NCBI RefSeq assembly: GCF_964204865.1
Contig: NC_135260.1
Span: 15,190,001 to 15,254,000 of the forward strand
Length of the DNA stretch: 64,000 nt
Source of the DNA: Styela clava
Taxonomy: Eukaryota
Direction of reading: 5' to 3'
Shown here: positions 1-64,000 of the stretch, one piece after another
Position numbering within the stretch: position 1 is the first letter of the stretch
How the letters are laid out: the number at the start of each line of letters is the position of its first letter
Translations under genes and position numbers: made by a program
Notes under the pieces: model-generated
Databases searched by the model: none
The model's input: only the letters and a program-made list of their open reading frames with translations
Told to the model about the DNA's origin: nothing

Positions 1-1522
1 CTATGCCATTTTTATCGTGCAACTGTCATTATAATGAATTTCGGAAGTTTTGAACAGCCGGTGTGGATTGGGTACCGAGGCCATAACATTGCGACAACGT
101 ACGTCAACGATTTTGACTATACACGATAATTAAATCATGCTGGCAGACAGATGCTGCTTTTGACATCGTCCGTCAGTCTTCGGATATTACTTGTAACCGC
201 CACTGATGCGTACTTTTCTGTTGTCCTTTCCTGTAGATTTCCGGCTTGAACAATAAATTAAATTGTCGGGATTTGTTGGAAAACCACAAAGTGATGTATC
301 AATCACACTTGTACGTATTATTTACGTAGCCAGAGTAATCTAACCTTCATTACAGGAGGTTGAATCGAACCACTTTACATTTGGCAAGAGCTTCAAGGGT
401 ATCAAACTAATTAACATTGTGTAACTGTCGTAAAACAGAACAAGGAAATGAAAAGTTGTCCCACCACAGGCTTACCAATAGACGTAAACAGTGCTTTATA
501 GTCAATCTTTCATAACTACAGTTGTTTTCTTGAATCCGCGTAATTTCCGATTTTCTTTATTTAACCTCATGTTCTCATAACATTTTGTGACGCCCAAAAT
601 TATGTTCGTCCGCAAATTAAAGTAATATAATGCCTATTTTAAGCATTTATATAAATTACCCAATACGACCAGTTATCCCACCATTGAAAAGCTACATCGT
701 TTTGTCATCAAACAAAGCAATTCAACCCAATTTCACTGGCTATATATTTAGTGACCGGGTCTAAATTATGATCTCCTCTACTTGTAAACATGTATATCAT
801 TGAACGTAATTGCATACTAAAGTTGGGTGGCCGAAGACGGGTTGATTCATGATGTGTGAGAATGTAAAAACCTTGATTTTTCCCACAAGTTGTGTCAAGT
901 CTTTAGAACATTTTCAGAAAAAAACTTGTCCCAGCAATTACTCGTGTCTTCCGCCTCGGATGGGTTTACAGATACACCCAGATAATTTAAGATATATTCT
1001 ATCTGGAGTAAACAACTGTTGCGCGAAGCGTCCTAGATTACTGAAACTTTTGTGTACAATCATACACTAACAAAAGTTTTATTATTGAATGAACTTTTTA
1101 TGTTGCTAATAAATTTCGGATTAAAACAGCTCTACAGTATTACCTGTTATATGTCATAAAAGCTAATTTTAGTCGTTTCTTTATTTTAGTCAACAGTCTC
1201 ATTATTAAATCTAATAAAATTAAAATATACAATTTTTTAATTTACTATGAAATAACTAATTTTGTCACTTAAATTCTCTTCATATAGGATTACGAGTAAT
1301 TGTTAGATAAAGCTTGACAATATGATGTACTTTCTCGTAAAAGTTAATTGCCTATCTCCCTAATTATTACTCAAATCGATTTTATTGAATTTTACTAATT
1401 CTTCAAATGTCAGTTACACAACGCCTATCAGGAATGGGATAGAATTCTACTTAGTACAAAAATAGACTTCCGTTAAATTAATTTCCAACGATTTTTAGCG
1501 TTTCAATTACAATTAGATGTAA

Positions 1523-1598
1523 CTGCGGTCAACCTCGTTACCATAACTGGAAAACCTTTTGATTTTCTGCGGTCAACCTCGTTACCTTAACTAGAAAA
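1523..1598 (+). repeat. Short direct tandem duplication (about 32 bp, 2 copies)
   Basis: CTGCGGTCAACCTCGTTACC(A/T)TAACT(G/A)GAAAA occurs twice. Confidence 0.85.
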
Positions 1599-3269
1599 GG
1601 TTTTAACTTGGATTCAATAATGTGGAATAGCATTAATGTGTTTTCTCATGTTAGCTTGAGCCATATGTATTTGGAGTCTCAAAAGAATGATTTATGGGTG
1701 TTTCATGGTTGTTCTAAACGAGATATAAAATTGTAATCACAGCGATGAACGAAGCATACCCAATAAAATAGAGACTTTTAAATGAACAAAATAGTTTTGA
1801 CGAAGTGGCCTTTAGTCATATTGAATGTCCAGTAAATTTAATTCGAATTTCAATGTCTCATTCCCTCAAAACATCGGCGATATTATTATTTGTATTTTTG
1901 TCTCGTTTGGGGAGTGTTGATATAAATACAAATTTTCCAATTGTCATGTGACATTTACTGCTGGGGTACTTTATTCCAAACCACTATCAAATGCCACTAA
2001 ATTTTATATTCACTTCAACCGCATGGCAGCAATTGCCATAAGCATTCCGTTGTGGCACCGGAACGGCACATTATAAATTGTTAGATCATCACACAAAAAA
2101 GCACGTTCAGGATTATCATTACAATATACATAAGCTGCCTTTCATAACCGAAGCAATAACTTTCCGATAGGTATGACCTCTACTCTCTGATGATCTTGTC
2201 CCAAGGGTCATTCCTGTATTATTGCAGGCTTAGCATGCTTGAAATTACAAATATTTTTTTTCTTTCGAAATGCGATGATTTATATTATATAGAGGTAAGG
2301 CGCCTGACTGGCGACGACTTGTTGATAACGAAAACTATACCGGCAGAATACGTCGCAGTTTTAACAATAACACGACCGGACACGTGATGTGGTAGGAGTT
2401 GCATTTAACCACCCAACTATGAATGCAATCAGTTTCCGGTACAGTTATTTGGTAGGAGTCGAATTTCACCAAATATAAATGCAAATTTAAATAGGCCTTC
2501 CATGAACAAAATATTAGGCACCGAAGTACATTTTTATAGTTTTTTAGCGTGATTTACTTTTCTATTTGAATTCACAATTCATATTTGATTTCTGGATTAA
2601 TCAAAATATTACATTTTGTATTTATTTCACAATCTGGAAAATTCGTAATTTGATATCCATTTATCAAAATTAAGTAAATTGTCTTGCACCCACGACCCGA
2701 ACTAAAGCTAATACTAGATTTGTGCATTTTGTACTGCCATACTTTCGATTATTATAATGTCATAAAACGGCAGGGCAAAGCTTTATCGGTCCGCTAACGT
2801 TGAAAGACAATTGTCGTTGAATCCTATTCCGGCTATGACGTCACTGAACTTAAAAGCAAAATTATGAAAAGTGACAAAGTAGTGTCCACATCTGGCTTAT
2901 CTAACAAAAGATGCCACACCTGTTACAAAAAACAAGGCCACATGCCGTACGCACGCAATATCGTGCGCTGACAAAAAAGAACGATTTCGAATCCCTTTCT
3001 TTGGGATAAGGCAATTTCATATTTTCTACATGCGTATTTTGCATGGGCCACGAAAGTTGATTATTTTCGTATGTTAATTTGATTATATAAATTGCAACCA
3101 CTTGTCGTCATACACAGCGTTAAAGCCCACTTACTGCTAAATCCTATGTCAGAATTCTGAAAATAGTCAGTTTTGCGGTACAACACGACATTTCGCAATT
3201 TTGAACACGGTTCACACACTTTTATCATCATCTTTTGATTTTAACCACCTTGTTTGTAATCCTATTATA

Positions 3270-5340
3270 ACTCGTCAATGGAAGTATGAAATTGTGAATT
3301 GCCCCACAATTGGCACTTCTCTGTAAGTTTTCGATATTCCATAACCACTTATATTGCACTATCAGTGCGATAAAATAGTGATTATTTGTGTGGAGAGTAA
3401 CCATGCCATCTTCATCGGCCCTTTCAAAGTCGTGGTTAGATTATATCGTAAATTGGGATCTCTTTCTATACAAAAAGGGCCTTATATGACGACATTTGGG
3501 TTTTGCTGTCGGTAATGTGGCTGAAATTGATTCAAAATGTGCCAATGAAAACAAGAGAGATTTAAATTGTAGTGTTTGGTCATTATTTTCATCCGCCAAT
3601 ACCACAAATCCTTTTTTGAAGACACTCGTAGTTAGCTATGACAAATTAACGATTCAATTTGCGTTTTCAAAATCTTTTTCACGCGATCGTATCGCCAAAA
3701 TTGCATTACAGATGTGAATTTTCTTTGGTATGTTGGTAATAATTGGCCTTTGAGATAACACAATTTTAAAGTCAAATAAACAATTGATTATCGACATACT
3801 CACTATAACATCTAAATTTTTTTATTTTGTCTATTTCTTTAACTGTCAGTTCCATCGGAAACTCCGAACCGAAAAATACGTTTCTTACAATAATAGTTGT
3901 TTCTGACTTATCAGTTTCTGATTGTTTGTTCATAGTAAAAGGTGTAAAAAAGCGTCACTTAAATATTTATAAAAATGGAAAATTGCTACCACATGCTCAA
4001 CGGTACAAAATCAATCATAAAACTGGAAATGAGTGCATTGAAAAGAAATACAAAGTCCAGTCCAAATTGGCAACACTATCGTTGATATTTTCAATCCTTC
4101 AACCCTGCCTATATTGCACATCATATTCATATCAATCAATCACAGTAAATTGAATTTTAACACCTTCCAGAAAGGAGGTGACGACGAAGGTGACAGGCTA
4201 ATGTTGCGGTTCAACCAAGAACTACGTAAGTCGCTAGGAATGAGACATGCGTGCCAAAATATGATAGTGATGAGCTAATAGGCATATAGCAAGTATAGGC
4301 ATAAGATAATTCAATATGACAATACTTAATATTAAATTCACAGTGGCTGTATAAGGTTGCTTTCACTGTAAGATAATGTTAGCAATAAAGCAGTAGTAAT
4401 TTTTAAGATTCTTCCACCATTTTAAATATATATTGAATTTGAAAATGTTCAATATTATGTTCTCATATTTATTTCAAATTTCATCAAAACCCTTTTTAAG
4501 ATTCATAAGTATTTTTCAACTCAGAGAATCAATATCATCTTATTTCGAAGCATCATTCCAAAACTCGATTTTAGTCATATCAATCGAATTCAGTAATCAA
4601 GTCACATTGTCTGTATCTGACAATAACGGACATCCATATTGCGAACCAATAAGTACTGCCTTAGACTTAGTAATATCGCATTAATTCCGAACATTTTTAA
4701 ACTAATCATCGGCGCCTATAAAAAATGATCAAATTAAGTATTTTCAGACTCTCAAATTCGCATCTTGACGACAGTAAAACTGGGTCAACAAGTGGAATTG
4801 TCATTCAAAAGTTACAAACTTCTGGTTTTAAATTGTATCAAACCCGATACCCGACGACACCAATCTGTTCAATTATAACTGGTAAAGTAAGAACAAACAT
4901 ACTGAAAATACCAATATATCGCGTGACACTTGTCAATCATAATTAGTTTCTTTTTGAAGCGAAAGACGAGAAAATCGAAAAATTAACTGGTATTTCAAAG
5001 CAGTTTAATTTTGTCATATATTGGTCAGGCAGTGTATACCGGTGATGCCTGGTGTTGAAACGATTATTACCATTATTCACATTTGATACCCTTATGTGGC
5101 AATACGAGTTATCCAGTCGCAGATCTCGTGCAAGTATATTATAGCCATTGTGACGATAATGTAATTTTGAAAATATCACACCACTTGTGAAACTGTCCTC
5201 TGAAGGTCGTTCTCCAAGTATTTATCGAGATTTCCATAAGATGCCATTTTTGAAATGTTAATTATACCAAACAATAGAAAGACTGGGGAAAGATGTAATA
5301 AAGAAGTAAACAATGAATTTGATTCACTGCAACATTCATC
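3270..5340 (-). pseudogene. Two decayed, intronless reading frames of unknown family (possible viral or retroelement env-like relic)
   Basis: Long protein-like frames broken by scattered stops and by frameshifts at homopolymer runs. The + strand ORFs 3496-3717, 3827-4153, 4433-4684 and 4725-4946 are their antisense shadows. No motif positively recognised. Confidence 0.35.
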
Positions 5341-8300
5341 TCATCAATCAAAGTCAAAATTCCGTTTACACTTTAACATCGAACAATCCACCTGAACATA
5401 TAGGTATTTTAGTAAATTCAATTATATTCATGAACGTTGAATTCGAGTATATTTTACAAATTTGTTAAGAAATACACGGCGCCTACTTAGCTTTTATCCC
5501 ATTTCGATAGCAATTGAAGTCGAATTAGACTTTTGCGATGGCTCATTTATTAGCCCAATTCAAGTGGTTTATGAATGATTCTGTCGTCAGCGGTAAAGTA
5601 GGAAGGATATACCGACTCTCAAAAAGCTATTACCTCTTAGATAAGTGTCAAAATAAAAAATCATTATTTGCAACTGTCACAATCATAAGATTGTCTCTCC
5701 AAAATAACAGAATGTATTTCTTTGAATTGTCGTCTGATTTCCCCATAGACACCCAATAGATTGCACATGTTACAATCATGATTTCAGTCAGATAAAGAGC
5801 TTTTATTTTGAATCGCCCGTCACGGTAGTACTAACAAATTTGTAGCGTACCTCATATTAGCTTTTCGATAATTTTATTTAAAGGTTGGTTTCATTATTTA
5901 TTTTTTATTTTTTGGCACAGATTTCGCCCGTCGTTTTGATTTTTTGGCTCGAATGTCAATATTTTGAAAAAATTCACTGGTGCGAATGAAAATACATACA
6001 TGCAAAAATGCCGCGCTTTCTGCTGATCGTTAGGTTCGTTATTGCTGCGGTTGCACACCGGAAGATTGTCGTCTTTCTTGTCTTACGACCCTAAAATTTT
6101 GGTTTCCCAATAATAACAAAATCTTCAAAAGACTCCACAAAACAAAAACATATTTAGTATTATCATAAGCCGAACTAACCCACTTAACTAAATCAAATTT
6201 TAAAATTAATGTATTTTAGAAAGAACCGTGAACTTTCTTGTGTCCCTTTCTGACATTGCTACCGAATTTATTCGCAATAAACTGTGTTGCAATGATGAAT
6301 TACCTTATATCCTCAAAGATAGTTTGGTAAATTCCAAACTATTCAAACACAATACATATAGCTTTTTTCGTATAGCTTTTAATAAATTAATACCATACAA
6401 CGTGAGACAGGCAAACATACCAGCAATTTCTCGTCATTCGCCACTTTTTCGTTTCATAATAATACATTGCAGTCAAACGGTCTATTTGGTGTAAATTGCA
6501 ACCGCGAAGTGATTTATTGTAAATAATTTGTTCAATGGTTGCCATCGACTGATGAATTTCCAGCAACGTGACCCACGTGATTACAAACTGTCGTACCCCA
6601 ACGCTCCATCAGTCTCAGATGAAAAGATCGTCAACTTCGTGATGACAAGTGATAGAATAACGAAGTAACGTTGGCCTTGATTTATATGATTAAAATGAAG
6701 AATATATAGCTATTTAATTTACTTACCATCAGGGTTTTTGAAAGTTTTAGGCGAGTCGTCACTCGTACTGGTGTGTATCATCGCCTTACATCATTATTTC
6801 AGATCCTGTTGAATGGCATGCGTAAGCATTTTTCGTATTCTGTCATTTCAATTTCGACCGGAACCTCATCAAAACATCAAAATATTCTAGAGTTATAGCA
6901 TAACACTTTTATTCGAATACGACTTCTAAGGTCGTGGGAAACGGTGAACCGAAACAAATATTTTTGACTCGATTATATGTTTTCATCCAAAATAAAGGAT
7001 GTATGACAATATTTGACGTCTTCAACTTACCGAATACAATATAAAATACATTCCTTCGCCGAAATAATCTAATTATGAACGCCATGATTCGCTTGATTCA
7101 CCGTTTATAAGAATGAGTCAAGACCTCAGGCCTCCTGCGAGTTGGGCTCGGTTACGTCGCCCCTTTACGCTGTTTTATTCTGAATGACTTACTTGTGTAT
7201 GTATGAATAATGACGTCAATTGTACCGTTAGGGAGAAGTCATAAACAAGGCTATCTTAATAAATCTACTTTTTAAAGGCATGAGTCAGTGGTACTATTAT
7301 ACCGAACACATAAAACTCGATTGAGGGACTGTAATCAGTCAGCCAAAGACTACTGTTTCAGTCAAATATTCTGGCTATTGTCATTTTGCTTTTACTTGGA
7401 TTTTGCATTTGTTTGAGTATTATCTTCCTCACAATAGTGATAAATTTGTTCGATTCATTGCCCTCCAGTTATTGTCAACCAAAGTCATCAACGTCACGTA
7501 ATGTTTTGTGTCGGTCACGTCCTGCGGACAAGCACCTGGTATAAACGATCAATACATCCGATAAATTATATCTTAGTGTTATTGACTGTATTGTAACTAC
7601 TTCACGCTACTAATCCAATTATCACTACATGATCGTAATGAGCTACTGTATGATGTAAGATTGGTAAATGGTCTTCCGCATAAATTCACATATCGTAATC
7701 AACTTTCGAAACGTTTTTCAAATCCTAATACCCTCCAGGATATGATATAAAAAACAAACTTGCTCTCATATTAAAACCGCGTTCACTGGTTTTTACCGAT
7801 GAGAGTTATCTTCTTCTTATGACAAAGTTTACATTCAATATTTATGCTTGACCTCTGATATAAACTTCTGTATTGAAGACCATGAAACTCGTTGGGACAA
7901 CTACGCCATTTTAACTTTATCGCAACGATCGAATGACACGCTTGTCTATTTTCTGATCAAAATATGGATGCGTTGTATGATTATGGAATTGCGAAATTAT
8001 TAGATTTAAAGGTTTTTTAAAAAGTACAGTATTTTCACTACATTTTTGGAGAGCGTTATTGACGAACATCATTCCACAGGCTGGTTATCCCATACTGAAT
8101 GAGGAGTCTATAATCGTTTTGGATCATCCAAACGATGTAGATCTTCGAGGTCGTGCTTTTCTAAGTAGATGCAATCAATCTACGACCGTAAACTCGGCCA
8201 TTGTAGGTCTCAATGTAAAATAATGAATTGCTTTCACAATCACGATATTGTTTGAAACGATTGAAAATCAAAATTTTTATTTTTCATTTTAAATTTTTTA

Positions 8301-11300
8301 ATTACCATTTTTTTAATCCACACGGAATCTGACAAGCTTTGTTATTCTCGGAACCGCCATCTTTGAAGATACCGACAAATAATCCTAATTTTGTACCCAT
8401 GCCAGATAACTGTAGATTTGTGTATATCAGAATTACCAGTCGAATTTGAAGGAATTACTAACGGAGTCCTCTGAATGCCGAGATATTAGAATAACTAAAC
8501 TACCGCTACTAAAAGGACGTTTCCGGATTTAAATCGGAATTACCTCTTTGATGCATTTGTATATATCATGAATATGTAGCACGAATCGCCTATTGTAACT
8601 TGTCTATCAATCGCCAACAGTCTTGTTTATCAAATTTGTTTATAAATGAAATTAAATGATAAATTGTTTTCGCAATCAATATTTTGCGGTAAAATGAAAC
8701 CCGTAACACTTCACTTTCAGGGATATTTGGTTATGTATAGTATAATGTTGTGAACATTTTAAAATCGGATGTTACAAAAAATAGAAATTGTTTTTACCCA
8801 ATGTATAAAAACTTCTTCTATTTAGGTTCAAAACACTTAATCCGTCCGACAAATTCAAACTGTATTTTTTTTATTTAAAGAACAAAATCCAATTAGGAAT
8901 TTTTTTAAATTGGCTAGCTGTCCTGTATTTGACTCTAAACCAGATCATATGTCAAGTTCATAGGTCAGAATTTAGAGATGGAAAATCCACTTGGAACTTT
9001 CTGTTTTTAAAAAAAGTCTGTATTGGCTTCAAGCTATATGTTTAAGACGCTAAATCCACTATTTAGTATATAATACTTTGGTGTTATGGTCAACAAAATT
9101 CCTTTTAATTTCAATAAATCTCTTTGATGTTCATTTTGGCGTGCAATCAAATGGTATTTTCTATTTTATTATATAAAATCTTCAAGTTGAAAAACAACAT
9201 TGATAATTTTTATACAAAACTTTTTCGGTTGAATTATAATCCTTTTCATTTTTGAAAGCACAATATATTAGGTATAGTAAACTTCGGGGGGTCCACGCGT
9301 ACACAGTTGTTATAAAGTAAAATCATTGAAAATAGCTTAATATATGTATGATTCATGCATAACAAATGCCATTGGCCCATTGAGAAGACATGGCCAATTT
9401 TTAACATTTCCGACACACTAATATGAGCAAATTTCCGCCTTGTCGCGACGTATTCATATGACTTAATTTTGTGAGACATTTCACGCCATAGAGTCTTTTG
9501 ATGGTGATATGGATACGAAAATAAATCGCCTATTCACTGGCCAATTAAAAGTGAACAAATTGCAACTATTTCTTAAATCCGCGTGGGTCACTGACCGGCT
9601 CAATAGGGATTAAACAAAGGAAAATATGAAAGAATTTTTTAAAATTCAAGAACTCGGAATATATACCACGAATACAGGTATGTTTTCGTTTGGATAAAGT
9701 TATTTATCAATGCTAAGTATAGGCTAAAACGCTTTGCTTATTGCGTTTTGGCGATTACATATAAGAGTATTGCAAATGCTTCGTACTACTTATTCACCTT
9801 GAATACAGCATACAGGCATAATTTTATTTTAATTTTAATTGGAATTAAGCCTCGCCCACGCAGTCGGCTCCCAGAGCTTAACATTGGAACATGACAAAGC
9901 ACCTTCAACACATAAAAATAATTTTAATTTCTAAGAAATTGTGCCCAATAAACCTGGACATTGATTTAAAATACTGTTTTATCAATGCTTTTTTGTACAT
10001 AGCTATTTGAAATCTACGCGGATAGCGAGAAAAATCAACCGATTTTTTTTCATACTTTATGATGTGTTTGTATTGGTGAACTATAAAATATGGGTAGAAT
10101 TAACTCCTCGTTTTGCAATATGGTATTCCCAAGTGCTTACTGCAGCTTTTCATTCCGCATAAGTTCATCACCATGTTTTGTTAAATGATAGTAAATTCCC
10201 GTCAACACCCGAATCTCATTCCAATACCCGCGGCGGCATCGTATGTAAAACTTCCGTACTTGACATTGTTAAATACTTTCTTTATACTGTGACGTCATAC
10301 TCTGATATCATCCGTTAAACCGTGTTTGTTGTTGTGTGTTTGTGGGTGTATAATAAGGATTGACAACCACATATGCTCTTGTGATGGCGTGAGTGGCATA
10401 TACTTGCAGTTTAGCTGTTTCCAGTCACGCTATTCAGTGATGTTAGTCATGGTATCTTGATGAAATGGAATTTACTAATCACCACAAATTACCAAATTAA
10501 CCAATCAACGAAAGCTAACAATTATATTATTTCGGGGAAAGAGATTATGTTATTCCTATTTATAAGTTTAACATTATCTCGTTTAAGCATACTTTCGGCA
10601 ACGGCCACATACGGATCCGAACTAGTGAGAAGACAATGAGAAAGGACCTGTAGTTTAATATACAATACCCCGGTAGTCCTTATATTGTTATAGTAGAAAT
10701 AAAATAAATTTTTGCAACACTGTGGGTGTAACAAACTGTGATTTTCGAACTGTATGGCTATCGTACTTCATTCATATACCCATATACATACACTGTAATA
10801 CACATAACACAATTAACAACAAAGGACATCCCATGAAGTAACCTTGATGACGGATAAGCCTTCTGTTCTTTTATCCTCTTTCCTTTGAAACTAGGCCTGT
10901 CCGCCAGACCCCGTTCAGCTTTTCATTAGCACCTCGTTAATGGCCGAACGCACGGTTCTCTCGGGAGATGGAATTTAATTGAATTTAACTACACGCGCGG
11001 TCTTTTTGGAATTTTTTACTATTGAAAAGTATTTCAATGGTGCACAGCGGATCTGCTATGATAACCTTATCAACCAAAATTTTTAGCAACTTTGAAATTC
11101 CCATCTCAGCTTTAAGCAAATTGCATTTTTGACTTTTTGCCCAGTTCGGTTTGTCAATCTTTTCTAATCTTATAATCTACTATACCACTGCTTATAAGAT
11201 GACGTCAATGAGTCACGTGGTATTTTGTGGATTCCGTCAGGGCAATCTCAAACTAACCCACAATTGCTGAACCGTTCGTTTCCTCGGCGTTTCAAGAATC

Positions 11301-14139
11301 CGATGTCGAATAGGGAGCCAAAGGGATAAATTTAATTAATCCAACTGTGCATTCAATTCAACCTTTATTGGCGAGTAGTCAATTCACCGTTTGCACTTCA
11401 TTTGCTTTAATACGCCTTGCGTATTTGAACCATGCGACCGATGTTCTCGGCATTAGCAATCAGCAATCTTCAGACTTGTATGAAAGTTGTAACATTTAAG
11501 TTTTTTTTAAATCTCACGAGTTATTCCTTTTTCGACGTAATGTGAAAAATTGTCGCACTTATTTCTGATCTTCTTGAGTCATTGTTCCCAGTATTATTGT
11601 TGGCAATCTACCAGACTGATCTAATTATCCTACACTCAGCTATTGGGTTCCCGCTTGAATTTTGAAATAAATATATAAACAAGATAAATGACGTAGAGAC
11701 TGACGTAACGATTAACCGCTATTCTTCTTTTGCCACCCGACACAACTTTATACCAATCTTTGCCAACTCGCAACCAAACACCCCATTGTTTGTCGACAAA
11801 ACATGAAATTTCACGCCAGATGCATCAATGGGATTTCGTAAATCTCACTCCCTCAATTGAAAAGGTAATCGAGGTCCATCTATCAAGAAAGATATCATTT
11901 GTGTTCTCAGTGAATGACTGATTTTGTTGCCTTTTATTGGCCGCCATCTTGTTTTCTTTTTGTTTGCGAAAGAACGTTTATAATACCCATGTAGATTTAA
12001 TAGGGCCCGTGCGCGGGGCGTACCTTTCAAGTCCCGTTTGACTATTGTCTAACAAGGGGGAATATCTACCCCAACCGCTTTCATAGTCTTATGTAACCTT
12101 AGAGGAACAAAAAAATGAATTACTACAAAACAGATATGGGCTATATGTATATTCATTGACTGTTTTATCCCTGGCGTATCCTTGTTAATGAGATGCATAT
12201 CATTTCGGACTGTTCATTCTTGCGGTTAAAAACAATTTCACCCGGTAATCGATAGGCAAATAAACAATTGATAAAAATAGTGCGAAGTTACTATGCGCAA
12301 ACTACTCTATAGTTACTGTCTGGTTTTAAGTCCAAATATCGACTCACCATTTGTGTGGGTGCCCGTAATATGCGATAATTGGTGTTTAGCGTTTCCAGCT
12401 AATTGGCCCCTAAAGTGTCTAAAACGGTTAACAATAACACAAACAGCTTAAGTAAAATCAGTTTTGGTTTCTTCCAAATATCCTGTTTCAGTGACCTAGA
12501 ATTAACCTGGTTACCGCTTTCGTCTGATTTGTCTAATAAATCACTAGATTTCATAATTTTTGAAGCTTAAATCCTAAAATTGGGTTTCGAGGTAAATATA
12601 CGAAAAAATAAAAATGATATCACAGTATGACCGATTCGTGTGTGATCTGCATAACATTACACGTTACCATATATTGTCACTCTTTGCTGCAAACATTCGC
12701 ATTTAAATCTAAGATTGATTGTTTGTTTGTATTGCAAAGAATTTTACGTTTCTAAAAATAAACCTTTTACTGGTTACCATCTCAATCTCAGCAAAACTGC
12801 TCTCATGATCTCAGACGTAGAGTATATGTTAACCGGGGAAGTGGGTGTTTGTTCCCTGGACGTCTTTTTCATGCCGCTGTAGCCGGCACCGGTCAGCACT
12901 GTTGTTTGACCAATACAAGTCCGATATTATGAATCTGTCAAATTGATTGGTCGATCCGCGATAAGTAAATATTTTTGGGTGAAATAGAACCCCGTTACCT
13001 AATGATGTCTTACTTTGTCAACCCCAACTGATTAGCACTTATAACTTATACCAAACTGTCTGAAACAGGACGCAATTAGAATAATGTTCCGCGATTTTTG
13101 ACAGACCTAATGGGTTACGATTTTAATAATCCAACCTGATAGATAGCTGCATTCGTGTGAAATCGGGCAGCAATGCCCCAACGTTTATAATTTTGGCATT
13201 TTCATACGACGACGCTTATTACTACGTACAAGGCTTTATACAGGCGGTAACCACTGGCATTACCTTCCCAGTTTTTTACACCCTGGGTAAGGTGGGTTCA
13301 TGAGATTTTACCCCCAGATTTGTAATTTCTTATGCCAGCCCAAGACTTTATTAAAAAGAACAATTTTGCAGTGTTTAAACTATAAGATACACTGTTACAC
13401 TTGTAGATTTTATCAGGCAAATATAAAAACATAGATAAGTCTATAAAATTGTGGTGACAGACGCCAACAAACCAGAAAAACATTTGTTTGCAATGTTATA
13501 ATTTAACCTCTAACCTTGTTGAAGTAGCAAGTTTTTTAATATGTTGATAAATTAAAAAAATAACGAATAAAGTAAGTTCAAGGTCTTGTTTTGAAATGGG
13601 GAAGACCACACCTATCGTATTTTGCTTCGATTTCACGCTTCATAGACTCAGTAAATTGCTTTCCATATCTTAATCCTACTTTTAAACTTCTGAACGCCTC
13701 AAATCCAAATCAGTTTGAAGTAATCCTTTTTCCACCCCAAATTGAAATCGATTTATGAGGAAACAATGAAGCGTTTCCAAGTTCTAATATCCATCACCTA
13801 CGGGGCTCACCACCTTCTGCGGGGCGGTTGAAATTCTGTTATCCAATAAATCATTATGATAAAAATCAACACTAAATTATATTTTAAGCTGTGAGATATG
13901 CGGTGAACCAAACACTAATTTTTCTTTTAAATTTAAACTCAAACTCGAATGCCCGGCCAACTCACAATACTGTATGACATCACTAAATTGATTGTGACAT
14001 CATAAAACTTGTTTCTCACGCTTTTTAAACCTGTTTACCCATCTGCCTCAATGACTTTCGAGTAGCACAGTTATTGATATTTACCCCGAAGATTTGATTC
14101 TTGATCCAGACAATATGAAAGGGATTATAACTATTCTTT

Positions 14140-14204
14140 GCCAAGTATGAGCCATAGATAGATCGCACCTCGGCGGTGCGATCTATCTATGGCGCATACT
14201 TGGC
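14140..14204. repeat. Near-perfect 65-nt hairpin (30-bp arms, 1 mismatch, 5-nt loop)
   Basis: GCCAAGTATGAGCCATAGATAGATCGCACC-TCGGC-GGTGCGATCTATCTATGGCGCATACTTGGC. Confidence 0.9.
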
Positions 14205-14910
14205 CGTTTATAAACTGAAGAGGTCAGGTGTAAAGTCGGTTAAAATGAAATGAAATGGAACTATTTCTAGTTAGAGTGGTCCTTGAATTTGATTGCAGCC
14301 TTTCATTAGAACAAGTTCAGAATTTTGTGTCAACATAGTTAACTAGATACAAACTCGTCGCAAATTCTTATTATGAAGATTTGTCGTAACCTTGCAGCGA
14401 AACTGATTCAATTATTTACTCAAGTTTCTAACTCTTGCGGTATCTGGTCCAACTTGTATTGCTATTACACTTATTTGACATCCGTGTATGAATGAATGCA
14501 TTTTTTATTTGGTGCGGCATCACTATCTTTCATCGCGTAATACCTCACTGCAGAGTATATGGTGTATGAAGTGTCGTTCAAAAGTTTAATTACGCAGGGC
14601 TTGGCCATTATCGTTCGTTTAAGCGTTTAAATCGGGTCGGTCAACCACTTCTACGTTGACCCATTGATACGTTTGCCGTGTGTGTCGCACTGGGCCTACG
14701 GGTCACTATTTTCAAGTTTATAAAAACACACGATAGCTAGCGTGCGCGTTGAATGCATCACCGCTGAACTTGCAGCTGTTCCTTATTGTTGCATTTTGCT
14801 TTGTAAACTTTCCATCCGTCAACACTAAATATTATCCATTGTTTTGCGTTCTGATATTCGAGTGGTTTGTAATGATGAATGTGTCACTACAGGGTTTAGT
14901 GAGTTTGACA

Positions 14911-15118
14911 GGTACTCCCGTAGTGTGTGTACCAGGTTAGGGTTAGGCCATAAATTTATTCCGATTTTCCTTATTTAAGTTCTATAACAAGTTCGGGAAC
15001 TGTCTGTGTTAGCCAAGTGAATATACCATAGGATTCAGTCCCTCTACACAACTTGATGTATAACGTAGTCGAACAAAATTAGTTACCTCCATATTGGTAC
15101 ACACACTTTTGGAGCGCC
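14911..15118 (+). mobile_element. Merlin-like MITE with internal GGTTAGGGTTAGG
   Basis: Termini GGTACTCC...GGAGCGCC fit the Merlin GGNRM consensus. Perfect 8-bp TSD GTTTGACA (14903-14910 and 15119-15126). A reverse-oriented homologue lies at 48531-48722. Confidence 0.8.
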
Positions 15119-15826
15119 GTTTGACACAGGTGTTATAAAATGAGTAGGCAATGTCTGGGTAGATTCCGGTACTACAAAAAAAAAATATCTTCTTGCATAT
15201 TAGAGACGATTGACCTTGTAGAGAAATAATAAGAATTGCATGTGATGACGTTGGGGTTTGGTATATGACAGTGCAGTAGTTCCCTGCCCCGAGCGTGATC
15301 TAAGAACTAAGGAATTCGGTAGTCCACGCCAAAATAAAAAGATTCTAATCCTTTTAAATCTCTTTACGTGCCAGTAACTACCATAGACACTTAGCGAAGA
15401 GAAGATATAACATCATAATAATATTGCAAATAGCATTTGAATAAATTTTGTTGTATTGTAGTTTGTAGTGATTTTTGTAACTCACGATGGTTCTGAAATT
15501 CCGATAAAATTCGGTTGTCGTTTTAACTCCATAAACGTTTTGATAAGCGCATCACCATGCTCTCTAACCTATGTCAACACTAGGCATCCACCTAGAATAA
15601 CACAGACTATACCGCAATGTCAATTGACCATACCACTCTCCCAAGCATTTTCGTAGATAAAACGACCAAATTTGAGATTTCTATGCTTGAACCATGTTTA
15701 ATAACACGTGCATTTCAATTTTATATTTTACTTGATTTTGGATGCGGTTTTTATGGTTGAATTTGAATTGGTCTCGCGTGCGCGCGTGAAAGGATTTTTG
15801 AGTCGCTATGAATATTTAGGGTGGTG

Positions 15827-17016
15827 TATGGTGGCCCATCGTTGTCACGCGTAAAATTGAAAATAAAAAATAAAATAAAAAACCGAAAATAAAAAAATTG
15901 TTGTAAAAAAACATAAAATAAATAAGAATAAAAAGAAAATAAAAAGGTTGACAACGATGGTCCGCCTCGTGGCCCATCGTTGTCAGGCGTTTTTATTTTT
16001 AGAAAATTTGCTTCTGCTTGGGACCAACGTTGTCAGGCATAATCCTACGCGCACAAATGTGTTCCCTGGGTTTCAAACTCACTACTGATTTTCTTGAGCA
16101 ATATTCAATATGAAAATGTTCTATAAATTCTCCATGCTACAAGTTCAACAAGAAGTAATATATTTATAATAATGATAAGAGAATATAAAATTGAATACGA
16201 AAATTCGGAAAATTTGTTGTTACGTGTATAAGGTAATTTAATTGGAGAATGCTGCTTAACTACTCAGTTGTCTGGACACTCGCGATGCCGGTACCGTACC
16301 GTCTTACCAAATACCGGTAGTCGGTTATAGTCGCTTTGCGTCTGACCGTACCGGTAGCCATACAATCACTCATCATCTCCCATTCTTTCACGAGTGATTG
16401 CATGGGTACCGGTACGGTCAGACGATACCGTACTGGCATCGCACGAGTGTCTGAGCAGTTAAGCAGCATTTTCCAATTAAATTACCTTCTACACGTCAAA
16501 ACAAATTTTCGTATCCAATTCTATATTCTCTTATCCTTATTATAAATATATTGCTTGTGGTTGAACTTGTAGCATGGAGAATTTATAGAACATTTTCATG
16601 TTGAATTTATTGGATATTGCTCATGAAAATCAGTAGTGAGTTAGAAACCCAGGAAACACATTTGTGCGTGTAGGATTAAGCCTGACAACGTTGGTCCAAA
16701 GCAGCATCAAATTTTTCAAAAATAAAAACGCGTGACAACGATGGGCCACGAGGCGGACCATCGTTGTCAACCTTTTTATTTTCNNNNNNNNNNNNNNNNN
16801 NNNNNNNNNNNNNNNNNNNNNNNNNNNNNNNNNNNNNNNNNNNNNNNNNNNNNNNNNNNNNNNNNNNNNNNNNNNNNNNNNNNNNNNNNNNNNNNNNNNN
16901 NNNNNNNNNNNNATTATTTTTATGTTCTTTCACAACTATTTTTTTTATTTTCGCTTTTTCATTTTATTTTTTCATTTTTTTTTAAATTTTACACGTGACA
17001 ACGATGGGCCACCATA
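15827..17016. mobile_element. Foldback-type palindromic non-autonomous DNA element (1.19 kb) with 6-bp TSD GTGGTG
   Basis: Termini TATGGTGGCCCATCGTTGTCAC ... GTGACAACGATGGGCCACCATA, with GTGGTG at 15821-15826 and 17017-17022. The arms are inverted almost to the centre (loop about 16372-16391). The element contains the N gap. Confidence 0.85.
16784..16912. other. Assembly gap (129 N)
   Basis: Run of n inside the T-rich part of the right arm of the palindrome. Confidence 1.
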
Positions 17017-18611
17017 GTGGTGTTCGCCTTCCAGTGGAATTTGCCAACTTATTGAAATGATGTAATTACAAAAATAACAAAACACGTGACCTGGCTAGCA
17101 TAAATGTATTTACGTATTATTTGGGACATTGCGGCGCCATGTTTTAAGCAATACGTATTCATTTGATTCGGAGTGTGAAAATGTTTGTAGTGTAAAAGGT
17201 TCGGTTGCTATTGTTGAGATTTGCCCATGACATCTTCATACGCCACAAAGACATCTGTTTGACATCTATATGCCACAAATGTGTTTGCGAATGACATTTA
17301 CGTTGTACATGGAGAAAATTGTGTATTGGATTTGTATTTAACATATTTAATAAAACATACACGACAAAGACGATTCCTGATCCAATCGGACTCTTCATAA
17401 GAACCGTTCTGTCAAACCGATCTAAATCCTTTCTAAGCGCGCGGGACTCTCAGACTAAGCGACCAGCGTCGTCCCTTTACCTAACTGAGAGACATGAGCA
17501 GTAAAATGAGTGCAAAAGTTCCGAACATACAGCAAACCGTTTTTTCAATTGCACTTGCTAGTTGCTACTACTGATTGTCCAAGGTTATTTTTTTAAGAGA
17601 AATGTAAGGACGTTCGATGTTTATCATAAAAACGTGTACAATCAGTATTAGGTTTGGGCGAATAAGTTAGTGTTAGAAGCCAGCTTCAGAAACCTAATCT
17701 TCAAAAGGTCACACTGGTCGGCCAGTATTTTTCGTCGTCTTCAAAACACCATAATTTAGTTGGTGCTTGCTATGTTCTACGAGCGCTGGGGCAAATAAAT
17801 ATTGTTACTCACAACTACCGTACGCATGCTACGCTTGATGGTATCTTATCAAACGACAAATCGCTTTGCTTGCTCACGTTTCTCCAATTTATTCATTGTT
17901 CAATCATCCTATTCCATCCTCTATGAAGAGGACAATCGAATTCTTCGTCGAACGTAAACAGAAGCGGCGTCCTAATTGATTGTTATGTTGTTACAGCATA
18001 GGTTGCAAGACAAACAATTTTGTTTGCTAATGGACTTAGTGCTAGATAATACATCATTGTTTATTAGTAATTCTGACCTTCAGTTAAATATAATACCTTC
18101 ACTAGTCAAATATGCTCCGCTTGAACCCAAAGGGATATCCCGATTTGCGGCCTACGGTCGTTTTCACAAGGTTTGATTGTCAGTAAAAGATGCTCTTTCT
18201 AATGGATAGCGCACTAGACGTAACGAGGTCGGCTTTTCGTAAAGTAAAAAATATTCTATTTAAGAAAGTCACACTTTATCATAGACTCAAAGTGACTTCA
18301 GTCATCTAAATTAAATGATTCGGCATCGCACTTACCCAACCGCCAATACGCCTTAGCGCAGTGATTCTCTCTCGAACATGACTCGCATAAATCGTGACTC
18401 GTTCTCCCTCGCGACTCGGGGTTACGGGAGTTCTATCCAACACTGCATATCAATATATCATATTTGTTTCGGGTTTGTTCGAAACACTAACTAATAACTA
18501 ATAATTTAACAACAAATATAAATTAATCGAAATCGTAAAGTGCTCTTGACTTCTTTGTATTTTTCTCTTTACCCAAATACTGTACTCAATATTTTTTTTA
18601 TTCTTTTTCAG

Positions 18612-21600
18612 GGCCCAAAGGAGATAAAGGTCGGCGGGGAAGAAGGGGTAATGTTAACTTAACTAGGCTAAAATGGGGTAGAAAAATGCATGCGTGGAGT
18701 GCATTAGATGACTGAGAAGACTACTACTACACTACTGTGCATAATTTGCATGACAAATTATGGAAGAACTAGCGAACAAAAGCACATCTCTTCTAATTCA
18801 AACAGTTTGTGTTATGAAGTAGCTTGCCAATCAAGTGCCCTCTGGCGCCGCACATGGTGATTTAGGCATTAAGAAAGACGGTGTCATTGTCAGCGTATCG
18901 TTGGGGCTGGTACATTTTCGAATTTACGCGAATTGGTGATTTGAATTCCTATAAAAAAAGAGAATTCGAACCGCGAGTCGTGTAGTATTCGAATATCTCC
19001 AGACCTGCAATACGTAGCACTGTAGGTCAAAATTTATCATACGTGATCATACTTGATAATTATGGTGACCTTGATTGAAACTTGAGAAAAAGACTCATGG
19101 TTGTTCCTAGCTTTATCAAGTATGATTCAAAGATAAATTTTGCGCATTAGTTCCAAAGAGGGACCTCATTTTGGCGCTCTTATGGTTGGCCGAGTGTGGT
19201 GATTTTACCCGGAAAATTCATAATCGCTTGATTCCTTCATCAATTTGATTTTCAAATCGCCACACTTGGCCATACATGCACCGTTATTAATTCATGCACA
19301 CGCACAGTAATTTTAGTTTATGGTGGTAGAGTGAAGTATTTGTTAGATATAGCGTAGAATGTTTAGCTAAATATTTTCTCCACCCATTCCTTGATTTAAT
19401 CCGTATTTTCGTATTTTACAGGTGTTGCGGTAAGTCCACATATATCTCATGTGCTTCAGGCTGTCCATCGCTTTGTGAATCACAGGTTGCTGAGAAAACG
19501 GGGAGGCGAATTAAGAGAAGAGCCGTTTTCTCAGCTCGTTTTAGTGATATCATTAGACGTGGAATTGTCTTATTTAACTTAACAAAATTTTGCTCTCTTT
19601 CTGGTTATTTTTTCAAGACGGGATTTTTTGTCTTTTTCTATTTTTCCCATTATGTTCCCAATCTGCCTTATTACATAAATCTTTCTATTCTTAGATTATT
19701 AATCTGATTGCCTAAACGGGGTTACAAATGTACATAAAGCATGCTATCTCGCACATGCGGTGACATTGCTCGCTTGGAGGCCACCATGGCATGATAATTG
19801 CGCATTATTACATCACAAAGCGTTCGTTCAACTTTACTTAAAATTTTACACAAAATACGTGTAATTTTTAACGAAATTTTGCATAATTCCATATCCAATC
19901 CATGCCGACCGTTATAAATATAATTTCTAATCGATAGTCATTTCGTACTTTTCTAATTAGTGTTAAATAACCAAACAATTTTGTTTGCGAATAGTTTTGT
20001 GTTATTTGTAAAATCTTCAACCACCACAACCTCTAGTTTAGTTGAGGTTGCGGAGTCATTTTAGTCATTAGTAAATAATAATTATGAAACAACTCGCCTA
20101 GACTATAACACACACATTCGTGTCAACATACCATTTCAACATCTCACGTAGCGTAGAATAAATATCACAAACATGTGAAATTGGCATTATTTTCAAATTA
20201 TTATTTTCAACATACACCGCAATGTCAGTCGAATGGCCTGAAGTTTAATGATTTGTTGAAAAAATAGATTTCCTTCAAATTATGTTAAATTCGATTTAAA
20301 TGTAATATTTCAAAATTTAATTTGAACTTTAATTTTAAATCTATGTATTTGTGGTTATAATTGAAAATGTCAGAAGTTTACGACTTTGCTTTCGTATTTC
20401 AAATAACTGAGTATTCTTAAATTGTTCCACCTCGTTTCGTGCTTCCCTGGCTTTAATTTTAACCCTATTATTTTAACTTCCTGTTATTTGACTGACTTCT
20501 CATTATGTATATCGACCAAAAATGCTGGTTAGAGATAAATTCTGCTTCGATGATCTTTATAGATTCGTTCTATACTGTCTGCTCATTCTTATAAACCGAT
20601 CCCCCGCTTTAATTACTCCCAACTAACTTTGTATTTTTTTTTTTCATTTTTTTGATTTCCTGCAAATTACGTTTGACCTTGCTGTTGCCTGCACCGTGGA
20701 ACAGGGTCGAAATGGCATAAACGGATTCCCGGTACATATTATTCATATTTTACTTTCCTCTCTTTCTGAATCCACTTTTTTTCTTTTATGAACTTTCAAT
20801 ATAGATGCATCTTTTGATTTTGCTTTTGCCTGATTTGTGATGTAATAAAATTTGATTTTGTTAATTTAAAATAACTTATAGCAAGTTTAAATCAAAAATG
20901 AATCAAATTTATATTCTGATTGAGCTTTTATAATCGAATTCTAAATTTAGCTACTAATTCCGATATCTATAAATCGACAAATATTTTTAGTTGAATTTAT
21001 ATATTTGCAGACAGTAATTGGACAAAAAATACGGTGTTGAAAATAAAATTTGAAAAATGCAATTGAAACCATAGAATGCTGCAAATTAATTGATATTGTA
21101 CGGATTCAAACGCATTTAAATTTTAGCAAATTTTTAGCAATCTCGTTAATATAAAATGGCTAAATGAATTGATTACCTTTTAGTATTGAATTCTCTCAAA
21201 ATTTCTTTCTATTTTTTCTATGCATGATTGAGTGTTCTTACTAACTTTTCTCGTTTTTTTCTTTACAATTTCATTCTCTTGCTTTTTTTAACATCCGCTT
21301 TGGCTGCGCAATAACATTTTATCACATGCATGACCTCACCGGCATAAATTCACGATTCACACCATCCCATTTCGGTACTGTAGATAGGTACGTTCACAAC
21401 ATATATAGAACACTTCACTTGTAGACAAAATTAGATGTTTTGTGTTTTTTTATTACCACACAAATAATACTAATAATAAACGGATTTCAGTAAATAGCAG
21501 ATATTATTCTATATGCGAAACACATCTTAATGGCCTTTCATGGTAATTCAATGATCACATTTGTACCAAATGTTGGACACAGTAAATATTTAAATTATTA

Positions 21601-24600
21601 TTGCAAAACACGTTTTTCTGCACAATAAAATGTAGACGCTCACGAAATAGTTATCAAAAACTAGTTTTCAGCTCGGCATTGCTGCCTAGTTGTGCTGTTA
21701 ACACCGTGGCGTGCTTTTCGTGTGTGCAGTGCTTGAAACACAGCGCATATGTGCAAGGGTATAGTATCATCTTCTATGCCTTCCAAAGCCAGTTTAAACT
21801 GGTTTTTACCAGTTACAACTGGAGATGCCCAGTGGTTTTGACATCCTTAGAAAACCTTTTACACTTGATGAACCGAAGAAGTCGTTTATTTGAGTCTGTG
21901 CACTGTATGTATGAATTGAATGATTGTATGTTATATAAGAAATTTAGATTGTGTGATTTTTTTTGGTTAGTGTTAAAAATCCTTTTCTTTGATCTTCTGA
22001 TCGGCATGATGCACGAAGCCAAGTGAGAGGGAACTTATGGTTATTGGGTAAGTTTCCTATGATTTTCTTTTATTTCAACACGAAATTGTCGAATACTGAA
22101 AGGTAGAGTAAGATCACTAGAATGATACCACTGGTCATCTATTTTTTCAACCATTTATCAAATATTAAAGTAAAATTAGAGTTATTCGTAGGCACAAAAT
22201 TTTGCATGTTAGAATATCAATATGAAATGTAAAGAATTCAAATTTGCTTCTCCAAGTAAAGTTACACTCAAAATGCATGTTATCGAGTTTTAGCATATGT
22301 TTAGCACTGCACTGTAAGTACAAAATATATGAAGTGTGCCCGTTTTTATGAAAAGCGTTCAAACCAGTTGAGTAATTATAATGAATACAATGTCTGATGA
22401 ATGAAAAATTGCCATTTCCAAAGCATGATCTACTTGTATACAACACTTCCCTAATCGCCATCTCATCACGCTATGAAAGCTCTGCCACATAGCACGAAAA
22501 CGGACCTATGTCTGAAACCCAACATTAAACAATCACAATTATCATTAAATTAACTCTTTTTATCACAAAAAAAAACGTAAAATTAACTTGACATTTAATA
22601 CTTTTTTGTCAAATGCAAGTTGAATTTACAAGTTTTTTGTGATGCATATCAATGCATGCTTCCATAATTATCACCAGAGAAATAATGTGACAAGTAATAA
22701 AAACTGTAATCTAACTCTGTATATTTTATTTTAGGGGCCGATAGGAATGCCAGGGCGCCCAGGCGAGAAGGTAAATGAATAATTCGTATATAAAATGACC
22801 AATTCTTAAATAATATGCCGGAAAATATTCCTCGATTAGTTGTTACTCGCACAAACCTCGAACACTTTTATCCCCAGAAGTAACGAGGACAGATATATTT
22901 CTGGATAGCGCAATTATATATCTATAAACTATCGTGGATACAAACATTACAAGTTCATATAATCATGACAAATTCAACCAAGAAACACGAATGCTAACTC
23001 GCTCATCTATATTACTATTTACAAATGCCTTCTAATATTTAGGGGTGTCCTGGCGAAAGGGGACTAGTCGGACCAAAAGTAAGTTAACCATGTTATGCTT
23101 AACATTACATTTGGCTATCGTATACTCTCGACAGCAATTTTGAGACCAAAATTATTTCTTGCTCTCTCAGGGAGATGCAGCCAAGCCAATGTTTGCTGGT
23201 CCCAGAGGATCCCCGGTATGAATAAGCATGATACATCATCCTTCATTCTAATATATATTTTCACCCTAAACGCCATTTGGACTTAGTAATTCTTATTATA
23301 CGTTCAGTTTTTATCATCGCACATACGGTAATGTTGTCCCCGGGTTACATGGTCGTACGTGTTATTTTTTTTTTATACGAATTTCGCTCCGAGCAAGGCT
23401 CCATATAAGCAGCCACTGGTATGTTAGTTGCTCCATTATTTTGTAAAGACCGTAATCTTGTCGTTTTGGCATTACTATTCCATTTTATTACACTCTTTGG
23501 CGAGATGGTCGGCATGGTGTGTAAACCCGATGTCGCCATAGCTAAGTCTGACGCGCTAACGCTAACCAATAGGCCACCGAGTTCGTGCATTTAATTATAC
23601 ATCATAGCGTTTTTAGTACCACAAAAATTATATCCGCTTTGTCATCAAAACTTTAGTGATCATCATCAAACACACATTGCAAAAATAATTTTTGAAAGGC
23701 ATTTACTTCATTTATTATCTTTAAAATTGTGTTCGAAAATTGAAAAAATCTCCCGCCACAGATTCGTGCACTGTATTCATCGTTACTTTTTCTATTTACA
23801 GGGACTTCGTGGACCTCCAGGATTCCCGGTTTGAAGTTTTTCCGATCCCGAAAAACTACTATTAGTGCTTTAAACCTGAAATCATAACATCATAATTTAT
23901 TATATTGTGTGGTTGCATATGCTTGACTGTTGTGTACGACAATTTTGGTTCAACAAGTGTTAGGAGCGTTCACTATGAATGTCAAAACCAACTTTTGAAA
24001 GTGCTAGAAATATCTTTGAACCCCATTCTTTGCCACTTTTATTATTTATTATTATTAATATATATTATTTCTAATACAGGGACCTATCGGGATGAAAGGC
24101 GATAGGGTAGGTGGAATAGGAAATCAAAATCTTTCGATTTTCAGTTGAATCCTTTTGTTTTTACAGTTTTTTTTAACGATGCCAATTATTTTTTCAGGGT
24201 GCACCAGGAATTGCAGGTCGAGATGGAGCTAAGGTAACTAACTAGATATTATCTGTAAATTAATGTCAAGGCAAACCTCTCATGATAGACGAATATGAAA
24301 TTGATGTTATTTGAATTTTAAATTTTAGGAAGATGGTGTCATTATTATTATTATTCTGTTCTTTAATGAAAATTTTTATGTCCTGTAGGAATAATGACAT
24401 ACATACATTTAAGTTATCAATATACTATATAGTTCGTGGAGAACTAGTTTATAATTATAGACAAAAAAACGGAAACCATGAATTCCTTATTTACTTCTAC
24501 AAAAATGAAGAAAATTTATTTAATTCTTCAACTTCTGGTCGCGTATAACTGTATCCAAAAGTTTCAGTAATGTAGGACGCTTTGTACGAAGTTATGTTCT

Positions 24601-27600
24601 CTCTGGAATATGTTCCAAATAATCTGAATTCTATTTTTAGTCACCTTATATTACCAATCTGGTAAATTAATCTGTTCATTTTGCAAATTATCTGACCTTG
24701 TCGTCTTGTTTTTAGGGCGAACCTGGAATGACACAATATGGAGCGGTATGTCGTATTTTTGTACTTATTTCTGATTGTTTATTCTTATGTTTGGTGATGT
24801 TTTTGGGGGTTTTTGTGTTTGTTCACCAGGAAAATATGAAACTCAATTGGTCAGACATAATCCGTGGATTTGTTGAGCTGTTCACCTACAGATTATGCTT
24901 GGTCAATTGTGGTAGAATACCAATATCAGTAGAAAATTGTAGAGTATAGAAAGCATAGTTGGACTGGTAAAAGTGCTAACACAATCAAAAAAATATAGGT
25001 TCATAGCACCTTTTTTTTCTCAAAAATTATGTGACATTGTGCAAATTGATTTCATAGCGATAAGTCATGTAAGATTGCTAGAAGATTGCTAGATTGTCCT
25101 ACCTTTTATCATCACTAGAATTGACCGACCTTCGAAGCGCAAAATTCTGCCTATTTGAACTCAATAATTTGAGCTATGCATTCCAATTTGAATAGGGTTG
25201 AGTTTTGTGTAGAATCGTTTAAACTCGATGCTGATTCCCATTTGTTCATTTTCTAAATATTTACTTGTAAACCTTATATTCAGTAGAATTAGACGTAGCC
25301 CCATATATGTATGTTTTCATGAATTTTCACAGTAAAATCCGCTAATATTATTGTTTTAAAGCTTTTAAACTGACTTCAATCAGTCAATTTCTTTACAACT
25401 GATTAATAACATTTGTCTGAATTTTCAATCTTTAAACTTTTCTCTGTACTGACTGATGTTTTAACTTGGCCTAATTTGTAACAAAACGATCATAAATATC
25501 AAAATAATCTTGCTTTATTGAGCAAAAGTGTAAAGTCCATTTCTCACTTTGTTTTTTCTTGCTTGTACCATTTCATGTATCCTGTTCCACCCCTGTTGCA
25601 TGATGATCGTATATGTCTGTTACTGTCATTCACTTCGATCTGGAATTTGTGACGTCACAATACCATTTTGCTTATCGATGACGACCGCTCAATCCATCAG
25701 GATTCGGTTCAGAGCACCGAGCCCCGTCCTGCAAGCCTGCTTCAGCCACCCCAGCAAGTTTATTTAGTGACATCGTCGCAAGAGTACGAAAACCTGCTCT
25801 CGTCTATGAGTGCGGGAGATCGGTCAAAGGTCAAGTATTTCTAATTTACCCCTTGACCTCCACGATTCTCTGCATTTTAAGCTGAATCGTGTTTGGCCAA
25901 GCATGTTTAATTTCTCAATTTTTAACACGTATGAATGCATGCGTACTCGACTACTAATTCGAATTCACTATTTTATCTAATTAAAATTCGGATAAAAAAA
26001 TCAAGTGCGATAATTTGTATTTCCTCAGAATATTCGCCGGAAATAACGTCTCAGATTGCTTGCTCTTTTTTATTTGCTTTGCATGTACACAGCAGGTCAC
26101 AACAATTCTCCGTAAACAAAAAGAATATCCATGAATACCTATTTTATTTTTGTCTTTTTTTATCATATTTACATAATTATCTTTCAAATATTCTAGCATG
26201 CTGCATGTTCATCTTTTAAACGTAATTTATTTCACTTATCCAACCACTGTTTTGTTGATTAATTATTATTTAGATAAATTTTTAATTTTTAGTTGCTTTT
26301 GTTTTGTGTTTTAGTGGTGATTGATTGTGGTGATAGCATTTAATAATATTTTCAATATTGAATAGCGAACGACGTTGTGTACTTGTTGGATTATATAAGA
26401 ACTGGATAAACAGCCGTATCACCGTCGTGTGTGTTTTCCAAAAAAAAAAAATTGATGTTTTAAATTTACCAGAATTTTGGAACTTTGGCATTTATCTGAC
26501 ATAAGTTTACAACTGATCTTCAATATTAGACTGTGTAACGGCCTAAATAAAAAGTATAAACAAATAAACGATATAAAAAAAAAATTATTGGCCGAATTAC
26601 GCGATTTCTTTTATCTAAAACTTTCAAACTTTGGATATTTGGTTGCATTTGAAGCTATGCAGTCCCCTTGAAAACATTTAAATATTTAATTTATTTTTGT
26701 AAACAAAACTGGCCACAATATTCGCACTTCCCGAATATTTGTAATATTATATGATTACACAAATCACGCTTCGATATTTAACATCGGGTGTTTTTGCATG
26801 CTTTTAATTAGTATGAAAAACGTTTTTTTCCTAACAGTGGTTATTTTTTAAATTTAGGTTGCTTTCAGAGATGGTTTCAGAATCAATGCCCACGAAAAAG
26901 AAAAACTTTACGCTTACGAGGTGAGTTCGCGTTTTAAGTCTATATCATTAGTTTTCAACTTTTTCAGTGGAACGGAACCCAATGAATCATTCTCCCGTGT
27001 AATTGATTTTATGTCTATTTGAGTATATATATTATTATATTTGTTATCATAGAATGTGAAACAACAATTTGATGCGGAACACCTGAATGTCTTCTATAAA
27101 ACACATTTCATGGCTATTTTATACTTTGTATTTCATGTCATTTAAACGGTATAAATAATAATACAGATTCTCCAATTTGGAAGTAAATTTAAATATATAC
27201 ATTTTCCGGCTCTCCCGAACTATGTGCACCAAGATGGCGCACAACCTGAACCCTAACCTGATACTATGTTCGGTTTGAGCGCCATCTTGGTGCACATACT
27301 TCTGGAGGTCCCATTTTCCGATTGAGGGTTGTTCTTATTTGATAGAGGATGATATGTACTTCCACATTATACATTTTCTATTCTAACCTTGCCATTTCTT
27401 TTATTTTCAGACTGAAGGCAAACCTGGCGCACAGGGTCCCCCCGGCCCTCCTGGGCCTCCTGGCCCACCCGGACCGGTGGTGAGTCACAATTGAGATTTT
27501 TCTGTTTTGTTTACTTAATAAAAACTGTCTGTTTCAAATCATTTTTTTTTTCTATTGTATTTATTTATTTAAATACCCATAATAGCTCAGAGAAACTACA

Positions 27601-30600
27601 CGAAAATGGTTTTTGACTTTAGTCGAGTCTTGTATACTCGCAACTTCAGCGCTGTATATTTTTTTGTGCATGTTTACGCCCAAAAACGAAACAACGAATA
27701 TTTTTAAAACGAATATTTCTGAGCAAACATATACCTTGTCGCAATGTTATGTTGCTTCATTTTAAGTTACCTCATGATATAACATACACAATTATTCTGA
27801 AGGTTTATGGCGTCAACGGTACTGACGGACGACCAGGTATGCCTGGATTACCAGGACCTAAAGGCGCAAAGGTAAATGGAATTTTCAATGCACTAATAAA
27901 TTCAAGATACCGGTATATACTTTGAAAAAAACTTATTTTTTTATATGTTTATATTTTCAGGGCGAAACAGGTACTCAGGGATTCGATGGTGCTAAAGGTG
28001 ATAGAGGAGACAGAGGACTACCGGTATATTTTTGTATTTTCTTTTTTTCTACATTGCAAAATTTTGGTAGCTCACTTAGGTTTATGTGCTATATGGAATT
28101 AGCTACTGCATAACAATGGGCGACTTTGCTGCCATCAGTAATTGTGACTGGACAGTACCTTAAACACGTTTCCGGCCATATTCATTCTGACAACCTTGAA
28201 CTTCCTTTATTCATAAAGTCAATTTAGATTGACATATGTATATATTTTATTTAACAAATTGAAGTTCTTAAAAGAAATATTGGACATTTTGTTTATCATT
28301 TCTATTCTACTGTGTCAAGAGATAAGCAATTAATATTATTCAATTAAAAAAAAGTCCCAAGCAAGCAAATTATCCAGTATTAATTAATTCAAGAGGTATC
28401 GATTTTATATATTTCAAATTTCTTTTTTTTCGAATCTTTTTAACCATTTTTAACATATATACACAGGGTCCATTCGGAAGAGCTGTAAGTAATGTTTTAT
28501 GTTTTAATATATATTTATCTTTACCTCCGCTACATTTCTTCTTTGTCCTATATGGCTTAGTCATAACTAGAATTCCCAAGTTGGCCCTCAAGATCACGCA
28601 TGCCTTGCCGGCTGAAATTACAATTTAGTTGAAATGTTTTTTTGCAAAGGAACGGAGAGGACTCCTACCAAGACCTATAGATCAAGCTTTACCAACTTGG
28701 GTCTGTAATTGGAATTGTAATTTGAAAAAAAAAATATGAAATATAAATTTGGATTTACCCATTTTTGCGGTGTGAAGTAGCGTGTAGGGAAAGGCGTTCA
28801 AATTGTTGCTGTATTGTAGACATTGCTGAGTACACTCGGCGGTTTAAACTAGTTTCGTTCTGTAACGTTGTCAAATATTGGCCATTGATAGTGATAAGCC
28901 GACTGCCGTCTTGTGTCCTGTCATGGCTCAAAATTCCGCCATCTTAGGTTCAATTGTGACTTTTGTGAAACTATTATTTAAATGTCCATCATATACGAAA
29001 GAGGTAAAATTAGATATTCCATTTGTTTCATTATCATTGGCCAAAATTTGATAACTATATTTTATCCAACATGTTGAAGCTTTCTTATATAATCTGATAT
29101 ATTTTAATTATGACTAATTAATAATTATTGCATTAATAATTAATTATTTTTAAACTTGGTATATATGAAACATATATATGTATTAATTAACACACAGACA
29201 CAAAGCTTATTTACGAGCGGCTCAACATTTGGCCGAGGCGGTCATTTTTCGACAGTGGTCAGTTAAATGAAATGATTGTTTTTGTTGTTATGGACATGAT
29301 TATGGAATGATTTTTCGTTTGTTTTGATGCCTTGAAGTCGCTGTGGCCCGTTTTTGATCAATTTCAAATAAGAATGCCCGTAGATGTTGTATGGCATGCC
29401 CGCTCGCGTTTGTAAAAGAGTTTGGATTTTTGTCGGACTCAGCTCGTCATATCTAAATATAAATTTGAAAAAAAATCAACTTGGTTTCCCCGTAATTAAT
29501 TTGTAATGATGTGAATATCCATGTACACAAAAAGTTACTTTGGCGAATTCTTCTTCCATCACCCAAATGGTTATCGAAATATAAATTCGTGCTGAGAATC
29601 ATATAATCTGCTCCGACTGTCTTACCATACTGCCAATTCGACGATGCTGAGCCGATGTTTGCTGCTCGATCATTGTAGTATGTCATACCACCGGCTTTCT
29701 GGAGCCTGGACATTGTACTATGCGCTTATATATCCGTCAGAGTTCATATATATATACAGGGTTGTAATAAAGTTCTGTAATAAATTACGTAAAAGAACTG
29801 TGATATTAATGTGCCTCATTCAACTTATATATATTCGGAATATATTTAAATAAGAAAAAAAAACTTGATTAAACACTGATTATAATAAAACAAACCTTGC
29901 ATAGATATATGAAAAACTGACTTGTAACAGAACTTTATGAACACCATGTATATTTAGCCCCCTAAGTAAAATGAATGAGTAAATAAAAACTGGTTAACAA
30001 ATTCATATTCAACGTAGCTTACATTATACATAAAACAGATATCCGTCATTTCGTCTGCGCATTTTTGTATTGTTATAGGCCTGGCATGTCAATAAAATTG
30101 CTTATCTGTGCATGCAAAACTAAGATATTTGTATTTTTTAGTCAAGTTTTAATATAATATAAGTTAATAAAAGAATTTTCACATGAATTAAAAAACCCAA
30201 CTATAAATAAATTGTATTTAAAGATATATATCAAATTAGAAATTTTATAAATTTTTCTTCTAATTTCAATTGGATTAAATGGTTTGGGATTTGATAGTTT
30301 TTGGTTTTATTTAAAAATTGAGTAAATCAAAAATTATACCACTTTGAACTTCAACAAAAATTATGGGTAAATAAATAATAATAACAGGGTAAAGACGGCC
30401 TACCCGGTACATCGGTAGATGTTTCCACAATTGTTTCTAGACAGGTACGCACATATATACTTTTATACCGCACATGCACATTCACATAGTCACTTTATTT
30501 GCCTGGTCAGAAAATAAATATAAAAAATGTGTATGATTCATGTATGCCCCATGTATAAATCATACTCGAAAACGCCTATTTTTTGATCAGGCATTTTATC

Positions 30601-33600
30601 TCATTTATATTCTAACATGTCACTCTCTCTTCGTGATAAAACATTGCACAAATAAATAAAAATAAACGTTTCATTTTAACCCGCAATTTTACTCATTTTG
30701 CACACTTCCTTCTAAAATCAATTCATTAATAAAAGTCTCATTATAATTAACAATCATTTCAAAGTTACTTTCGTATTTTCATTCCGGCTATCGAATGGAT
30801 CATTCGATTTTTTAGAAGTCCATAAAAAAATACTAAAAATATACCAAATTTTATCTTCTCATAATGCTGTCTTATTATTTTATAACAAACACTATATCAT
30901 TCTATCATCTGCCTGTGACATGGCTATAAGCGATGGGGCAGTATGTTCAATAAATGACACAATAATGATAATTCATGACATCATAAACTTACTATAATTC
31001 GGCCAGTTTTCAAGTTTCTTTCAAGAAGTTAATTTTACGGCTTTTTTAATCGGCAATTTTATGTCGTTTTGTAACAACAACAAACACGATGCATAAACAA
31101 TTTATCGTAGGGCCTACATGTTTTTCCAATTTCTACAAAATGTTTAACCCCCATGTATTGAGATTGGGAATATACCACTGGCATTCATCACTACTTTTCA
31201 CTACTAACACTTCAACATATCAATATATATTTGTCATATTCAATACTGTACTTGCAATAGGAATTTTTTTGCTGAATATTCCAAAGTCACATACTATTGT
31301 TTACTTATTTCTGATGGCAGATAAGTTTTAAGATAAGATAAATATAACTTGATCTAATATCTAGGGAATGTTTTGAGTAGTATACCAATACTGGAAATCC
31401 AGTACTTGTAGCATTTCCGTGCTGGATATGTGTAGTTGAATACCAAGCATGTGAAAATAATTGATTTCTCTTGTATTTCTGTACTTTTTGTATTGAGATA
31501 TAGGCATGTTAAGTGCTGATGCTGTTTAATTGTTTCACAAGAAATGCACAAAGTATTGAACTATCTGGGGTTTCAACTATGATAGAATTGACTTCCCCTA
31601 GAATGGGCTTTAAATTTATAAATTCAGGGATCCAAAATAGTTTTCGAACTCTGAAATAAGTGGTAAATAAATTTTCTGTATTTTAGTAAAAGATATCAAT
31701 AAATTCATGGATTCTGTATTTCCGAGGATCATACATTATTTCTTTGCTTTTGGGAATCGCTTTTTGTCATACATATTGACGTTTGAAAAGTATTCAATCA
31801 TTATGATAATCAAAATTTGCATTCAAAATGAAAGACATTAGAATAATACAAATTGTTGTGAGATTTTATAATACCAACCATCTAAACATCGACATAATTG
31901 ATTCATTTACTTTGTGCATTTCTTGAATCTCAAAAAGTATGGATTTGATACCAATACTTTGATGATACGTCAAGCGCTTTTTTATAGTAGAATTCTAGTG
32001 TTATTTCTAGTAACTAACTGTCGCTTTTTCTATTTTTGCTCTTTTTGTGCGTAATGCGTGTTAATCTGCCTCGATCGTACTGTACTACTTTAACTACTGC
32101 ACGTAACGCTGGTCTGATTGCTTCTTGATGCATTGTGATTGTAGGAGATGCAAGAAGCGATTAAGGTACGTTAATCGAATTATTTTCGTATTACCCGTGG
32201 TGTAAGCATGTTCCGATTATGAATTATAAATTCTTACCAATCTCTATTGTTCATGCAAGGCCAATGAATATATAAATATGTTTGGCTTATTCACGACCAG
32301 GTAGGAACTGAAATGTACCGCGCTGTTGCTAAAATTTTCGCTTGTTGGGTCGTGTGAAAATTCCACTGCAATAAAAAAATGGTTGAATTTAATTTGTTTA
32401 CCACACCAATGGAATGCATCATCCGAAAAAATTCAAGAAAATGTATTTTGTTTTCTGTGCAGCGTGTTTTGTAGCTAATTAATAAATAAACTTTAACTTA
32501 TACAGAACAGAGTTGGAGCCACTGGACCACCTGGCCCTCCAGGCCCCCCAGGTTTATCAATGATTGGACAAAAGGTATAGCTCTATTTTCTATATATATG
32601 ACCAATTTTAGTCATTTGGGTTTCGTTCGCAGTTTATGGGATTAAGTCTCAATTTGTTAATTTTGACAGATTTGCGTGTTTTTACCCGTCAAATTTCACA
32701 CAATTTTTGAAATTATGATCAATCATTTTGTTGGTTTTATGTGACCTTGACTTTACCAGAAATTAAAATGAAATTTTAATTCATTTAATTTAATTTTCTA
32801 GTCTAATGCACAATATAATAGGTTTTTATTCTCGATATTTGATATTTATAATCGCATTTGACCAATTTTTCCCTTTTGTTTTCAGTAATAGTTTTTATCA
32901 ATTTAATAAATGTTTTTGCTTGTTTTATCAGGGAGAACCAGGCCAACAGGGAATTAAAGGCGAACAGGTGAGAAAATTATTCTATATGTAACATAGACGA
33001 AACGGAAAATCATACAAGAAAGATTTCGGTCATGAAATTATAGCTGTTTTCATATAAATGGGGAGCGAAACGCCCTATTAATATAGCCTCCATTATCATG
33101 TCAACTTTATAGGAACGTTATGTCTTAATAATAATAAAAATAATCATTTCTTACATCCTTTTGTTCAAGGGCGAGAATGGTAAAGATGGTGAACATGGAA
33201 TAGGTATCAAAGGAGAGGCCGGTGAAAAGGTATGTTATCTCATTTCAAAATTGTGAATGAAGCTATAAATAAGCTACAGAAGATGTAAATTCTCTTCTGT
33301 ATAAATAGATAAATCATTCCATCGTTACTTAACCTTTTTCAGGGAGAAATCGGTGGAAGCGGATTGGATGGCATCCCTGGAATAAATGGCGACAAAGGCG
33401 AAAAGGTACATTCATTTCATCTTAATATTTTGCCATTTGCTCGTGATGCCCTTGAGAAAAACTGTTTGTTTTATTTTATCTCGTATCCAACTTATGTAAT
33501 CATGTTTTATGAATAAACTTTCAAGTCCTAGTATTTTAGTAATTGGTAATCAATAATCATCGTTTGTCCGTTTTATCACAAGAGACTACCATTGATGTTT

Positions 33601-36600
33601 ATTGCTTACAATAGTTTTACTTTGTAAATTAATGTAACATTGATATGTTTTTTTCTACAGGGACAAGAAGGCGTTGCTGTAAGTTCAATTATATATAATG
33701 TTTTGTATGTCAATGTCAGTACTCTAAATAGGTTGTAGATGTGGTAGTGTTTAAATGTAATATTTCGAATAGAAATGCAACACCGTTCATACTGTGGATT
33801 ATTCATAAGTAAATCTTTGTATCTTTGTATCGGCTACAAGTTGTGATATGAGAAATTCTTCCAGTTTCATTTGAATAGGCAGTGAGAACACATAACAATT
33901 TTCATTAATTCAAATTTTCAGGGCCGTGACGGACTTAAAGGTGAGCCAGGTGAAATGGGACCTTCCGGACCAGTTGGAAATGTGGTAAGCTCTCTTTCTT
34001 TCTTATTAAAACTAAATTTGTATTATACATTTCTGCAAGCACCACTGATGTCAGTTTTAATACAATATTGCCTTTAAAAGACAGGGTGACTACTTAAATT
34101 ATGTTTCGAAAACCAATAAAAGTTTTCCAAATTCCTCAATCTATACGGTACTTTGTTGGTCTCAACGACTAGTTGGTCTTAACCATATTTCAGTCGATTT
34201 TTATGTTCTCTCGTTTACTTTCTTTGTCTCTCTCGTTTTGCTTTCCCCTTTTTTCTTTTCTTCTCTTCTAACTCTATCTCTCAAACAGGGACGAACGGGC
34301 AGACCAGGAATAAACGGAAAGGTGCGATTTTCTTCATGCCTTCTACATCTACCTATCATTTTCATTTATCTCATTTTCTATCTTTGAAATCTCATTACAT
34401 ATCTTCAATGATAAAGCACACTATTATTTGATACTTAATCTTGTTTTTGTCGGTAAAAGTAAAAATTACCTTGTCTTCATATATCAGTCTTAATATGCAT
34501 TTTCATTTATGGCTAGTTTATGATATTCTCAATTTTATTATTTTTATTTAAAATTTGATGTATTTATCACATATTTTAATTAATCCTTAATGATCTAATC
34601 GTACAGAACTGCTCATGTTCGTCAGACTACCGTGGATCGAGAACAAACATATTTGTAGGTTTCTGTTGTAATTGGTTGTCATGCATGACTGCATTTTATG
34701 TGCGTTCATGCGTGTCACACACACAAAGCTGAATTTGGATACCAATTCAGTAGCCTAACAAACTGTAGTTTATTTTAAAAACGGTGAATAACAATATAAC
34801 ATATAGGGATCTCTTTCTAGAGACTGAAATAGACGATATGTTGAACGGTAAATAAAAATTTCGTTATTTTTCCGAGGTGACAAAAATTCTAACGAAAAAC
34901 AAATCATTGATCAAGTTTTAAAAAGAAAGTTTGTGATTTTGCAGCATCAAGTTTTTATGCATGGTCTACTCCGATTTGAGGAAGGCTAAAACCTACTATT
35001 ATAAAAATAAAAGAAAAATGCCATAATATTTTACTGCGGTACAATTCTATTTGACGTTTTGTCGTACTCAACATCTTACATTACAGTTTTGGCATTGTAT
35101 GTCTGGTTGCGTTCAGTTTTGTCCAGATTTTATAATGCACGTTTTTTTTATACGCGGATAGGTAAATATTTTACCATACTAACATTTGAGGCGTCTGGAT
35201 ACCCAGCTATACTTAATATTGAATTATAGGTAGAAAATATCGAATAATGTTCTTCATTTTTTGGGGATGACTAAGAATCCATTTCCAATGTATCGCTTGC
35301 AATTTTGACTGTTTGGATTGCCAGCGGTCACAAATAACATGTTGAGTTTAGTGCCACCCTAATATATCTTGGTTTTACTGTTAATCCCAAGATGATGTTG
35401 CACATTGTTCGAAAGGCTCTAGTCCTGGCATGGCAAAATACGACCGGTTAGGTAATTCAATCTGGCCTATCTGATGCTGCCACAACCAAACCCAAACCAA
35501 ATTTTGATGTTTCAACTAAAAAATAGCTCAAGGAATTTGTTGAGCTTGCGATTGAATTTAGTTTTGGCACGAGGCTTATTGTTTATTGTTTTCAACTCTT
35601 GCTTTTGTAACACTGTAAATATTGTACATGAAATGTAAATTTTCACGTCACACCTATATGACCCACCAGTGTATGTGGACAAGATCTTCGGCCCCTGGTC
35701 CAAAAACCTTGCCCACTCCTGCCTAGTCACTCGAGTCACTATATATCGAAGACTCGTACTCCACTTACTGCCTGTTTGATTTAGCCAGTGGCTTGATTTA
35801 GCCCAGATTGGCTTTAGTCTGACTCGACTCGAGACTCGCATGACTCGTGACGAACACTGTAATATAGGACTAGAACCATCAAGAAGATGACATATACGTG
35901 ACTGCATAAAACTGTAAAACATTATTTTGTGGCATGTTGCGCCGAATAAATTCTGTGTGTAAAAAGTTGTCATCCGGATTTTCTTCTTCAGCATGTTGTT
36001 TGTCATTTTGTGAATTGCGCATTGCATACAGGGTTTATCTTTTGAACAGAATCTGATTATTTTTTCTGTTTGATTTACAGATCCCCGGACCACCAGGCCC
36101 GCGAGGTACACCAGGTTTATTGGTAAGTGTGTGTTCTGTAATATATACTCACCCTGACCCATTTTTCATGGGACTCATTGTGGATCAAAAACAACTCGAA
36201 AAACATTTTTACAGACACCAAAATCGTCGCATCGGGACTAAATTGTGCATACTGTATTGCCTTGGCTCTGTTTGTTGGCTTGTATAGAAGGTTTTCTTCA
36301 ACCATATGGTAACTACCATATTCGTTAATCGATATTTTCTGCTTATTCAGGGTCCACCTGGACGTGATGGTACTGGAAGACCAGGACCGACTGGTCCCCG
36401 TGGAGAAAAGGGAGACATGGGATCAATGGGACTCCCGGTAAGAAAATGATTTATATTTTTATCTAATCGCCTTCTCAAACTTGTATAAGAGGTTTGTAGT
36501 AGTGATTGAAATAGTAGAAAATACTTTAGGCTGCAATATTATATTTTTATATAAAAATTAATATTGCTATTAGTTATGTCCCTTGATAATACATTTAGAG

Positions 36601-39600
36601 ATTATCAAGTTTTTCTTCTGCGATTGAATCTTAGCTTTCGTTTTCTATTGATGAATTAAACGTAGCATGTAGTCTAGATTCTAAAAGACTCTAGATTGTT
36701 TCAATATTAGGCCATACTTATACTCATCTTCTATTTAAGTAAAATTAGGTAACACCTTGTGCTATTTACTACAGCCTTTTGTATGTGAATTACTGTATAA
36801 ATAATATGTAGTCGGGATTGAGGGTTTTTGCTTAGTTATAGTTATAAATGCTTAGTCATAACAGTGATTGCTTACTTGGCTAATGCTTCCGGCACCTTAT
36901 CATATTTCTGTTTTCACGATTAAAAATTGTTGCTTAATTTTTGCCAACCTCGACTCTTCACGACATAACGCTTTGATGTGCTATAATACATAGGGAACTG
37001 GCCAACGCAAATCTTGATGATCAAACTATTTTTAAAAATATGAAAGTTTCTGCTGTCTAAACCCTACGATTTTAAGCAATTAAGTACTCTGTAATTTCTT
37101 AAATATAAATCCACACATTTTCTTACTGTATTATTGCGTGCCTCTTTTATAATATTATTCCGATAAGACCCCTGTAATCAGTTCACTATAAATTGTGATG
37201 ATTATATATTGGCCCACAGATCTCTGAAATTTAAAAGTAGAAAAATTGCCCTTAATCGAAAATATTCAGTAATTAATTCAACCCCTTTTTTCCTTACATT
37301 TCATGTCATTCCTTCATTCATTATCATATTTTGTCCATTCCTGATTTAAAATTAGGGCCCAAGCGGTTTAGATGGCTTCCCAGGAGAACCCGGTCTACAT
37401 GGCTTGCCCGGCGAAAAGGTAGAAAAAACGGAATTTTGGGGGTTTCGAGTGAAAATTAAATAATACTTTTGTTTGATTTATGGCATTTACACATTTTTTG
37501 AATTTAGAGTGGAAATTTTTTTGTGCACTTAATAGTAATTTTTTTTACTAAAAATCCATCTGTTCTAAACTTCGTCTCTCTCAAACTTTCGGTGTCTGCC
37601 ACATTTCTCAATAATTTACCATTTTATCAGTAATTGGATTTGAATATTATAATACAATTTGTAATTTGTTTTGTTTGAAAACCATGTTAGGATGATGGTT
37701 TAAGTCTCCAAGAATTAAATTTTTTATCAATATTCAGGTGGTGATAGGTTTATTACACAGTTGGTGAGGGAGTCGGCATGAAGTTAGTCGCAAATTTTAC
37801 CCTGCGATGACATCATAGTCAGGTCATACGCTTTAGTCTAGATTACCGCACCGCGTCCACCGATATTGTTCAACTAATCAAATTTGTAAAAATTTTCAAT
37901 TCAATAAAGTTTCATGGATATGTATTATACCATGATCGCCTTAATAGCTGTTATTATTTCGTAAACGGACAACACGTCAGTCATTCGTTGCTAACAATTT
38001 TTTGCTTTGTGTAATGGTCTTCGCTATCGAATTGTGTAATTTTTTAAAATATCAGCCCAAACTTCAGTTGGATGCATATTCGGACTTTATTTGAAAACCG
38101 CAAACGAAATCTGGTTGTTTAGTGGGCCGTTTTAGTCTTTTTTGGGTATCCTGAAAATCGAATGTCCCCTTATTACACTATGTTACCATTTATAACAAGA
38201 ATCTGATATCTACTCATCTTAACACATTTTGCATGCTTGATAAATAATTAGATGTAATATTGCTTGGTTTGCTGTGAGTTTGGTGGTGTTGTTGGGTAGC
38301 ATACCTCATCAAGAAAAAAATCAAGAAACTTTGAAATTAATCTATCTATAGAATTGAAAATTGCAAAATACAAATATTAACCAAATCGAAGTAAGATTAA
38401 CTTTCAAGTTCCTTTTACGAAAGTATATATAAACTGACTTTTGCTGTACAATATAGATAAAAGAATGTTGAGTAAGCCCAGCCTGGGCATTCCCATATAA
38501 TTAAAGCCACTATATCTTGCAAACTGACGTGATAAAAACTTACTTTCACATGAATAATTGTGCATGGCATGTAGGTCCATCGTTTATTATTCAATATATT
38601 CATCCCATTTATAACATATAATAATACTTTTCAACTTTTGATTTCTTCGTTACAAAACACACCATGCCTCGATATCCAATCAACTAAAGTTAGTTCAAAT
38701 TGCCTTGTTCATTTTGACGCATTCAAATTTTCAAATGTTTTTCACATCATCCCCATGCCTCTCATGAATCATTGCTTGTAATTTGTTGCTGCTGTTTTTT
38801 AACATTGCTTCAATAATTCTTGCTTATCAGGGTGACAAGGGCGAACAAGGACCTTTGGTAAGTCAACCATTATTTTTTTTATTTTCTATTTTAGAACAAC
38901 TGGCAGATCTTTGTATTTATGATGAATTATCGCACTGTAGTTTTCACCAAAACCTATGTAATTTTTCGATTTTCACATGATAATTTTTCAGACTTGAAAC
39001 CCCCTTTGGTTCGTTTATCTCTGATTGATTCCAATAACAATTTCGTTTAGAACAGTATTCATTAATTTATCCCTGGGGTAGATATCTTTGTTTTTAGGGT
39101 TACCGTAAATAAATTTAAATAAAGTAAAAACAATAAAAAGTCAAATCTACAGCATAAAACCGGCGTGACGTTGACTTGCGTATTATCCACTCGCGTACTT
39201 GCGTATTATCCACTCCCCCAGACATTGAACAGCTAGTTGCGATAAACAATGGCACCCATCACATTAAATGAATATGGTTAAGTATTTAGCCAATAATTAT
39301 AGTAACCAGCTTTTTGAGAAGGGCTTTGAAAAGGGCCTTGGAAAGTTAAAATAAGATTCAGGGCCATTGCTTTAGAACAATGAAAGCGAAATACGGGAGT
39401 TGTAATGTGAAATGTATTTTACATATTTTTATGCCCTTTCTCCCGTTTTTGTTAAGTTTTCAAGTTGATTTTGAAATATTACCTGAGATTTTCCTCGGTA
39501 TTTTCCACGCGTTTCCTCACTCTCATTACTAAATCATGCTCTTGCTGCAATATACTATTACACAACACAGTCTACCAAAAAATAGCGATGAGCCAGTACG

Positions 39601-42600
39601 TTCAAACGTACTCTGCTTCACGTTCTACATGTACACCAATGGTACCAACTGCAAGATATTCTTCGAAGAAGTCCTCCATTTCCAATTGACATTGTGTGTT
39701 TAAACGCGAAGAACAAAATGGTTCAGTTCTGTAAATGCTTTAATATAGGCATGTTTAACACGGCACCTTTACCTAATGGTACAAAATGTTCGCCAATTTG
39801 ATAGGTCTTAACTAATTTCAGGGATTGAGTGGAACATCTGGACCACAAGGTGACAAGGGTAGCAGAGGATTGCCTGGTCTTCAAGGGCCTGACGTAAGTT
39901 TAATATTTATTTAGAGCTATACTAACATAAGTATCCTGTAACACGAAGACACTTATTTGAATTATAAATTCAACCAAAAAATCGATCAAATTTACCAATA
40001 CTTTTTTATATTGTATTCCAGGGTCAACGAGGTCCAAGGGTATGTAGTTTTTTTGTTTAGTGTTAAAGTGATACTCTAAAATTTACAAGGTTTTAACAAC
40101 TACCTTTACGCTGCGCTTTATGCAACACAGGGCCCTAAAGGACCGAGGGTATGTTGATGAATAATGTGCATAATTGCAATCAAACTTGTCACAAGGCTTA
40201 CTGCTTATTAATTTTGAATTCAATTCAAGCTTCTGCAATTATATCATAGCATTAATTGTGCCGCAGTGTAGAAAATGGTTAGCAATACATTAATAACAAA
40301 TTGAACTATACACGTTTTGTCCAAGTACTTGTCCAAAGCAAAGTCAAAATCGGTCAAATAAAAAACTTCAACCATTTCGTCAAAGAAATATTTTTTTCAA
40401 TTAATTTTATGAGTTGTCCATATACCATCACTTCAAGCAAGGGTTAGGAGCATCCGCTCATATGTATTAAGCTATCATGTTTATAATATCAATTGAATAT
40501 AACAATCAAGTTACCAGGCATCCGAGATGATCTTATGCCACTTTATACAATATTTAATATTCATTCAGAGTGTCATTATTAATAAAAACAATTTTATAGT
40601 CATTTTAGTCACGCCATTCAATATTTTAGTATTTTAGTGACGCCGCTTAGATACTACACTAGATGATACGTATTTCCGTTCACATATTTATGATATATAC
40701 CAATTTGAGGCCACGTTATTAATTTGCTTGATCAGAGATTTGACTTGAAATAGTAGATACTTCGAATTCAATTTTTCCTAATTATAAAATATTAAAAGGT
40801 AATTTATCACACAAATACATGCCATGACTATTTATAGTTAATTTTATATATTTACCAGTTCACCAATACATTCAATTCAAACTGTTCAAAATTAGTCGCA
40901 TTGATTTTACAATTATCATTTCAAACACAAAATCGTGCTCACGCTCTTACATAATTATCATATGTGTGGTTAACGAGACTTGCAGCACTTGCCTGATCTA
41001 TACATCGCGTACTTATTTTGTTTAGCTCTACCAATCACGGAGTGTAGATAAACCATGTTCTATATTCCATGATTTTGCACTATCCCATGTTTGGTAGAGG
41101 TTAAATTGCATTTTTGCTGCTTTTATTGTATTTTAAACAGCATCAACAATTTAACGATTGATGTTGTGATTGTAATATTGCATGTATTCGTTTTAATGTA
41201 GTGTTCCCTTTTGCATTTTTGGTCATTCATATCACCAGGGTAAAAAAGGACCAAGGGGTAAACGTGGCCATAAGGGCACCAAAGGAGAAGAAGGAGCCCC
41301 AGGCTTAGATGCACCGTGTCCATTGGTAGGTTGAGAGGTTTCTCAAAAAAAAATTACATTTATAAAATATTTCGCAGGTGGTTATTTACAAATAGTGGAA
41401 ATAGTTGAAAAATTGCTGATTATTAAATACAAGTTGTGATGTAATAAATATTGATGACGTAACTTAATTTAAATTTTGAATCTTGAAGTAAATAAATATA
41501 ATTCAAGATTTTTTAGCTGTCTAGAATGTTTGAATATGTTCAAATCAGTTTTGTGCAGCAATTTCGTACTACCGACCCTCAAAATTTTCGATCTAACGAA
41601 ACTACCAAAATTCATAAAGCGATCCGATACTGTTGTATAACGATGGCAATTTATTCTTTTCTGGGTTAACTAATTTTTGCTACAAGTCAATCACAGATGT
41701 TGTTAATGGATTTGTTAGCATGTTTGTTGTTTGTCAGCTTATGTGTGCAACAGTGTAAGAATGCTTGTGAAACGGCTTGATTGGTTTTACCCATGCTTTA
41801 CAAAGAGTCTGCTTGTTGTCTTTTGTTTCAAGTCTTCCACTTGTCATGTCTTTGTGCTTCACACACACATACCGCGTCACACACATTTTCAATTCATCAT
41901 CGCCATTGATGTTATTATTTTACACATAGGCTATTCATTTTTAGATACAAATTTTCAATTTTGGGACAATATCTCGACATATTTTATTGCGCAACTGCGG
42001 GATACTAAAATATTTGCTTTCACATATTTACTCTCACCAAAGCTATAAATAAACGATCATACATTTTATTTCGACTTATTTACGAAATGTTTTTCGAACA
42101 AGAAAGAATGAGGAAATCAGCATATGACACAAGAGTAGCGAGCCTCGCCAAATTTCACCCATTATCGTTAATAAAAGGAATTTTTTGCGCTGAGGGTATA
42201 AATAAACAATCAGCATCTAAATTTGAAGACATATTCTGAATATTAAGTAGCCTCCCCTCGTTCACATTTTTCTCTTCTCTCTCTTTTTTGCTATGAATTC
42301 TCTCTCGTTTGGATGGGAACAGGGTGCACGTGGTAAACGTGGAAGAAAAGGCGTGAAAGGAGACCAGGGTATACCAGGCCTTGATGGTGTGGATGCATTT
42401 CCACCAAATTGTGAACTGGTAAAGTATGAAACTGAGTGTGTTGATAAAATGAGAATGAGTGAATAAATTGAGTATGATGAGTGTCTGCGAAGGTATTCTG
42501 TTTTAATTGTGATTTCATCGTTACAAATTCTTATGACGGAAGAAAGGCAAATATATTCTGTGTGAATTATCACATTTATTTAGGATTTTTTTATATGATT

Positions 42601-43125
42601 TTAAGAAGAACTAGTTGATTCTAGTCCCATACGAAACAATCACTAACATGTGGAGAAATACTATACTTCAACTGTTTTTAATAATTATTTAAAATCTTAG
42701 GTTCTGGAGATTCTTAGTTTTCTAAATTAATACTTTCAACATTTCGGAAAGACTTTTTCTCATAATTTATATAATTAAAATGTTTGGCTGCTCTATGCAT
42801 TATCAATTTCTATAAAAAAAAATGTATGGAAAATAGTCTGGCAAGTTATTTTTCCAATACCAAATTTCTAACAAATACTTTTTTGTTTATGTTTGTTCTG
42901 CTGCTGTTGATTTCCTGACGACACTTTCAACTTGATTTTCAACAATGATTATTTTTTGATGACGTTGACGCACTACAGGGTACAGACGGAATGCCATTGG
43001 CTAACTGCTGGGCAAAGAAGGTTAGATCACGTAGAAGGGACAAAAGGGGCGGGGATAAGAAAACATTGAAGGGTCACACATCCCCAGATGTTGACCCATT
43101 CAAGGCGTTAGATTATAAACTGTAA
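18612..43125 (+). CDS. MACIT transmembrane collagen (collagen XIII/XXIII/XXV family), 5'-partial, 35 coding exons
   Basis: Exons assembled by hand, all AG/GT-bounded and in frame: 18612-18647, 19422-19429, 20705-20731, 22735-22770, 23043-23078, 23171-23215, 23802-23828, 24080-24106, 24198-24233, 24716-24745, 25701-25829, 26858-26920, 27411-27479, 27803-27871, 27961-28023, 28467-28484, 30388-30444, 32145-32165, 32506-32574, 32932-32967, 33170-33229, 33343-33405, 33661-33678, 33922-33984, 34289-34321, 36081-36122, 36351-36437, 37356-37418, 38831-38857, 39822-39893, 40022-40039, 40131-40148, 41239-41325, 42323-42418, 42979-43125. They give three Gly-X-Y domains separated by NC2 and NC3 ([33 protein letters not shown]). 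COL1 starts [13 protein letters not shown], and the diagnostic NC4 [19 protein letters not shown] matches the GLDAPCxLGxDGLPxxGCW motif of COL13/23/25. A single vertebrate orthologue cannot be assigned. Confidence 0.93.
19422..19429 (+). CDS. 8-nt microexon of the MACIT collagen (completes G-V-A)
   Basis: ttttacag|GTGTTGCG|gtaagt. It is needed to convert the phase-1 end of exon 18612-18647 to the phase-0 start of exon 20705-20731. Confidence 0.85.
27208..27311 (-). mobile_element. Short Merlin-like MITE in a collagen intron
   Basis: TIRs contain TATGTGCACCAAGATGGCG / CGCCATCTTGGTGCACATA; central AACCCTAACC; perfect 8-bp TSD CATTTTCC. Confidence 0.8.
29757..29948. mobile_element. Tc1/mariner-type MITE
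   Basis: Imperfect TIRs CAGGGTTGTAATAAAGTTCTGT / ACAGAACTTTATGAACACCATG, flanked by TA on both sides. Confidence 0.6.
35425..35721. mobile_element. hAT (Charlie-like) MITE, apparently nested in an older GACTCG-rich element that ends near 35859
   Basis: Ends CTGGCATGGCAA ... TTGCCCACTCCTG, with CTAGTC duplicated on both flanks. Downstream GACTCG repeats end in CGAACACTG; a similar GACTC-rich end ...CAACACTG occurs at about 18270-18445. Confidence 0.5.
41239..41325 (+). CDS. MACIT penultimate exon, variant A ([29 protein letters not shown])
   Basis: cag|GGT...TTG|gtaggt, 87 nt, phase 0-0, ends in the NC4 half-motif LDAPCPL. Confidence 0.9.
42323..42418 (+). CDS. MACIT penultimate exon, variant B ([32 protein letters not shown])
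   Basis: aacag|GGT...CTG|gtaaag, 96 nt, phase 0-0, paralogous to 41239-41325 and also ending in DA..CxL. Confidence 0.85.
42979..43125 (+). CDS. MACIT last coding exon ([48 protein letters not shown])
   Basis: ctacag|GGT ACA GAC GGA ATG CCA...; open to TAA at 43123-43125. There is a possible internal donor AAG|GTTAGA at 43020/43021. AATAAA signals near 43637 and 43895. Confidence 0.85.
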   Translation, partial: GTDGMPLANCWAKKVRSRRRDKRGGDKKTLKGHTSPDVDPFKALDYKL

Positions 43126-46100
43126 ACATTTTTTGAGAAATGACTAACTTTGCTTTAAAAAGACTATTTCTTATTCTTACAAACTTAACTTAAAAAAGTT
43201 TCACTTTTAAGTGTGGTACATTTGAGCCAATACCATTTGCACTATTGGTCCAAATTTATTGTAAAAAGTCAATATACAACACACCTCAGCCCAGCATAAA
43301 AACTGCTATTGTACATTTGGCTCAGTTGCCACATTCCATGTCATGTAGATAATTACATGTGTGACACACATCAGAGTTGTAAGGTAGATCAGGTTTGCGT
43401 CTTGGAGCATTCAAACGAACTTTTCCTCAAACCATTATTTTTTTCGGTTTGGGCTAGTATTTTCGAATTCCAGGAAGATTCAAAACTAAATGATTTTACT
43501 TACAACTCTGATCTCCAACTCATATTAGGTTAATTTATTTTACCTTCTACACCACATTTATTACACCATTTTTGTGGAATATCTTTTCCCACTGAATTTT
43601 TTTTTACAAAAATACAATGCACCGACAATGTCTTCAAATAAAAACAAATTCTTCATACTATTGAATCGAACCTTCACAGATTTCGTTTTCGTAATCATGC
43701 AAGCGTGGATAATTTTCATTCTTCACGTACCTGTGTGTCTTCGCAAATTCAACCTATACATGTATATCACATCTACCACAGTATCATTCAATTCAAACTT
43801 TTGACTTTCTTGTAACTTAATATTTTTTCACGATACCATTACTTCTCTTTTTTTGTACAAAGTTTTGATTTTCAAGTAGAGGTTTGTACCTTTCAATAAA
43901 ACAAGGTTTTGTGACACATTATCCTTAGAACGCAAGGTGAGGGTGGATTAGTAAATCGTAATAATAATACATAAAGATAACGGACCTACGCCGGACCCTT
44001 GAACAAGTTCGTTATGAAAGCTCACTCAACTTAGCAAGCTAGGGCATATTCTAATAACTGCGTCATCTCATCTATGGCAAAATGTGAAAATAATATTATT
44101 AGAAAAATAAAACTTTTAGCAGCCCGTGCTGCAGATCTGTATCACTTAAATGCAGTAAATTGATACGACCTATAGTAGGTAATTTTACATCAGAAGACGG
44201 GGGTATTTTCAAATTTGATAAACACCACGTTGGGGTTTGACTATTGCGGGAGTGTTTCTTCAAAATTCTACAAACAACAATGAAAAGCAACGTTGTGTTA
44301 GCACACAAAGACATATGTGACGTAATCATCATTCTGCCTCTTTCTACATTTTTGGTGTCTAAAACTATCAAGGTCGGTGAAAATGCACTACAATGTAAAT
44401 CTCCCAATTTGCGCTGATGATGACTTGACCTGATGACCAGTGCATTGGACATAACTAAATTGATCGAACCGTTCTTTTCAAGAACTGGAGTTTACTAACA
44501 ATAAAGCATACTAACTTTACATCAATTTTACTATTGTGTATATATCCCTCTTTTTGCAACAATCTTCACATACGATGAACAAATCAGCATCACGATCCTT
44601 CAGTATGGGTTGGAAGGAAAATGCACTGCTCCACACAAATACCACTATTCCATATTTCGAGTCCAATTTTTTTTTTTTGACACAGAAAAAAATATACCAG
44701 CAAAACTGATATTCCTCAGCATAAGTTACATTGTTATATGAAAAATAATTTTCTTGGATAAGTACCAATTGAAACGAAACAAAAAATGCGTTTTAGCTCT
44801 CAGCTATAGAGCATTCCGAAGTCCTTTTATGTACAAGTCAGGGATAACTAAAACTGTTTAGTATTAGTCTTGACATTTCCAATTGTGTTGGTATTAAAAG
44901 ACCCAAATACAAGTTTTTTAAATGATATGAAAAGGATATTATTACTTAACCATAATAGTACTAGAATTTACAACTAACAGCAAGGGTGTTATATATATCT
45001 AGTAATAATATTATATCGTATACTCACTTTTGATGAGGTTATGCAATTTCATATGATGATTTGAGACTGAAAAATTTACCGCAGGTTGTTTCTACTCAGG
45101 TTGCTCATGAAATTGCATAATCTGTATCCTAATTTGGTGTTGTCTGTACATTGTTGCATGGTAATTGTGAAACGACAAACAGTTAAAACGTGTAATGAGG
45201 CAATGCCCTTAATTACTCCCACCCCTTTCTACTCCCACCTTTTCACCTTCGATGCTTTCAAATATATTCGGTTAATTTTGAGTCTTATTTTTTTCTCATA
45301 TCCTTCTGAATTTTTAATATCCGTCGTCGTTTTCCGGTTACCTATGCAGAAACAATTGCCTGATTCAACTTACTAATCTATATATTGTTTTTATTTTTAT
45401 CTGCTTTGCGTGCTGCTTGCCACTCACAAATTATCAACGGAATTTCATCAATCTACAATCAAAATGGACAACGAATCTCACATCGGATTATGACAAAATA
45501 TCACATAATATGCTCTCATATATGCTTTTCATCACGCGCAGCGATAGCATGCAACGACCAAAGACGGTTCGTACCGTATATTCGTCATGGAAAGAGTTTG
45601 AAAGTCGCCATATTGAAAGACTGCAGTGCTGTGTTGCCATTTGTATAATGCACGAATTTGCTGCGGCATTGCCCACAAACAACGTTTTGAAAGACTGCCG
45701 ATGACGCGGCGGATCACACGCGGGACGATGCGTTCCCATGCGTGAGTCCGCTCGCGACATTTGCGTCTGCGTGCAAGATATAACGTAGCACGCCGAGCGT
45801 TGCGGTGGAAAACAATCAAATGAAAGCATGAACACTATCATGGGTGATGCTGCTAAATCATTTACGCGAACTAAGCGGTGAAAATAAAAATTAAAACTAA
45901 TTTGTAAAACGATTTTAGTCTGTGGAAACGGGTTTCGTAAATGAAATTTTAGGAAATTTTATAAACATTTAATTTTTTATAAATCTTTTTATCGCGTTCG
46001 AAAACCGTTTACCCACAAGAATGATGATTTTACAAATTAAATTTTTCGTGCAAATTATATATTATTAATATGGTGTGTATTTTATTACGCAAGTCTGAAG

Positions 46101-47581
46101 TCTTCTATACTCGGCCATTTATGAATCGGAGATAAGTTTGCTTTTACCACATACAATATTTGCGTTTCATTATGGACCGAGTATTTTATGAAGATTTTTT
46201 TTGACTTGCGACGTCATGACTTTCTGCATGTTTGTGTAACGATTTCATTTCATTACGTCATTCATACGTCAATATTGAATCATTGTCATGCGATTTACCT
46301 TTGGCCAAACCGAACATTCAAACCAGTCCTATAGCTGGATTTATAATCCCATTGCCATAAGGAATATAGAGTAACCAATGGAAAACATAAAATATACATG
46401 GTCCGGTTTCAACCAAGGTCCGAGAATGTCCGTTTACAATTTTTACCCGGTCGATCACACTTGACCAAACGTGACAAGTTTGGTGACAAGTATGATTCGG
46501 ATATGTTACGTAGATCGGAAAGGGCCTTGGACGTTTATGAGAATCTAAGTTGGAATACCAATCGTGTGCTTTTGATTTCTAATAAATAATGACACACTCG
46601 TTCGAGTACGAACCGAATCTAGTACGTGTCGTTATTTTTAAAATTCTGAGATTCACTTGAACGTAAGTGCGCTTAATTTGTATGGTTTCATAACTTGTAT
46701 AATAGACACTGAATCTAAGAGGCCATCAATTAAATCGGCCTTTACTCGTCCTCGCTTTAAAGTATAAACGCTTTGAAGAATTTAAGTTTGCAACAATTAT
46801 TACAATTTGTAATATAAAAAGTTCATAAAATTTGAAGAACAAGAACATATAATTCGTGAATAACTGTTCTTGTATGGATCCCATTTACTTCATTTGAATC
46901 TCAGACGTTTTAAATTTTGTTATAAATTGATTTTTATATAGAAAATGAAATATAATTGCTTTATTACTTAATAATTTTAAACATTTTTGTTATTCCGTAA
47001 GTATACTTCGTTACTCGTTTTGGGATTTTACTGTTATTTTTTTTTGATATTTGTATATCCCATAAGCAAAATCAACTACGCACATCGCAAAGACATTCAA
47101 ATGTCCAATCTAAATCTTTCTCTGATACCGAAATCGATTAATTTGAGTAATGTGTAATGACGTTTCTGAGTACTTTTAAAATCAAATTCCTAGAGGAATA
47201 AATCAAGGTATGGGTAAAACCTAAGTTTTCGCTGCTTCATCGCTTAATTATAACGTACAAGGTTTAACCGTCGTTTAGTTAGTTTCAGTTATCGGACAAT
47301 CTTATTTTTATCGTTTTTTGATTACTTTTATCAATATTATTTTAAAATAATTTCTTTATTTTTGATTATTTTATTCGCTTGCCCATTTAATTTTTCCCGT
47401 TAATTTTCATTTGTTTTATTAAGATCGGTTATTTGTGCGTTGCTAATCAGCATGTTTTGTTAGTAAAATTGTCACAGAGACTATCAAACTTGACTTATCG
47501 ATTTTGTGCGACTAACGAATGGTGTATGGGAAAGGAGGGGTTTATTTTAAATTCGCAAATTCACTGTATATCATACGGAAA

Positions 47582-47600
47582 GGGGGGGGGGGGGGGGGGG
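47582..47600 (+). repeat. G19 homopolymer
   Basis: Direct reading of the sequence. Confidence 0.95.
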
Positions 47601-48530
47601 ATATCTCGCTCTGAAGTCTTGTTACTGGTGTCGTTTAGGAATTGGAATCGTTTTGCGCATTAATGTCATATGTATATACAACTCAAGGCTATGTTCGAGA
47701 AAACAAACTGAACTGACTATTCTGTAAAGGCGATAAACTAACTGAACCTGATTATCTCGTTTTTCGCGTAATATTGGCGTGTTATTCGTAAAGAAAATGC
47801 AATCTTGCTGCCTTTATTTGAACAACCTATGTTATTTGCTAATCTGTATTCTATACTATTCAGAAAAGTACGTTGAACAGAGCTGAAGATGGAACTTTTC
47901 AGTTTATTTTACATCAACAACCTTAACAATTTGAGGACAATCAAATTTCTTTCAACGGCCATTTAAAACTGCCGAGTTTATAGCACTGGGTCATGATGTT
48001 CGACGGTCGCTGGGTCGTGCGACCTCGTGCGGATTTAGTCCGCTGTAAATGGACCTGGCATTGGTAGAGACAATTGAACATCAATATCTACGATCTTGGA
48101 ATTATTACTGATGTTTAACACCTTTTATATCACATTTGACAACGTATTATATTATTCATATTCACATATTCTATACCTCAATCCTGCTTTATTTCAATTG
48201 CAACTAATTGATTGTACATAAATAAGTAACTACCTTGCTTTTTCTATTTTGACGCTGCGGTGGCTGTATTATGTGAAGTTTTTCGTCCACTCTTCGAGAG
48301 TTGCTGTAATTTTCTTAAATCAATTTCTTGCTTTTTCTTTATGAAACAATTACAATATGAAAAACTCGACATGGCCTTTATTTCTTTTATGGGTCCACGT
48401 TGTGTCCAGCATTTTAGGAAACAACAAATTGGACTTCATGGAAATGCGATGTAGCCCATCACATATCGGAATGCTCAATTTTTTCTAATTCCAAGCGAGC
48501 GAAGAATCGCACTTGGATAGATAAAATGAT

Positions 48531-48722
48531 GGCGCTCCAGAAGTATGTGTACCAATATAGAGGTAACTAATTTTGTTCGCCTATTTTACATCAAGTTGTG
48601 TAAAGGGACTGAAACCAATGGCAGAGGGATATTCACTTGGCTAACACAGACAGTCCCCGGACTCTTAATAGGAATAAAATTGTGGTCTAACCTTAACCTG
48701 GTACACATACATCGGGTCTACC
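48531..48722 (-). mobile_element. Merlin-like MITE, inverted copy of 14911-15118
   Basis: Shares ATTCACTTGGCTAACACAGACAGT and GAGGTAACTAATTTTGTTCG in reverse orientation; degenerate TSD AAAATGAT/AAAACTAT. Confidence 0.75.
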
Positions 48723-49001
48723 AAAACTATAAATTAAATACTGAAGTTTGAGCAGTAATGTAACATTCATAGTTTGAGAATATTTAATTTTCGCTTTTTA
48801 GATAAAACATGAATACCTGGCAAGGTCTCTTGAGTACTTTTCCACTTCGACTAAAAAATGTATGATTGTGTTAAATTGTAGGATTTGAATAAAATCTCGA
48901 ATGGACAACTTAAATTGAACACAATTGATTTCATTAAAAATAAGCCCACAAAGCCGAGCTTATCGGCAGCGGTGGGATTCTTTGTACGCCTGTGTGCAGT
49001 T

Positions 49002-49617
49002 CATGGCCGGTGCTAGGAACTGCGAGACCTAATTTGAAATCTGATGTCGCGCCTTCTCTTTTTAGTAAAATTTATGGGTTTTATATAAAAAAAAAACATA
49101 CATACAAACCAAAAAAATAGATATCCAATACTTGATATTTAACAAATTTAAGGTAATGTGAATGATTTTGTTTTACTTTTAACATCAAGCAAGGCAAAAT
49201 AGGCAATTACATAATACTCTTTCAGAAAATGACTTTTTAGCTTTTTTATTAGCAAAATCATTCGAAGTATTTTCAAAGTCAGTAGCTTTAGCAATCTCGC
49301 TTTCTATAGAAAGTACTGACAAACTGTTAAGTCTTTCTTGTGAGACCGCAGACTGACCTCAAGTATTTTTTAATTAGTTACAACTTTGAAAATATTCTTC
49401 CCCCTGATGCTACAGTTTTTAGCATCGTTGTACGTTGGTATTGGCAAAGCTGTTCTTATAAATTTACCATGCATAACAAATTAATATTATTTCACTTTTT
49501 ATTTTATGTTTTCAGTAGTATTTTGTACCTCATAATACGGAAAAAGACCCCCATTAGCGCGGGGCCACTTCAAGGTGCGGGGCCCAATTTGATAAAATCT
49601 TCTTGAAACCGGCCCTG
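49002..49617. mobile_element. hAT non-autonomous element
   Basis: TIRs CATGGCCGG / CCGGCCCTG; subterminal GCGGGGCC repeats; TSD GTGCAGTT/TTGCAGTC (6 of 8 match). Confidence 0.65.
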
Positions 49618-50301
49618 TTGCAGTCTAGTACCCATTCGTTTTTGTGTATGACCTTATTACCGATCAGACGATCACGAGCTGTTTTAAAGAACTTCATCGA
49701 TCGCGGTCGAAAGCAGGTTGACAACCCCTGACATAAAGTATCTGGGAACGTAATATTGATTGCAGACAGATTGATTTGAATTGGTCTTCCAAATCAAGAT
49801 AATCGGACTAGAAAAGATATTGAGTAGACACATCCTATTCCATAACAGAATTGCACAGCTTCATATCCAGTTAATTATTTAACCCAAACTTCTTATTCTA
49901 AATCCACATATTATTTCAATTTGTGCAAAATGTCATATTCAATAGTATATTTTTCACATAAATATGTTAAGCAGGCGTTTAAGACCTTTTGCGGAAGAGG
50001 AAATGCAGTAAATGTCATCGGTCTAAAAATATGATTGAGTAGTTATTTTCAAGAATTGAAACACACTCGATGGCCTCTTGGCGCAATAGTCATCTAAGAA
50101 AAGAACAACAAAACATCAAATTTAGGAACACGGAATCCAAACAAAGCACTTTTTGTACCGTATCTAGCGTTACCGATATCAACTAATCTCAGAGTTTCGC
50201 GTAGTGTCGCGTCGAATCGGAAACAGACGTCGTGCTTAGCGGATTTAAATCCGTGTTCCCATAATAAAAATATAATTCAGCGGAATTTTGATTAAAATAT
50301 C

Positions 50302-50496
50302 GGCGGTCCCGTAGTATGTGCACCAAGATGGCGGACACCGGACCGTGGTATGTGTACCAGGTTAGGGTTAGGCTATAATGTTATTTAAATTTTCCTTATT
50401 TTAGTTATATTACGAGTTCGGGGACCCCAACCTTAACCTGATAAACATACTACGTCCCGGTGTCCGCCATCTTGGTCCACATACTACATGAGTACC
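50302..50496 (+). mobile_element. Merlin-like MITE with long TIRs
   Basis: GTAGTATGTGCACCAAGATGGCGGACACCGG ... CCGGTGTCCGCCATCTTGGTCCACATACTAC; internal GGTTAGGGTTAGG; TSD AAAATATC/AAAATATA. Confidence 0.8.
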
Positions 50497-50677
50497 AAAA
50501 TATAAAATGTCATAGAAAATTTCGGAATAAACGAAATTGACAACCGTCTAGCATAATAGGAAAACGATCCATAGGTCCAATAAATTAGCTTGTCTAGTGA
50601 CAATATAGATAGAGAATGTATCCGACACACGCTTTACCCAACTAACAAACATAAATATACGTATGCAGCAAACTCAA

Positions 50678-50703
50678 ATATATATATATATATATATATA
50701 TAT
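50678..50703. repeat. (AT)n microsatellite
   Basis: About 13 AT units. Confidence 0.95.
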
Positions 50704-51178
50704 AAACATAAACGCCCATTCACATCGAGTCGATTTTACATGCATGTATGACCGTGTGTTAGAAATGAAATCTATACAATTTGCCCAATTAGCCAGAAAT
50801 CAAGGGAATAATACTATTATACACTTTGCAATTTGGTATTGCGTGAATGAACGTTGCAGCAATGCTATTGGAATTGTTTCAATTTTAAATTGAATGGAAA
50901 TTGAATGCAGAGCAGTTTTCGAGCACATGTGATTTACGGGTAACGGTTACGGCGGGTGATTTACGGTATTCATTTTAGACAAGTTAAAATATCACCCTCA
51001 TCTTGAAATCAGTTCTACTTCTGCAGTGTTAGATTTATTGGTTGACAAATAGGTATAGATAAAAAAATAAATCTGTTTGCTTCCAGTCGATATACAAAGT
51101 TGACCGATGAATAGACAACCGGATACAGCAGAGGTTTCGATGGTTATTTCCTCGTGCATCGTGAGTTACACTTACAAG

Positions 51179-51365
51179 CAGGGGTGGGATTCAAAATTTT
51201 TGTCAGCCGGTTTCATCACAAGAGTCATATTTTTCAGCCGGTTCTGTTACAAAAAGTCATATTTTTTAGGAAATCAATCAGTAATGCTAACCGGTTCGCT
51301 GATCTCATAAAATTCCGTGAGACGGTTCTATAGAACCGGTGCGAACCAGCTGAATCCCACCACTG
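51179..51365. mobile_element. hAT MITE (187 bp)
   Basis: TIRs CAGGGGTGGGATTCA / TGAATCCCACCACTG; repeated CCGGTT subterminal motifs; TSD CTTACAAG/GTTACAAG. Confidence 0.85.
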
Positions 51366-52673
51366 GTTACAAGTAACACGATAAGGTGGCAACTCTTATA
51401 GCTTAGGTCCTAAGTTTATCATGGAAACATTGAAATACAAATTTGTTAAGAGTAGTTTGGGAAAATATCATTTTGCAAATATCAACCTAACAGCAACTTC
51501 ATGTAGACAGGTAAGGATGCATATATAGAAATAAATCCCCTTTATCCTACATATAAAAATTTTCTTGACCTCCAGAGTTGATATGTCGACTAGTATACCA
51601 GTACTTTGTATAGAGATAAACGTTACACGCATACATTTAGGCAATGATGAACCTAATGAAATGAGTATGTCGTCATGAAAAAGTTGAGGAAATTAAAAGC
51701 AAGTTTCGCTATTATTGGGTACATTGTATTCAGATATATATATGATATTTACCTTGCTTGTTTTCATTTTAGGGCATGTTTCTGTTACAAGGCACTTTTG
51801 TTTTCCCCGTCACATGACCGCAAAAATACTTACCCATGACGGTTTTTGTACTTTTTCCACGGCTCTAAATAGCATTCATTTGAATTATTTGCATTTAGAT
51901 ACCAAGGATCGTGGAGAATGGCATAGGTTACGACCTAATTACTTTATCTGACTCAGTTTACTTCAACAATACTTCCTGTCTCACATTTTTCTAAAATTTT
52001 ACACAACACAAACTGCAAACACGGTAAACGACGTGCGTTCAATGATACTGACTTTTTCACCTACATTTTTGAAGGAACAACCACACAAAAGAGTTCTAGC
52101 CTATAAGGTAGAGTATCTGATTCTATGATATTTAACTTAGTTCGTTAAAAGCATTTACTCGGCGCGCTGTTTCATTTCAAGATATTTCAATCACAGCCGG
52201 TTGTTAGAGATGAGTTTCTACTTGAACGGAATATATTGCTAAAGAGATACTGGGAGAAGAGATATAATATATTGAATTTGATTAGATTCTTGACTTATTC
52301 AAAAATTTATTATGAAGTACTTCAGATATTTCAAATTTTTGTCATACCTTCACTCCGTGCAGGAAGCTGATATTTTAGCAAAGTGGGACAGACGCTAAAA
52401 TCATTTTATTAATGAATTACACCAACATAGCAAAGGTCGTTGAATAATTCATTTTTATGGGTGGAAAACTATGAAGTAGCTTGTTCACTAATGCGGATAC
52501 CCAAATATGACTCCTAGATAATAATAACTCTCAGTTCTGCCCATGCTCCTGAAGTGTTCATGGAATTATTAACCTTACAGTCTTGAATTCCACGTGAAAC
52601 AACTTTCCAACTTGAGATTTCCATGCGGTTGACATTCTATAGTTTTTTTGCTCTCACTTAGTATTATTCATAC

Positions 52674-53711
52674 CAGTGATTTTCCTACACCCCCCCTATA
52701 GGGGGTGAACACCCCCCTAAAATTTCAAACACCCCCCCTAATTTTGAGGTGCGATTCCACACTGAGGTGTTCTAAACCGCAGTCTGCGGGCCAATTACGG
52801 CCTTTGAGTTTTAGATACCGTCTATTGTTACATCATTATCACAGTTTAAGCACGTTTATTTCGTAACAATTGAATTATTCCGGTATCTTATGTATACGTA
52901 TGGGTATTAGGATTACACACTGCAGTATTTTAGATATCAGCCGTATATTAAGAAAGCTTAAAGATGTCACAAAACGAAAACTAGGCACTGAAAACAGACG
53001 TTTTTTAGATGAATGACAGCGTTTTTATTTCTTTATTGAAAAGAATCAAACTTCAGCGATTTGTCTTCTTACCAACAAAATATTTCAGTTCTGAAGGAAT
53101 ACAACATTATGCGACATTATGATTAGTTGACGAGCTTATTTCAAAATTTAATTCATACAAAAGTCAAACAAACATGTTCAAAAAAATTAGAAATGTGTAA
53201 CAAAACAAGCCATTAGTAGCCATTCATACAATGCCAGATTAGCAAGTAACTTCATTAGTCCATATCAGTTGCAAATTACTTGTTGAAACGTAGTAGTATA
53301 TATTTACGGTTGAAAGCCGTGCTTGTTATCTATTCCCCGGGAATTCTATCAGCTAAATAATATAATTATTGATTTCATTACATAACAAACTGCGATGCTA
53401 GGTGTATCTAAAATCAAGCTTAGAGCCTATTTTGGTGCCTATTTCTCAAAATTTTCTCAGGGCGCGCTCAAGCCCAGCCGTGTCGTCCCGCGCTTTTCCT
53501 CGCTCCCCTTTTCTGGCCCTACAATTTCTTTCTGCTGTGGATTTTGGCTCGCGTCAATCAACTTGGGGGGCCCCCATGTACATCGTTTCTTAAATACATA
53601 CCATTTTTTTAAGAATACAAATAGCCTAGTTTTATCTCTAATAGCAAATCATTTACCACCCCCTAAATTTTGAAACACCCCCCCTAAAAAGAAAAGCTTG
53701 GGAACATACTG
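52674..53711. mobile_element. hAT non-autonomous element (1038 bp) inserted 20 bp upstream of the collagen-FA58C start codon
   Basis: Termini CAGTG...TACTG; perfect 8-bp TSD ATTCATAC (52666-52673 and 53712-53719); CACCCCC(C)TAA subterminal repeats at both ends. Confidence 0.85.
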
Positions 53712-53731
53712 ATTCATACAATATATCCATC

Positions 53732-56126
53732 ATGAAATTTCTCGCTGTTGCCTGTTTGGTATTTATGTTTTCCTGTGTATTATGTCATATGCCGACATTG
53801 TATGAATTTTGTTCACACGTGATGGCGAACAGCAATGTGAGTCGTGCACGATGTGATTCGAGTCAGTGTCAAGGAAGACCAGGAAAAAGAGGAATGGAAG
53901 GACCACATGGATTACCCGGAATTAAAGGAGAACAGGGAGAACCGGGGACAAATGGAGAACCGGGGAAACCCGGAACAGTGGGATATATAGAAGAAAGGAT
54001 TAGAAAGTTGGAAGGTTTTTCATCAATTTATATATGTTACAGTTCTTTTAAAATATTTTTCAATATACTCAAGCTGTTAATAGGATTGGTTTCAACTGTA
54101 AGATCTCATATGCTAGATAAGCATATATATACTTCATTTTAACATTCCTGTTTGTATTTATTTCTATGTTCAAGATTCAGTTTTGAAGAACAAAGAGCTT
54201 ATGAAGATGATGACGAATGGTAAGCGCTCTCGGAAGAAATAGAAAGATTTTATTGTATTTTCTTAGTTTCGATTTCAATAGGTTAATAGAAAATAAAATT
54301 ATAGTTTTTTAGGTTTTATTATAATACAACAACGAAAATTTGGTGATTTATAGGTGATTTATACAAACACAGTGTAAGCAGGGCTAATGAACCCATTTCG
54401 GGACCTATTTCAACAGTCCAAAAAAGATGCAATATAACCTGATTTATCTGTTCCGCACTATAGATTAGGTTGAATACGGTATGTCGTCACATTTTCTTTA
54501 TTTAACCTTTAGATACAGTTTATCCTATCTACCATAACCCAGAATATATCATCGAGTAAAATTTAAAAATATGGTGATTCACAACAGCTGATCTCGCCTC
54601 GGTTTTCGCATAAAAATTCAATGACTTAAAATATAGAAATTGAATGTCATACATACTGTGGTAACTTATACTAATTGAATTTCAGCCGAGATTTGCTACA
54701 TGGGTGTGAAATATCATCACATAATTCCTGACTCTCAAATCGCAGCGTCATCAGAATATAGTACCCGGCATCAAGCTCATAATGGCAGATTGGACAATAT
54801 TGATAGTTCATCAACAACGTATCCAATCTGGTCTGCGGCGAGAAGTAAGTGTGTGTTAATTTTCTATAATTAGAATAGCCTTACAATTTGGTTACACGTG
54901 TAAGTATATTTAGGGTGGTTATTTAAATTTGATGCTTTACACAAATTCTTGAAATTTTGAAGCTGTCTTTAAATAAAATTCAAACGAATAGTAATTGAGT
55001 ACCGAGGTAATGATACACGCCTCAAAACAAATTCTGAATTGTTTGGCACCAAATTATGACAATAACCCATTTTGGAAAGACTTAGTTTTCTTGGCTTTAT
55101 CAACCCGAAATTATCATTGTTAATCTGTGCCAAACTTGAAAGGGAAAAACAAATCAGGCAATATTTTGGGGCATCTGTAGATGAATTTATTATTTAAGGT
55201 TGTTTAACGCTACTGCTTTTGTGGCGCAATTTGTTTACGGGTTATTTTCTCTGCCTGTTGCAAAATTACCAGCATTTAAAAAGTGATGCAATCAAAATGT
55301 GGGCGAGGAAGGTAAATCATACCCAATTGATATAATATTCAAATCAATGAACAATTATTTTATAGATGTGAAAGGAGAATGGCACCAGGTTGATTTTGGT
55401 GAACCTAAACCAATAGGAGGAATCGTCACACAAGGAAGAGTATATCACGATCAATGGGTTTCGTCTTTCAAAATTTCGCATGGAAATTCCACCGGCGCGA
55501 TGGTCGTAATACGTGAGAACGGTTTAGACAAGGTAAGGAAGTATTTTGAGATATTCTTTACGTATATATTTAAAACATAATCAACACATTTTAAACCTAA
55601 CAAGCTGTCGGTTGTTGCTCTGATAAGGAATTTCTGAGTCATTGTGCACAGACTTATATGATAAAATGCACAATATATTAGACACCAGTTCGTTAGGACG
55701 AGGTTTGTAAAACACAAATTTCAAATGTAGTTGACAACAATGAGATGTCTCTATGTCCCAGTGCTTGCAGGGTTGATGAACCTTGCCAGTGTCCGCCATC
55801 TTGATCCACATACTTCGGGAGTGCCGCAATTTGTACATAGACTTGCTCAGAGTGAATGAATATAAAAGCGTGACATAATTTATGTGCATTACTTGCACAA
55901 TCAATGTTACAGAAAATAAATTTTTGTGTGATATGTTATTGAGATGATTACTATATTGGACTTTTTCTAGGTGTTTACTGGAAATAGTGACAGGAGCACC
56001 AAGGTCACCAACATGTTTCCACATGTAATAACATCTCGATACATTCGAGTTCATCCTCAAACATGGCAGAGACACGTGAGCATGAGAGTGGAATACATAG
56101 ATGGAAAGTGTCATGGCTTACTGTAA
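53732..56126 (+). CDS. Secreted collagen-tailed F5/8 type C (discoidin/FA58C) domain protein, 269 aa, collectin-like architecture
   Basis: Exons 53732-54014, 54175-54219, 54686-54844, 55366-55532 and 55971-56126 join in frame (810 nt). Signal peptide MKFLAVACLVFMFSCVLC; 13 Gly-X-Y triplets GRPGKRG...GTVGYI; neck IEERIRKLEDSVLKNKELMKMM. FA58C motifs: C..G....IPDSQIAASS, GRLDN, W.A, EWHQVDFG, GIVTQGR, QWVSSFKISHG, FTGNSD, SRYIRVHPQTW...SMRVE. AATAAA at 56180. Confidence 0.92.
55789..55825. mobile_element. Solo TIR fragment of the Merlin-like MITE family
   Basis: GTGTCCGCCATCTTGATCCACATACTTCGGGAGTGCC matches the right TIR of 50302-50496. Confidence 0.6.
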
Positions 56127-56774
56127 ATGATATGAACACGACAAAATCACTTCGTATATTCGACGCTGTCCATGGTTGAAATAAAATAGGTGATTGTCAG
56201 TGGTACTAAATCGGCTGAAGCATGTTATAAATACTTCACCTATCCCCCCTATTCCATTGATTAGCTTTAACGTTTAAAAATAGAATTTGATAGTTAGATT
56301 GCTAATGGCGAGAAGTGCATTTGAAACGTTTAGTTTGGTGGTAAAGTTGCCGTTTTAAATAACTTGACTGACTTTTGCAAATGAAATCATAAACTTCTTT
56401 GTCAAGATACATTTTCAAATTTAGATGGATTCTTGTGATCTTGTTTAAACTAAATGAAAAACAGTCGTTTCACAAAAATTCTCTATCGGTATTTGTTCTG
56501 TAGTTACTTATCATTTATTTTCTTAACTAAAAAACAATTTTAAAGTAAGATTCTTGAGAATTGATGACCACGATCCCATTGATTATCGTTATAAAAGTTG
56601 TCGTCTGATTTTGTCAATCGTTAAGATTATGCCGTAGCATGTACATAACTATCGTATATATGTGACTGCCTTTAATTCGTATTCTTTTATGACATGTTTT
56701 TGATAGACTGTAATTCTATGCCAGCTATGTGATATGTCAATTTGTTTTGTATAATAAAGTTTCCTCCGGATTCA

Positions 56775-57135
56775 CTGGCAAGATTCTCCCATGGTATTCC
56801 CGTGTCCTGTTAGAGTTGATTAATATATATATGTACGTCGCTGTCTACCCACGCTTCTTTTCCCATGTTTTGGTTTTCATAGAATCAGTTCATGTACGAT
56901 TTCTTTCTTGTTTCTATAGCAGTGGCGCTGAATCTAAGGCGTCTCTCCTTTATTATGGTTGTGATGCTTGGTAATTTACCGTATAGCGTTTAGTTTGGAA
57001 TCTTATTCTACCATGTTACTCCTTTAACTACTCTAAGCATTTTTGTGTATGCGCCGTTCAGCTTCTGGTTTGCTGCCTTTGTGAGTGTCCACGTTTCTGA
57101 TCCATACAAGAGAACAGTTTCTACTGCACATGTGA
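56775..57135 (-). mobile_element. 5'-truncated, decayed RTE-clade LINE (C-terminal end of the RT ORF)
   Basis: The minus strand translates as AVETVLLYGSETWTLTKAANQKLNGAYTKMLRVVKGVTW*NKIPN*TLYGKLPSITTIIKERRLRFS/HCYR...LILWKPKHGKRSVGRQRRTY.../QDTG, with stops and frameshifts. YGSETW, RRLRF.GH and G.R..GR are RTE hallmarks. Confidence 0.85.
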
Positions 57136-57141
57136 TCAGAG

Positions 57142-57700
57142 TAGTTTTTTCTTGGTAATTTCCTAGTTCAATTAATACAGTGGTGTACTAGTTTTACTTT
57201 TTATATGACGTCACACTGTCATCTCACTTCTTACTTCTGTGCCAACACCGAAACTTTTTTTTTTTTACTTATCATGATTAAAGTAGTTATTTCTTTCTTG
57301 GTAAAGTCCTAGTTCAATTAATACAGTGGTGTACTAGTTTTACTTTTTATATGACGTCATATTGTCCTCTCAATTCTTATTTCTGTGCCAACACCGAAAC
57401 TTGTTTTTTTACTTATCATGATCAAAGTAGTTATTTCCTGGTAAAGTCCTAGTTCAATTAATACAGTGGTGTACTAGTTTTACTTTTTATATGACGTCAT
57501 ATTGTCCTCTCAAGTCTTACTTTTGTGCCAACACCGAAACTTGTTTTTTCGCTTATCATAATCAAAGTAGTTTTTTCGTGGTAAAGTCCTTGTGCAATTA
57601 ATGCAGTGGTGTACTAGTTTTACTTTTTATATGACGCCATATTGTCCTCTCAAGTCTTACTTTTGTGCAATACCGAAAACTTGTTTTTTCGCTTATCATG
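57142..57700. repeat. Tandem array of about 4 copies of a 140-146-bp unit
   Basis: CAGTGGTGTACTAGTTTTACTTTTTATATGACG recurs, with its TGACG at 57206, 57352, 57492 and 57632. Confidence 0.95.
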
Positions 57701-59616
57701 CTTATCATGTCAACGAAATGTGGCAAGGAGGCGGTAATTCAAATATGACATCATCTGTAAGTTCCAACCTCTTCATGGATTCCATACCACCTAAAGTTTG
57801 AAAAACTCTGCTCTAGTACGAACACAGGGACGTTTTGAGGTTGATTTTATGTCTTCCAGGTCGTACAAAAATTCTCCCCAATTAGTTCGTTAGTATCTTT
57901 GCAAAATTTTTGTTTTGTTTGTATTTTTCCCTTGTATGAGAAAGTTGATAGCCCACAGATTTTTTGTGCAACAAAAGTGGGCCACGGAAGAAAAAGGGTT
58001 TAGAATCACTGCTCTACGCCCATCAAGCAATGTCGAATCGTAAACACCTGGTTCTTCGCTAAAAAGTGGCTTCTTGCATATTGGCATAGCTGTTTGCCGG
58101 AAGTCTTGTTTAATTTAAAAGTGTAGCTGCAGCGAAAAGGGAGAACTCGATTAAAAAAACTTAATAAGCGACCGCAAGGCTTCATGATTAGAAATCCTTT
58201 CATATGTGGTTAGGCCAGGGCTTCCTAGCCTGTTTAAGTTCACGAACCACTTATATTGCCATTTTTTTCTGTGATTTCTGTCAACGAGATGTTAATAAAT
58301 GTGAAAAGGAACAATGTATCGCCATGCATTTTATTGTTGATACGAAACTTGGAATTTTTATGAAGGATATTATCAGACCAAGTCTGATAATGACGCATAA
58401 TTGTGATTGTTACGTAATGCCACAGTTTCTCGATTTAATTGAAAACTACGCGACCCGCCTTGAATAGCTTCGCGACTCACTGGTTACGTAGCACTGATAT
58501 AGGCAATATTTGATTGTGTTTTCTCATGCGAACTCTGAATCTGAGCGATGATTTTGTGTTGTTCATGATTTCCGAAAACACCCCCGCTACGTTTTAATAA
58601 CAAATTAGCAATTATCCAATTATGGTTAGGAATGATTTAAAAATTCGAATTTCCAGCGCAATCTGCATTCCAGGCCCTAATCCAAACGACTAATTACTAT
58701 TATATACATATTGGCGGTGGTGGGGGCTTTGTACGAAAAATCCACTTTCTCCTCGCCCAAGTAAAATATATCAAGTCTAATCTTAATATCCTCTCACTGC
58801 CGAAAAAATAATACACAATAAATTTTGATACATTTTCGATAATATTGAAATATATTTATCATCATAAATATATGTCGTTCCACTAATATAATACAATGTA
58901 CTTAAAACACTGTTATACTTAATAATATACAAGACTAGCAGCTATGGAATGCAGAATTCAACTTTTCGGAAAATCATTTGAATAAACAATAGGCGCAAAA
59001 TATTCTTAACATTCGATGGTGAAGAGAATTAGACGATACGTTTTGGGTCTCAATTGCTATATGATTTTCATATTTATTCCGAAGGGAGAGAAAATGTCAA
59101 AAGTCGAAAGTTTTTATACTTGTTTGTATCTTTTGTGAGAAAACCATTTAATGCGGAATAGAAGATTTGCCGTAAAATAATTTCCAATAAAATATTGCTC
59201 AATACGCATTCAACAGATTTAATCAGAAGTTATGAAGACTCATCTTTGAGTTGCTGGCGACCCTCGAAATGACAAAGCTGCCGGGATAATAAAGAATTAT
59301 GATGGTGCTTTACTTGCAAGGAAATGCCATTTGATATAAACTTGTAACGTTTCAGTCAAGACAATATGCAAAAATTATAAATTCAACATAACCCAGAACA
59401 AATCATCGTATCGTATTTACCCACGAGTATCAGGCCTTGAATCAGTTCGTCTGGCAAATTCTAGCGCTAGAAACATATTTTAATATGGATTTTTTTATTT
59501 GTCTTTTTTTATCTATTATTTTATCACCTGTTATACTTATTATTGTGTCGATATATATTTATATTTAGAGTAACATATTATATTGGTTTGTGCTGAGGAT
59601 TTTAATCCAGAGTTCA

Positions 59617-60598
59617 TCACTGCAGTCTCTCCTTCATCCAGACTTCGTATCTTTGCTCTGTAGTGCCCTCTGGCGGTTCGTATTTTGCACAAATCCAGTA
59701 GTCTTCCCAGGTCCTGATGTCATTTTTCAGCAAATCTAAGAAAAGGGCGCCGGCTTGCTCGTTGCAATATTCAAAAGTGTAGTTAGCAGAATACGAACGC
59801 ACATAGAATGTTTCTTCGGGAGCTTTGAATGATGTGATCGTCTTGTCCGGGGTTTGGGGGGCATATTTTGTCAGCGGAATCGGTAAATAAAACTGAGTAT
59901 TATATTCAACAGGGCAAACTTTCATTGGCTTATTTGTTTTTTTTTTGCCTTCTCCGCCGCTTATTGTTTAGCTTCGATTTGATGGTTGATTTTGGCTTGA
60001 TTGTTGTTTTTGGTTTCATCGTAGGCTTTGGCCTTTTATCTACTGTTTCTAAGATCGGATATGTCAGTGAGTGATATTGGCGCTGGTAGTTGAAGCCGTT
60101 GAAGTAAAGGTAAAGCTTCAAATATCCATCTCCTGCAGCTTTCTTTTGACCCTGGCATTGTCTGAACGACCTTGCCCACCATTGCTCTGGGTATACTCTG
60201 ACCTGGTACGTACCATCTTCCGGCTGTTTTTCCGCCAGTCTCCATTTTGGTTGATTGACGAGTTGTTTAGCAGAGTAAGCGGTCCGCCACGCCTCCGTAA
60301 AGTATTCAGGTTTTTTCGGGGTAGGTTCTGAAACTGATACGTTGTCATCACCCATTGTGTCGTCACTATCTGGAGAATCACCACCCACTGTTGCGTCATC
60401 GCCACCCATTGTTGCGTTATCGTCCGATGTCTCGCCGTCACCATAACCTGTTTCTCCTTTCATCGTGACGTCATCCTCCCCAGCCTCACCTTTAGTTTTT
60501 GCACCACCCACTGGTTTCTCGGGCTCTTCCATACTGGCTGCGCCTACCAAGGCGACCATTGCCAACCCAAGTAACAATAATACCGTAAAAGACCTCAT
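59617..60598 (-). CDS. Intronless secreted SOUL/HEBP2-family protein, split by a +1 frameshift at about 59930-59946
   Basis: ORF 60598-59930 has a signal peptide and N-half SOUL motifs (YQVRVYPEQWW, GYLKLYLYFNGFN, LTYPI). ORF 59925-59617 has the C-half (QFYLP, APQTPD, FYVRSY, AKYEPP, RYEVW). Removing one A from the A10 run (T10 at 59937-59946 on +) fuses them as ...RQKKTNKPMKVCP.... Confidence 0.85.
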
Positions 60599-60616
60599 TT
60601 TTTACTGTCTGTTCGG

Positions 60617-60660
60617 AAATTGATGCAAAATGAGCGTTCTGAAGGGTATTTATACAGCTG
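60617..60660 (-). promoter_or_regulatory. Core promoter of the SOUL gene: E-box CAGCTG, TATAAATA and an Inr-like TCAATT
   Basis: The minus strand reads CAGCTGTATAAATACCC (TATA at 60647-60654), with TCAATTT about 30 nt downstream and the ATG at 60598. Confidence 0.6.
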
Positions 60661-61450
60661 TCATCTCGAATTACAACATTTGATACCAAAAATGGTTGCA
60701 TTAGATAATGAAAGATTGTTTGAACAAATTATTAAGAAAAAGCGTAAAAAAAAGTTTCAATTCGATTTATAAAATTTGCGGTTCAAATAGATGTAATCGC
60801 CCTGGGGCCATTTCAAATCACAAAAGTCGATGTTCTTCGCGACCGCTTTTTTCGTTTCAAGCTCTCGTTCGGAGAGGAACTAGTAATTCTGAATTGGATT
60901 AAATCTGATACCTGGTAATATACCACTGATTTCACTTTCACATGTTGTGATAAGCAGAATTTGATGCGTCTGAAAAACTGTGAGTACCCAAAAGAAAATG
61001 GATTTGAGTATGATTCGTTCTTTCAAAGTATATTATGACATCACATTCTTCTTGTTCATGTCTGCAGCTGAAATCGGCAATCGAGGCCGTCCATCCCTAT
61101 CTGTTGTAAGTTCTCCTGATGAGCTCACTGCTGGAGGATTCTTTCCACGTTGTAGTTATTCAGACTGTCAATGTATTTTGTGCGTTGTCTAACTCTATTT
61201 TTGGTAGTTATATTGTTGTTATTATTATTATAATGACATTGTAGGCCTATATTGGCAATTTAGTAGAGCGTTTATGTAGTGACATATTTGTAAAACATTT
61301 TAGTCATACAAAATTGGGATTGAACATTGACCCCTCTATTAAAATTAAACAATCCCAGGAGTATCACGATACACTCTAAGAGCCTATGGACTACTAGATC
61401 ATTTTTTGACGACGAAGAGTAATTGGAGACGAAATGTCCATATGGATTGT

Positions 61451-62005
61451 TACTTATCGAATTTAATCAGTAAGTATGTTGATAGGTATTTGTCTATGTG
61501 TCTGTTAGATGCACGCGATATCTCACGAAAGCGAGATTGAATCTGCTCCAGATTTTTCATGTTCATTCATCATATGTCGTACCAGAAGCCTATTGATTTT
61601 GGATAAATTATGTCGTATAATTAGTGAGTTATTAATTAATTAGTGATGGGACACAAGGTGTCACTATGGAGTAAGAGCGCTGTTTTGGGGGATCCCCTAA
61701 CTTTGGATCGATAAGTCTTCGGTCTCTGACCGATATTCTCGTTTGTCTGTTGGACACCTTCGTATGTTACGCGATATCTCACGAAAGTGAGGTTGAATCT
61801 GCTCCAAATTTTGCAGGTGCATTCATCATATCTCAGACCAGATGCCTATTTATTTCGGATGAAATATGTCGTGGAATTAGCGAGTTATTAATTATTTTTT
61901 TTATTTTCATTTATTCATCCATTTTTTGTAATCAGCGAGTTATTGATTAATTATTACTTTTTTGTGGAAGATCGATAAGTCGGCTGTCTCCGATCGCTAT
62001 CTCGT
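61451..62005 (+). mobile_element. HINE/DINE-1-like (Helentron-associated) non-autonomous element(s), two tandem or nested cores
   Basis: 5' subterminal IR ACTTATCGA (61452) pairs with TCGATAAGT (61708 and again 61972). A short TGTC microsatellite, a duplicated core ACGCGATATCTCACGAAAG...TTGAATCTGCTCCA, and a 3' stem-loop TCGGTC-TCT-GACCGA (61719-61733) complete the layout. Confidence 0.7.
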
Positions 62006-62238
62006 TTTTGTCATTGAGAAAAAAAATCGCTTTTCTCATTAACTACTGGACCAATTGGCAATTGCCTTTTCAGTGGTTGAAGATTCTATTTTTCGCTAGG
62101 AGGCTAATCTGTTTATTTATTTTAAAACTTTCCGTGGGCTCCAATATGGAACGTGTGCTATGGGTTCATCAAACTTAAATTTGTTTGTTTTAGTCGACGT
62201 GCTACGATGCCTGCCAACCCAAGTTCAAAGCTCTAAAG

Positions 62239-62812
62239 CAGGGGTCGGCAGCCTGCAGTCTTGGCGAGCAGCACATATTTTCAGAAAGTTAAAAACCGAA
62301 CAGATGGCCGATGAATCCCATTTTTTCACACAGAAATTTTGAGCAGCGCGCGAAGACGGCGATAACTCGTGAATTCAATTCACTCGTCTTACTTGAAGCA
62401 AACGGTTACAAATGACGTTTAATGTGACACTTTTTGTTGCATCACGCTTGATACGTTTTCGTCATCAGGCGGCACACTGGATAATGCCAAGATTGAAATA
62501 TTTTTCAAATCGGAATCACTAATCCGAGTTCTCAGCTGATTCTTTGTAGTGTTCATTTTCGAAAATGATTGTTCGCACGCATATATATGTACCTCCAAAC
62601 ATCGATATGATTTTTTTCGCATGGTTTGTCAAATTTGGATATAATTTTCATTCAAGAAGACATTTTTTAAAAATGTCAAGCAGTGAGACATCTCTCGATT
62701 ATAAAATAGATTTATTTTTCTCATTACATTGCATCTCAAAAAATTCCATTTGATTATTTTTCTGCGCCATTGAATTGGATTTGACCCGCGGGCTGCAGGT
62801 TGCCGACCCCTG
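62239..62812 (-). mobile_element. Internally deleted hAT (Charlie/Buster-like) transposon with a C-terminal transposase remnant
   Basis: TIRs CAGGGGTCGGCAGCCTGCAG / CTGCAGGTTGCCGACCCCTG; TSD-like CTCTAAAG/CTCTACTA. ORF 62419-62622 (-) YACEQSFSKMNTTKNQLRTRISDSDL...QQKVSH matches the hAT dimerisation-domain C-terminus. Confidence 0.88.
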
Positions 62813-63749
62813 CTCTACTAGAATATAATTCGAACGAGTACTGATAGAAGTGTTGCCAGCTATTATTGAACGGCTAATAAGATTGATTTTTTGGCGTATG
62901 CTAGACAAGAGAGAAGGAAATTGGGCAGAGCGCAAGAGCTTGGAAAATACTTCTCGCGTAAACTTTTTTTTATTTATTTCTGAAGGACGCTTGACCACAG
63001 CACTAAACTAATTTTGTGGACGTATTAAGTATAATTCAATCTAGATTTTAGAATTGTGGTTGACCTGGAATACATAAAGTCCTCGTATTTCGACTAATTT
63101 TTGGAATCAATGTAACTCAACGACTAACGATGTAACTATAATGAGGGAAAAATAAAATAAAGTATTATTTGCTTTTATCAATGTTTTCAATATTTTCTCG
63201 TCCTTTATACTGATTATCGATTCTAAATAATCTTCAATTTTATTAAGTTTAAATAAGATGAAAGTCAGATGAATAATCAAGTCATTGAAAGAGCGATAAT
63301 TATTATGGGCATCGTCGGAGTAGGGTAGCACCCAACGACTAACATATAGTTCTCTGTCCTTTAATAATTTATTTTAGTCCTTGTTACTTTATCATACCCC
63401 ACGTTCAAGCGATAGTTTCCGTTTTTCTATCCAGACTTTGATCACGCCTGATTGTGATCTCTTGGAAAATTTGATACAGATTCAAAGAGAAGTAATGTTT
63501 TTCCTCGCCCAAATATTGGCCTCCACAACAACGCCAAGAAAGACGATCAATCGGGCCATTCCGTGTCCAAGTAATAAATATAACATTATGCTTAGGCAAT
63601 CTAGCCTAATCCGTGCAGTATGGCGCTTCTTTCAAATTGTTCGGAATACGCTCGCCACCGTACCTGTGATCAATGATTTTAAACATTGTTTATTGTTTAA
63701 TGTTCATTGTTTAATTAAACATTGTTTAATGTCATTGCTCTGATAAACT

Positions 63750-63950
63750 TGCGTGGGTTCGCAGGTCCCGAATCCCGTGTGGGATAATCATGGTCGTTAT
63801 ATAATGGCCGCGGGATACTTGAGAAAGAATTCCTGGACTCCTCGCTGACGTTGGTTCTCCGTAACCAGGTGAAAGACCGTGGTCAGGACGGGTTGGTTGG
63901 TAGCGACGTCATTTCATCTGCCCCGCTATAACACGAAAAATGGCGATTTC
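63750..63950 (+). mobile_element. Possible tRNA-derived SINE fragment
   Basis: GC-richer segment beginning GCGTGGGTTCGCAGGTCCCGAATCCCG (degenerate B box). No A box or TSD seen. Confidence 0.3.
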
Positions 63951-64000
63951 TTTTTTCCAAGAATGTTTTCCCGATCATCAACTTCTTTGTTCATTTTGTA

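Follow-up and report, generated by a model that had tools for sequence, protein, structure and literature searches.

The window analysed here, a 64,000-nucleotide stretch of the Styela clava genome, contains on its forward strand a real gene that encodes a collagen stalk followed by a discoidin (FA58C) head (Table 1). Its five exons, the first of which spans 53732-54014, form a single open frame of 269 amino acids across introns that are all of the GT..AG type (phases 1, 1, 1 and 0). The predicted protein is identical to the Styela clava RefSeq entry XP_077974354.1, named "lactadherin-like isoform X1", the very label that a previous reading of the DNA made from the sequence only had expected from automatic pipelines. 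The layout given by that sequence-only reading, namely a signal peptide, a Cys segment, 13 Gly-X-Y triplets, a neck partly encoded by a 45-nt exon of its own and one FA58C domain, was entirely found in the 269-amino-acid frame. The collagen exon is spliced to the FA58C exons, since contigs from run X4 (presumably RNA) join exon 1 to exon 2 and exon 2 to exon 3 at GT..AG boundaries, including both joints that flank the 45-nt exon; run X6, by contrast, contains the introns. The first of the refuting conditions named in the sequence-only reading, separate splicing of collagen and head, therefore does not hold. For introns 3 and 4 the support comes from the RefSeq model together with spliced contigs from close paralogues; at C16:7.21 Mb, contigs join or bridge all four introns of such paralogues. 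The RNA nature of runs X1-X5 is a presumption, and contig depth was not taken for ranking genes; copy-specific cover of exons 3-5 is little or none in X1, X2 and X4, which is no evidence of silence.

Table 1. The discoidin-head gene and the insertion preceding it, in window coordinates
Feature	Position	Strand	Basis
Non-coding insertion of 1,038 bp with short imperfect inverted ends	52674..53711	.	8-bp target duplication at 52666-52673 and 53712-53719
Signal peptide, aa 1-18 (putative cleavage site)	53732..53785	+	Hydropathy and family alignment
N-terminal Cys segment, aa 19-47: predicted short helix with F26-C27, then C41 and C46	53786..53872	+	12-member comparison, low-confidence model
Collagen, 13 uninterrupted Gly-X-Y triplets, aa 48-86	53873..53989	+	Translation
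P-G-K-R-G-M, MASP-site-like motif conserved in the family (there often PGKRGP)	53879..53896	+	42-model counts
Second motif, P-G-K-P-G-T, in extra triplets private to the window copy	53960..53977	+	Family alignment
Start of coiled-coil neck, end of exon 1 (phase 1)	53990..54014	+	Helix in both AF2 models; trimer contacts 86, 90, 93
Exon 2, 45 nt, remainder of neck	54175..54219	+	Run X4 joints; trimer contacts 97, 100, 104
Exon 3: FA58C start, Cys113, variable loop 1 (54754-54774), most of loop 2 (from 54796)	54686..54844	+	
Exon 4: FA58C core, variable loop 3 (55437-55457)	55366..55532	+	Pfam F5_F8_type_C E 3e-7
Exon 5: FA58C end, variable loop 4 (56067-56081), Cys265, stop	55971..56126	+	Pfam E 3.5e-7
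Candidate polyadenylation signal	56180..56185	+	Sequence only

Pfam recognized Collagen (E 5e-7) and F5_F8_type_C (E 8e-23, profile positions 1-126 of 127) in the window protein, and inspection of the sequence revealed no membrane anchor. The mature chain has Cys residues at positions 27, 41, 46, 113 and 265 of the translation. C113 and C265 are invariant among 12 diverse family members and close the head at its N- and C-terminal ends, as in FA58C domains of the coagulation-factor type. F26, C27 and C46 are invariant in the same comparison and C41 is conserved as well; the N-terminal segment is a candidate inter-chain disulfide hub, with a helix (residues 23-33) predicted only in a low-confidence AF2 model.

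The 1,038-bp insertion, which by the usual criteria would be a hAT-type MITE, stops 20 nt short of the ATG; in run X6 its right end is present at high copy number. It separates an acceptor-like AG from the ATG, such an AG being found ~24 nt before the ATG in most close paralogues; it contains 12 ATGs and an alternative acceptor-like site at 53644, after which there is no ATG. An older RefSeq model from the same cluster as the window gene, XP_039273943.1, shows 7 residue differences and then runs out of frame in exon 4, owing either to a broken allele or to an assembly error. In the present assembly the window copy has an intact frame and spliced contigs, yet it may be weakly used and, given the transposon-like insertion and the truncated older model, may not be fully functional. 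Elsewhere in the window, a multi-exon collagen gene (~18600-42400, forward strand), which has numerous short Gly-X-Y exons and GKRG/GRRG as basic triplets, presumably resembles the membrane collagens XIII/XXIII/XXV. Downstream of the discoidin-head gene lie a tandem repeat (~57130-57700, unit of roughly 140-150 bp) and, on the reverse strand (59617-60601), a gene for a SOUL heme-binding protein (Pfam PF04832, E 3.7e-6) that looks secreted and includes an acidic repeat region; the coding sequence of this gene apparently spans two frames.

The order of parts is the same as in MBL, ficolins and C1q (PMC2856262). As proposed from the sequence, the Cys segment, collagen, neck and globular head of a collectin- or ficolin-like molecule are all present, and a secreted chain with a Cys segment, collagen and a C-terminal globular domain has the layout of a defence collagen. 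Collectins (MBL, CL-11, SP-A/D) and ficolins, ascidian ones included, share these parts and the signal peptide, and further likenesses are a trimer (predicted here), a PGKxGP-like motif and expansion in the Styela clava genome, for which 25 MBL and 54 ficolin genes were reported as expanded (PMC7540406). They differ from the window family in bearing a C-type lectin or fibrinogen head instead of FA58C; in addition, the collagen of the window family is short (usually 9 triplets) and the X of its motif is mostly Arg. Pfam detected in the window protein neither Lectin_C, the defining head of collectins, nor the fibrinogen-like head that defines ficolins. Lactadherin/MFG-E8 and EDIL3 have the FA58C fold in common with the window protein (30% identity to the C2 domain), as well as the database label; nevertheless, the EGF with RGD, the two C domains and the hydrophobic spikes that characterize lactadherin/MFG-E8 are missing from the window protein, which has one FA58C domain and an added collagen stalk. 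Retinoschisin (RS1; E 7.5e-15) is also a secreted protein with a Cys-containing N-terminal piece and a single discoidin domain, but it possesses neither collagen nor a coiled neck. RS1 is oligomeric, single-copy and conserved. By the defining features tested, the window protein is not a collectin, a ficolin or a lactadherin; its construction is nonetheless that of a defence collagen, and a mode of action like that of a defence collagen is the most likely one.

In agreement with the earlier remark that no named family has this architecture, literature searches covering titles and abstract starts, mostly of open papers, retrieved no description of collagen plus FA58C in tunicates. A Styela clava "Sc-lactadherin" is reportedly called an agglutinating glycoprotein in the title of a 2019 article by Guo, Dou and Dong (PMID 31140104). 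Compared by title alone, it may belong to the family of the window gene, a member of which would thus perhaps already have been assayed. An atlas of the Styela endostyle cites this article on agglutinating Styela lactadherin (PMC10980280), and the accessible parts of the text and supplement of the Styela genome paper contain no mention of lactadherin or discoidin (PMC7540406). The collagenous lectins of Styela plicata (Nair 2000; Green 2003, 2006), secreted and induced in inflammation according to a review (PMC5465252), are collagenous and secreted like the window protein, a likeness drawn from the description in that review.

The sequence-only reading had missed the main point, which is that the window gene belongs to a large family with hypervariable head loops. 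A search of the genome with exon 1 located at least 113 places, with the best 150 of 247 candidates scored. FA58C exons lie downstream on the same strand at all 54 of the best loci (E up to 3e-8), and all three of them fall within the fetched stretch at 47. The paralogue count that the previous reading had recommended yielded, by automated building, 42 models with exon 1 and a head, spread over 11 contigs; 38 of them end with the normal Cys tail, and their heads are 34-99% identical (median 49%). The genes are arranged in tandem arrays with broken copies, the window gene being the lone copy on contig C14 of a subfamily of C16, and most paralogues have 9 Gly-X-Y triplets versus 13 in the window gene. 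In several automated models (C2, C6, C13:5.9 Mb and one on C4) the exon-3 donor is wrong; these contribute to the motif counts and the family tree and were excluded from the selection tests. Family members are hidden in databases under the labels "lactadherin-like", "retinoschisin-like" and "inactive carboxypeptidase-like". Full-length stalk-plus-head matches with a nameable source all come from Styela clava; multi-FA58C proteins dominate the best 150 of 8,936 matches in the representative-sequence search, and word-based searches miss distant kin, so that absence elsewhere is not implied. The ESM Atlas holds one chordate "lactadherin-like" cluster of 59 members for the family and returned only generic collagens for the stalk. 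A 1,109-amino-acid protein with collagen and several FA58C repeats was set aside because of its different layout. One family member (C18:18150374, 409 amino acids) carries an extra C-terminal domain (PF15711) after its FA58C head, and at C2:17.57-17.61 Mb and C4:2.4-3.2 Mb family genes recur in almost identical blocks, some of which include orphan exons or stops, reflecting either recent segmental duplication or assembly duplication.

An AF2 model of residues 55-269 built from a 53-row alignment (pLDDT 86.8, pTM 0.73), which replaced a poor one from 14 rows (pLDDT 59.8), shows the neck as a long helix and the head as a beta-barrel, to which Foldseek matched factor VIII C2, lactadherin C2 and neuropilin b1 as the closest folds (E ~1e-15, rmsd ~2 A). 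The trimer suggested by the previous reading was also predicted by modelling: three copies of residues 19-269 scored 0.43 versus 0.01 for the best of three controls, at least 85% of the contacts agreed between runs, and partner pLDDT was at least 80. The predicted interface comprises the collagen (47-83) and neck residues 86, 90, 93, 97, 100 and 104. In calibration, 21 of the 30 solved pairs and none of the 23 single chains attained the mark applied, the eukaryote figures being 17 of 29 (animals, 7 of 16), 1 of 7 without an older solved relative and 0 of 30 single chains; our job is unlike the calibration set, and collagen and coiled-coil trimers have already been solved, so the model may have reproduced known structures. 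The prediction supports a trimer and does not show it. Collagen and neck would assemble three chains with their three FA58C heads at one end, and the N-terminal Cys may link such trimers into larger oligomers.

Four variable loops (residues 133-139, 147-166, 187-193 and 251-255) stand out in the head, their boundaries having been fixed after the alignments had been inspected. Among the 9 closest copies, dN is 0.42 in the loops versus 0.065 in the framework, a 6.5-fold difference, and dN/dS is 0.99 versus 0.25; these loop and framework counts used 9 and 12 models, and the maximum-likelihood site tests, run with purpose-written codon-model code, 9 and 8 of the 42. In the 9-gene set the likelihood-ratio statistic was 29.9 for M1a/M2a (omega 3.3 at 11% of sites) and 27.6 for M8a/M8, compared with 16.6 and 17.7 in an independent 8-gene subfamily and 0.0 in the stalk control, and the signal was also significant for each head exon analysed with its own tree. 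The 9-gene set has 8 sites with posterior >0.9, and every one of them is inside the loops, which align with the spike regions of lactadherin. Hypervariability at the binding face is thus an observed property of the family. Positive selection, by contrast, is not a robust conclusion, because a class with omega 1 and a ~3-fold overall rate fits better than M2a (lnL -2118.6 versus -2128.5, and -1673.3 versus -1679.2), and because recombination was detected, nearby sites being more compatible than chance (p 0.0005). The fast-neutral class absorbs the signal, leaving nothing for omega >1, and its lnL gap was matched in 0 of 20 simulations under M2a. The loop excess stems from multi-base codon differences (57% versus 28%) and not from silent changes at unchanged residues; synonymous differences at codons for the same amino acid are not raised in the loops (0.161 versus 0.147; 0.076 versus 0.146), which argues against plain local hypermutation, by a measure biased towards close pairs. 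We infer that the most likely cause of the loop hypervariability is selection together with loop swapping by gene conversion.

Given the layout, splicing, family size, conserved stalk and variable loops observed here, and the three-chain assembly predicted, we consider it on balance somewhat probable that this large sea-squirt family of collagen-stalked discoidin proteins, the window gene among them, consists of diversified soluble pattern-recognition agglutinins or opsonins acting as trimers. With the four loops at their tips, the heads would bind ligands repeated on a surface, the most likely being glycans or proteins of microbes or foreign cells, and each paralogue would have its own specificity. 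The family is a direct test case for the ways in which an invertebrate chordate can broaden its range of recognition in the absence of gene rearrangement. The same loop hypervariability and recombination could serve self/non-self or gamete recognition, if eggs, sperm or blood cells carried FA58C heads that are polymorphic and tell individuals apart; one run X1 contig has a loop-2 variant not seen among the 9 nearest genomic copies, and a mammalian lactadherin has reportedly been studied as a sperm-zona binding protein. Dispersal over 11 contigs does not fit a single recognition haplotype, however, and the window protein has no membrane anchor; we regard this function as improbable.

The previous reading had also proposed opsonisation through phosphatidylserine in the manner of lactadherin, an idea that the comparison of the binding residues did not support. 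The spike residues W26, L28, F31 and F81 of the lactadherin C2 domain align to gaps in the window protein, where R148 is replaced by His, and in 6 other members the spike positions are gaps too, except for one Trp opposite F81. Since W26/G27/L28 and F81/G82 mutants of lactadherin lose membrane binding (PMC12109337), and since RGD is absent from the window protein (it is present in 2 of the 42 models), a fixed phosphatidylserine-bridging role seems unlikely for this protein. A bridge of this type, using trimer avidity to bind dying cells, for example at metamorphosis, would be in keeping with the closest folds of the head, but one fixed lipid ligand does not explain the variable loops either, and we regard this explanation as improbable.

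More tentatively, an effector, most simply a MASP-type protease, might dock at the P-G-K that is conserved where the collagen starts. Both PGKRG (residues 50-54) and PGKPG (residues 77-81) occur in the window copy as noted previously, neither being followed by Pro, and the latter sits in four extra triplets private to this copy among the 42 models. Across the family, Pro precedes Gly-Lys in 41 of 42 models, Lys is present in 37, and the full PGKxGP in 21, and this conservation extends over the two deep branches of the family tree; 33 models have Arg at X, with PGKTGP, PGKMGP and PGKIGP as variants. The MASP motif (Hyp-Gly-Lys-X-Gly-Pro) normally has an aliphatic X (PMC2856262, PMC3179595), and the presence of MASP transcripts in ascidians has been reviewed (PMC5465252). 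Because half of the models (those 21) have the full motif, MASP recruitment appears more plausible for the family than the previous reading could see; for the window copy, which reads PGKRGM, it appears weaker, because the essential Lys is accompanied by an Arg at X and a Met in place of Pro, a degenerate site. The Arg at X counts against MASP docking in the family as a whole, as does the proximity of the PGK site to the Cys hub. Gly-Lys-Arg as a cleavage or amidation signal was rejected, as Arg varies while Lys stays.

The same basic patch invites another reading, in which the trimers would be secreted into the tunic or the pharyngeal mucus as cross-linkers of the matrix or mucus net, with sulfated glycans bound by GKRG and with matrix partners or food particles as the ligands of the heads. 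GKRGK in the collagen helix of ColQ is indeed a heparan-sulfate site (PMC4561558), at least four "Mfgm"-labelled genes, whose identifiers are not mappable to the window family, mark different cell clusters of Styela, including endostyle epithelium (PMC10980280), and the fast-neutral model of the loops would fit. The stricter conservation of Lys than of Arg in the motif (37 versus 33 models, with the variants listed above) speaks against it, and structural matrix proteins would rarely need dozens of copies differing mainly at the binding tip, so we regard it as unlikely.

Recognition-triggered complement is described as resting on three head types, C-type lectin, fibrinogen and gC1q. A more ambitious version of the diversified-agglutinin explanation, which we put forward as a tentative possibility, is that the complement-initiating defence collagens of tunicates include a fourth head class, with 40-55 germline FA58C-tipped trimers whose loops, like antibody CDRs, would be diversified by selection and loop swapping, and which would dock MASPs through the conserved PGKxGP. 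If true, such a large family, whose discoidin heads have variable loops, would show in the vertebrates' sister group that the collagen stalk is a plug-in module. Among 8 weaker exon-1 loci scanned, 2 have fibrinogen heads and 3 have C-type lectin heads on similar one-exon stalks, which suggests that such stalks serve three head types in the Styela clava genome; their descent from one stalk is only conceivable. Common ancestry of the N-terminal Cys helix with Styela ficolin-type stalks received no significant support (E ~5; reversed control 0.63), pairwise stalk scores being largely due to collagen. At C5:8.64-8.66 Mb there are stalk exons with a signal peptide, a short collagen containing PGKRG and a coil, and no Pfam head in the ORFs scanned at one locus. 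In ficolin-type genes at C19:5.33 Mb and C10:11.17 Mb the short collagen begins with GKAGP, and a MASP-like site therefore lies at the very start of the collagen in ficolins of this genome as well.
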